Shown here in pieces: positions 1 to 64,000 of a DNA stretch of 64,000 bases. Numbering within the stretch: position 1 is the first letter of the stretch; each line of letters opens with the position of its first letter. The notes below the pieces were generated by a model that was not told the DNA's origin, did no database searches, and saw only the letters and a list, made by a program, of their open reading frames with translations. Location of the stretch: the NCBI RefSeq assembly GCF_018977255.1, contig NW_024704742.1, positions 35,094,001-35,158,000 of the forward strand, written 5' to 3'. Source of the stretch: Callorhinchus milii (lineage: Eukaryota). The translations under genes were made by a program, and so were the position numbers.

Positions 1-169
1 TCAGCTCCCCTATCGACTCTCTTCCCCCTCCTCGCTCCCTCCCTTCCCTCCCCTCACCCTGACCATTTCCCCCCTGCTCGGGTCATGACCCAACTGTGCA
101 GCACCTTGGGACGTCCTCCTGACGTGAAAGGCGCTTTATAAATGGAATCTTGTTGTTGTTGTTGTTGTT
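1..169 (+). mobile_element. L2 LINE 3' end with (GTT)n tail
   Basis: ttgggacgtcctcctgacgtgaaaggcgc...aaatg + (GTT)n, same as the end of the L2 at 38690-38752. Confidence 0.8.
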
Positions 170-720
170 CTTTAGTGGTTACCAGCATATGTCCAGGTAA
201 CTTCATCAGCCTTCCTGCCATTGCCTAATAAGGTGTTATTCCTGCAGTAGAGTGAGGGGTAGGTCTAATAGCCATTAAGCACATGGGTGTAGCCACAGGC
301 CAGTGTTTGGAGTGATCTGCACAAAATTTCTTTAACATCGTTTTGAGCGTTCAGTTCCCTCTTTCAACTATCCCAGATGACTGAGGGTGGAAATGAGATA
401 TTCAATTTATGTTTTATTTCCATTAATTTCATTAAATCAGTAAAAACTTCCCCTGTGAAATGGGACCCCTGATCATTGTCCAAGGTTACAGGTATTCCCC
501 ACCTGCAGATCACCTCACAAAACAAAATACGAGCCGCAGTTAAAGCTGAACAATTCTTAACCAGAAAGGCCTCCATCCACTTAGTAAATTTATCAATGAT
601 GACTAACCCATACTTATATCCACCTTGAGCCGTGGTAAGTGGCTCAACAAAGTCAATCTGAATACTGGTTCACCATCACACAACAGCATCTGTGGAATCA
701 AGGTGGTGAGTCCGGAGATA

Positions 721-868
721 CAACAACAACAACAACTTGGATTTATTTAGCACCTTCCACACTGGACGGGGTCTCAGAGCGCTTCACAATAACGGATCCC
801 GGGGCCAAGCCAGGGGGAGGGGGAGGAAGGTGACCAAAGGCGCGGTCGAAAAGAAAGGTCTTCAGCCA
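721..868 (-). mobile_element. L2 3' fragment nested in the ERV pol, flanked by AGATA direct repeats
   Basis: Reverse complement of 33895-34040; AGATA at 716-720 and 869-873. Confidence 0.85.
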
Positions 869-1650
869 AGATAATCTCAATGTCCCTCCCTGTCAAGCAC
901 AGGATCCAATTGCTGAGTCTTTGAGATGACACCATTGTATCCCCTGGTTTCAGTAACAAATTTAAAGGTGTATGGGGCGAATGTAAGATGAGCTTCTGCA
1001 GTCCAGTGATGTAAGTGAAATGTTTTACAGCCCATAGGTGACCAACAAATGTCTCTCACATGGGTCGTATTGTTGTTCCACTCCCGTCAAAATGCGTGAA
1101 GCATAGGCAATGGAACAGTACCGACCTCCAACATGTTGGGTTAGCACAGCAGCAAGACTGTCATTTGTCCCAGCCACCTCCAGGTGGGAGGGTTACGATA
1201 GGGACGGTGCAACCAGTGTAGTAGCTTGCATCACTGCTTGTTTAAGAGAGGTGACTGCTTCACTATGTTTGACATTCCACCTGACACCAAAGGGTTGGTC
1301 ATCAGGTCCTTTTAGCAATTCATAAAGTGGTTTTCCATACTCCGAAAATTGGGGAAAGAAACTTCGCTGATACCCTACCAAACCCAAAAATGATCTTAAA
1401 GCAGTTTTGGTTCGGGATAATGGCAGTCGTTTAATTATTTCCACTTTGTGTTCATCTGGTTTCATGCCCGTGGGTGTCAACTGTAATCCCAAAAAGGTTA
1501 CCTGTTTCTGCATCAATTGGACCTTTAATCCTGCTACATGTAGTTTAGCCAATATTTGTTCCAGGAGGTGTTTATGTTGTTCTTCTGTAGTGGTGGCAAT
1601 CAAAATATCATCCACATATTGTAACACTGTCCCTGACTCATCCCGAGTGC

Positions 1651-1665
1651 ATCCCGACTACGCCA
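1651..1665 (-). promoter_or_regulatory. Primer binding site complementary to the tRNA-Ser 3' end
   Basis: Minus strand TGGCGTAGTCGG-GAT. The plus strand CCGACTACGCCA equals the last 12 nt of vertebrate tRNA-Ser (…ATCCTGCCGACTACG-CCA). Confidence 0.8.
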
Positions 1666-1673
1666 ATTTTTTT

Positions 1674-2185
1674 TGAAACATTTGCAACTATCTCCAACAA
1701 CTTTAAAATGATCTGATTCCAGTATACCAATTGGTTGTGTTAAGTCACTTTATTCAGGTCAAAACAGCAGGTAATACACAAATAAATGAAACAATAATAC
1801 ACAAGACACAAAACGGTACTACCGGATTTCTGTTACAGCACTGGTCGTCTCTCACACTGCTCCGATACAGTTCTGGAGATATATCTAACACACCTTTTTT
1901 AATGACAACTTAAATACTCCCAACAAAGCTGACTTATTAAGAAAAACAACTTCTTATATGATTATCTTCTACAAGCTTGCATAGCAACAGTCTCTACTTT
2001 CTGTATCCTTGTACTTCCTAATCTTATTTTGCCACCTTGTTTTGGGTTCTGCCATGCAGTTACTTAGCTTTGCAATCTTTGCACTTCTATTTTATATTCT
2101 TAAAGCACACTTTAGCATTAACCCACTACAACAGACAGAAACCTACTTCTGTGATCCTTCATATTATACTGTAGTTATTTCTTCA
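1674..2185 (-). mobile_element. Putative 5' LTR of the element
   Basis: Ends ...TTTCA 8 nt before the PBS. Minus-strand AATAAA at 1749-1754; TGAA...TTCA inverted termini. The far boundary (2161 or 2185) is uncertain because no second LTR is present. Confidence 0.55.
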
Positions 2186-2923
2186 GTGTAATTGTTTATG
2201 GCTTGTTCAAAAGAAAATGAAAATGATTTAAGGGCATCCAATAGGTTCAAAAAAGGTGGTTGGATCATTACAACTACTGCTGAATGTTTTGAAATTGACT
2301 AGACTAACTTTTTCTCATTTGTGTAACCTTATAAAAAATATCAAATGCAGCAGGAGATTGAATGGACCAACAGAGCCAGGAATGTGACAAAAAGCCATGG
2401 GACACAGTGAAGAGCCAGAGATTTAGGAGAAACTTGTTGAATGTACAGAATTTCCATACTGAAAGAATCATTACTTTTCAGCTCATCAGCTGGAGTCAAT
2501 TTTTCCAGATGTCCCAGTTCTGAGACCATTAAAATTTAAGATTGTGCACAATTTGGAGTTCTTAATTTGGTGCTATGACAATAAAGAATGTCACATTTTT
2601 GGTCCCCAAAAGCATTGACGACAAAACCAACGTGGCATTGTGCCAGGGAAAGTATAGAAGGAGTTAAATTTCGCCCACAAATATTCAGTCACTTCACTTT
2701 ACAGTCTATTCTGTGGAGCCCTTTGAGACGTCTAGAAGATGTGAAGAGCGCTATATCAAATGCAAGGATTATTATTATTATTAAATGTGTTATTTTATCA
2801 TGGTAGGACTATATTCCATTCAGTCTACTAGGAAAATGAATTTTATGTATTTATTTCACATCTTTTTTTCTTTCTTTTCCAGAGCTTTTCCACCTTTGAA
2901 GCTATTCTCCATTAAAGAAGAAA

Positions 2924-2938
2924 ATGTCAACCACATGG
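2924..2938 (+). CDS. ANXA3: ANXA3 coding exon 1 (MSTTW); exon probably starts at 2883
   Basis: Long pyrimidine tract and AG at 2881-2882, aaaATG at 2924, donor gtaagt at 2939. Same 15-nt coding size as the human ANXA3 MASIW exon. Confidence 0.85.
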
Positions 2939-5900
2939 GTAAGTTACAAATATTAACCACTATGAAGTCTGGCTGGGTGAAGGCTATTTCCGTTTTGAAT
3001 TTTTTTACATGTGTCGAGTGTAATAGTGTGACCTGCGAGCTTGGAACTATAACCTAATTGTACTGCAGTTAGCATTGATTCAGTGTCGTATAATTCAGGT
3101 TTTAGGGCCATTGATTCAATTTTATTGAACTTAAGATACTGTAACATCTGGTTTTATGCTGCTGCTTATTCCAGTCATTTTTGACTCAGTTTAAATAAGT
3201 ATAAGGCAGTCCATTGGGACTCCTACAGACCTTTTAATGTTAAAGTGCTTGACAGGCAACTGGCTCACCAGTAACATTAAGGAAGTAACAGCCTTTTGAT
3301 GCCATGCAGGGTAGCTCTGTGTTGAATGTGCAGAGCTCCCAGCAACCATTAGCACAGTGCTGCAGAAAACCATGTCACAAAAGATTTTGCTCCACAAAAC
3401 TACTGAGAACAAGAAAAAGCTATTCAGCCTATTCCAACAGTTTATTAAATATTGGCAGATATTTAGGTCCAACACCTACCCTTTCACAAAACCCCTTAAT
3501 ATTTCTGCTATTCACGCATTTATCTATTTCTCACGTAAACATACTTATTGAGGCTTAGCAACTAAAAAAGTTTGTAATTTCCTTATAGTTGTTGGTGGTT
3601 TCAGGAGCTAAACCTGCTTCCAAACTCTCTAAATATAAGCCAATGGTTTCTCTTTTTGTTGCTACTGCTCTTCCCTTGTGTATCTGCTGCAAATGGAAAT
3701 GAAGAATGCGACTTGTTTAAAAACAATTTTTTTTAGAGATTGTTTGAGAAATTGTGCCATAAACAACCAGTACTCATAAGGACGTAAGAAAATACTCAAG
3801 AACATGCCCATGCTCATCTGGCTTTAAATGTTAGTTTGACTAAATTTAATTTTTCTGAAGTGAAAGATTACAGGAATGGATTAAAGAGTGAATCTTTAAT
3901 TACTTAATTTAGCAACATGGACTATTATGTGGCATTTGGTTTTGTTCATTGTAATTAGATGTGGGAGAGTGGACTGTCCTCAAATCAGATACTGTATAAT
4001 CTTGTGTGTATTGATGTGGTTTTTGTTTCACAATTCAGACTTTCAGTCCATAAATGTGGAAAAATCTTTTCAGAATGCCTCTTTCGTATCCCTTCAGTGA
4101 TGATCACTAATAGACACTATCCAAATGCAACTTTCATTTAGGCTGCTGTAAGAAGTGGTTCTATAGATTTACAGTAATGTATATAGTCACAGCAAAATCT
4201 TGTGAAGAGCTTTGAGAAGTTTTAACAATGTTATATGGTTGTGTATCAAACGCTAGCATTATTATATATCATCCCAAAATAGCATCTGATATGTAAGAAG
4301 ATGGCTTAAGTATCCTGGATGAGATGCTCTAAAATGTAAGATGTCCTATATTGGATAATGCTCAAGATATAAGAATATAGACAGTGCGTATATATCTTAC
4401 ATGTACGCTCGACTGGCACCAGCCTCCTGCTCGTCCCTTACACCCTCTGCCCACCATTAGAGGTTGCACTTTCAGCCACTACACCCCAAAACTCTGGAAC
4501 ACTCTCTTTCAATTCCTCCACCTTGCCCCCTCTCTCCCCTTTTTCAAGCCCCGCCTGAAAACTTTCCATTTCGACCATGCTTACAGCCACTTCCCCACCC
4601 AGCTTGGAGTCAGGCTCCGCCAGTGTTAAGCGCTCTGAAACACTACCCTGCATGGAGGGCGCTATATAAGTGCAAGTTGTTGTTGTATATACATCTCTCT
4701 GTTGGATAGTAAGTGAAAATATTCCCAAAATATTAATTAGCATTGGGAAGTTCTTCCAGTGTATGAATATGATTTTAATTTAGTGATGCTGAAATTGGCT
4801 TCAAACTGTTTTGCATAATTTTACTGTCTTTAGATTCAATTTTAATTCACCAATTCAATAACTTGCAACAACAATACTTGCCAATGCATTTCACTGTCTG
4901 TCCCAGAAACTACCCCTTTCATATTTCGTGTTTGTTTGACTGAAACTGTTTTTTTTAATCAGATTTTATAGGAACTTTCTGAAGCTGACCAATACTCTGC
5001 TCTGACAAGAATTTGTAACTCTCGTTTCACCAAAGAAAAATCAAGGACTTTAACAACACACAATTTCATTTGCTCATTATTTTATTCACAGGGTTTAGTA
5101 AAAATTATAATTCAACCAAACGTATACATACATACATAAACCATACATACAATACGCCTAATAATAATCCCTCCAAAACAAAACAATAATAAATTGGTCA
5201 CTTTCACTCTATGACTGTTTGTGGGACATTGCTGTGCGCAATTGGCTGCCGCGTTCGCCCACAAATATACAGTCAATTCACTTTACAGTGTGTTCTGTGA
5301 AGCGCTTTGGGACGTCCTCCGACGTGAAAAGCGCTATATCAAATGCAAGGATTATTTATTATTATTATAATAACATAACGTAACGCTGGTCTGAATCTTA
5401 GAAGAAGAGTCAAGGAAATTTAGTTGTAAAGTCAGGTTAAATAAGAAATACAAGCATCGCAATCAATCCTATGTAAGTGCCTCAGAGGGCAAATACAATG
5501 CAGTATGATCTTTGTTAAATGTCTCTCAGACGTGTTACATTTTAGGTCATTTCTTGAGTTTGACCGGCATGGCTCAGTTGAGTTGTCTAAAATTTTGACC
5601 ATTGTGGCCCAGTTTTTGTCATTCATTCGCGGTGTCTTGTTTCTTAGAGCCATCTCTTTGAATCTTCCTTCTTAGGTCTCATACATTGTCGCTGCTTTAG
5701 CAGTTAATGGGTATTTTAAGTTTTGATAAATCTACAGTCTTTTATTTCTGTTTACCAGAGTAATTTGAAAGTTTCTTTCTCATCTCCCATTTCTCTTCTA
5801 TTTCTACATTGCAGAGCTATAGAAATTCTGTTTGTTACATTTTTTGCTTTTGATTTTCTCATTCTCTACTCTAAATCCAATCTCTCAAATGGGACTCATT

Positions 5901-8900
5901 CAATACCACTTAAGTAGCCATTCTATCAATATCCTACATTGATACTTCAGGAAAAGAACTTGGATTTTATATAGCACCCTTCACATGGAGTAATATCGTG
6001 GGAGGGCTTAATGCACAACCAGGGAGTGCCTACTATCTACAAGACTTCCATGGTTTGGGTTGACCTCCTTTATCCAACCAACAACCAGATCCACCTCTGA
6101 CTTGACTGCATTTCAAATCCCTTTACAACAATAACAACAACAAGATTACATTTGTATAGCACCTTTCAAGTCGGGAAGATGTCCCAAGGCGCTGGACAGT
6201 GTACATCATTTCAGGCCTGAGCTGGGGTCAGGGCAGGAGAGGGGAGGAGAAGGGGGTGACCGATAGGATGGTTGAAGAGGAGGTTTTGAGGGGGACTTGA
6301 AGGAGGCTAAGGAGGGGGCGAGGTGGAGTAATTGAGGGATGGAATTCCAGAGGTTGGTGGCAGAGTGGCAGAAGGCTCTCCCGCCAATGGTGAGGCGGGT
6401 GGGTCGGGGGACGTGAAGCAGGCCAGAGCCGGCTGAGCTGAGGGAGCGGGCAGGTTGGTAGACAGTTAGGAGGTCGCATGGGGTGAGGCTATCGAGGGCT
6501 TTGTAGGTGAGGACCAGAATCTTGAACTGGATTCTCTGAAGTATAGGGAGCCAATGGAGTCGGGGGAGATGGGGTCACTGAGTTTGGTGCAGGAGAGGAC
6601 ACGGGCTGCAGAGTTCTGGATTATCTGCAGCCTGTGGAGGGAGGAGTTGGGAAGGCTGACAAGCAGAGCATTTGCACAGTTGAGCCTGGAGGTGGTGAAG
6701 GCATGAACAAGAGTTTCAGTGACCTGAGGGGTGAGGTAGTGGCGGAGTCGGGTGATGTTCCGGAGTTGAGGGAAGGCAGAGCGGGTCATGGCTTGGATGT
6801 GGGCAAGAAAAGACGGTTGAGGGTCGACCAAGACACCTAGGTCCCTGACTGGCTATGGTGAGTTGAAGTGTGCAACCATGGAGGTTGATGCTGCCAGAGC
6901 ACACTGCACAATCGAAACTCCTTTATGAATGCTTGAGGGGGATGAGGAGCCATTGTCATTGCAAAGTATCATTCCCTTTCCAAAATAACCAGTTTCTTTG
7001 TTAAACGGTGTTTAAGTTTAATTTGCAGAGTAGAGTTTTCTCTCATTCATTCTCCAGCTCTATTTATTTGTGCTAATAATTTATCCAAACCTCTACTTCA
7101 GTTCCTCTTTGTCTGTATCTGAGTTGATCGTTTTGATAAAAGTGTCATTATTGCACACCGTGTCAGTCTGTCTCAGTGTGAGCATTCTAACCTCTGAGTT
7201 GGAAGATTGTGGGTTCAAGCCCCACATCAGAACATGAACCCGTATCGTTTAAGCTGACGCTCCAATGTATGCTGGGAGAGCATTGCCTTGTCGGAGGTGA
7301 CTTTCAGATGAGACATTAAACCAAGGTCCTGTCTGCATTTTCAGGTGGATATTAAAGATCCCATGGCACTTTTCAAAAAGAGAAGGGAGTTTCTCCCGGT
7401 GTCCTGGCCAACAATTCCCCAAATAAAATTGTTCTCTCCTTTCTGGACTGTTTGTGGGACATTGCTGTGCACAATTGTGCTGCATCTTTTGTGTACAAAT
7501 ACACAATCACTCCTCCTCGCAGTAAATCCTGTGAAGCACTTTAGGACGTCCTCCCAACATGAAACCTACTACACCAAATGCAAGGATTATTGATAATAAT
7601 GAAAATAACTGCCCTTATATGAAGAGCTGGACAGGGATCATCTTATTTGGATTCGATGTTGCCTTTTCATATGTTTCCAGTAACAGTAGCTCAATCGTGC
7701 CCTCGGGCTGAAATTTGACTAAATTCAGACCACTTTGCGCTGTTTCTTGACGGGGGGGAAAAAGTCTTAACTTTTTATTCCTCCTGTGTGTGTGCAATTC
7801 CTGGGAACACTAGTGGAACAAGTAGCTGATCATTTTGTATTTGTCTCTTTACATTTCTTTCTGGTTGTCAGTCTAATGGTGAGGCGTGTGATTCCTGGTG
7901 GTCTCATGGTGAATGTGTATCAGAGGGAAGTAACGGTGATGGTGGGGAGCAAACTGGACCCGCTCTATGTGGCCGTTATGCGCTTGTGAGTATGTTTCAG
8001 TCTTGCATGGTGGTGTTGGGATGGGAATGGAGGAAATGTGTCCTGTAATCTTAGATTGTTTGTGAGGATCAGTCACAATATATTCAGCTTGCCCAACTAC
8101 TTTGGAGTGAGGGCATTTTACATTTCATGTAAAATGGGTGAAAAGCACTGTAGCTAACTTGCATTGCTATTCAGTCTTTTGGCACTGCAAAGTGTTTGGT
8201 TACAAACAGGAATTTGCACTTCTGATGAATTGGGGGCCCTATAAGGAAGAAAGCAAGCACGAAGATGGCACTATATTGTACTTCACTGAGTAGAATCATT
8301 GGCAATGTACCAAGATACTAATGTGCTAGATTCTTCAAATTGCTCTCAATGGGATGTTAATTGGAGCTGTAGCCAGGGTTTGAGGAAGAAAGTGGGTGTG
8401 GTTTAGGAAGTTAATTGTAACAAATTCCTATTTACTGGTAGACAATTAAAAAAATGTAAATCACTGCTGGTTGGTGGTGGGATGATACCCTCTTATCCTG
8501 GAGAACTTTAACCTCCCCCCACCCCAACCCCCCCAGTTAGCAGAAGGCGGGGGCTGCATTCTACTCTCCAAGTCTGAAAATCAAAGTTGCCTAACTCTTC
8601 AAGAAATTCCTTGTATTAGATAAAAAATATTGCTTGGAGTTTCAGGCTTATTCAGTTGCATGGATTTGAAACTAAAGTACAGTGTTAGCATCAGTGTTGG
8701 TTAAAGGGTCTCTGGAACATATGGGTCAACAATTGGAGCACAAGTTATCACCAATAATAATTATCAAGGTCTAAAAAGTTAGGAGTCAATAGTTACCATG
8801 GAAGGGGGAACGTAGAAACAGAAGGAGGCCATTCAGCTCTTCGTGCCTGTTCCGCCATTTAATTAGATCATGGCTAATCTGTACCTCAACTAATCCTTTT

Positions 8901-11900
8901 AATTCCAATTTCTGGCTTCCTCTCCGTATTCCTTAATACCCTGACCTACCAAAAATCTATCAACCTCACTCTTGAAGGTGTGGCTGGATCCAGCATCCAC
9001 AGCCTTTTGGGGGCGAGTGGGGGGCAGTGATTAATCGCTTTTAGCTGCATGTGGTTAATGTGATATCACAAGCCGCAGTTTGACCTAATAAAAGATTAAA
9101 TGAAATCAAACTATCATTCTCTTCAATGTAATATGAAATAGTGTAGGGAGTAGGCAATTGCACTGCGGGTTCCTTGGAGTAGCCCTGTGGAGCAATGCCA
9201 AATGCAGTGTATGTAGTAATCCAATGCATTATCTAAAGGTAGCCAGCCTATCTGGCTCAGCATTCAGCTTTGGAGGTGTATCTGTTGCAGGAGCTAAATT
9301 GCTAATGGTTTAGGCAACCCTACTGGTCGGCAATACTCTGTAAGTGATGTGTACTAGGATAAGCTTTGCAGTTGCTATTCAAGTGGTTCTGTGCAATCCT
9401 GCAGACAGATTGAATTATAGTGTTAATATAGTCAGCTTACTAAAGCATATAATATGGGCTGGTGATAGCAGTGGCCTATAAATGGGTCTCCCAGGACTAC
9501 TGGTCACTACTAAATGGTGAATCCAAATAATATGTTTGATATAACCACAGACTCCATAACTCTGGCACATACTTCAGCCAGAGGAGAAGATGTGTTGAAC
9601 ATTTAACTGCTGTACTTCACACAGAAGGTGTTGAATGTGTGGAACAGATTGTCCTGGGAGGCAGGAGGATTGCCAATAGCAGAAAATTCAAGAGTACCTG
9701 TGTAATGTTGATGAAAAACATATTTTTACGCTTTTTTAAGTGCACATTTTTAAGTGCACAAATTGGGGATTATATGGCATTTTACAAACTCTGGGATCTG
9801 AGCAGATGGGCTGCGCTGAACTTTTCCACCTTATCCATTTTGTACAGGACAGGAACAGGGTCATGTAACAATACCAACTGAGAGGTCTGGAAGAATGTCC
9901 TTGGATAACTCTACTCCAGTTGGTTAAAGTCACTGCCTCTGTTTAGCTAAGATTTGGACCATAGGCTCAATCCTACAATCTTGCCACTGTTGCTGGAAAA
10001 GACTAAATACCAACACAATTCCCCACTTTAAAGATGGAAGAGATTTAATTGGGAATGAAACCTGCTGGGAATCAAACCCAGAGACCACACCCAGCAGGAT
10101 GAAATGTTGGGCAAGTTTCCTTTTTCCACACACATGCCTCAGTTTACCTAGTGGTAAGTAGTCCATTGGGGGATGGCTTTTCCGGTGGTAATAATTCCTT
10201 CATAAAAATAATAACAATAAATTGGTCACTCAATCCACAACTGTTTGTGGGACACTGCTGTGCTCAATTGGCTGCTTCGTTTCGCCCACAAAATACACAG
10301 TCAATTCATGTTACAGTATATTTTGTGAAGTGCTTTGAAATGTCTTGAAGACATGATAAGGCCCTATATCAAATGCAAGGATTAATATTAAATCCAAAAT
10401 GTTAGGTAAGGTAATATTTCCTATACCATCTAGAACCATCTCATGTATGTGGGCACGTACATAATTGTGCAAATTCAATCTCAACAGCCAATCTGGAGCA
10501 CTAAATAAAATGAGGAACATATTTTCAATAGGGAACTTGCTTTGATGTAAAGCACAATTTTGGGTTTTCTTCAGTCGAGGTTTTCAAGATCTATTTATGT
10601 AGCATGCTGCAATCTTCCAATTATAGGGCAGGCAGGATTCTTGCTTAAAATAACCATCTGGCATTTTCCAATATTGTGTGTTTAATGAAAATTTGCAGCT
10701 TCTGGCTCCTAGATTGTTCTGTTGCTAGTATAATCATAATGTACTTTCTCTTTGGAAAACATAATTTGATGTGCAATTTGGTGAAGTTTTTGTGAGGACC
10801 AGTTGTACGTTGTCTCTTCACTAATTACATAACACCAACACAGGCTCCTGTAGTGACACATTCCCCATTGCCACAAAGTGCAACAGCATTGATCATATAT
10901 TTGTCCTAACACAATTTACCTCAGCGTAAATTGCCAGTGACTGTACTTAGTGATATAAGGAATTTCTCTTCAAAGTTACTGTCCAAAACACTGGTGGCAA
11001 ATACAGGAAAATCCCTGGTATAATGTGGCTCATAAGAATACTGATTTACTTTTAGCTTAATTAGCTTGCTTTTTCTCATCCAAAATGTGCAAATCAATTT
11101 CAATCTGTGCTTCAAAATGCCAGCTAGCGCACTGGAAGCTAAAATGTACAGGAAGTGAAACAAAAACGGAGAGAGAGCTGGGAAACTCAGCAAGTCAGGC
11201 AGCATCTATGGAGAAAGGAAAGTGAGTCAACGACCAGGTTGTGGACCCGAAACATTGACTCACTTTCCTTTCTCCAGAGGTGCTGCCTGACTTGCTGAGT
11301 TTTCCCAGCTCTCTCTGTTTTTGTTTCAGATTCCAGCATCTGCAGTATTTTGTGTTTTGTACAGGAAGTGAGGTTGGAAGAAACCTAATGGCATGGTAGT
11401 TGGACATTTGACTTCCCATTTGGCCAGCGTTTTGAAGCAACTATGGAGCATGCTTTCTGCACAATGCAAAATGAATGTGGAAGTGCTGACTAGGATCTTG
11501 CCCTGTTATAGCACAAGTTGGGATTTTATAGAACCCCAAATACTATTTTTATAGGGCTCTAATATATCTATGAGTCAGATATTAAAGATTCTAAATGTAC
11601 AATATTTTGTAAATATTTGTGTTGATGATACCAGAATTTTGTTTTAACAAAATGGGGCATTATTTTATTGGAATACCAGAATTCTCTTGCAGGACCCAGG
11701 AAGTTAAAGGGTATTTAATTCCACTAGTCAAAAGGATCTATAATTCTATGAACCATCAGGACCACACCAATACTATTGTCTCTCAAGCCAAGATGAAACA
11801 AATTTAAAATTCCTTTTGCAGTGCTTTCTGTGTAACATTAATGGACATTTTTGTGCTCTCTGACAAAATTATGCAAAACAAAACTCTACTAATTGAAGTG

Positions 11901-14900
11901 GGTTAAATCTAGTGCATGGTTTAGTAGGTTCTAGTGCCAAGAATGGTTCACAAAGAATACACACTCCCTTTGTATATTTTTGCAAAAATAGACCAAGTGG
12001 GGCTCAGCTGTAGTTACTAAAAGATGATTTATCTCTGCTTATAATGTGTTGTATTATACTGGGAACAATGAAGTCTGACTGAGACCTTTTGATCTAATCC
12101 AACTTAATTACTTTAATTTGCTCAAATGGGCTATCAGCAATGCGGGCCAGTGCAATTTTTTCAGTGTCACCTGTAGTTTCTATGGTCTATATAGTCGGTG
12201 CATGTTGTGGAAGTAATTATGTTCTGTCCTTTCCATCAGGGTTTGTGATGGTTATTTATGTGTGTATTTGAATGGTTTATACAGCAAAACTTTCTTTTGG
12301 ACACCATTTACGCCATTCCAAGTACCAATCCTTCATTTTGAAGAGTTCTAAGTGTTGCATTGAAATGCGATTAGCACTTTATTAAAAGCAGTAGTATGAG
12401 TGTGTTGAGATGATGAATTAGATCTTTTAACAAAGAATCACTATTCTTGTTAACCTGAAATACCAGTCTGAAGTTTAATGTTCTATAATTTCCTTTTGAA
12501 TAGCCTGGAACTATTCGAGGAACTATCTGTGATTACACTTGCTTCAACCCAGGCAAAGATGCTGATCTTCTTCGTAAAGCTCTGGTAGGATTAGGTAAGA
12601 GTACACTACATCTGGGTGTGATTTTGAAACCCCTCTCTTTCTTTATTCCTTACTTCAGATGTTGACCACTATAAATTTGTGTGTAGGCTTTTTTTTAGTA
12701 ATCATGAATATTTTTTGTTAAAATGCACATTATTAATATTGTGAAATATTTACACAAATTTATCATGCCAAAAAAACTTCTGTTAACATTCTTCCATTCA
12801 TTATAATTTTTTATGCTGCTCTTTAAAAATGAGGCAATTTATCATGGGGTCTAGTTGCCCCTGCCTTGTCAGCTGAAATGAGTATTGAAGCCTGATCTGT
12901 CCTCAACTTGAAACTTATATGTGCATTCTGTGTATTGGTCACTAATGATGAAGAAAATGAACTCTGGCTTGTATTCCACCCCCATCCCCACCCACTTCCA
13001 TAATGTAAATATGTTGAGGGTAATTGTAATGCTCCACTTCCATCCATGCCACATCAAATGACTGCATAGTTGAAAGATTGAAGCAGGATTCTCTGGATCA
13101 AAGACTGGGTATGTTGCTAGGCTCCAAGATCTTGATCTCGGGACTTAGCAATGCACCTAGCAGTGCATTTGTCATTGTGGTTGGGAGGAGGCTATGGCCA
13201 ACAAGCTTTTTGTTTTATGTAGTCTCCAGAACTTATGCCCCAGTATTGAGAATCTGCCAAGCATTCTCTTCCCTTTGACGTTGCTAGACATTTTCTACAA
13301 ATTATATCTACAGTTTTACTAATATTGATGTGTTGTAGGCCAGCACATTATAAATTTAGTTTTTACTTCTTACTAACTGAAGCAACACGACCCTGTGTTG
13401 AAACCTGTGGCTCTGAGCTTTCCAGACTCCATATTTTAGTGCAGCTTCCTGATCATTTATGGTTAACTGATGAAAGTGTTTAATGCTTTTAACAGCACTT
13501 GTACAATTATTTTTGCACACAATAAAAAAAATCTCACTTACATTTATAGGCAAAGATCATTAGAAATTGTGAACAGTTAAAGATTTTAGCCATATTTTGA
13601 AAGTAGCATCTGGGGAGGAAGACGGTCATCATATGTGAGTTGTAAGTGACCAAATATACAGCAGATATAGAACTACAGTTGGTCTGTTCCATGTAGGACT
13701 ACGAACAAATAGTTGATTGGCTCAGCAACGGAATGAATGTTCCATTCAAATTGTCCAGTGGAAATATCGCAGCTGGACAACGAGCAGATAGCCCCAATTC
13801 TGAAGGGCTTTACACAATTCAGGAAAAATTCAGAAACTTAATGAGGATGGGAAAGTGAACCCAGGTATCCAAATTAAGAGTATTTGAAATTTGTAGGATC
13901 AAGGGGAAGAAATGTGTTCTTATATACAATATCAATATATACAATGGGCAGGATGGATCTTGCTCTGTCCAGCCAAGAGACTCTGTATTGTAGTCTAGGA
14001 ATATTTGTTTTACACAAACTTGTCAAACTTGTTTATTTCCGAACCAGGAAAGCTCAAAAAAGAGACCTAACTACTGAATAAAGGCCACTGCATTGCTAAA
14101 TAATTGATTTTAAAACTAAATACTGGGTAGGTAGATACTGTATACTGTCTGCGCACAATTTCTCATCACATGACACTCTATGGAGAGTGATTAATAATAT
14201 GGAATAAACCTTGTGTACAACAAAGGAGCCTTCCTCATTTAATATCAGCCAACATTGAAATATTGGTGCAGAATTCAGTCTCCACAGAGAAGCTCCAAGG
14301 CTGACGATTCCCATTTTCTGTTTTATTTTAACATTTTAGGAACCGATGAGCAAGCAATCATTGACATCCTGACACACAGATCCAATGCTCAACGCCAACA
14401 GATTGCTAAAGAATATAAAAGTACCTGTGGAAATGTATGTATTTAGATGATGCTGTTTAAATGTGCTGGATATGTAGATTGCAACTATATAGTTTACCTG
14501 CTCTTGTTTTTGGCCATACATGATACTTGTCATGACATGGTGAATGCAGAATGCATATCTTTGTACGTCTTGTGTTCTAGGTGTATGTTCATGCTGTGTA
14601 TGAATCTAATAGACCAACTTTTGTCAAGATATTTCCCTCTGTTGTCTATGCTAGATGACCTGCTTCCAAACCTCTGCCTTGTGTTGTGCCTTTTACATTG
14701 ACTCAACTATTTGAAAGTATTTGATGCTAGTTTACTGCGGAGTTAGCTAATCTCAATTGGGTCAGCAGCTACAGTTGTGTTGTAATTGACCTAAATGCTC
14801 CTGTGTTTGGGAACCCCCTGAAAATAGTAACACTCAATTATAATACTTCTCTCCCCACCAGTCATTATTCTTGCTGATATCATTTATTTTCAAAACTAGC

Positions 14901-17900
14901 AAATGAAGTAGTTGCTCTTCTCATCTTCTTGGGTGTATATAGTGTTACTATTCAATTACAAAGATCTTGTGACAGACATAAGCCTGTACCAGCTGTGAGG
15001 GGAGAAATAGCATATCTGTGGTACAACAAGGGCATATTTACACTTCTTAAGTGACAATGCCACAATAAAGATGGAAAATAGAACCCGTTCATGTTGACAG
15101 ACATTTTTTTAAAACAAATTACGAGAGAGTTTTGTTTTCTAAAGAGGTCAAATGTAAGGCTGAATGGTTACGTGATGCATCCATTAACCAAAAGTTTGCA
15201 TGAAGTTAGCCTACTGTAACTGAAGATCATGTTTAAGCGCTTGAAATCGGAAGCTTCTGATTCATAAAAGAACCATGAAAGCTTGTCGCTGAAACAAATT
15301 ATAGCTGTGAAAAGAAGCCGATCATCTGTGTCTTGCATTGTAGCGACCCTTTGTCTTAAACAAAATAAAAGTTTATCTTATCTTCATTATATTTTAATCA
15401 GCTGACGTGTGTTTCTGTTACAGGAACTAATCGCTGACTTACAAAATGACCTCTCTGGTGATTTTAGACAGGCAATCACTGCTCTGATGGAGTACCCAGC
15501 AGTGTATGATGCAAAAGTACTGAGAAAAGCGATTCAGGTGAGTTCCATCAGTGTTGCCTTACAGGCTTGTCAGCTTATCAAAAAAAATGAAAACTCTGTG
15601 TTTCATACATCATAAACACACTTGGAACTTGTGAATTACATGAGTCACCATGAAATTCAGTTAATCATGTTCAACTTTCTTATAAATAGAACATTTTGAT
15701 CAAATTGTGCTGTTTTAATTCATCATTGAATCTGAGATAGCACCATAATGTTGTTGTATCAAAGCATGGTCCTACAATCATCTTATGTGGGGTATTATTG
15801 GCTAGAAGATTGGGAAAAACGTCAGTGTTCATGTGATTGTTATTGTTCACCCAAGCAGATAGATGCAACTGGTCTCCTGCTCATCCAAAGGATAGAACCT
15901 CTGCAGCAGTCCTCTGGTAGTGAATGTCAGTCTAGGACTGAGCTCAATGTCCTGACATGGGGATTGAAACATCCATAAACCACTGAGCCAGAAATAAGAA
16001 TGCTGACATCTCCTGGCAAGAGTGTCCTGGCCAACAATCCCCCAAAATAAAATTGGTCACTCACTCCTTGCCACTCCGTGGGACATTGCTGTGTGTAATT
16101 GGCTGCCACGTTTTGCCCACAAAAGTATACAATCAATCCACTTTATTGTAAATCATGTGAAGCGCATTGAGATGTCTCAACGACATGATAAGGTTCTATA
16201 TCAAATACAAGGATTCATTAATATTATCTATTTTGATGCTGGTTGCACTGAGCATTGCTTGCAGTCCAGCTGCAATCTTTATATTCAAAACTCTTGGGAT
16301 ATCCATTTTTGTTCCATACATGTATACATGAAATCTTATGAAAATGTTCTGATCACTCACTGTCTTATTCTGTAATGGTATTAGAGAAAGCTGGGAGCAG
16401 CACCTGAATTCAGCTAATTTTGCTTTCATCCTATTCCTTCTGACCTGCTGCTGCTAAAGTAAGTGCATCAGAAAAAACATGTTTTTATGAACGTACATAA
16501 TTATGCTTGCATCACCTGAGAATGGCTACAGTGACTACCATGTCCAGTGAAGTATCCAGTAGCTGAAGAGGTTCAATTGCAGGTGTCTCAAGGTAGATTA
16601 GTATATTTTTAATGGCCAACCACTGAAAACAGGAGTGAAGTTGCTGTGAGGCCTGTACTGTAAAAGTGATACAAAACTGTGTGTGTAGGGTGGTGGGGGA
16701 GTTCCCCTCTCTCCCCTTCTCCAAGGGTAGAGTTCAATAGGCACAGGTTACATTTGACTATACAGCCAATGACTACTATTCATACTTTGAGCATTGACAG
16801 ATAATGTTGGAAGATGTGCCAGTTTGGGGGAATTATATCTATCCTTGTCTTTTCTTGCTTCCTCTGCCTGCCCCAGGATGCTAACCCTAAACTTCACTTC
16901 TGGTAAAGATTTAGTGCTAAAATAATCCAAAACCTTTCTCTGATTTTTTTTTCTTCTTCTTAGGGAGCTGGTACAGATGAAGGTTTGCTAACTGAAATTC
17001 TTGTTTCAAGAAACAACCAACAGATAAGAGAAATAAAGGAAGCCTACCAAGCAGGTATTGTGCATTATTCTACAGACCCCAGATATAATGTTTGAGACCA
17101 TTTTCTCCAGGATCAGCTTCATAAGACGTTCAGACTTGAAAATTCATTTAGAACTTCTGTCTGTGTTCAAAGTGCTTTGTTTCTTCAGATTCTTTTCGCA
17201 TTTTTTGTGTCAAAATAAAGCTCTCTCCTTTCCCAAAACATTTTTTTTTTAAAAATTGCCTTTGCATAACGGTATTTTTCCTGTTAAGAGTCCCTCGCAT
17301 AACTGCTTTGACTTGCAAAGTTGAGGACCCAGGGTCGTGAAATGCAATTTCAGAACGGACTCGAGCGAGCATTTATTAATCACTGGAATGGGTTTCGAGG
17401 AAGAGTGATTGAGGCCAGAATCCTGGACTCATTTAAAAAATCACTTGATGTTACTGTGGGTAGGTAGTAGGGTTGAAATAGTGTTCTGTACTGTACTATT
17501 CTTTTTTTCAATCTTACTTGAATCCAAATGAATCTCAGCGCAAAGATCACTGAAGGATGAAATATTCCAAACCTTCTTTAATTTTTCTCCCTCTTTTCCA
17601 ATATTTCAACATTTCTCTTAATTTTGCTTCTCTTTTAGCTTTCAAGTGGCAAAGTGATTTTTTAAAAAAAATCCTGTTCAATGGGAGTAATGGTCACATT
17701 TTCTTTGTAAATATTTTCTAGAATATAAAGATGACTTGGTAAAGGATATTGCCTCAGACGTTTCAGGGGATTTTAAAAGAGCTGTGATCACCTTGCTAGA
17801 GGTATGTGTCTAATTCATTAAATGTAGTTTACTACAATACAGTTTTAAAGTTATTATTCCTATACCATTCCTTATTGAAAACATCTTATACATTTAATGC

Positions 17901-20900
17901 AAATGTGCCCGTTTCAGTGAAAATAAATTCCGCATGATTAGAGAACTTAGCTTGATTCAGGATATGTTAGTCAAGACTGGAAATGGGAACTAAGGGTGCA
18001 CAAAAATCAAGTTTTTTTATGATTCTTCGTTTCAGTCAACAATTTACATTTAATAATAATAATAATAATCCTTGCATTTGATATAGTGCTTTTCACATTT
18101 TCTAAATGTTTCAAAGCTTTTCACAGAATATATTGTAAAGTGAATTGACTGTATATTTGTGGGCGAAACGCCAATTGTGCACAGCAGTGTCCCACAAACA
18201 TTCGTGGATTGAAAATGACCAATTTATTTGTTTTGTTTTGGAGGGATTATTATCAGGCGTGTGGAGTAAAGAAATTTGCCCAAGGTTTCGCCCTGCCTGG
18301 AATTGAACCCAGGTGTCTCGCTTGCAAGGCAGGTGCTCTAACCACTGAGCTACAGGACTTCACATTTATGTAGCACCTTATATTGGAAAGTCTTCTCAAA
18401 GCATTTTGCTGTTAAATGTTAGCCAAGCTTGAGGGAGGAGGTGGGAGCAGGAAGAGGAGGAAGGTGACTGAAAGCACGATGGAAAAGATAGGTCTTAAGG
18501 TGGGCTTTGAAGACGAGGAATAAACTGATCATGTATATTCTCATTTGCAATGGGATGACAATTGTTTAACAGTTTTAAAGTGTTCTCAAATAATCTGTTT
18601 AAAATTAGCAATATCCAGCTCAATATTAGACTGGCTGAATCATCCAGCTCCCACCTGACTTGAGTTCAGTGGTTGTGTGTGAAGGCAGTCTGACAATGTC
18701 AATGCTGCTATTGCCACTACTGCTACCAATTATTATTTCTGTGATGGAGCGTAATGTTTCATTACCGTTTCTCAAGACACTGACTTCACTCAATGCAACT
18801 TAAACCAGCAACCTGTGAAACATTACAGGCAGCAATGAAAATGTTGAAATCTTCAGGTCAAGTTATTCTATCAAAATTGGGAAGAGTGGGGTAGTCTTCA
18901 GTATCTTAGCAGATTTGATAATGCATTACAAATGTCATCCCAGAATTTCTCAACAGATTTCTTAATGTTTAAATCATCAACTTTCTGCAAACACACAGTT
19001 TATAAAAGTAATTGACTTTGCATTTGATGTATTGCCTCATCACTTTGTTGAGATGTCTTAATGCGCTTCAAAGGAGATACTGTAAAGCGTGTATATTTAC
19101 TGTGTGTATTTTGTGGGTGAATGTGGGGCATATTTGGCAAATTTACCAGGAGAATCCCTCTTCTCCTTTCAAATAGTGTCATGGGATCTTTAACGTTTAT
19201 CTCAATAGGCAAACGGAACTTTCATTTAACATCCCATCTGAATGAATGCAGCACATCCCCTATACTGCATTGGAGTGTCAACCTAGACATCTGTGTTCAA
19301 AGTCCCAACATTGGACTTCTAACACTCAACCTTTTGACTCGAAGATGACCCAGGCTTTGTTCAGCAAATAGTTTATACATACACTTAGGAACATCCATTG
19401 TTCAATGTCAAATTTGTCCTGAGTTTCCTAAAGCACTGCTATGATTAGTTGGGATTACTCTGGATTTCCACTGTGATATCTTTTATAATCTTTGCATTTC
19501 ATATAGCATTTTAGCACATCATTTTGTGGGCAAAACGCAGTAGCCCAATTGCACACAGCAGTGTCCCACAAACAGTTGTGGAGTGAGTAACCATATTATT
19601 ATTATATGAGATGTTAAACCAAAATCCTATTTGCCTGTTCCCAGGTGGATAATTAAAGATTCTGTGGTGCCATTCAAAAAGAAAAGGGTGTTTCTTCCAG
19701 CATCCAAGCCCAAGCAATCTTCCAAATTAATACGTCATTCACCTCACAGTCATGTGTCGGCATTGCTGTGTCTAAAGTATCTGCGGTATATGCCTACCTA
19801 CATATAAATGCAGTTTATATTTGTCTATACCTGCTGTAAAAAAAATTGAGACATTGACACTGTAAAAATGCAAGTTCTTTATCAATGGAATAGAGTCCTG
19901 CTCCTGAGTGCTGTTTAGTGACCTCTGCTGGATGTATAATTCTGTAGATCTCTTGAGGGAATATCTGGGATTGCTTTGCTGACTTTTTCCCCCGTCCAAT
20001 CACCATAATTGATGATCACTTGGGTGTGGTACCAAAGGGTGTCTGTGGAATAGGTGTTGGGAACATTTTGGAGGTTGGAGGGGGAGGGGAAATTGTGTTT
20101 AATCAAGTGCTGGCTCTGCCTCAATTATTATTTTCATAATTTTCCTACCGTTGTGTATACTTTGGATTAAATGTTGCAAAATAACTACAATACCTCTAAT
20201 TGTTCTATTTACTCCCAGGCTAGAAGGGATGAAAACTGTCCAGTTGTGGATGAAAAGCTGGTTAGGAATGATGCACAGGTATTGCTTTAACAAATCANTT
20301 TTTGATGACTATTAATTGTTTCTGCATGTTTGCTATCCTACTGAAGGAAAATGAAAATGTGCTGTGCTCGTAAGGTTACCTAGAATAGTTGCATGTGAAA
20401 TGTGGCCAAACAATTATTCTAAACAATTATTCTAAACAATTATTACTGAAGTAAGGTTGTGAAAGTGCTGCTTAAAATGATCTGTGATGCCCACAGGGTA
20501 AATGTTTCAATAGGAATTAAACTTGAATGTATTTGTCCTAAATTGTTTTATCAATAACAGCTAAGGCTGTGGAAACCAAATGGGACTCGCTTTAATAACT
20601 ACAACAAGATAGTGTGCCAATTTGTTTACACTGGTTCAGCAATGGGTAATTTGAGATGATGCTTAGCCAAAATATTTGAATCTAAAACTGACACTATCTT
20701 TTCCTCATCCAAATGTCTAAATATTTTTCTCAATCACTGTACAAGTTACTGGCTCCTGATTTTAATTCCCTCCTTCACCACTAATAGTTGCAGTTTAAGT
20801 CATATTTACAATAAGAAGCTATGGAGTAGAATATAATCTTCGAAGCTGGGTTAGAATTGGGGTCATGGTGTGGGGAGACAATGCTCTTGTATGATATGGT

Positions 20901-23900
20901 CTCACTATATCATGCCCACATCATTTGGCTATTAATATAAAACCTGACCGTGCAACCACTTCCTACTGGCAGATTCCAAACCGCGATCTGCAGGTTCACA
21001 TATGAATATTTGAACAGCAAAGGGGATACACTTTGGCGGATGGCTAGGGCTAGAGGGAGTTCAGCTTTCATCCTTGCTGCGCAGATTCCATGTCAGCAAT
21101 AAGCACAGCTGCCCCTCCGCACTGTGCAGACTCTGATGGACCTCAGTCTACCTGGTGCGGAGGGTGGGGGCGGCCATCTTTGAAGCTGGCACGGAGCCTA
21201 CCCAATAAGAAGGAGGGAGGGGAGGTTGCCATTAACACTGGCACGGAGGCTGTGCTTGATCACTCAACCTCCCCAAACAATATTTTTTATCTGCTGCCTA
21301 TGGGGATATTTTCAGGCAGAGGGCAGCATTTTCTTAGTTACTTGAGCTTATGAGACATTTTACAACACTGACATCTGACCTTGCAAATAAACCTAAAGGG
21401 CCTTCTTTTCTTTATCATCTTCACTCCGATGACTTTTCTCTTCCTCTCATTCCTTTCCTATCATTCGTCATTTATTTTGTTCTCCTTGTTGTACACATGG
21501 AAATGTAGAATCCTAGAAATGTTCACCACAGAAGGCCATCATTAGCTCACCATATCTGTGATATCTCTCTATTAGAACTATGCGTTTAGTCCCATAAACA
21601 TTTTTTTTCAAAAGTATGTCTAATTCCCTTCTCAAAGTTATTCTAGATTCTGCTGTTTTGAAAGGACAATGCAGTGCTAACGTGTATGTGAAATTTATGT
21701 TGTCTCGTTACCGACTCTCAACCAATGTAAATAATTCTCTCTATTTACTCCATTTAAAATCCTCCTCATGATTTCAAAAACCTGCCATCAGACCTCCTCT
21801 TAAACCTTCTCTGCTCTAACGAAAACTGATCGGGTTTATCTAATTTCTCCTCGTAAGTAACTCCTGTGTTTTGTAATTGTCTTGTACACTCTAGGCTCTT
21901 CACAAGGCTGGTGAGAAGCAGTTAGGGACAGATGAAGACAAGTTCATTGACATTTTGTGCTCCAGGAGCATTCCTCATCTACAAGCCAGTAAGAAGGTCC
22001 TTTTAAATAGTTTTCCTGTCTCCCCTCCACCCCCCACCCAGGTTTACTAGATAAAGACTTAAACTTATTTGCATTTCTTTTTAGCTTTTGAAACATACAA
22101 GATCATAAGTAACAAAGATCTGGAGGAGAGTATTAAGAGTGAGATGTCTGGGGATCTGAGAAACTTCATGCTAACTATGGGTAAGTCCAAAGCTCAGAGT
22201 TTTTTTTCCTGTTTTGAAAGGCACTATATAAATATATTGTGTGATGGTGGAACATCAACCTGGATTCATTTACAAAAAAATCAGTCGATACTTCACCATG
22301 TCATCACATTGTGTAAGCATGGGCAATATTGTGTTATGACCAGTTGGCCATGTCCCAAACTCAAAACAAACATAGTTTGGATTTTCTTTGCCTTCCCCCA
22401 GTTCATGTGAGCAAAACCTTTTTGTTTGTATTTATGTTTTTTCTTGTTTGTAACGATAGAAATTTAAAGTAAATATTTAGAACAATGTATTCTGTTCACA
22501 GCTTAGTGACTCAACTAATTGAGCTTGGCTCCCAGTCATGTGTCCATGACTACGAGCCACTTGATTGTTTTCTCCCCTGAGCTTCAGTTGTGTGAGTTTG
22601 ATAAACTCTTGGCTGGGTTCTTGACTGGGGCATTAGATGTTCTGTCTTAAAGAAGAAAATAAACTGGCTTTGCTTTTTCATTGATGTTTTTTATTTGTTT
22701 TCTCAGTTCAGTATGCAAAGTCTGCACCAACCTTCTTTGCTAACAAAATTGTGAAAAGTGTAAAGGTAAGAGCTGAAATTCTGGCTGAAGAAACGTTGGG
22801 TCTAGTTGTTCACTCTTTACTCTCAAAGGTAGTTTTAACACTGAGCCTCAGTTTAACTTGATATAAAATGTTGCCATGTTCCTTTGAGCCTCTTCTTCAG
22901 ACTTAGTTTGTTTGCACAAAGAACAAAGTCTGCATGACATTTACTGAACCAAATATTGAACAGTTTTATTTGGATTATTTGCAGTTGCGCTAATGTAAAT
23001 AAAACAAATTAAAAACAAAAATAAATGTTTCCTTTCAAACTTTGGAGGATAAATGGTCTTCACTGAATATGTTCTGGGGAGAAATTAAGGTACCAATTCC
23101 CTAAGGGCAAAGTTATTAATAATCTTTTTGAAACTTTGAAGTAAATTGAGGCAAATGCTGCTCCTACACCCTCTCAGTTGTGTCTGGGTCAAGACAGCAG
23201 AAGTAATTTAAGTTTGGTTGGCATGACTTCCTGCACTGCATTAGAAATGTTTTTGTGACTGAATCCACTCATTAGCAGTACATTGCCGGCAGCTACACTA
23301 ATGAGGAGAAAACATGGCTTAATACCATTAAACATTAGTCACTTCAGCCAATAGCGCTAATGCTACTTGGCGATCAACAGTATAAATCCAATTTGTTGTT
23401 GTATTCTGTTTCACCCACAGAATACACAGTCAAACAACTTTACAGTATATTCTGTGAAACACTTTGAGATGTTGTGATAAGGTGCTATATCAAATGCAAT
23501 GATTAATATTAGTAGTAATATAAATGTCATCCTTCTCCTTAGATCATAAGTTCTGTGGTAAATGTTTACTGGACTCAGATTAATCTGTGGAAGATACTGA
23601 CCGTATTGTTTAAACAAAACTTTGCTTCTGTCAGCGGGGTGTCTGAATATGTGAAAACCCATGGTTATGCTTAAGAGCATCAAAACCAAGTATGCCACCA
23701 ATGCGTGCAATTTTCTGTATTTGGAATGGAATATGCACTCTCTTCCTTGGGAAACATGCTCTGCTTACCTAATTCCAAAGAGAATTAGATGTAGGTTGGC
23801 AAGAGCCAAGGTTTGGGGACCCAGAGTGCGTATTGAGGGTACACATTTAACCAGCTAAAACTGCATAGCTTGCCATTGAAAATGGTCTGGCAAGTTTCCC

Positions 23901-26758
23901 CTTGCTTGTCCAGCTAGGACTGCCATACCTTTTAATTCTGCTCTTCATGTTATCCTTATTATCTCTATCCCATTCTTTCTGCTTTGCCTTTTTTCTATTT
24001 GATAGCTTGGAGCAGGGGCTAGATTGAAGTTCCTACCTATATCCTTTTATCCTGTTTCTCCTTGCTCTTATCCTCCATTGTGAAAGTCTGAGGAACTTCA
24101 AAATGTTGTCTGTTGATTGAATATGCGGCTGGCTCAATTTATCCTGTGAAGCTGGCTCAGACCCACATTACTGAATGATGTGGTTGTTTCCTAGATGCAA
24201 CTGGGTCATTTGTTTTGTTAGTCAAACCAAGAAGGTCCTAAGACACTGTTTAAAAAAGAGCAGGGAGTTTCTTCTGGCACCTGGCCAACAATCTCCCAGA
24301 TAAAATTGCTCGTTCACTTCATGGCCAGTGATGGGATATTGCTGTGCACAAATTGGCTGTGGCATTGATTTACAAATACAATTTCTACACTTTTACAGAA
24401 ACTCTGTGCTTTGAGAAATTGTGACTAGATATTGCAAAGACTATTATTTTGAAAGGCTGCCATGTGTGCCTACAAAAGACAGTTGCTACTCGTTGCAGTA
24501 TTCTGTGAAGTGTTTAGATAGCTTACTGTCATGATGAGGTGTTGTATCAAATTCTAGGATTATTTTAAACTACGTACTCACTGGTATTTATTGCTTTCTC
24601 TCCCCTCCCCCACAAAAAATAATGACTTTAATGAGTAAACTTGTCTGACACTTGGAAAACTTTTAAATGTTCAAAGGTCAAAATACGGATTTTTAAAACA
24701 CTTGCATTTCATTTTCTGAAGCTGTGCAAGGAGCTCATTTAATCATTTTTATATCTGCTGAATCTGCCTGAATCCTCATATTCAGGGGATATACGGCAGC
24801 TAGAACAACTTGCATTAATATAGTGCCCTTCACACAAGGTGACTTCCCACAGGGCTAAAGCAATAAAGGAAAGTGAGTAGAACATCTTTAGTTTATGTTA
24901 CTCATTTACTGGCCTGCTTGTTTTCTCCACTCAACAAACTTCAGCCTGCTTCATGTCTACTGCCCCAAAGGTTGGTAAATTGACAGATGGAACAAAAACA
25001 ATACTCTTTCAGTATGATAATTATACAATGTACAAAAGTGATTTTGGTTTTGTTGAGCTTATGAAAATATTTGGAATGAGGGGACAGTTGTTCTAATGTA
25101 CTAATATGAAGGGATTTGACAAAAGGACTGATTCACTGAAATGACAATGTGAAACATGTGAAACCTGAAGCCTATCTAAATTAGAGCTCCTAATTGTATT
25201 TCTTGGAGTTTTTTTTTGCACATGAGGTATCTTCCAGTGAAGGGTATTGTATCCTCAATTGCAAATATAATCTTTCTTCCCTGGACCAATGTTCATCTGG
25301 GTGTGAGGCGTAACTCGCTCACTCCATTACCAATTGTTCGAGAGATCACTGAAGTGCCACTACACCAGATTTTTTTTCTCTCCTTTCCTCCTGGTAGAAA
25401 TATTGCAACCACTTTATTGCCCTTTTTTTCTCGTGCACCTCGTCACTTGGAGGGGAGGACGAACAGCTGATTTTGTCTATGTTACACACGGTTCATCCAC
25501 AAGGAGGAGCATGAGAACGTGAGAACAGTGTGTTGACTATGCCCCTCAGTGAGAAGGCTTCCACTGCTGTGAAAACAACAATGTGCTATTCTTTTGCAGG
25601 GTCTGGGCACCGATGAGAATACCCTGACCAGAATCCTTGTCACCAGGTCAGAGATGGACCTGCTGGATATTCAAGATCAGTACAAGCTGTTAGCTGGCTG
25701 CTCAATGTCCTCCACTATTAAGGTAAGACTGAATTGTCAATTGAGATAAAAAAAATTCTTAGCCTCATCTCTTCCCCTCGCCCTGTGAGTTTGTCATAAT
25801 AGTTTTCTTGTGAATGCCATTTGATAATTAATAATGTAATAGTTTACCTTTACATGCCAATCAGATTGTGAACTTGCTTTCAACCATATAATGCAAGCTC
25901 CAGTTCAGCCAGTTGCACTCTTGCCTCTGAGTCAGAATATTGTGGATTCACGCTAGGAACTCGTACTCTAGGTTGACACTCCAATGTAGTTGAGCTGGGG
26001 TGTGCTGCATTGTTTGAGGTGCTGGCCTTCAGATGAGAAATTAAACCAATCTGCCATCCCCATATCTGTGGATATTACAACAACAAAATTACATTTGTAT
26101 AGCGCCTTTCACGTTGAGAGGACGTCATGGCGCTATTCACCCATCAATCCCCTAAATAAAATTGGTCATTCACTTCATGGTTGTTTGTGGAACCTGTTGT
26201 GAACAAATCACTTGCAATGTTTACCAACAAAACACACAGTCTCACCACTTTACAGTGAATCCTGTTAAATGCTTAAGACATGTTCTCTCAACATGAAAGG
26301 TGCTATATCAAATGCAAATATTTATTATCTGAAGAGCCTGCATGGGTACATAATTTGGAACATGGATGAAATCCAGTACAATTTGCAGCTAAATGCTTTC
26401 AACCACATCAGAAGAATACAGGTTGGGGGTCAGTGGGGGAGGGCAAGAAGGGGGGAGGAGAAAAAGAAAGCTATATTAGATGTACAAGGGTGGGTTTGTA
26501 ACTTATTCTTATGTCAATTAATCTTTCAGTTAAGGGAGGTGAAATTTTGAAAACATTTTTTTAAAAAAATTTGAAAAATGGGCAGGGACCATTTCTTTCC
26601 ACATTGTTTTTGAATGTTCAGCAGCAAAATAGTTTTGAGTGTCTGAATATTGTGACTTTAAATTTTACAACCTCTCTCTTCTGTTTTTTTTAAAAAAGAG
26701 TGAAACTTCTGGAGACTACAAGAAGCTTTTGCTTAAAATCTGCGGATCAGAGAATTAA
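2924..26758 (+). CDS. ANXA3: Annexin A3, spliced CDS join(2924-2938,12504-12594,14340-14434,15424-15537,16964-17054,17722-17801,20219-20278,21895-21988,22085-22180,22707-22765,25600-25722,26699-26758), 325 aa
   Basis: Twelve exons with GT-AG borders join in frame (15+91+95+114+91+80+60+94+96+59+123+60 = 978 nt) and give four annexin repeats (GLGTDE, GAGTDE, QLGTDE, GLGTDE). A 5-codon first coding exon ending in Trp (MSTTW vs human MASIW), the C-terminus LLKICG and adjacency to BMP2K support A3. Confidence 0.93.
4405..4685 (+). mobile_element. L2 3' fragment
   Basis: [12 protein letters not shown]...[11 protein letters not shown]-terminal ORF2 motif plus (GTT)n tail. Confidence 0.8.
5153..5370 (+). 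mobile_element. SINE family B 3' part (short form), preceded by (TACA)n
   Basis: acgcctaataataatccctccaaaac...gctatatcaaatgcaaggattattt. Confidence 0.8.
6125..6905 (-). mobile_element. L2 LINE 3' fragment (degenerate ORF2)
   Basis: [40 protein letters not shown]; tail at ~6125. Confidence 0.9.
7160..7600 (+). mobile_element. DeuSINE (SacSINE1/AmnSINE1-like), near full length ('family A')
   Basis: tRNA-like head (gggttcaagccc B box), tttcagatgagacattaaacc...aaagatcccatggcac...gtcctggccaac Deu-type core, L2-like tail. Confidence 0.8.
8812..9015 (-). mobile_element. CR1 LINE 3' end
   Basis: ggaggccattcagc...gcctgttccgccatttaattagatcatggct, typical of chondrichthyan CR1 ends. Confidence 0.7.
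10060..10388 (+). mobile_element. SINE family B, long form, older copy
   Basis: gttgggcaagtttcc...gtttacctagtggtaagtag...caaatgcaaggatt. Confidence 0.75.
11156..11357. mobile_element. Palindromic Penelope-type / MITE-like insertion with 14-bp target duplication
   Basis: ~76-bp inverted arms 11156-11232 and 11253-11328; tgtacaggaagtga at 11145-11158 and 11358-11371. Confidence 0.75.
12504..12594 (+). CDS. ANXA3: ANXA3 coding exon 2 ([31 protein letters not shown])
   Basis: tag acceptor 12501-12503, gtaaga donor, 91 nt; annexin RGT..D...F....DA..L.KA..G.G motif. Confidence 0.93.
14340..14434 (+). CDS. ANXA3: ANXA3 coding exon 3 ([32 protein letters not shown])
   Basis: ttttag / gtatgt borders, 95 nt, annexin repeat 1. 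Confidence 0.95.
15424..15537 (+). CDS. ANXA3: ANXA3 coding exon 4 ([38 protein letters not shown])
   Basis: cag / gtgagt borders, 114 nt. Confidence 0.95.
16015..16225 (+). mobile_element. SINE 3' half (shared A/B tail)
   Basis: gtcctggccaacaatcccc...gtgggacattgctgtg...tatatcaaatacaagg. Confidence 0.75.
16964..17054 (+). CDS. ANXA3: ANXA3 coding exon 5 ([30 protein letters not shown])
   Basis: Pyrimidine tract plus tag, gtattg donor, 91 nt, repeat 2. Confidence 0.95.
17722..17801 (+). CDS. ANXA3: ANXA3 coding exon 6 ([27 protein letters not shown])
   Basis: ttttctag / gtatgt borders, 80 nt. Confidence 0.94.
18052..18360 (-). mobile_element. SINE family B, short form
   Basis: Near-identical to 30470-30766. 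Confidence 0.85.
19000..19345 (-). mobile_element. DeuSINE family A copy
   Basis: Reverse complement similarity to 7160-7600. Confidence 0.7.
20219..20278 (+). CDS. ANXA3: ANXA3 coding exon 7 ([20 protein letters not shown])
   Basis: cccag / gtattg borders, 60 nt, linker RRDE..VD..L...DAQ. Confidence 0.93.
20408..20444. repeat. 13-bp tandem triplication aaacaattattct
   Basis: Visible, ~2.8 copies. Confidence 0.85.
21505..21860 (-). mobile_element. Degenerate CR1 3' fragment immediately upstream of ANXA3 coding exon 8
   Basis: tagaatcctagaaatgttcaccacagaaggcc...aaccttctctgctc motifs. Confidence 0.6.
21895..21988 (+). CDS. ANXA3: ANXA3 coding exon 8 ([31 protein letters not shown])
   Basis: ctag / gtaaga borders, 94 nt, repeat 3. 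Confidence 0.95.
22085..22180 (+). CDS. ANXA3: ANXA3 coding exon 9 ([32 protein letters not shown])
   Basis: ttttag / gtaagt borders, 96 nt; preceded by a 96-nt intron. Confidence 0.95.
22707..22765 (+). CDS. ANXA3: ANXA3 coding exon 10 ([20 protein letters not shown])
   Basis: tctcag / gtaaga borders, 59 nt, canonical annexin exon size and phase. Confidence 0.92.
25600..25722 (+). CDS. ANXA3: ANXA3 coding exon 11 ([41 protein letters not shown])
   Basis: ttgcag / gtaaga borders, 123 nt, repeat 4. Confidence 0.95.
25905..26330 (+). mobile_element. DeuSINE family A copy with nested reverse L2 tail (~26075-26135)
   Basis: gcctctgagtcagaa head, cagatgagaaattaaacc core, tatatcaaatgcaa tail. 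Confidence 0.7.
26699..26758 (+). CDS. ANXA3: ANXA3 last coding exon ([19 protein letters not shown])
   Basis: aag acceptor ending at 26698; TAA at 26756-26758; annexin C-terminal SGDY..LLL.ICG. Confidence 0.93.
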   Translation, partial: SETSGDYKKLLLKICGSEN

Positions 26759-26983
26759 ACAGTCAGCAAATAGCAGATAACGGTGTGGCTTGGATTTCAA
26801 CGTAGAGAATAGATTGGCTTTTGTTTGAATTGTTTAGTTAGAGTACAAGACATAGTGTTTTAAATGTCTTGTAATTATCTACTGTTTTACTGGTTAATTG
26901 TAATTGCATCACTGTAGAGGACTCATAGGACTGATGCTGACCGTCAGAGAATGATATTGTTGGGAGAATTCTGCTTGTTTCAG

Positions 26984-26989
26984 AATAAA
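26984..26989 (+). terminator. Candidate proximal poly(A) signal AATAAA of ANXA3
   Basis: AATAAA ~225 nt after the stop, with T-rich sequence downstream. Confidence 0.4.
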
Positions 26990-28135
26990 CCTGGATCAGA
27001 TAATGTAAAGAACTCTGTTAAACCTAGCTTGGATAATTTATTTCAGTTTTGGTTCATTTTCACTTGTCCTTGCCAACAGTCTTCCAAATAAAATTATCCA
27101 TTCAGTTCCTGGCTGTTTGTGATACATTACTGTTTGCAAATTTGCTGCTGTGTTCGTGTACGAAATACTTACAACAATAACTTGCACTTATATAGCGCCC
27201 TCCACGCAGGGTAGCGTCTCAGAATGCTTATCTTTTTACTAAGCTTTACAGAAATCTTATAAAGTGCATTGAGATGTTTCAACAATGTGATAAAATAATA
27301 CAATACTAAATTACATTTGTATAGAGCCTTTCACGTTGGGAGGACATCATGGTTCACACAACACGTTGATGCATAAAAGTAGAACATCTAGAGAAGATCT
27401 CATTAAAAAGACAAACATTTGAAGAAAAAGAATATGGAATTAACACTAAGTAGTTAGTCCCAGTGGGTGAGCTAGCGACCTAGGTATTGTTTAGTTAGTA
27501 ACTGTAAAGCCAAAAGCTGTGTCTTTTTCCTGACATTGAAGATGTTAACTATTGTAAATGGTTGATACCAAATTACACAATGTACTGGTTGAATGCATGA
27601 CTTGTTATACCAAGAAAAAAAGTTCTCCAATCCGCTTGTCTCACTTAAATTGCATACAAAACACTAATATTTCCAAAGACAATACTTCTTTTGTGAATCA
27701 TTTCAATCGTTGAAAATCATTCAAAATGTTGATGGAAATGAGAATGACAAAGCAGCTTCAATAGTATCTGGTTGAATCGCTTAAGATATCGCAAGACCTA
27801 AACATAGTAATATTGGATTCCGCTGATTATTCCTACATGGACCAAAATATTGAAGGATCAGCCATCTCAAAAGTAGTGGCAATCTTTTACTAAGGACTAG
27901 CAGTTCAGCAGTAACCATGCATACACTGCCACTCAATGACTACTTAATCCTAAACATTCATAGCCATTTTAGCCTCTAATTTGGAATTTAAAAAAAGTAA
28001 GCATCTTCATCATAGTGTATACTCAGTAAGTTTAATATTACTGGCTGTTTGCAAGTACAGTATTATGTTTATTAAGTTCAACATACTTTCCTGTTTTTTT
28101 GATTTGAGTTTTCTTAATGCTTAATCTGTTTCCTT

Positions 28136-28141
28136 AATAAA
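28136..28141 (+). terminator. Candidate distal poly(A) signal AATAAA of ANXA3
   Basis: AATAAA followed ~30 nt later by a strong GT/T-rich tract (gattgttttatttttttt). Confidence 0.5.
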
Positions 28142-28389
28142 CATATCATTAATAGTTCAGATTTATGGTTCCGATTGTTTTATTTTTTTTCTTCTATTTT
28201 GTCACAACTTTTTGTTTAAAATGGGAAGCTTCAGTTCATTACAATGGCCGATTGATATTGCGGCTTGATGAAGCATTTACAAACTGGGCACATATGGAGC
28301 ATAAATGTATAATCATTTATCCTAACCACTTGGTACAACTATCGAAGCCATCAAATGCAGCTAAAATTAGACCAAAATGTAGCTTGACA

Positions 28390-29205
28390 TCATCCGCAGA
28401 CATGGGGTCAATTTCCACATGGATGCGGATGACACCCAACTGTACCTCTCCGCCTCCACTCTTGACTCCAGGACCACTGCTGTGCTGACAGAATGTCTGT
28501 CAGACATGAAGTCTTGCATGGGAACTAACTTTCTTCAGTTGAACATCAACAAGACCGAGGCTCATCTGATTGGCTCCCGTCAGCGCCTCCACACCTCAGG
28601 CACTGACAACATCACCATCCATGGTGGCACACTCCACCTCACTGAGCCAGTCTGGAAACTTGGTGTCTTGTTTGACCCTCAACTATCCTTTGTGCCCCAC
28701 ATCCTTGCCATCACCCGCTCTGCCTTCCCCCACTTCCACAACATCGCCCGGCTCCGACAGTGTCTCACACCTCAGGCCGCCGAAATCCTCATATGTGCAT
28801 TCATAACATCGAGGCTTGACTATGCAAACTCCTTCCTTGTTGGCCTCCCCAACTCGTCCCTCCACAGACTGCAGATCATCCAGAACTCTGCAGCCCCTGT
28901 CCTCTCCTGCACCAGACTCTGTGACCCTATCACCTCCATCCTCGCCTGACTCCACTGGCTTCCCGTTGCTCAGAGGATATAGTTCAAGATCCTGGTCCTC
29001 ACCTTGAAAGCCCTCCATGGCCTGCTCCCTCCACTTAGTGGGCTCCAGCCTGCTTCACATCCCCCACCACACCCGCCCCACCATCAACGGGCGTGCCTTC
29101 TGCCACTCTGCCCACACCCTCTGGAACTCTATCCCCCAATTGCTCCATCTCGCCCCCTCCCTTGCCTCCTTCAAGACCCATCTCAAGACCCTCCTCTTCG
29201 ACCGT
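28390..29205 (+). mobile_element. L2 LINE ORF2 fragment
   Basis: (Y)ADDTQLY...NFLQLNINKTE...SRLDYANS...LQIIQNSAA. Confidence 0.92.
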
Positions 29206-29324
29206 GCAAATTTAAAAGCATGGATGGATCTTGTTAACAAAGCCATGCTGAAGGAGTTAACATTTGAATTCACAAACGCATTGACTGCATTTATTCACAC
29301 CTTGATGGTTTATATAACAATGAT

Positions 29325-29640
29325 AACTTGCATCTATATAGTGCCCTTCACATAAAATAACATCTTGTGCACTTTGCAATGGCGGGGACACCAGGGAAGG
29401 GTTGTTGAGGCAGAATTGACCATATGAAGTGACCTTGAAGTGAAAGGTTTAAAGGTGGGACTTGGAGACAAAGAGTGGGGGGGTAAGATGGACAGACAGA
29501 GGGTTAGACAGAGAGGTTGAGGGAAGGACTTCTGGAGTTTAGGCGCATATAATTGGAAAGTTTTGTTCTTGATTACGGCACAGGTGAGGTAGGGCACCTC
29601 AGCACACCTGAGTTAGCCGAGCGGAGGGACAAGCAGAGTA
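29325..29640 (-). mobile_element. Degenerate L2 3' fragment
   Basis: Tail aacttgcatctatatagtgcc; YAPKLQKSFP motif on the minus strand. Confidence 0.65.
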
Positions 29641-30469
29641 GAGTTAGAGATGCTCAAGTACATGATGTATTTATATTGCATCAGGATGGTTTTGAAACCT
29701 GTATATGAATTCATTTTGCCCCAAACAATGATTATATTCTTCAGTACTAATAGAAGCTGTACTTTGTGTAGTCACGCACAAACTGGCTGCTGTGTTTGCC
29801 TACAAATATATAGATATTACACTACATTTAAGACTTTGAATTGAATAATGCTTCTTAAGTAAACTCCTACAAGTCTTTGCGATTCGAACCCCTGACTACA
29901 ATTTAGCTATATATCTGATTGTGTGTAAGACATTTCACACAACTATAGCACATCATCCAGAACTTTTCTCACATATAACATGAATTCAAGGAAAGCAAAG
30001 AATGAAATTATCAAATCTAATAGTACAGCAAAACTAGAATAAACTTGATCTAAATCAGACCATCACAAAATGTCATCTGACCTATTTCCCCAGGGAATAC
30101 TGAGACCGCCCACTATAGACAGCTATAAAAATAATAAGAAGGTTCCCTGAGGTAACGTCCACTTTAAGCTGTATTATTCCATTGTGCAACGCTAAAGAGC
30201 CATCAGTGCTATCACCTGGAATAATAGGGTGGCCTTTCAAAACCCATTGTATGATATTAGTTCCAATCTGCCCTGTTGTTCTTCAAAACGCTTATGTTCT
30301 TCTAAACATGTCAAGATTGTAGACCAGATTGACACATAGTAATACATTGTCAGAGATGCTGTCTTTCCGATGAGACATTAAACTGAGGTCCCATTACATT
30401 ATTCAAAGAGAGAAGGGAGTTTCTTCCAGTACCATGGTCATCAATCTTCTACATTATAATAATAAAAAT

Positions 30470-30766
30470 AAGTAGTCCTTGCATTTGATATAGCGTTTTT
30501 CACATCTTCTAGACGTCTCAAAGCCCTTCACAGAATATATTGTAAAGTGAATTGACTGTATATTTGTGGGTGGAACAGGGCAGCCAATTGCACACAGCAA
30601 TGTCCCACAAACAGTCGTGGACCAATTTATTATTGTTTTGTTTTGGAGGGATTATTATTAGGCGTGTGGAGTAAGGAAACTTGCCCAAGGTTTCGCTCTG
30701 CCTGGAATTGAACCCATGTGTCTCGCTTGCAAGGCGAGTGTTCTAACCACTGAGCTACAGGACTCC
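30470..30766 (-). mobile_element. SINE family B, full length, short form
   Basis: Reverse complement of 61915-62279 lacking ~60 bp internally. Confidence 0.85.
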
Positions 30767-31339
30767 ATGAAAGGGAGTCAGCATGGGTTTGCAAAAGGTA
30801 TGTCGTAATTAATTGTTCACCTCATGACTATTTGTAATCATGATGTGAACACAAATGGTAATTATTTCTAAAGTGCTTTGAGGTGTTTGAACCTGATATA
30901 AGTCAACAAATTTTCCTAATACTAAGAAATTCCATATTCATTACATACATAATTAAGAGCAACTGGGATTTGCTGGGACCCTATGTGTACATTAAAAATT
31001 CACCTGGTTTACACATGATTTACACATGGTGCATAATAGACTATTGAAAATATTTATAAGTGGCAGAGACAATAACTTTTAAAGGTCCACTGCTTTTAAA
31101 GTGCTGAATATCCTGAATAAAATAAATTATTTAAAATAAGAAATGTATTTTTTGGCATTAATACAGCATTACTTATTCTGTTGAACTTGATAAAAACCAT
31201 TGGTACAAGGGCATTAAATAATGTACATTATGTATATTAATAAAAAAAACCTATGTAATATTTATAACACCGGTCAAGCACTATATATACACATTGTCTA
31301 TAGTGTGGATTACTGAAGGAAAACAAGTTTGCAGCTTGT

Positions 31340-32125
31340 AGATATTTTTTGTGGGTCAGCTGGGTGCCTGACCCATGCAGAAAACCATCACCGTGCTTCA
31401 GAATGTCTAAACTAAACAGAGAGTTCCACATGTACCACTTATACATGGAAATTCCCGAGATATTTATTGGAATGGAATGTGCATTCACTCCCTAGAGGAC
31501 GTATCCTGCTTTCCTAATTCCAGAGAGTATTAGGTGCAGGTTGGCAAGAGTCAAGGCTTGGGAATCCCAGAGAGTGTATTGAGGTACTGCTGGAGTCTAA
31601 CCAGCTAAAACTGCTTGTCATTGAGAGTACTAGACTACCAAGACTGCCACAGTAGGTTGGCTCAATTCTGACCGTCCGTTGCCAAACATGTTATCTTGGA
31701 GCCAAATCAGCTCCAAGAAGACCCTGCCTATCTCTCCCCTCCCATCTCCCCCACCCCCACCCCACTCCAAGGAGTATAATCCTCCAAAGACTATAGTCCT
31801 AACAAGTGACTATCCTTCTTGGGGGGAAGCAAGTGGGATCTGTTTGGGGCAGAGCTGGTTCCAAACTGATGTACCTTGGAAAGGAATGTTGAATTCCAGA
31901 CAACATCCTCCAGTGGTCTTGGTAATCAGGTTCCTAAGACAGACAGGTCAGCAGTTCACCAGAGCACTGCTAATGGCAGACCAGCCAACCTAACCCATTG
32001 ACATGACTTGGAGAGCTAGACTGGGGCAGAGATTGTTCCCACTCTGCTCCTGTTAACCCTGAAAGCCAAAGCGCTAATGGTTAAGGTAATCCTAGTTGGA
32101 CAAGCAGCGGGTAGCTTGCCAGAGA
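31340..32125. repeat. Unclassified interspersed repeat ('family C'), longest copy; others at ~23620-23930, 39200-39310, 45143-45530, 52465-52550
   Basis: Shared blocks such as ggttggcaagag.caagg.ttggg.a.cccagag and ggtactgctggagt.taac. Confidence 0.7.
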
Positions 32126-32679
32126 GAACATAATGACTTGAAGAGGAAACAAGGAAGCAAGTAACAGGATGCAGGTTACCAGGAAGGATGGCGTTTTTTA
32201 AAAAAAGTACAATAATATACAAAATGTTAATTGCCTTCTTTTTGAGAAATAAAAGTGGTTTAACAGAATTATTGCTTACAGAGCTGCACCCAATAAATCT
32301 GTATTTGCGAATTGTATAATTTGTTTTAATGTTGCAAGCATTCAATAAAATAGTGAAATATATTGAGTTTACCAGGAAATGAAATTGTTCTTCAAATTGA
32401 CATTTCCTTTTATCTTCTTTGTTTCAGTATACCATACGTGAGAGACAGGAAGAAACCCACAAATAGGATAAAACTAAAAAGGAACTGAAATCTCAAGGGA
32501 ATTCATTCAGTCAAAGAATTGCACTCCCTCAAGAAATACAAAGAAAAAGAGTTCTAATTCAACATTTTCCCAAAAGCTACTGATAATAATTTTAGTGTCA
32601 AACTCAGGACTCATTCTGCTGCACTAGCCTGCTCTAGTCTGGAAGGTTCCTAGGAAAGTTCTGTATTAGGTTGTATTCC

Positions 32680-34040
32680 TCAAAAAAATCTTCCCTAGAT
32701 CCCTCAAACCCTAGCCATTACCGCCCTATTTCAAACTTGCCCTTCCTCGCCAAAGTCCTAAAACGCGTTGTTGCCAATCAACTCCACGCACACCTCTCCT
32801 CCCACTCCCTCTTCGAACCCCTCCAGTCCGGTTTCCGCCCTGCCCACAGTACCGAGACTGCGCTTGTGAAAGTCACAAACGACATCCTCTCTATCTGTGA
32901 CCAAGGCTCCCTCTGCCTCCTTATCCTCCTGGACCTCTCCGCAGCTTTCGACACAGTCGATCACGCCATCCTCCTCCACCTCCTTTCCTCCATCATCCAC
33001 CTCAGTGGGACTGCACTCGCCTGGTTCGAGTCCTACCTCACAAACCGCCAGCTTTACATCTGTACAAACGGCTTTTCCTCCCGCTCTCACCCTATTACTT
33101 GCGGGGTACCCAAGGATCCATCCTTGGTCCCCTCCTCTTCCTAATCTATGTACTCCCTCTTGGGGATGTCATCCGCAGATATGGGGTACACTTCCGCATG
33201 TATGCGGATGACACCCAACTCTATTTTTCCACCTCACTTTGCAACCCCCAGCCACCTGTTCTGTCAGCCTGTCTGTCAGAGCTTGATGAGCGCAAATTTC
33301 CTTCAGCTAAATTTTGACATGACGGAAGCCATACTCTTTGGCTGTCGTCAACATCTAAAATCACATAGTTCTCACCTCCTCCACCTACCCGACCTGCCCC
33401 TAAAACTCAATGAACCCATACGCAACCTAGGCATCAGGTTCGACCCCCAATTATCCTTCCTTCCCCACATCCAGTCCCTCACCAGCACTGCTTTCTTCCA
33501 CCTCCGACGCATCACCCGTCTACGCCAATACCTCTCCCCAAAAGCCACTGAAACCCTGGTCCATGCCTTTGTTACCTCTCGGCTGGACTATTCAAATGCC
33601 CTCCTCGCCAGTCTCCCCTCCACTTCCATTCATAAAATCCAGGTCATCCAAAACTTCAACTTCAAGATCCTCACTCTTGTCTCCATTCCTCTGCACTCCC
33701 CCCACCTCTCTGACCTCCTCTCTCCTCACAACAGTGCCCGTTGCCTTCGTTCCTCCAGGTCTGGCCTCCTCTTTGTACCCGAATCCTCCGCTCCACCATC
33801 GGCGGCTGTGCCTTCAGCCACTATGCCCCAAGTCTCTGGAACTCCCTTCCTCACTCCCTTCGCCTCACCCCCTCTCTTTCTATTTTTAGGTCTCAGCTGA
33901 AGACCTTTCTTTTCGACCGCACCTTTGGTCAGCTTCCCCCCCCTCCCCCTGGCTCAGCCCCGGGATTCGTTACTGTGAAGCGCTCTGAGATGCCGTCCAG
34001 CGTGGAGGGTGCTATATAAATCCAAGTTGTTGTTGTTGTA
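32680..34040 (+). mobile_element. 5'-truncated L2 LINE (RT domain to 3' tail), frameshifted
   Basis: YRPISNLPFLAKV, QSGFRPAHSTETAL, LLDLSAAFDTVDH, QGSILGPLLF, YADDTQLY, (GTT)n tail. Confidence 0.95.
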
Positions 34041-35199
34041 TTACTGGGTATCATGTATACTTCATTAGTCGGAAGCTTCTGGGAAAGAAAGCAGCTGATT
34101 TATTCTAGATTTACTCCAAGTGTGCAATTAACTGCCGCTTTTCACCCACAAAATACACAATCAATTCTCTTTACAGTATATTCTGTAAAGCGCTTTGAGT
34201 CGTCTCGAAGATGTGATAAGGGGCTACATCAAATGCAAGGACTATTATTATTATTATTATTATTATTATTTTCACAGTATGTCAGAGCATCCAGAATCTG
34301 CAAATTGTAAAAAAAAATTTGAATTTGGAAGCCGTTTTTCTATGAGTTATTTTAAGAACGATGTAAACGGGTTTCAATATTTAGACAAAATGCAAGAATT
34401 TGCCAAATTCTGTAGGTTCTGAAATGCTAAGAAAATAGAGTAAACCTTAGATCAAGTAACATTTCTACCCCAGATTGGTTCCAAAGTGCCCATACTCAGA
34501 AAACTCAATGACTGATGTTGCTCCTCCCCATAACATATACCTTTATAACCAGCTTCATTGTAGCACTGACATTGTAGCTTGTAACATGAATGAGGTGTGG
34601 GCCTCATTCAGCGTGAATGCAGTTAGCCAGACAGCTTGCTTTCCATGCCTTGGCTAGGTCCTGCTTTAAAAATGGAGAATTTCTAGATCAGCAGTTTGCC
34701 GCCAATGTTACTTCCAATGCAGGACAGAGGAAGTTTTGTTGGTGGAGGTCTAATGACTTGGAAGTTGTTTTTTTAATGCAAGAGCCAGCTGGTGAATATA
34801 GACGTGCGTGTATTCACAATGAAATCAATTATTGCAGTCTCATTATAAGGCAGGTTGGGACTTATTACTGTCTTATAACAAGGATTCAATTTGTCACTTC
34901 TCCTAGGAAAGAATTCCATCACAAAGTATACTCTACCATGTAAAGAAACACAACAAATAGCTACAATGGAGGACTGTCCAATAAGCGCTTTCAGGCTAAG
35001 TAGAATAATGTATTGTAGAATTCTGTGGGCTATCTGTCAGCCTTGAAAATTTAGCAGATTGCAGACCATTGATAACACTTATCTTTGCAGTAGCCACTTC
35101 AGGCCCCAAACTTAATCAATATTTTGCCTGTGAGACCATTCCGGCATTGCTTTCATTTGTGAACACATTGTAATTTTCTTGACAGGGTAAAATTCAGCA

Positions 35200-35470
35200 A
35201 TAACAACTTGCATTCATATAGTGTCTCAGAGTGCTTAATTGTGACAGAGTCTGATGCCGAGCCAGGAGTGGGGGCTGGGTGAGGGGGGAGGAAGTGCTCC
35301 TAAGCACAGTCAAAGAGGAAGGGCTTCAGGTGTGCTCTGAAAAAGGGAAGGACGGGCAAACCGAAAAAAGATTGAGGGAGCGAGTTCCAAATTTTCGGGG
35401 CACGGTGGCTGAAAGCGTGGCTGCCGATGGTGGAGTGGAAGGGACAAAGGACAAGGAGGAGGCTAGAGTC
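35200..35470 (-). mobile_element. L2 3' fragment
   Basis: caacttgcattcatatag tail; ggctgaaagcgtggctgccgatgg like other L2 copies. Confidence 0.75.
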
Positions 35471-36139
35471 AACCTAGTGGGATCTCTCCTCAGAGCTCAG
35501 CTAAGTTAACACTTACCTTCCAGACCAACCAGAACAACCAGTTGCAACCGAGACACTTGTAAGCCGGTGCAGGGTACAATATGATTATTTCAGAAAAGAT
35601 TTGGAGAATGCTTGGCATGCAGGAGTGTGATATAAGGAGCCTGAAGGCTGTTATTGATCAAAAGCAACAGGAGAGAAAATTGTGTTTATTTGAGATAACA
35701 ATTTCTGTAGTTTATTTCTCATTAAGCAACCTAAAATAACACAAACCAAAGAGATTATCAAATCAAGATAAGGCTGGAGGTCAAGCAAATTACTGAATCA
35801 GCAATGCCTTAAGACTAAGAGATGCAGTGTGGTCTGCATTAAGTGCCAAAGGTTAGTTATCCATCGTGCAGATGAGATTAAATGAGTTGAAGGGTGCTTC
35901 TTCATCTGAGCTTCTCTTGTGATTTTTCTGCAACTGATTCAAGACTTGCAGATACCAGATGCAGTTTTATCTGCATTAAGTACCAAAGATCATTTGCCTG
36001 CCACACTTGGTTATATACCAATGAGAATGTATAAAGGGGTTTACTGTGCTCTGGATTAAAATTTGTTGTTGTGTACTAAGTGTTATTCTGGTAGTTTATG
36101 CGCATTTTCCTCTGTGCACCAAAAAAATCAAGAAAAAAA

Positions 36140-36322
36140 GAAATAATAATTTGGTCACTCAATCCACGACTGTTTGTGGGACACTGCTGTGTGCAATTGG
36201 CTGCCGTGTTTCGCCCACAAATGTACAGTCAATTCACCTTACAGTATATTCTGTGAAGTGCTTTGAGATGTCCAGAAGACGGGAAAAAGCACTATATCAA
36301 ATACAAGGATTATTATTTATTA
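36140..36322 (+). mobile_element. SINE family B 3' half
   Basis: Matches 62105-62279. Confidence 0.8.
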
Positions 36323-36573
36323 TTGAATATAATTTAAAAAACGATAGCTACAAACATTGAGAAGGTGTTGAGAATAAAGGTTCCAAAGAAATGCCTTGCA
36401 AATTGGATAAGTTTATAAGCTGTTTTTGATAATTTAGTGAATCTTGAGAATAGGAGCAAGCAAGTTGTTGTTGTTGTACTGAAAGCTAAAACCTGGTACA
36501 GTAACAGGCAGATGAACATACAACCCTTTTCACTACGGTACAGCTGTTGCAATTGAAAATCAGTGTAGGAAAA

Positions 36574-36723
36574 ATGAAATTATAATGGAAAAAGCAACAA
36601 GTGATAAACCAGCAAAATGGGCTTCTCATAACTACAGTAAACAACCAGTTTGTAGTGCACAGGGAATAAAATAGCTGATGGTTTACAAATGTAATTTTGT
36701 TGTTGTTGTTAAAATATAAGTGT
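36574..36723 (+). repeat. Left arm of ~145-bp inverted duplication (partner 37859-38001)
   Basis: Near-exact reverse complement. Confidence 0.92.
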
Positions 36724-37369
36724 AGTTTCCCATCTGGTCCTACAGATGTGGAGGGGCTGAATTTTGATAAAAACTAACCTAATCTGTCAGATGATACCGG
36801 AATGTCTGATCCTGAAACAAGTTCAGTAATTTTGAAAAGGGAACCTGTCTTTGAACTTTTCATTGTAAATAAGAAGTGAAAATTAGAGTATTGCAAAGGG
36901 TGACAAATGCTGGGGTGGGAACTTTTTTGGCAGAATTTGTACAGTCAAAACGAGATTTTGAAGAAAATTTTTTCTGGAAATGTAATTGGGCCCAAAGTCA
37001 AGTTCTGTGTGGAGAGGGAGGCTAGTCCTGAGAGCCTTCCTTGCTGGCCAGATAAGAGGTTGCAAATTCCTGCAATTTTAGGAAGTTCTGTATTCAGTCT
37101 TGACGGAAGGTAAGTCAATCACTTGGAGTTAGGGATACAAACCCATCATAACAAGCAACAATATAAGGCAAACTTGCACCAGGAGAGTTCACTAGAATTT
37201 GTAAGTTAGAAAGAAAGAAGGAGACACAAGAAAAATAAATTGGCTTATTTCCAGCTTGTAAAACGAAACTCACCTTCGGCAGAAGAGGGGCAGGTGTGAA
37301 CAAGACTAGCACAGCAGAACAGAGGTCAGACCAGTTGTTTGGTGCCGTTTGGAATGTATTAGGATAATG

Positions 37370-37858
37370 AATCCTGCTCTACCTCTGCTGACTTTTCCTC
37401 CTTTATTTCCTCCCGCAATCTCTCCCTCCACATCCACTTCGCCACACACGTCCGCGGTCATACCCTGGTGACCTGGTGATCACTTGGGGCCTCACCGTCT
37501 CAGACCTCACCATCTTCGACAAAGTGATCTCGGACCATCACTTCATCTCCGTTAACTTCTCAATCCCTCTCCCCGCTGCCACCCAACCCACCTCCATCTC
37601 CTACCACCCCGGAAAACAATCTCGCCCCACTTCCCTCTCAGCTGCCTTGGAATCATCTGAACTCCTTCCCCTCTGGACTTCCACCCGCACCTATCCTCCT
37701 CGGTCACTCTTCTCTGCAGCTCCCTCTCCTCCACTCTCGATTCCCTTGCTTCCCTCTCCGGACCATCTCCTATTCACGTAAGTCACCATGGTACACCAGT
37801 CACCTCCGCTCCCTTAAAGCACAGGTGCATGCTGCTGAGCGCACCTGGCTTAAATCAA
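37370..37858 (+). mobile_element. L2 ORF2 5' part (end of APE endonuclease and linker)
   Basis: TH..GHTL.(D)LVIT...SDHHFI motif; C/T-rich L2 composition. Confidence 0.75.
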
Positions 37859-38001
37859 ACACGTATACTTTAACAACAACAAAATTACATTTGTAAGCCA
37901 TCAGCTATTTTATTCCCTGTGCACTACAAACTGGTTGTTTACCGTGTTATGAGAAGCCCATTTTGCTGGTTTATTACTTGTTGCTTTTTCTATAATTTCA
38001 T
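37859..38001 (-). repeat. Right arm of the inverted duplication, inside an L2
   Basis: Reverse complement of 36574-36723. Confidence 0.92.
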
Positions 38002-38752
38002 ACGGATGACACCCAACTCTATCTCTCTGCCTCCACCCTTGACTCCAGGACCACTGCTGTCCTGACTGAATGTTTGTCGGACATCAATTCCTGGATGAGA
38101 GCGAACTTTCTTCAGTTGAACGTCAATGAGACCGAAGCTCTCCTGATTGGTTCCCGTCAGCACCTCCTCACCTCAGGCGCTGACAGCATCTCCATCCATG
38201 GTCGCACACTCCACCTTACTAAGCCAGTCCGGAACCTTGGGGTCTTGTTTGACCCTCAACTATCCTTTCTACCCCACATCTGCGCCGTGACCCGCTCTGT
38301 CTTCCCCCACCTCCACAACATCACCCGGCTCCGCCACTGTCTCACACTGCAGGCCTCCAAAACCCTCATCCATGCTTTCATTACATCGAGGCTCGACTAT
38401 GCAGATTATGTGACCTCCTAATCCCCTACCATCCTGCTCGCTCACTCCGCTTAGCGGGCTCCAGCCTGCTTCACGTCCCCTGCCTCACTCGCCCCACTAT
38501 TGGCGGGCAGGCGTTCTGCCACTCTGCCCCCACCCTCTGGTTCTCCATCCCATAGTCCCTCACCTCACCCCCTCCCTTGCCACCTTCTTCGACTGTGCTT
38601 TCAATTTCGCTGCTTCCCACCCTGCCTTCCACCCTCTGCCTCCCGAACCCTGACCCCCAGCTTGGGTCCGAAACTCTGTCTGTCCAGCGCCTTGGGACAT
38701 CCTCCTGACGTGAAAGGCTCTATACAAATGTAATTTTATTGTTGTTGTTGTC
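38002..38752 (+). mobile_element. L2 ORF2 3' part and tail
   Basis: DDTQLY...WMRANFLQLNVNETE...SRLDY; 3' tail at ~38750. Confidence 0.9.
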
Positions 38753-40059
38753 GTAGTGCAGAATACTGGATGAACTTAATAAGATCAAAGTTAAACTGGT
38801 GACCCAGGAACTGGCACTCCAGTGGTGCACTCCGCAGGATGAAAGTGCAATGTATGTTGAGCCGCAACCATTGTAACAAAGTGGGGAGTGGGTTAGCTGG
38901 GTGATAACACCAGACACCAACAAAGTTTTGCTTTAATTGTCATGGATAATAATTACCACATTCAGAAATTTTCACTCCTGTACACGCAGCTATGTTATTC
39001 TCTATACCTTGGGTGGTGCTCCTGGCACAAGCTAAAATTACGTACTACATTACAGGAGTGAAACAAACTATTCAGCCCAACTAGTAGTCCTTGCCAGTGT
39101 TTATACTCCACACAGAGATGTCTTGAGAGGTTCAAACACAGGTTACTGTCCATCTAGTGAAAGTCAGCTTTCTGATGACAAATTTGGGACCAGTTTAGTT
39201 TGGTGGAGATAAGAGCGTCTTGAGCTGGCTCCAAGGTAACATGCTTGACAACAGGAGAACAGAGCTGACTCAATCCTCTCTGGTGGATTTGGTGATCAAA
39301 TACCTGAATTAGACAGGACTGGATCATGTTGATAATAGTACAACCTTCCTACAAATGGGTCTTAAAGGCCCTTAAGCACTTTGAGAAACCGTCCTGCGTG
39401 AAGGGCGCAAAACGTGCAAGTTGTTGTAGTCTTGAGGGAGTAAACATATTGCTGAGTGAATCTGCTATTACCTCCTATTTTTGCAAGTCAATGTCATCAT
39501 GAGTCAAGTGAGTGTCACACCAGACAGTGGGAAAACACACAATCACACTTGTAAATTGCACAACCTTAATTCGATATATTCCAGTAATTTCGCACACTCA
39601 CTTGGGTTGGGGGTAGAGGGAGGGCTCTTTTACTATGTTGGGTTCTACCAACCCAAACCTGTGTTCTTGGGATATAGGGGGGCAGGGTGGGTTCTGTCAG
39701 CAAGAGATTGAACACTCCACTAAAGTAAACAAACCCAAACTGTGGTTTTGTAAGTTCCTGGTTGCTGGGGGAGGGGAGAGGGAATTCCCCATGTGTCGCT
39801 AAAGTGAAAAACAGAATTACAGTAATGTACTTTACTTTAATCCTTACCCGTAATATTTATGGTGTTGCAGTTACTCAACAGGGTAAAATGCAAGTACACA
39901 ATTATTTTAAAAGTACTGGATGATGATGGAATCCCTCAGAATAAAATAAGTTGTCATGAACTGCAAAATAAGTGTCAGCTTTTAACGGCAGAATTTCAGC
40001 TGAGCTGAACAATAGTAATAAGAGACTGGCAAGAACAAAAGAGAATGGCAACAACCTCA

Positions 40060-40465
40060 ACCACTTGTATTTATATAGCGCGCTGCATGCAGGGCAGTGT
40101 CTTGGAGCGCATAAGGTTGGCGATGCCTAATGCCCAGCCTGTGAGAGGGAGGAGGTGATTATAAACGTGATTGAAGAGGAAGGTCTTCAGTTGTGATCTA
40201 AAAGAGGGGAAGAAGGGGGCAAGATGGAGAGATTGAGAGAGAGAGTTTCAAAGCTTTAAGGTGCAGTGGCTGAAAGTGCAGCTGCCGATGGGTGGAGTGA
40301 AAGGGATGAGGCACAAGCAGGAAGCCAGAGCTAGCCAAGTGAAGGCAGGAGGTAGTGGAGTGAATGAACAACAACTTGCACTTATATAGCGCCCGTCACG
40401 CAAGGTAGCGTCTCAGAACGCTTAGCAGGGAGGTCAGTAGGGAGGTGCCAGTGTGTGAAAGGATT
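40060..40465 (-). mobile_element. L2 3' fragment with a second L2 tail nested at ~40365-40425
   Basis: Two acttgca(t/c)ttatatagcg tails; L2 C-terminal sequence. Confidence 0.7.
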
Positions 40466-41639
40466 TGTAGACTTGTGGCACAAACAGAAGTAGAAAAGAA
40501 TCATGGTAACAGCATTCCAGCACTCCATGTAATCCAATCGGGAAGAACGTGTTCAATTATAATTTTAAAAATACTGGGTACATGAATTGATTCTTCCTTT
40601 ATCAGGGGGATCGGTGTATGTAGAGTGAGGACAATATTCAGTTATTTTATAGGAACTCAGTTGAAATGTTTGCCTACAAAGCACACAGTTACTAACCACA
40701 CCTTATAATATATCATGTGAAAAGCTTTATCCTCCCAATGTGAAAGATGTTATATCAAATGTAAGATTATTATTATTATGAATATTATTATTACTATAAA
40801 ACAAACACTATTCTGGTTCTGTCTTGATACCTTTTCTAGCCCCAATAATGGTTTCCTGTCATCCTGTCCTGGGTGAAAATAAAATTTCTACATTAGTTAA
40901 ACTGTTAGATTCCTCACTCAGCTCCTTCCTACTTGTACTTGGTAACAGCGACATTAGGTGCAGTGCTACTGGTGAATTAGTTAATACTGCCTACAGTGGA
41001 AAAGCTATTTGTAGCTTTCTTTGTAAATGAATCAAACATCCTCTTAAAATGTGTGGTAGAAGGCCAGGGTACATCTGCATCCGATATTTTGTAGTCAGAT
41101 ATTCTGTTATACACTTTCCATAAACACATTCAATGTTGAACAAGCATAAATGTTTTTATTAAATTTCTCCTAATTCTCCTCCTGACAATATGAGATTCAT
41201 GACAAGAAACACCTGCTTAAAGCAAAACAGATTAATTGGTCCCATAACAACCATTCACAATCAATTTCAGCCACACTGAAACAAAGTATTGCAAACGTAT
41301 TTGTTTTTTCACTCACAGGAAGGCACTGTGCAGCAGAAACATTTTTCAGATGTGATAAAGCAAGAGAAACAGCAGTCAGCTGCAGGATCTGCCAGTGAGG
41401 AGAAAGCAGTGGTAAAACTTGTGTGCGTTTATGACAAGCCTGGTTATGATGACTGACGAACAACAGGAAAAAACAAAACAGAAAACATGCATAAAGAAAA
41501 AAACAAGTGGCATGTTTCACTTGTTATTTAGGAAAACTACAAAAGGGGCCATGACAGATCAAGATTATTTTATTTTATAATATGAAAGTTCCGTTTTCTG
41601 AAGCCTAATGGCTCTCATTTCTTCAACCTTCCAGGCCTC

Positions 41640-42640
41640 CAACTCACTGACCCAGAGTACAACTGTGTTCGGTTCGACCCTCATCTCGCCTTCCTCCCTC
41701 ACATCTGGTCCCGCACCAAACTCCGTACCCCCATCACCCCTGTCCTTGCTGGGCTCCACTGGCTGCCTGTTGTAGAATAGATCAATTTCACGATCCTCAC
41801 ACTCACTTACAAATTACTACATGTCCCGGTGCCTCCCTTCTTCTCTGACCTGCTTACATCCCATTTCACTATCCGCTTCCTTCGCTTAGCTGGCCCTGGA
41901 CTCCTGCACATCCCTCATCCCCTCTGCTCCTCCATCGGTGGCAGTGCTTTCAGCCACCATGCTCCAAAACTATGGAACTCTGCTCTCAATCCTTCCACCT
42001 TTCCTTTCTGCAGTCACCTCCCCCCTCTCCATGGGTCGGGATCAAACTCTGCTGTTGTTAAGCGCTCCGAGACGCCATCCTGCTGTATAAATGCAACTTG
42101 TTGTTCTTGAGCAGAAACACATTCCTGCATCTTCAACACAATGCTGGCCTCCATCCCTACTTCACCCCTAATACTCATGAAACTCCCATTCACATCTTCG
42201 CACCTCCAGATTCAACATGATCCACAAGCTCCAGCTAATCTAATGCTTTTGGAAGTACCCTTATTTGAATGAAACTTTGCATTCCCATCCCCGCTGCCCT
42301 CGCTAGGATCTACTGACTCTCTGCAGATCAAGTTTAAGATCGCGCCTCTCTTTGTAATCGTATCCAGGTTCATTTTTCCTTTTGCCTCCTCTGCTCAGCA
42401 AACTCAGGCCTACTGCACATCCTAGCCCTCATCTTCAGACCCTTTCAGATCACGTCCTTTGGATCGCTCTCCATCTCCCACAGTCTTGCCGCCTCTCTAT
42501 CTACTTTTAAAAGCCCCTAAAAACCCACTTCTTTGACCATGTCTGTGGTTGTTTTTCTCGCTTATCACCCACCCCCAATCAGTGGTAGTCACTATCGCTG
42601 CAAAGCAGACATGTGATGGGTGCTATATAAATGAAAGTTT
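41640..42640 (+). mobile_element. Two tandem degenerate L2 3' fragments
   Basis: IGGSAFSHHAPKLWNS; tails at ~42105 and ~42635. Confidence 0.7.
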
Positions 42641-42649
42641 TTGTTTTTC

Positions 42650-42686
<37 letters not shown>

Positions 42687-42687
42687 G
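42650..42687. repeat. (TG)n(AG)n compound microsatellite
   Basis: Visible. Confidence 0.9.
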
Positions 42688-44625
42688 TCTCTGTCTGTGG
42701 AGGCCAGTTATAGATGAAATGTAATGTTTTTTCCATGCCCGGTTGCCACAATAAATCTTTAGTTTAGCTGCAGTTTAAGGAAAACAATTAATCTTAAGGG
42801 AAGTGGTGGGAAACCATTTCCAATGGATAATCTCACACAGTTCAGCTGGCACTGCCACTATTGTAGTGTAACTGCAGCTGGTGCAAAGTGAACTTTCTAA
42901 AATTCAAGAACAATGTTTAATAAGTTCTTAAGTAGACAGTCAGTTGGATTTTCTTTGCATCTTTAATGTGAGTGAAACCTCCACAAAGAAGTAGCTGGTA
43001 TCTAGACAATAGTTTCAGTTATGCTGCAAAAAATGTGCAAATATATTTGTTTTCGACTCACAGGAAGCACTGTGATAAGCACTTATCCAGGTGTGATAAG
43101 TCAAAGTAACATAATTTGCATACAAAATGCAGTCAGTACACTTTACAGAAATTGTGAAACATTTTGAAATGTTCTTGGACTTTATAGGCATTTGCAAGGA
43201 TTTATTTAATTGTTGAGCATTGCAAGTGCACAGTGCTCAAGTAGAACTAGTTAGTATATTATGAAGCTGTGCTGCCAACTCACTGTTGCAACTCCTTTTT
43301 ACTGTATTATAACTGAGCGAAATGTTATAACAACTCTGCATGTGGATTCTGACAGCCAGATTGTTTCAGCCATTCCAGTATCCTAACATAATAAGAAACT
43401 AATACATGTGCATGTGAGTGGTAAATTTTGTTCATTATAGGGTATGAAACATATAAGGGAGACTCAACTTGTAGTAAAGTACTCAGTGAGAGAGTATTTT
43501 ACACCAACAGGCTTCCCTATTCCTGAAACAAATGGTCTGTGTGGGACAGACGTGTTTTTCTATGGAACACAATGATCTAGTCTAATTTAGCTCCTTAATA
43601 TGGGGATACATCGTTTTTGTTAAGCTTTGCCTGTGTCTCTTTTCCCCAGCAGAAAGAGGTAAAGGCATTTCCCACACAAAGGCAAGTTAGGAAAAACATT
43701 CTGAGTTTTGAAGCTAACCCAACATTTCCACAGTAAACCATTATTAGTCAGCCTTTTGATCTAATACCTTTAGATCTAACAACAATGAAACCTGGGATAG
43801 GCATTACTGTATAAATATACAGAATAATGATTAACAATTTAGATGAGCAATTTTATTATATTTTAAATTGGTAATGTTTCTTGTAATTTACTATAAGAGA
43901 CAGGATTTTGCTAATCTTTACAGATGTTTTCTTCAAAGACAAACCCAAAAACTGAGCTAGACTAAAACTGACATGAAAATTACAAAAGCTGCAAAACTAA
44001 ACTAAATGTTGTTAAATTTTGCAATGCAAATTACTGTATTTTCCATTCATATCTGCCTTCAAATCCTGATGGATAAGTAATTTAAGGGGAGGAAAAAGAA
44101 TTAAATTTGAAAGAAGGAAATAAAAATGAGTAAAACCAAGATTGGTACTTCGAAATTTCTGGCATATAGGGACTGTATTCAGGGGATTTTACTGTCATAA
44201 ACAGAAAAGGGTTACTGATTTTGTAGTTTTGAACCAACTGTAACTTTGTAGCACACTTCAATGGGTTTCATGGCTAACACAATGTGGCAACTGTGAAAAA
44301 AATTCCCTTCACCAAATAAACAGTTTCTACAAAATTTGGCTCTTTGTCTTCACTGCATTTGCACTTTAGGGATTTTTTTCAGTCAGGTCAATGCAATTTA
44401 TTTCCTCAAAATTTGTACATTTTCAAAAAAAAAGAGTGTTTTTGGTTTCTGGGTAACTTTTGTTTAAAAGCTTCGTAACAGTTCTGGCTGTGATCAGTTT
44501 TCACAGTAATTAAGGCAGATTCAGCATTTATCACAAGGTGTGCTGGCTTCATTTTTAAATTTAATTGTGTTTTTTTTTTAAAAAAGTTGGTTTCAACAAA
44601 GTCCTCCCTTTGGCATTTAATGGCA

Positions 44626-45050
44626 TTAGGTGTCACCCTGGTTCAGTTGGCAGCACCTTTGCCTGTGAGTCAGAAGGTTATGGGTTCAAGCCCTTCATCA
44701 TGAATTCAAACTCACAATTTCGGCTGACACTGCGGTGGCGGAGGGAGCGCTGCGTTGTTGGATGAGACGTCAAACTGAGGTCCCCTCTGCCGGTTCGGGT
44801 GGAGGTTAAAAGATCCCGCAGCACTCTTCGAAAAGAGAAGGGGTTTTCTGGGCAACAATTCCCCCCCAAATAACATTGGCCGTGGCTGTTCTGGGAATGT
44901 TGGCTGTGGGAATGATCCGGGAACGTGTTGTTGGCTGCCGCGTTGACCCACAAAGTACACCGTCGCTCCACTCTTTTAACAGTTTTTTAAAAAAAAAAAA
45001 AAATCCCGCGAAGCGCTTTGGACGACGTTCCGGCGATGCGTTAAAGGCTG
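44626..45050 (+). mobile_element. DeuSINE family A copy, CpG-retaining, at the CpG-island edge
   Basis: Colinear with 7160-7600 but richer in CG. Confidence 0.8.
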
Positions 45051-46263
45051 TTCGTGGAACAGTGCCCGCGCCGCGTTCATCCACAAAACACTTTTGTTTC
45101 GTGGGTGAGCGCGGCAGCCGACTTGCGCACGGCAGCGTCCCACGGGTGTCTGACGCCCGCAAAAGCCCGTGGCCAGGCTCGAGAGTATCCAAACCAAACT
45201 GAAATTCGCACGTGCATCCCACCTACACGTGGAAATCCCGGAGACGGACTGCCGGGACGCGATGAACCCTCTCTCCCTGGAGGGGCGCATCCTGCTGGCC
45301 TTGGGGCTCAGGCCGGCAGGAGCCACGGCTCGGGGACCCCGGGGCCGCGCGTTTGGGGAAACTGCCGGGAGTCTTGACCAGCGAACGCCGCGGAGCCTGC
45401 CATTGATCTCGCTGCGCGTGCCAAGCTTTCCCGCTGCTGGTCCAGCGAGGACCACCCTCAGCCATCAGGGTTACCAGGAGCTGAGAGGGAGGGCTCCCTG
45501 TCTCCCCCCCCAGTGACTGGTCTGCCCTTCCAGGTCTTTACAGCCAATTTACAGGATGAAGCGCTTTGGGACCTCGTCCTGACAATGACAGGCGCTGTAC
45601 TCCAGACGTGAGGAATACAGTGATATTAAAGCGCGGGGATTAGCAGTTGAGCCGTCGCTGTGACCATCACTCAGACCCCCTCCTCGTGCCTCTTGTCACC
45701 GCTCTTCCGCTTCTCAACCGAACTTGACGGCGGAAGAGCCGCGGTACGCCCTCGCCGACGGATGGCGCGGCCAGCCAATCGCAAGGCGCGGCGCCCGAGG
45801 GCGGAGGCGGGACGTGGAGCCCAGCGGCCAATGAGGAGGGAGGAGGTGGAGTTCAAACAAGGTAGGTTGTGTCTGGCTTCGGAGGAGAACGGAACGAGCG
45901 TGAAAGAGACGGCCGCGCGGCCCGATCCGGCCTCGACCAAAACCCCCGGCCCGGCCCCGCCCTCACACAATACCACCACCCCCCCCCCACCCCTCAACCC
46001 CCCTCCTCGGCCCCGCCCCGAACTTCCCGCTCGCGCTGGTTCGAAGTTTAACGGAATGGAAGGTGGGGGAGGAATTTAGGGGCGTTTGAATTGGCTGTGG
46101 AACGGCGGGCGGTTGGGAGCGCAGGAGCCGCGCGACCAGAGACGGACTCCGTCCACACTGCACACACAGGAGGGGGAGAGGAGAGAGGAACGAGGGAGAG
46201 AGAGGGCTCCACACTCCCCAGAGAGCGGCAGTCACCACGCAGCCCAAAGTCCGAAACTCTCCC

Positions 46264-46304
46264 TGTGTGTGTGTGTGTGTGTGTGTGTTGTGTCTCTCTC
46301 TCTC
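46264..46304 (+). repeat. (TG)n(TC)n microsatellite just upstream of the BMP2K ATG (probable 5' UTR)
   Basis: Visible dinucleotide runs. Confidence 0.85.
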
Positions 46305-46323
46305 ACTCACTTTCGTTTGAACC

Positions 46324-46495
46324 ATGAAGAAATTCTCGCGGATCTCGAAGCCCGAGGGCGCGGGTTATATCGGTGCCGGGGGCGGCGGCGGCGGAGGAGG
46401 CGGCGGCGGCTCGATGGGAAGCGTCAGCAACTATGTGGGCAGAGTGTTCAGTGTGGGCCGCTACCAGGTGACTGTGGAGGAGCTGATCGCTGAAG
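46324..46495 (+). CDS. BMP2K: BMP-2-inducible kinase (NAK family), coding exon 1; later exons lie beyond the window
   Basis: accATG; MKKFSRISKPEGAGYIGAG(n)SMGSVSNYVGRVFSVGRYQVTVEELIAEG resembles human BMP2K MKKFSR...RVFAVGRHQVTLEESLAEG. Phase-1 donor gtacga at 46496; lies in a CpG island; syntenic with ANXA3. Confidence 0.92.
46378..46410 (+). repeat. Coding (GGC/GGA)n tract, 11 Gly, in BMP2K exon 1
   Basis: ggg ggc ggc ggc ggc gga gga ggc ggc ggc ggc. Confidence 0.9.
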
Positions 46496-46549
46496 GTACG
46501 AGAGGAGCAGCTGGTGTGTGCAGTGTGTGTGCAGTGTGTGTGTGTGTGT

Positions 46550-48075
46550 GTGCGGTTACACGAGTGATGGTGAACACGGGGTGGTTATACAAGTGATGGT
46601 GAGCAGGGGGTGGTTACACAAGTGATGGTGAGCAGGGGAGGGTTACACAAGTGATGGTGGGCAGAGGGTGGTTACACAAGTGATGGTGGGCAGAGGGTGG
46701 TTACACAAGTGATGGTGAGCAGGGGGAGGTTACACAAGTGATGGTGAGCAGGGGAGGGTTACACAAGTGATGGTGAGCAGGGGAGGGTTACACAAGTGAT
46801 GGTGAGCAGGGGAGGGTTACACAAGTGATGGTGGGCAGGGGTGGTTACACAAGTGATGGTGGGCAGGGGGTGGTTACACAAGTGATGGTGGGCATGGGAG
46901 GGTTACACAAGTGATGGTGAGTAGTGAGTGGTTACACAATTGATGGTGGGCAGAGGGTGGTTACACAAGTGATGGTGGGCAGAGGGTGGTTACACAAGTG
47001 ATGGTGGGCAGAGGGTGGTTACACAAGTGATGGTGAGCAGGGGGAGGTTACACAAGTGATGGTGAGCAGGGGGAGGTTACACAAGTGATGGTGAGCAGGG
47101 GGAGGTTACACAAGTGATGGTGAGCAGGGGGAGGTTACACAAGTGATGGTGGGCAGGGGGAGGTGGTTGCACAAGTGATGGTGAGCAGTGGGTGGTTACA
47201 CAAGTGATGGTGGGCAGGGGAGGGTTACACAAGTGATAGTGAGCAGGGGGTGGTTACACAAGTGATGGTGGGCAGAGGGTGGTTACACAGTGATGGTGGG
47301 CAGGGGAGGGTTACACAAGTGATAGTGAGCAGGGGGTGGTTACACAAGTGATGGTGGGCAGAGGGTGGTTACACAGTGATGGTGGGCAGGGGGTGGTTAC
47401 ACAGTGATGGTGGGCAGGGGGTGGTTACACAGTGATGGTGGGCAGGGGGTGGTTACACAGTGATGGTGGGCAGGGGATGGTTACACAGTGATAGTGAGCA
47501 GGGGGAGGTTACACAAGTGATGGTGAGCAGGGGGAGGTGGTTGCACAAGTGATGGTGAGCAGTGGGTGGTTGCACAAGTGATGGTGGGCAGGGGAGGGTT
47601 ACACAAGTGATGGTGAGCAGTGGGTGGTTACACAGTGATGGTGGGCAGGGGGTGGTTACACAGTGATGGTGGGCAGGGGGTGGTTACACAGTGATAGTGA
47701 GCAGGGGGTGGTTATGCAAGTGAAGGTGAGTAGGGAGTGGTTACACAAGTGATGGTGGGCAGGGAGTGGTTACACAAGTGATGGTGGGCAGGGGGTTGTT
47801 ACACAAGTGATGGTGGGCAGGGGTGGTTACACAGTGATGGTGGGCAGGGGGTGGTTACACAAGTGATGGTGGGCAGGGGGTGGTTACACAGTGATGGTGG
47901 GCAGGGGGTGGTTACACAGTGATAGTGAGCAGGGGGTGGTTACATGACTGAAAGTGAGCAGGGGTTGGTTACACAAGTGATAGTGAGCAGGAGGTAGTTA
48001 CACGAATGATAGTGAGCAGGAGGTGGTCACACAAGTAATTGTGAACAGAAGAGGGCCATGAGAGTGATTGTGAAC
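46550..48075 (+). repeat. G-rich minisatellite, ~29-bp unit GGTTACACAAGTGATGGTG(A/G)GCAGGGG(A/G)(G/T), roughly 50 copies
   Basis: Directly visible tandem array with 28/29/32-bp variants, degenerating at the 3' end. Confidence 0.97.
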
Positions 48076-48819
48076 CGAAGAAGCTCACGCTCCGGGATGC
48101 TACCCCGCGTGAAGGGCGCTATATAAATGCAAATTGTTGTTGATGGTGAGCAAGAAGGAGTCACACATGGAGGAGCAGGATGTGAGGTTTCACTCTCCTG
48201 GGACTATGAATGACAGGAGCAAGGAGGGAAGTCTTTTTGTTTGTACAAGTTTTTCAGTGCAAGTTTAGAATCTGTTGTATTGAGAGACTGGAGAGGATCT
48301 TTCCAAAAACTTCACTTTTCCTCCCCCAAATGTCCACACACCCTCTGTAATTTTATTTTGATGTCGTATATTGATTCCTTAGCCAGTAGTGTGTTTTAAC
48401 ATAAGTGCGACGTATCATTTCAGTTTGATTTTCTCTGCAGTCCTACGCTTTCAAATTTCAGAATGGTGAAATATCTCCAATCCATTTGTATGTGGCTTCT
48501 GTATGGTTTTCTGGGTCAGCAGCATGTTAAGATTTCTTGCATTACAAGAATTTATTTTTCAATGTGGACAAATTACAGCAGAGTTGCCTGACTGAAAAAT
48601 GGATATGTTATATTGGCAGTATTCAAGTAAACTTAAACTAATTCAGTAAGTTTGGTCTTTCTTGATTTATGCGGATGTAGTGTCTGTTGCAAATACAGTA
48701 GTACTGAAATTATTTTTAACAGAATCAAATTTAGGCTTTTTTTGCAAACCACCTTCCTCCCTATACATTGCTGCAGTTAAAATGGATACCTAGAGAAACC
48801 ATGTGACACGTACATACAA

Positions 48820-49165
48820 ACGTGCATTTATATAACGCTTTGCACGTTGGAAGGATGTCCCAAAGTACTGGACAGTGTTAAGGTTTGTGCTTGAGCTGGG
48901 GACGGGAGGTGAGGGTTTTGGAAGGTTGCCTAAAGTGCAGTCAAAGAGGAAGGTGTTGAGGCGGACCTTGAAGGAGGAGTGGAAAGGTGCAAGAATAGAG
49001 TTCCAGCCAGAAAGTGGGGCATTTATGCTGAAAGTCTGACTTCTGAGGGTGGGGTGGGGACATGAAGCAGGCCGATGCCCACTGAACAGAGGTTGCAAAT
49101 GGGTTTGTACGTATTGAGGAGGTGACAGATAGGGTGGAGGCAAAACCCTGGAGGCGTAAGAGGAC
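48820..49165 (-). mobile_element. L2 3' fragment
   Basis: SFKVRLNTFLF motif and tail on the minus strand. Confidence 0.7.
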
Positions 49166-51609
49166 ATTATCTTCTCATGATTTTCAGCACATTTCAATAT
49201 CTTCAATATGTTTCCATGGGTTTAGTGGGTATGGCACATTCAGGGTCACGGTTATCAAGATCACAAAGAACAGTTTGATCGTGAAGAAGGATCTTCAACA
49301 CATTTGATTTCCAATACTGTCTTCCTTTTAAAACATCAAGCTGTGTCTTAATTGAGTCTTAATTTCCCAGTAGCCCATTCCAGCAATTGCTGTGTATAAA
49401 ATGGCTCATGATGTCTGTTCTAAAACTGCCAATAACAACCCTGAACCCGTGCTCCTTTGTTCTGCTACCTCGTACAATTAAAAGTGTTGCCTGACCAGCA
49501 TGGCTTCTGGGGATGTGAACTCAATTAATTGGCAGTGTAGTTTAATATCCCATTTGCCTCGTTTATTTGCTGCCTGACAGTTGGGTTGAAAGTGCTAATC
49601 TGACTGATACCTCGTCAATGAAATGCTCGCTCGTTGTGTAAACTACATCTTGTACAGAGAATAACGTGTAGATCATCCAAGTGTGAGTTCTCACCTATGA
49701 GGTGATCATGGGCTGGTGGTGAGGCTAAATGGAAAAAACTCACCTTTGACCTATCGTCTACCAATATATTGATAAAATGCTTATCATTTTTAACAGCTCA
49801 TCTTTGGACTTGCCCACTGGACATCTATCATAGCTCGTCAATCGGCTTTTTAGAGTTCACTGATTATTGCTAGTTTGGGAACTAAATTTAGTTCTTTATA
49901 AATTGATGTACCCCCTGCTTCAACATTTAGGTAATTGTGAGCTCAAATTCCTGTCATGGAAGACTGCATTTCTAGTTGCTATAATTTCAGTTAGAGGAAT
50001 TAGTGAAATACTGTAATACTGGTTGTCAATCACTCAACTTATTTGGAAATCTGATTAGGATGTGTTGGAAAAACTGCAGTTTCCTGCCAACAATTGTACT
50101 CATTTCCACTTGACTCAGGAAATTCCCAGATTTTGTTCTTCCAATCTTCATGTAGATCTGAGATAAAACATTGCTCTAGAATAATTGGCAACTGTGCATC
50201 TTGTTTGCGGAAAGCATTGAAACATTTTAGCAGTAATTGTTCAGCTATGATTGCTATACCCATTTGAGTTTTGTTTTTTGGGGATATGTCTAAATTTTCA
50301 ATTGATGAGTCAGACTGTTCAACTCTCAACAGACAACTTTCTTCAGCAAGTTCAAGCCAGGAAAACTCCATATCCATCCTCTCCCATCCATCCTCTCCCC
50401 AGAGAATAATTTTCATTTTTATGTGTGTAATGCATCCCACAAAGACCAATGCTGAAAGCCTTCAGTTTGCATGTTTGTGGAATAAGCGATCTGAGACTCT
50501 GTCCGGTGTGAAGGGTGCTATATAAATGCACATTGGTTGATGTATGTTCATCTACTCGGCATCAGACATTGTGTTTAGCTTTGTGTGGAACATTGGTTGA
50601 TGGTACAAACCTCACTAGCAATACAGTAGTTTTGCATATGAACTGAAAACCAATCACTGGTGGAAAATATATTGCTTTATTTTCTCTCAGACATGAACTC
50701 CAGTAGCTCTATTAACGTTTCCGTGTGGTATAGCCTCTGATTAGAGGCGACAGAATTAAATAATATTATTTATCTTAGACCTTCATTCTTTTTGAGAGAA
50801 GCATCCTCCAAAAGCTGAGCTCTTACTCAACTGTGCTATCTGGCAAGTGCATATTAAGGTACAGACACTAAGAAAAAATAACCTAATTGCTGCTGCAGTG
50901 TGTACTGAAGCTTTTATACTGCTCCAAATGGGAACAGCTGATGTATTAATTGTTGTTGGCAATGTCAACTTCAGAGAGCGCATGCATTTTCGTTTCCGCA
51001 GATTGATCAAGTGACCTGGTTCAACTCCCATGATCTATACGTGCTGTTTATCTTGAAGAATAAAAAGAGAGATGATACTCTTTTTCAATTCACTTAGCTC
51101 ACAGGTAATAGAAAGAGATGTTCAAGGTGAAATATGAGACAACAGTATCTATAAAAAAATGCAGTTTATTTGAGGCGATTAGAAAGTGAAAACACGTTTA
51201 AGTGCAAGTCAAGTACTTTGTCATGTGATGTCACAATCTGAAAAACTTCTTATACAGTATTAAGATGTCCACACAATTTCCACAAGCAGACATATCCGCT
51301 CCTATGAACTAAAGTTTCACTTTTTTTGTTATGCCTGCCCTTTTCACATAGCAGGTAGCTTTCAGTGCTTAACAAATCAATACTTAATATATTATTGCTC
51401 AAGTCGCCAGCTACATTGTCATTTTTATCAGAAGATTGAGGAACAGTAGAGAACCCAATATCTGCACTTATCAGGACCAGCTCCATTGTTTTATGTGTGT
51501 GTTGTGTGTTTTTCACTCATTGCTCATTCACTCATTCATTCACCACTATTATTATTATATTGCCTCTAACATTGTGCATATGAGGTTTTGTCTCTCAAAT
51601 GATAAAGTG

Positions 51610-52112
51610 TGGGGGAACCCCACCTATTCATGGATTTCGACAGGCTTTTGACCTAATCTCTCATGAAGCTGGAAGCTATGGATGGGAGTATATGGACAAT
51701 TTTTTTTATTATCCGGGATGTGTATTCCAATTGCAAGATCTGTGTAGTAGACTCGTGGAGACTTGTTGAACCTTTCGCCCTTGATAGGGGGTAAGACAGG
51801 GTTGTTCATGGTCACCCATTTTATTTAGTACTAGCTGTACTACGCTTGCAATCAAAGGATCCAATATGGAATGTAGATTGACACACAGACAGACATTTCA
51901 TCTTTACCTATACTCATCTGGGTGGACTCCTGTGGGAGGACTCCTTTTGGTAGGACTCGGCGCTTTAAGAATGTAATTTTGTTGTTACCACGGCTTAGCT
52001 TTGTCTGTGTTCTTTATTTTGTTCCCACCGCTTGGCTACATGCATACTCTGTGACGCAAGATGCCACGGTCAGCCAGGTGTAAATGCAGTGTGCTGGTAC
52101 ACTGAAGAAGAA
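51610..52112 (+). mobile_element. Non-L2/CR1 LINE remnant (RT fragment and putative 3' end)
   Basis: Frameshifted F-M-D-F..Q-A-F-D-L-I-S-H and G-V-R-Q-G-C-S-W-S-P-I-L-F motifs. Confidence 0.6.
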
Positions 52113-52261
52113 AGAACAGAGTTGCTCCCATTGTCCTGGCCAACAAACCCCACAAATAAAATTGATTATTCACTTAATGGCTGTTTGTGGGATGTTGCTG
52201 TATGCAAATGAGCTGCCTTGTTTTGCTTACAAAGTACACAGTCACTGCACTTCACACTATG

Positions 52262-52435
52262 TGGAGTCCTGCATCTTAGTGTTTAGAGCAAACGCTTCTC
52301 AAACGAGAAGATCAAGGTTCAATTCCCGGGCAGGGCGAAACGTTGAGCAAGTTTCCTTACTCCATACGCAGTAAGTAGGAACCTGGTTGTTAGTCGATTG
52401 GCGGATCGCTTTTCCGTGTACAATAATCCCTTCAA
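52262..52435 (+). mobile_element. SINE family B head nested after a family A 3' part (52110-52260)
   Basis: ggagtcctgcatcttagtg...ggttcaattccc...gcaagtttccttactcc. Confidence 0.7.
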
Positions 52436-55400
52436 AAACAATTAGGGAACACACACAATAAGTAGGACCCAAGGCTTGGGGACCACAGAGTGTACATTGG
52501 GGGTACTGCTGGAGTTTAACTAACTAAAACAACATATGCCATTATGAGCATAGCCCTAATACTTTCCAGAATTGAGTAAGCAGAATGATTACATCCTTTT
52601 GGGGAGAGATTACAAATTCTATTTCAGGCATGTAGACGTTTTTATGTGTAGGTGATGAGCATATGCTACTGATTTCTGCATGTATTGGGCACCAGGTGGA
52701 TCAAACAACAAGAACAACAACAACAAAATTACATTTGTATAGAGCGCCTTTTATGTCAGCAGGTGGGAAACAAAATATTCATATACATTGATCTCTTTAC
52801 CTTGTGCCGTTGGGTAAATGTGCACATTTTATTTTACTAACATTATAGCCCGGTTTTACTTCTGCATTTGAGTCATGATGACGATAAGAAGACGTGGCAG
52901 TTATCTGTTGTGTGATTAAGTGCCATTATACTGTATTATTAAAATCTGACCAGAGGCTTTTACAAATGAAACTAAAATAATTTTATTTACAATCAGCAAT
53001 TAAATGAAATCATGAAATATATATAGGGTTCTTGAAATAGTTCTTACAACAGTCCTAAAAGCTTAATGGAAGTGTAAATGTTTAAATTGTACTCAGACAA
53101 TCCTCTTGCTTTCCCAAAGCTGCACTGTGGATAAAGGAATATATTCTTCTAAGGTATCTGGAAATGTTTTTTTTTGAAGTTTCACCCTGGCTTGCAGAGA
53201 TTCAAGTATGTTCTATTTAGGGACCTTTTAAAAATATGAAAAAAACGGTGGCGTTCTGTTTATACTAAATTTAAAGGATGGTTTGCAAAAAGCCATGTTG
53301 CGTCTGACTCCCAGTTTCAAAGCCTCGAGATCCCTATCGGTGGAGGACAGACTCCTTAGCTAATGAAGCTAGAGTCTCTTTTAACCTTTGCCCTCCCAAT
53401 ACTTCATATTTGTGATATGATCACATTGTCAAAGAATCATTTGTGTCCTGCCCAAGATCATTAATTTATGCTGCTGGCTTCTTTCAGTCTTGATTTGAGA
53501 TGCATTTTTTAATTATTGTGAACCCAAATACTGTGTCACATTTCTTCCATGATGACCACTTTTTCCTGCCCATAAAAATCCATTACTTGGAAGCATCTGT
53601 TTTAAATATCTTTCAGTTGACTAATGGAAATTACCTCATTATCTGTTTTTTTCTGCTAGCAAAATATGCATTGTGAATGTTTTAAAAAGTCCATGAGTTT
53701 GTTTTAAAAAATATATTTGTTTAAATCTTAAATATATTTCAAATATTGCATTATCAAATGCAAGGATTATTATTTTAGACGCCCACTGCTTATTGTACTC
53801 TTTTCACTTTGCCCCCCAAAAACAGATTATTGTAGTCACCAGCAGTGAGTTTAAAGTGGCAGGATACTTTTCTTATAGCTTTTATTTATGTAACTTAAAA
53901 GGATATGACATTTTAGGAATATGTATGTAAAGTTTAACAATGCAATTTTGTTTGCGAAGTATTACCATAGTATTACCATTGAATGTCATTGCCTTATTTT
54001 GAAATCATCAATATGAAATGCAGAGTGACTTATTGTATAAATCTTCTTACCGACCTAAAGTTTCTATTCTAGTTTGCTGAATATATGACATTGACTTAAA
54101 ATTGATAAGATTGTTAGAAAAAGGACCTTGCAGTGACCCAACAGCATTATCTCTTTTCCAGTAATCTAGTTGCTAGTTTGTTATTGTGGGAGTTTGTTTT
54201 TTAGAATTTTACTTCCGCTCAGTATGTTAACCTTGTATGTACAGCACTGAGTGTTTAGAAGCAATGATTATTGATCTTTATACAGTGGATGATTTTTAAA
54301 TGTAAGAATGTAAATACTATTACTGTATATAGATGGAGAATGTTTTAAAGTACTTGGTTTTTTAAAAAAAAACTCACCCAGGTAATTTATGTATGGCTAT
54401 TTAGGCTTAGTTTGAAAAATTCTCATTTTATTTGCTGTTTTATTGAGTTTTGACATTTCAAGCAGAGAAAATGCCAAAATAATGTTCAGTTGTCGCCAGT
54501 GAGTTCATTAAAGTGGCAGCTCTAGTCACTGAATAGTCATCTAGTTACTGATTTTGATCTGAAAGTGTTAGTTTATAATACTTTAATGATACTGATACTT
54601 GTATTTGATTCAGTGCCTTTGATGTCAGTGCCCCAAAGAGCTTCTTGGTAATTAATTAAGTGTAGTGACTGTTTTGTAAAACCAATGTTGATTTTGACAT
54701 AGCAACCTAATAGCAATGAGGATAATTTGAAAGTAGTGCAAATGACAGAATTACATTTCAGCTTCTCTTGTGATGGCCAAATGCAAAGTTTGGGTTATTA
54801 CTGTATTATGTTTGTACAGCGCTTTTGGACGTCCTCCTGAAGTGAAAGGCCCTCTACAAATGTAATTTTGTTGTTATTGTTGATGTTTGTGGTTAAATCC
54901 ATTTCTCTTCCCTAAATTTAAGCATCCAGATGTGTCTGCCTTTCAAAATACCACATAGCATACTGTGTAGCATACAATTAAACTTTTTTGCTCACTATTC
55001 ACTCTTACTGCTCTTATTCGTCGTTACTCAGTTTAGCAGGAGCTTTTCGTACAGGCTTTATCTTTTGGCTATGTTAAGCTTAATTATTAGAAGGAAATGA
55101 ATTAGAATTGAGCATGTTCACGTTGAACATGTGGTCCATTATCTGGGCTATTTTAACTTAACTGAAATGTTGCAACTCTGCATCATGCAAAATGGTATGC
55201 TGTGTATCTTCCTACACATTACACTGTTACATAGAGAAATTTGTAGCATTCTGATTAACTGCACTAGACATCACATAAATGATGCTCCAGTATTTTAGGA
55301 CTAATTATATTAAGCAAAATGTCAATATGTACTGAGTTTGAGTTGTATTTGGATTGGAGATAACTATCTGGAAATGTGCTACAAGATGTTTTTTTAAAAA

Positions 55401-55651
55401 GCAGTGAATACTTCTGTGTTATACAGAGTAAATACACAGGGATATTTTGAGATGGTAATGAATCTTGAAATTCTAATGTCATTGATAAACTGCTTGAGTT
55501 TCACTAGTTTTGCTGTAATCTGCACCCATTGAGGTTTTACTGGCCTGTATCACAGTCCCAGCTCTATATAGTATTACGTTCTGTGGGGATGTGTATATGG
55601 CTCATCAATTGTGTGAATTTATGAAGGACCTGCTTGACAAAAGATGTTAAT

Positions 55652-55990
55652 ACAACAACTTGCATTTATATAGTGCCCTTCACGCAGGATAGCATCCCAG
55701 AGCACTTGACAGTGGCGGAGTCTGACCCGAGCCACAGGAAGAGGGAGGGGACTGGTGACCGTAAGCACGATCAAAAAGAAAGGACTTTAGGTGGGATTTG
55801 AAAGTGGGGCGGGAGGGGGCAAAACTGAGGGATTGAGGGAGGGAGTTCCAGAGCTTTGAGGCGTAGTGTCTGAAAGCACGGCTACTGATGGTGGTGCGAG
55901 GGACTAACAGGAGGCCGGATGAGCGGAGGTAGTGGGTGGAGGAGTAGGGGCTAAGCAAATCGGATAGGTAGGGAGGTGTGAGGGCATGAA
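55652..55990 (-). mobile_element. L2 3' fragment
   Basis: RAFRHYASKLWNSLP...FKSHLKSFLF. Confidence 0.85.
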
Positions 55991-56914
55991 GGGAAACAAT
56001 AAATTATACTTTTATATGTAGAAAAATCAGGGGGGAAAAGTCAAGAAATCAATGAAGATGGCAGGAGATGACACAGAACTTTGTTTTTCTTAAAAACTGA
56101 AATCATTTAAATCTAAAGCTTTGTATACTTCTAACTTTATTAGAGATGTCTGTGTCTATATTACTACTGCAATACCCTCATCCCTTGTGTTTTGATAGCT
56201 AGTTATACATGGCTTGAGCTAGTTGGTGTAATTTCCTGACAAAATAATTTAGTTGACTGCTTTCCACCATGAGGGGAATGGGAGTCTTGGTATTCATTTT
56301 ACATTTGGGCAGTATTTACTTTTGTTCTCAAATCATGATGTAGGTTCGATGGGCAAATTAATCTGTCAGGCTGGTGGACTCTGCTGGAATGCTTGATTTC
56401 ACCATTTATAATTTCACACTGTTCAATATCAACATTGCATTTGAGTAAGATGTTCTTGAAGACAGAACAGATACCTCACCATTAGCAGAGCCTAAATGTT
56501 AATTGTTATTAATTCTTCCTTTCGTTCCCAGCTAAATAGCTGAGAATCATTTTTTTCAATCTTTGTGACAAAGGCCTTTAACCTCTAGGTATTTGCTTCT
56601 GTTGCCATGCTGTTCTGATGGTTTAACATCTGATGGTTTCTTCTTTTCATATCATTGGATATTTTTTGACTGTGAGGCAGGTATCTTGATTGAGATTGCA
56701 TTTATTCCCTCGGTAATCTCTTTTCAGCCCTTCTGGGATGGAAGGGTGGGATAAATTATTTTCCAAAATATTGCTACCTTCCAGACTACAATCTTCTTCG
56801 CAGTTGGGCTACATCTTAAACTTTGTGGTTTTCAGTATTTGTGTGGTTCTTGACAGATAACTCACCAAACTGGTTCAGTGCTTTGTTTCCTGTTTGCTCA
56901 GGTTTCAAATCATA

Positions 56915-57475
56915 ATTACATTTGGTATAGCGACTTTCACTTTGGGAGGACATTTCAAAGTACTTCACAGGATATATGATAAAAGGTAATGACTGTATTT
57001 TGTAGGCAAATGCACAGTCCATTTGTCCACAAACAGCCATGAAGAGAATGACTAATTTTATTTGGGGAAATATTGACCAGAAAACTCCCTTCACTTTTCA
57101 AACAGTGCCACGCGATCTTTAATGTCCACCTGAACAGGCAGATAGGACCTCGGTTTCATATAATTATAAAAATTTACAGCACAGAGGAGGCCATTCAGCC
57201 ATTGAATCTGCTCGATGGTGTTCATTCAATCCCATTGCCCTGTTATCTCCATACCCTTTCAAGCTTTTATCCTTCATTCGCATGACTGCTTCCCTCCTGA
57301 AACCTACATTTATTGCTTTATTATCTCGTTCGAAGGAAAGCACCTTCAACAATATAGCACATCCCCAGGAAAGCATTGGAGTGTCAGCCTAGACTATATA
57401 AATTCAGAGTACCGAGATGGGGCCTAAACCCACAATCAATCTCTAACTCGGTGGTGAGATTGCTACCCACTGAGC
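56915..57475 (-). mobile_element. DeuSINE family A copy interrupted by a CR1 3' fragment (~57160-57320)
   Basis: SINE halves are colinear; the insert carries gaggaggccattcagcc, a CR1 3' motif. Confidence 0.7.
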
Positions 57476-59239
57476 CATGTTTATGCTTATGTTTAAAATG
57501 ATTATTGCAGCTGTTCTTTGTCTGGTGACAACTTAAGGCATCCAATTAGTATTCTAGAACTGTTTGAAGTTCTCATTCATTATGATACAAAGTGGAACTT
57601 CACAATATTGCAATAGGGATATAATAATAATCCTTGCATTTGATACAGCTTATCACGTCTTCGAGGCATCTCAAAGAGCTTCACGGAATATACTGTATAT
57701 TTTGTGGGCAATATTGGACTTTATCTTCTCAGACACCTAACCAACACTTATCAATATTAAAACACAGGTGCTCTCAACAGGAGTAGATCATGTGTAGTTA
57801 CCTCCCTTGATATCATTTGGGACTTGTATAACAATTTGAATTGAATTTAGTTTTCTTTTTTAATTCCCAACTGGTGGAGATTTCAATGTAGTTGGAGTGT
57901 GTTTTGGTTCAGAGCCATAAATGTTCAGCTTTGTTTTTCGGTCTATGCTGTGTTAACTGAACTCGATTGTGGTTGTATTTAGGAGACGATACTTGAATTT
58001 AGCATTTCTGGACTAGAGAGAAGATAACATTCTTCCATGTTCCTGATTATTATCTTCTAGCTTCTACTTGTTCATATTAGGTGAATGTACAGGATTGTGC
58101 TCAGATGGTATTAGCCCCATTACTAAACTTGCAGGTTTACACAAACAATTGCTGCTTGGATAGCAGAGGGCTACTACTACCTGTGAAACTACCCCTAGCA
58201 TGGAGCATTATCTTGAGAGGAGGGGTGTCGAAATAGTCCTTTGTAAATTGTATACAATTTTTTTTCCATGAGAAAATTTTGCACTTGTTCCTGACAGCTG
58301 ATCAAGATCAAGATTATAAACTTGGCATGTGAGGAACGATTGGTGTGCACTTGTGACTTGCCTTTTTTTTAAAAATTCTTCACTCTAGTACGCAGTGTCC
58401 TGGTTATTATGGCGCTGACGTACACAGCTTTCTTTTTATTGCTGAAAATGGAAGAGAATCTGGTCATCAGTCATAAGAGGTCCAGAACTTTGGAGATTCT
58501 CTGACTGGTTTGGACTGTAAACAGACTAATCATTTTGTAGTGAATAAGTTCTATGTGGTTGTGTTGGAGCTACTAGAAAGTAGAATAATAAGTGGTAAAT
58601 TCTTCTTCTTGAGACTAAAGTATATCACTTTCGTCTGTTTTCAAATCTTGAGAAACCCTTGAAATGAATGTGTATTGCCAACAGTAAGTTTTGTTTAACA
58701 GAAGATAATGTGTTGAATTATATAATGTTGATTTTGATACATTCTGGTGGTGTGTACTTCATAGATAGTGTAGCTTTTCCTCCAAAGAAATCTAAAATGA
58801 CTAATCAGTGAGTTGGTGTTAATTGTTCAGTTTAAAGGTTGGCACTGTACTTACCCCTTTACAAATCATTGGCTCAATTTGAAGCTGTCAAAGAACATTG
58901 TCATTGTAATGTGCTCTGAAACAGATCTTGGCCTTTTTCCATGGGAATGCTGAGTTCCATGTAACCTATTCTGAAATAGTGTCCCCAAACACAATACTTA
59001 GTATAAGATTTGTACATTACATTTATGTCCTCTTTGATTTCTCAATGGTTGACTTTTTAACATTAAATAAAATCATTCATATAATTCATAAATGTATTTT
59101 TTTAAGAAAGGAAACATTTTTATAGAGGTACTCTTCTAGCTTTAAGCTTGTTTCCTCTGTTTTTAAATAAGAAGGTGCATCAAGATGGAAGCTGGTATCG
59201 TTCCAACATTGCAATGTTATAATACACTTCAAAATTAAA

Positions 59240-59482
59240 ATAATTATAATAATCCTTGCATTTGACATAGTGCCTTAAGTTTTTGTGACGTCTCAAAATG
59301 CTTCACAGAATATACTGTAAAGTGAATTGACTGTATAATTTGTGGGTGAAATGTGGCAGCCAGTTACCCATAGCAGTGCGCAAACAGTTGTGGATTGAGT
59401 GACCAAATTATTATTATTTTTTTGGAGGCATTATCTTGAAAGTGATCTACCAATCGACTAACAACCGGGTATCTACTTACAA
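59240..59482 (-). mobile_element. SINE family B 3' two-thirds, long form
   Basis: Reverse complement of 62035-62279. Confidence 0.75.
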
Positions 59483-61914
59483 CCAGAAGATATTGATAGA
59501 GGATAACTGATGTGAGTTACATACATGGGTTCAGATGGATTATATATAGAATAACATATCACCAGGAGTGTGTTACAGACTACAATCTAATTCGTGCAAC
59601 TTTACTCAATATGTTTTAAGAGCGGAGGGTTAAAGAAACTCGGCGGGGAGAGGGAGGAATAGTTACATTTGGGTAATGTGTAGTGCATCCTGGTGATCAG
59701 CTGCTTTCAAGTTGTTGTTTACCTGTTTGATCGACTTGCAGTGTTTACAACACATTTGTTAATCTTTCAGTGCGAGTGCTTTCACACAACGCCTTGAGCA
59801 GTCTGTCAAGAGACTGGTTTAATAAATTCTTCTCTGTGCAACTTCAAGATTTTAGAAATGTCACCCAAGTTCACTTTTAGAGTTTATTGTGACATTGGTC
59901 ATAGTATAGAATTAAAACAGGAGGAGGGAGGGGAATTTGCAGAAGCCAGTTGTATACAAATATTTTGTTATATTGAAGCCTTTTAGCCATTATATATGGA
60001 ATAAATTGCAGCAATTGCAAAGGCTGAACACCTTACAGGCAACAAAGTTGTCAGTTATATTTACAGCACATTGGGACCTCTTGCCAAATTCAACATCTAG
60101 CACATGTATGGTATAACATATTTATAAACTTTAATGAGAATGCTTTGCCTTTATTTAGCTATTATGTTCAAAATCTGAACTGGAATTAAATGAAAACATC
60201 AAAAGAAAATAAAGACCCCATATGTTTTGTATTTTTCAATTTTGTTCCGTCCATTCCTGAAAGTACTGATTCATGGTGATTCAATTCCACAGATTCTGTC
60301 AACCCTCCGATATCTTTCTAAATAGCCATACTTATGTCAACGGGCTATTTGACCCTGAAGTATATCATAGTTCATCTGGATCCTTCCCTGTTATCCTCAA
60401 CTGATATTGTATATCTCTACAACTCACAATTTTGTTGCTTGTGAGTTATTTGAGCTTCCAGATCTAATCGCTATAATGTCCTTGACTCGTTTGCTCATAG
60501 ACTCACACTTTGCAGTCGGTAACAATCTACAATTTAGTGAAAACTGAAGTGAAGATGAGGTTAGATGAACAAGATCCCAATTTATTGCAAACATAACAAT
60601 ATGAACAAGACAACATAAGTTCTTAATATTTTAAGAATACTATATATCCTAAATAGTGGTTTGTGTGTTGTAGGATGATTCAGGATGAATATTGTGATGA
60701 ATATAAAAGGGCGTAATTGTAAAGTTGAGGCTGGAATTGATTGCTGTATTCCTACCACTTGTAGCTGAATAGTGTTAGTTGACAGGCTGTGAAATTTCAG
60801 GAGATGTTTCATAATATATATATATTTCATAATATCTCAATGAAATGGTTATTTTCATTATTAAATTCAAAGTCTGTTACTATTTTAAAGCAAGTCATTT
60901 GCTGTAGTTGGGCATTTGAAAAAAAGCCAGTGTTGAGCTCCAGTGTACTTTTGAAGTATCCATTATTGTACATAACTTCCAGGTTTCTGTCAAGTTGCTC
61001 CAGGTTGTATGATTGAATAAAACTGATGAGAACCAATGAACATTATGCCTTCAATCCCATTTGATACAGGAGAAATATTGTCAATTTTAGAGTTTGATGA
61101 AGATTTTGACTTAGCTGGTAAATTTTGTACTTGTCAGGAAGAGGGAAATCAGTAATAATGTTGGGGATGGAATGCTTTCCCAGTTTGGGCACCTTGTGCC
61201 AGGATCAAGCACTTCTGGGTCAAGTGCAGTACAGTTAAATGCTTAAATGCAGCATAAAGCTAGTTCTTGTTATTCTGTTCCAACAATGTTCCTGCATCCC
61301 TTGCTGCATTTTCCAATTTGGATACAAACCATTCTGTGACCCTTATGAGCAAGATTGTTGAGTTTTGGATAGTTAGCCACTTTAATACCTACCTTTTCGA
61401 CTGCTTATGTCACCTCCTCCCTACTTAAAATATAGTTGGCTATATTTTAAAAATAAAAGTGTGAACGCAGTAGTATAGTATCTTGCTTGAGGTGGAACTT
61501 GGTAATTGGAATTCAAGCTGAAAAATGAGCCTGTCACATTGATCTAAGATTTTATTTGAAAGAATTCCTCTTCAAGAAGATTGGTAATGTGGAAATTTCC
61601 TCTCTGATTGATGAGCTTGCACCTATCCGAATTGCTTGATATGTTTTATAATGGAGTGGATGCAAACAGTGCACATGCTAGGAAACAGTTTTGTCTTTCC
61701 ATTCTGTGGAAGTGCAATTGCATCATCTTTGATCTTGAATTCTGTGCCTTTCAGATCATTGGCCTTTCAGAATATTTGGCTCAGAAGTTATTCTGTTCAT
61801 TGATTTTTCCATAGTCAGTTACTATGTTTCAAATGTTTTTAAAAAAAACTTTATTAGAGCAGAAGCGGGACATTGGATGAAAACAAAATACCAGATGTAG
61901 AGTATTTATATTAT

Positions 61915-62279
61915 GGAGTCCTGTAGCTCAGTGGTTAGAGCACTTGCCTCGCAAGCGAGAAATCTGGGTTCTATTCCTGGCAGGCGAAATGTTGGGCAAG
62001 TTTCCTTACTCCACACGCCTCTGTTTACCGAGCAGTAAGTAGGAACCTGGTTTTTAGTTTATTAGCGGATTGCTTTTCCGGGGATAATAATCCTTAAAAA
62101 AACAATAATAATTTGGTTACTTCAATCTACGACTGTTTGTGGGACACTGCTGTGCGCAAATTGGCTGCCCCGTTTCGCTCACAAATATACTGTCAATTCA
62201 CTTTACAATATATTCTGTGAAGAGTTTTGAGACATCTAGAAGACATGAAAAGTGCTATATCAAATGCAAGGATTATTAT
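61915..62279 (+). mobile_element. tRNA-derived SINE, full length, long form ('family B', resembles chimaera SINE2-type elements)
   Basis: A box tagctcagtgg, B box ggttctattcc, central gggcaagtttccttactccacacgcctctgtttacc..., tail gctatatcaaatgcaaggattattat. Confidence 0.85.
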
Positions 62280-64000
62280 ATTAAAAAAATAATGCTACCA
62301 GTACAATATATTAAACTATCATATTAAAGGGTTTTAACAGGTAATTCACTATTGAACCTAAACTTGCTCATTTAAAGCATATTTTCACTTCAGTGAAATT
62401 CCTTTTTTTATCCTCCGCATAGCATTTTACTATTAAGTTTGTGCTGGGTAGCCTAGATTCTCCTGAGAGTTTTTTATAAACTTTTTTTTTAACTTGCCAA
62501 TTCAGTTTGTTAAACGGCAACTTTGTTTCCAAAGAGAGCCACTTGGAAAATGTGTTCCATCTCGCTTCCTCTCACCCCCACCCCAACAGTTGTTTCACTC
62601 CCAGAAACGGGTTTTTATTTTGAAGAGTTTTTTAAAAGCATTTTTTAAAAAAAATTAAGAAGATAACTTAATCACAGGGTTCGATTCCTGGGCAGCATGA
62701 ACCATAGGCAAGTTTATTTTGTGAAATGCTTTGAGACGTCTCAATGATGTGATAAGGTGCTATATCAAATGCAAGGATTATAATTATTATGTGTTTAGAA
62801 CATATGTGCAGAAACTCCTCTACATCAATCTATAAGGTATGCAATTTAAGAATATGAGGTGCAGTTGTATCCAACTATCTTAGAACTTTCATGTAAACAA
62901 AAAACTTTCATGAGTTTCCCAAGCATTTTCACTCATCATGTTAATCTTAAAATTTGTATCTAACTGATTTTAATTTCCCTGTAAGGCATGTTTGAATGGG
63001 GTTGCTGAGTTTAGAATTAAATGAATTAATTTCACTTATAGAAGACATTAGAATTGGCACCCAGCATTTATGTATTTCAGCTGCTTGATTGATTTTTGCT
63101 GTGTAGCTGTTTATTTAACACAGTTCATTGGTGACTCAGTGTGTACCTCAAATCAGCATAAACATGTTGTTGACGACTGTTAAAAACCTCAACACAAGGG
63201 TGGCACTCACTTTGCTATCTGTGGGATTCCCCGATAATGTGAACTCCTATTAACCACTCACATTATTAAAGTGAACCAGTTTGCAAAGCATTGCTCAAAA
63301 AGTGGGCCTCTTAGAGATATTAGTGGTAGTAAAGCAGAGTATAGCTCACCTATTTAATGTTTACCTTGCCTTAATTTTCACAGAAGAGAGGGATAGAATT
63401 AAAGGGAATAGGGCTCAGCTACTTGGGATAAGGATCGAAAAGGAAACCATGTTTTTTTAAAAAAGAGGTTTTGTAGTACTTTATTCACAATATTGTATAT
63501 CTGTATTGCAGGATCTTTTTCAGGCTCAAATAGCGATATGAGGGCAACAGATCTGATCATTATTTTTGTTAATATAGTATTGAGAGTCTTAGAATTTTGG
63601 TTGAGCATTTAACAGTTTCGACAAAAGTAACTTGTTCAGGAGACCCCAAAAAATGCAATTTTTATTAAAATTTCAAAGGTACAATTATACTTTTAATGCT
63701 GATGTTTATATGTTTCGGTTTGCAGATTATGATCTGTTTGGAGATGTACAGAGTGCTGACAAGCCCATAAACGTATAGTAGACTTTCCATCCTAGCATTG
63801 TCTGAAAAAGCATCAGATTATTTTGTCAGGAGACACTGGGCCAAATTACACTCAAGTACCTTCTTGGGTGGAGTGTGTACAGGGTGACCAAAATGTTGTG
63901 ATACCATTACAATGTGTAATAAGTCTTAAAGAAAGAATGATATTTGTTTGATTGGTTTTCTTTCTGTAATATTGTTAAATGAACCCCATGTTCTCAGTCT

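Follow-up and report, generated by a model that had tools for sequence, protein, structure and literature searches.

The elephant shark (Callorhinchus milii) sequence analysed here, a stretch of 64,000 nucleotides (the window), carries near its start what heavy deletion has left of an ancient retrovirus insertion. The element is not of the Gypsy type and is largely ordinary. It adds a further, low-copy member to a fish and amphibian retrovirus group previously described from the elephant shark, and the provirus is non-functional today. We put the probability at roughly 0.85 that it is an old, single germ-line integration of an orthoretrovirus of the snakehead retrovirus (SnRV)-like clade, in a sub-lineage that is sister to CmiERV lineage I. 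An initial annotation of this DNA had proposed a retroviral relic rather than a Ty3/Gypsy element. This is borne out by the degenerate tether, by the second RNase H and the env found in relatives, and by a split of 100/99 in the reverse transcriptase (RT) tree. That the lineage is an unsampled one is not supported: the family is already known as CmiERV lineage I, which the available text of PMC4422223 groups with snakehead retrovirus.

Structure and decay of the window copy

The element was said to lie antisense, and every motif named in the initial annotation is present on the minus strand (Table 1). LTR ends of the form TGTTG...AACA, a tRNA primer binding site (PBS) beside the 5' LTR and a TGTC target duplication are all present. 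There is a single provirus: the LTR, the PBS and the internal fragments are colinear with the 3' LTR stub, and TGTC stands at both flanks. The putative LTR is real, but its 464 bp run from 2133 to about 1670 and stop short of 2185. Its canonical end, TCTAACA, has decayed into an A-run. The 3' LTR still ends in TCTAACA, and the second TGTC copy follows just beyond window position -357. The sole internal clock is the comparison of the 5' LTR with the 3' stub (5 differences in 99 bp). At the rate assumed by Han (2.2e-10 per site per year), the insertion would be roughly 100 million years old, with a very wide error.

Table 1. Features of the window copy and its immediate flank (window positions; negative numbers lie outside the window)
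Feature	Position	Strand	Remarks
5' target-site duplication copy, TGTC, 4 bp	2134..2137	-	directly before LTR start TGTTGTAG
5' LTR, ~464 bp, start TGTTG	1670..2133	-	genome copies at 79-91% identity
PBS, 12 nt, TGGCGTAGTCGG	1665-1654	-	complementary to tRNA-Ser(AGA) 3' end + CCA
RT C-terminal part: palm (YVDD onward) and thumb	1196..1630	-	RVT_1, E 8.9e-8
Tether (degenerate RNase-H-like connection domain)	870..1192	-	Pfam RT_RNaseH 2.2e-7, RT_RNaseH_2 4.5e-7
SINE-like repeat fragment in tether C-terminal end	725..868 (approximate)		breaks homology to relatives
Last tether residues ISGLTTLIPQMLLCDGEP	667..724	-	end at junction of ~1.06 kb deletion
Integrase catalytic core and following region	169..666	-	rve, E 2e-11 (Pfam); D, D, E present
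Part of ~340 bp SINE-like insertion splitting integrase	1..168		C6 copy colinear across site
3' LTR stub, 99 bp	-259..-357 (~260 bp outside window)	-	94.9% identical to last 99 bp of 5' LTR

The PBS had been assigned to tRNA-Ser. This assignment holds, as its complement is the 3' end of the tRNA-Ser(AGA) genes found by ARAGORN in the same genome. Deletion of the leader, gag, protease (PR) and RT N-terminus has cut the window PBS to 12 nt. The 12-nt match is not chance: in the relatives L022 and L025, the LTR end is followed at the corresponding place by an 18-nt form of this PBS, TGGCGTAGTCGGCAGGAT.

In the RT remnant, VLQYVDDIL starts at about 1627, and the remnant ends at an in-frame stop (1195-1193). 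Over 222 aligned positions of RT and tether, the window copy is 55% identical to the pol of L022. The tether, which has a frameshift near 1040, reads LEVA at 1183-1172 and SPH at 980-972, confirming that both Gypsy catalytic motifs are replaced. The catalytic Asp positions are V and P in the window and in all retroviral rows of the alignment shown, whereas both are D in the Gypsy rows covering those columns. VSSQRLSNW is likewise found on the minus strand, with LIPQMLLCDGEP at about 720-684. In the integrase part, HPQSSGIVER lies at about 389-360 and is shifted in frame relative to the upstream integrase ORF, with a frameshift near 390 and in-frame stops. This part is 72% and 55% identical to the integrase of L022.

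Almost nothing separates the PBS from the YVDD region, which means that gag, PR and the N-terminal part of RT are lost to deletion. A further stretch of about 1.06 kb, comprising RNase H and the integrase zinc finger, is missing where the tether meets the integrase core. L025 reads VTGLTTLIPRMMLYDGGP at the corresponding spot and continues into RNase H, whereas the window copy skips to IQIDF of the integrase core. The initial annotation had the tether followed by integrase; their apparent adjacency, in which no second RNase H intervenes, is an artefact of the window copy, produced by the 1.06-kb deletion. In all, the window copy has no gag, PR, RNase H, integrase zinc finger or env. Two inserted repeats are present. 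The one at 725..868 has a copy at 33912-34032 in the window (90% identical). The other continues to about window -170, beyond which lie 78 bp of integrase and then the 3' LTR stub; further copies of it occur in the window at 6125-6430 and 38457-38754.

These features are consistent with the following history, the first two steps of which follow general retrovirus biology. Host tRNA-Ser(AGA), bound at the PBS beside the 5' LTR, would have primed minus-strand DNA synthesis, and integrase would have inserted the provirus with duplication of the 4-bp target TGTC. The decay that followed is seen in the sequence itself. One deletion fused the PBS to the RT active-site region and took out the leader, gag, PR and the N-terminal part of RT. 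Another, of about 1.06 kb, eliminated the true RNase H together with the zinc finger of integrase, and a third cost the provirus the C-terminus of integrase, its env and the greater part of the 3' LTR. Two SINE-like repeats were inserted, and stops and frameshifts built up.

The LTR is found at roughly 40 places in the genome, several of them spaced about 3.5-3.7 kb apart. An abundant LTR family was considered and rejected. Three copies of about 84% identity on different contigs (L005-L007) are 99.8% identical to one another over all 3,465 bp fetched; this near-identity and the spacing therefore indicate one solo LTR that was copied along within a larger repeat unit of at least 3.4 kb. The solo LTR L002 is flanked by CTCT on both sides. 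Nowhere else in the genome does the RT-tether DNA of the window copy recur. Only one further partial copy exists, on contig C6, which covers the integrase part at 89% DNA identity.

Fuller relatives in the same genome

Relatives of the window copy were sought in its own genome, where 150 matches were scored from 535 candidates; the best non-self amino acid identity among the 150 was 58%. Fuller relatives share 58-62% amino acid identity in RT with the window copy, together with its LTR ends. The gag, RNase H and env attributed to the window lineage are thus those of relatives only 58-62% identical in RT.

One relative, L022, is an 8.4-kb provirus with an 18-nt tRNA-Ser PBS and LTRs that are 96.1% identical over 514 bp. 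Pfam assigns to it one zf-CCHC Gag knuckle, RVT_1 with RT_RNaseH, an RNase_H domain (PF00075, E 1.9e-14) and rve. Its env matches TLV_coat (E 5.4e-11), which is gamma-type, and has a CX6CC motif. Both the second RNase H and the env for which fuller genome copies were to be searched are thus found in L022. In the lineage I reference copy, L058, gag, a stop and then protease lie in one frame, and a second RNase H (YIDGSS...AELAAL...SDS) is found downstream of the tether. The LEVA/SPH domain of the window copy is an ordinary retroviral tether, after which intact relatives have a second domain, one that matches Pfam RNase_H (PF00075). L022 is flanked by a 4-bp duplication, ATAG, and 4-bp duplications were found at three insertions of the window family. 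It should be noted that the tRNA-Ser PBS occurs on diverse ERVs of this genome: the 30 loci inspected have six or more different leader sequences.

CmiERV_Scaffold 2, the lineage I sequence in the supplement of PMC4422223, contains the same LTR end and PBS, and a 40-nt PBS and leader string of published lineage I has an exact match at G000:C15:6256604. CmiERV lineage I resembles the window copy in its LTR termini (TGTT...AACA), its tRNA-Ser PBS and the tether motifs HLEVAG, HSPH and VSSQRL; it differs in that RT-plus-tether identity between the lineage I group and the window is only about 58-62% at the amino acid level. According to the available text, lineage I clusters with SnRV (Han 2015, Retrovirology 12:34, PMC4422223). 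The label 'SnRV-like' rests on that paper and on the exact match to the lineage I provirus. Neither a tRNA-Ser PBS nor a 4-bp duplication was found stated in the portions of Han 2015 available.

The SnRV-like clade is described, in the accessible parts of PMC4977317 and PMC12193657, as SnRV together with ERVs of fish, amphibians, reptiles and birds. The hosts of this clade, which is that of Hayward et al. 2015, include coelacanth and amphibians, which matches the nearest database relatives among the matches listed (amphibian Pols and coelacanth). SnRV is reported to have one Gag zinc finger and gag-pol readthrough (PMC2717909, in part), and the same is seen in the shark relatives. SnRV is also described as exogenous and complex, with accessory ORFs and a length of about 10.7 kb (PMC12193657, in part), whereas the shark relatives are 7.8-8.4 kb long with only gag, pol and env seen. 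A literature search for the PBS used by SnRV found no answer. A scan of viral contigs found no relatives of the L022 Pol, and among the 120 protein matches listed in the search for relatives, none was named as an exogenous virus. A protein search with the window RT fragment gave five matches, the best with 54% identity over 66% of the query.

Phylogenetic position and competing placements

The RT-plus-tether tree comprised 55 rows and 428 columns, with 45 retroviral-type and 10 Gypsy-type rows. Gypsy rows were so labelled where PF00075 was missing from the precomputed Pfam list. Both this tree and the integrase (IN) tree are without SnRV, epsilonretrovirus (WDSV), foamy, ERV-L and lokiretrovirus sequences. 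In the RT tree, the window is sister to a seven-row group containing lineage I (98/85), within a 13-row clade from its own genome (100/99) to which a Xenopus Pol is sister (100/100). This shark-plus-Xenopus clade joins coelacanth and other amphibian rows weakly (83/89), and its relation to class I has little support (81/13). The IN tree (40 rows) agrees: the window falls in an 11-row clade (SH-aLRT 95) that also holds lineage I. A long branch (1.45) leads to the C6 row in the IN tree; it is probably an artefact of stitched translated pieces, and nothing is drawn from it.

Class I gamma- and epsilon-like ERVs, including CmiERV lineages II and III, resemble the window family in several respects. 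They have the tether P-H motif and PQS(S/A)G.VER in integrase, and they share the TLV_coat env and the 4-bp target duplication. They differ in forming a separate RT-tree clade (97/98), to which lineages II and III and the rows labelled gamma belong; between the lineage II copy and the window RT fragment, identity is only 34%.

Among the alternatives to a place in the SnRV-like clade, the one that survives best, though we consider it unlikely, is that the window element belongs with XtERV-S, a class III, ERV-L-related frog element. The available portions of PMC8278194 (Yedavalli et al. 2021) describe XtERV-S as having a tRNA-Ser(AGA/TGA) PBS, LTR ends TGT...ACA, an in-frame gag-stop-pol arrangement, and a TM that contains CX6CC as well as an immunosuppressive domain. 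All four are seen in the shark family, and XtERV-S shares with the shark relatives a gamma-type TM env and the presence of both tether and RNase H. Amphibian Pols are also nearest to the shark family among the database matches listed. The same source gives XtERV-S the motifs YIDD and DYRGLN and no Gag Cys-His motif, whereas YVDD is present in the shark family and in all amphibian matches examined, and the L022 Gag has a CCHC knuckle. The nearest Xenopus protein is not XtERV-S, as it has DYRKLN and YVDD. XtERV-S was classed by its authors with ERV-L (class III), and a dUTPase-like region follows its IN (PMC8278194, in part). XtERV-S is set apart from the shark family here by its published description.

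A lokiretrovirus or foamy-like (Spumaretrovirinae) ERV, the candidate put forward in the initial annotation, is very improbable, and such a placement is not supported. Foamy virus proteins are the best solved-structure matches of the family: for RT, foamy PR-RT scores 203 bits against 185 bits for MLV RT, and for integrase the PFV enzyme is best at 95 bits, with no MLV integrase core among the matches. SnRV has also been termed 'phylogenetically related' to human foamy virus (PMC12193657, in part). Against this, the env of the relatives matches TLV_coat with CX6CC and gives no match to Foamy_virus_ENV or Fusion_gly; lokiretroviruses are defined by a PF00523-like env in the available text of PMC7947760. 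The Gag of relatives has a Cys-His knuckle, and their gag-stop-pro-pol shares one frame; foamy viruses are described as being without both (PMC8278194, in part). In the RT tree, the basal position is held by a different, unlabelled three-row clade of lamprey and two teleost rows, which is sister to all other retroviral rows (100/99); the window clade is nested inside the remaining group of 42 rows (100/99). Profile searches of the genome with PF03408 and PF00523 found nothing, which is weak evidence since control genomes were likewise blank.

A Ty3/Gypsy (Metaviridae) LTR retrotransposon whose RNase H has mutated is hardly tenable: Gypsy elements share the tether family RT_RNaseH, and automatic naming has given several database relatives titles like 'Gypsy retrotransposon integrase-like protein 1', but this reading is contradicted by the PF00075 domain beyond the tether and the TLV_coat env of the relatives, by the lost catalytic Asp (the family reads EVAG and SPH where Gypsy rows have TDAS and TDH), and by the RT and IN trees called for in the initial annotation, which separate the family from ten Gypsy-type rows (100/99) and seven Gypsy-type rows (SH-aLRT 99), respectively.

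Implications for the SnRV-like clade

The element alone is of little import, being a dead provirus from a clade known from the same host group since 2015. It also offers a caution, in that the order RT, dead RNase H, integrase, when seen in a raw read, can result from a deletion. To the SnRV-like clade it adds a divergent, nearly single-copy sub-lineage, and a tRNA-Ser PBS and a 4-bp target duplication are documented for its family. It is possible, although doubtful, that the window copy and its partial C6 sibling form a separate, older sub-lineage that is SnRV-like and tRNA-Ser-primed, with a gamma-type env. The SnRV-like clade is regarded by authors as possibly an early branch of vertebrate retroviruses. 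If the placement is true, the tRNA-Ser PBS, also found in XtERV-S, could be an ancient marker linking SnRV-like elements and some 'class III' frog ERVs. The link between chimaera and Xenopus Pols (100/100) would then point to a lineage that predates the split of cartilaginous and bony vertebrates, or to transfer between classes.

Anatomy and decay of the provirus

The element is a single provirus on the minus strand at window 1-2137. Its 3' end lies just beyond the window and was read on the same contig (locus L027). RVT_1, RT_RNaseH/RT_RNaseH_2 and rve were detected in its fragments using Pfam, and the motifs quoted in the initial annotation are all present in the sequence.

Features of the decayed provirus (negative positions lie on the same contig outside the window)
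Feature	Position	Strand
Target-site flank TGTC, 4 bp	2137-2134	minus
5' LTR, ~464 bp, begins TGTTG	2133 to ~1670	minus
Spacer, 4 nt	between 5' LTR and PBS	minus
Primer-binding site (PBS) TGGCGTAGTCGG	1665-1654	minus
~24 nt without recognisable homology	between PBS and RT	minus
RT, from just before YVDD through thumb	~1630 to in-frame stop 1195-1193	minus
RNase-H-like tether, frameshift near 1040	1192-870	minus
SINE-like fragment, inserted	~868-725	
Last tether residues ISGLTTLIPQMLLCDGEP	724-667	minus
Integrase core, frameshift near 390 and in-frame stops	666-169	minus
SINE-like insertion, ~340 bp	168 to ~-170	
Further integrase, 78 bp	-171 to -248	minus
3' LTR, last 99 bp, 94.9% identical to 5' LTR	-259 to -357	minus
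Second TGTC flank	directly after 3' LTR remnant	

The two SINE-like repeats inside the provirus are different, and both have more copies in the window; SINE-like copies are found at 1-168, ~725-868, 6125-6430, 33912-34032, 38457-38754 and elsewhere. The motif "...ATAAAGCGCCTTTCACGTC.GGAGGACGTCCCAA..." recurs many times beside a (CAA)n/(TTG)n run and may correspond to the Deu-type SINE core known from cartilaginous fishes.

The RT-tether part of the window copy is unique in the genome at the DNA level, and the integrase part is present once more, on contig C6 (89%). Divergence of the LTR pair is ~5%, over only 99 bp. Solo LTRs are present, such as L002, which is 91% identical and has CTCT on both flanks. 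Most of the LTR matches at 79-84% represent one solo LTR amplified within a larger repeat. This LTR, ~84% identical to that of the window copy, is found on C784, C361, C205 and C52 (loci L005-L008) and also on C272, C353 and C721. L005, L006 and L007, each on its own contig, share 99.8% identity across the whole 3,465 bp retrieved, and on several small contigs the LTR copies are spaced 3.5-3.7 kb apart; this identity and spacing suggest a young array, tandem or segmental, in which the LTR was amplified as a passenger.

Fuller relatives and the missing RNase H

Searching the genome at protein level with the window RT fragment gave top non-self matches of 58% identity among 150 matches scored of 535 candidates. 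The fuller copies, second RNase H and env gene sought in the genome are all represented by L022, an 8.4-kb provirus with a 4 bp ATAG duplication at its flanks and an LTR pair 96.1% identical over 514 bp. Its Gag has one CCHC knuckle; its Pol contains RVT_1 (E 4.9e-35), RT_RNaseH_2 and RT_RNaseH, RNase_H PF00075 as a separate domain (E 1.9e-14), and rve with SH3 and MLVIN_C-like C-terminal matches. The env product matches TLV_coat (E 5.4e-11) and has CX6CC. L025, a second relative, has an LTR pair 96.5% identical. In the reference copy of lineage I, one of the published elephant shark lineages (CmiERV I-III), a gag stop is followed by protease (LVDSGS) in the same frame. A further locus, L021 (G000:C13:10083000-10092999), has an 801-aa open frame (ORF 5392-7794) which begins within RT, is 54% identical to the window RT fragment and continues into non-LTR retrotransposon-like sequence; neighbouring ORFs resemble LINE RT, and the arrangement seems to be nested or chimeric.

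The window was mapped onto L022 pol by blastx. Window 1627-1043 and 1034-870 correspond to RT-plus-tether residues ~285-547 (55% and 60% identity), and 666-382 to integrase residues 43-137 (72%). Between the aligned parts L022 has some 1.06 kb, encoding RNase H and the zinc finger of integrase, that the window lacks. L025, after its counterpart of LIPQMLLCDGEP, reads "...VYIDGSSFHVDGK...", which is how an RNase H typically begins. Because both relatives carry RNase H in the stretch missing here, its loss from the window copy is a deletion and not a trait of the lineage. The interval from PBS to YVDD (leader, gag, protease, RT fingers and palm) is missing as well.

Placement among retroviruses

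The RT-plus-tether tree (55 rows, 428 columns, careful IQ-TREE run) contained 15 rows from this genome (the window, references for the three lineages and 11 further loci, frame breaks bridged with X) and 40 hand-picked from 120 listed database matches. Of these 40, 30 had RNase_H PF00075 in a precomputed list, some being gamma-like by Gag_p30, MLVIN_C or TLV_coat; the ten without it formed the Gypsy-type outgroup. Gypsy-type and retroviral rows split at 100/99. In the tether alignment, the Gypsy-type rows which cover the two catalytic positions have TDAS and TDH there; the window and all other retroviral rows shown have, for example, EVAG and SPH. The initial claim of a retrovirus rather than a Gypsy element is upheld by this split and by the tether.

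One lamprey and two teleost rows form a clade that branches as sister to the other 42 (100/99). Lineages II and III group with all gamma-labelled rows in a class I clade (97/98). The window falls in a 13-row clade from this genome (100/99), where it is sister (98/85) to seven rows around lineage I, and the sister of the whole clade is P0001, a Pol from Xenopus tropicalis (100/100). Support is weak (83/89) for the broader grouping that adds coelacanth and further amphibian rows, and the placement of this grouping relative to class I stands at 81/13 only. A quick tree gave the same picture. The integrase tree (40 rows, 164 columns; 12 of the 40 database rows, without an integrase match, were dropped) also separates the window from class I, grouping it with lineage I and P0001 in a clade of 11 rows (SH-aLRT 95).

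The three lineages come from a screen of the elephant shark genome, which reports that lineage I clusters with snakehead retrovirus (SnRV) and II and III with epsilonretroviruses; its Table 1 assigns CmiERV_Scaffold 2 to lineage I (Han 2015, PMC4422223). In its supplementary sequences TGGCGTAGTCGG occurs once, in "...TTTTCTAACAATTTGGCGTAGTCGGCAGGATCATTCAGG...", and the CmiERV_Scaffold 2 record terminates in the same LTR end as this context. A 40-nt PBS-plus-leader string of lineage I matches exactly at G000:C15:6256604. For lineage II, the first 30 nt of the scaffold 324 record match exactly at two sites; the one on C2 and a one-mismatch copy ~9.5 kb away bracket an RT match. For lineage III, 30 nt from close to the beginning of the scaffold 2324 record match exactly at two sites, on C29 and C3, and the C29 site was taken as reference. 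The window element is a dead provirus with multiple deletions, very probably of the SnRV-like clade, and represents a sister sub-lineage to CmiERV lineage I. Lineage I is already described from this host, so the suggestion of an unsampled lineage falls.

The proposed loki or spuma relationship is not borne out. A foamy-like reading draws on sequence searches of solved structures: RT of the window's family scored best against foamy PR-RT (203 bits; MLV/XMRV 181-185, Ty3 144), and integrase against PFV integrase (95 bits; Ty3 69). These scores fit published accounts in which SnRV is called intermediate or 'related' to foamy viruses (PMC2717909, PMC12193657), but they do not make the element foamy-like by defining features. 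Foamy viruses are listed as lacking a Gag Cys-His motif and expressing pol separately (Table 2, section 8, PMC8278194), whereas in the relatives here the motif is present and gag-stop-pol is in frame. Lokiretroviruses, as defined in PMC7947760, have a PF00523-like env and are sister to all sampled retroviruses; the relatives here instead carry an env that matches TLV_coat and occupy a nested position in the RT tree. The lamprey/teleost rows, P0014 (Lethenteron), P0015 (Xyrichtys) and P0019 (Synaphobranchus), are unlabelled Pol proteins with tether and RNase_H, whose position and hosts recall lokiretroviruses.

Priming by tRNA-Ser

The frog element XtERV-S resembles the family of the window copy in its tRNA-Ser PBS, TGT...ACA ends and class I-like TM, but is described as having YIDD and no Cys-His motif (PMC8278194). 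L022 and L025 have TGGCGTAGTCGGCAGGAT three nucleotides past the LTR end. With CCA left off, the reverse complement of this sequence has 77 genomic occurrences (39 forward and 38 reverse; backwards-read control 1 and 0). Among 32 occurrences inspected within 30 fetched loci (L028-L057), CCA and then LTR-end-like sequence follow at 25 and a mutated CCA at two; the other five are the 3' ends of ARAGORN-called tRNA-Ser(AGA) genes, three in number as two loci overlap. These genes are clustered on C3 near 20.56 Mb. The window PBS is genuine. At least six different leader sequences adjoin the PBS in the 30 loci, so tRNA-Ser priming is common to a diverse set of ERVs in this genome, where several distinct families use tRNA-Ser(AGA).
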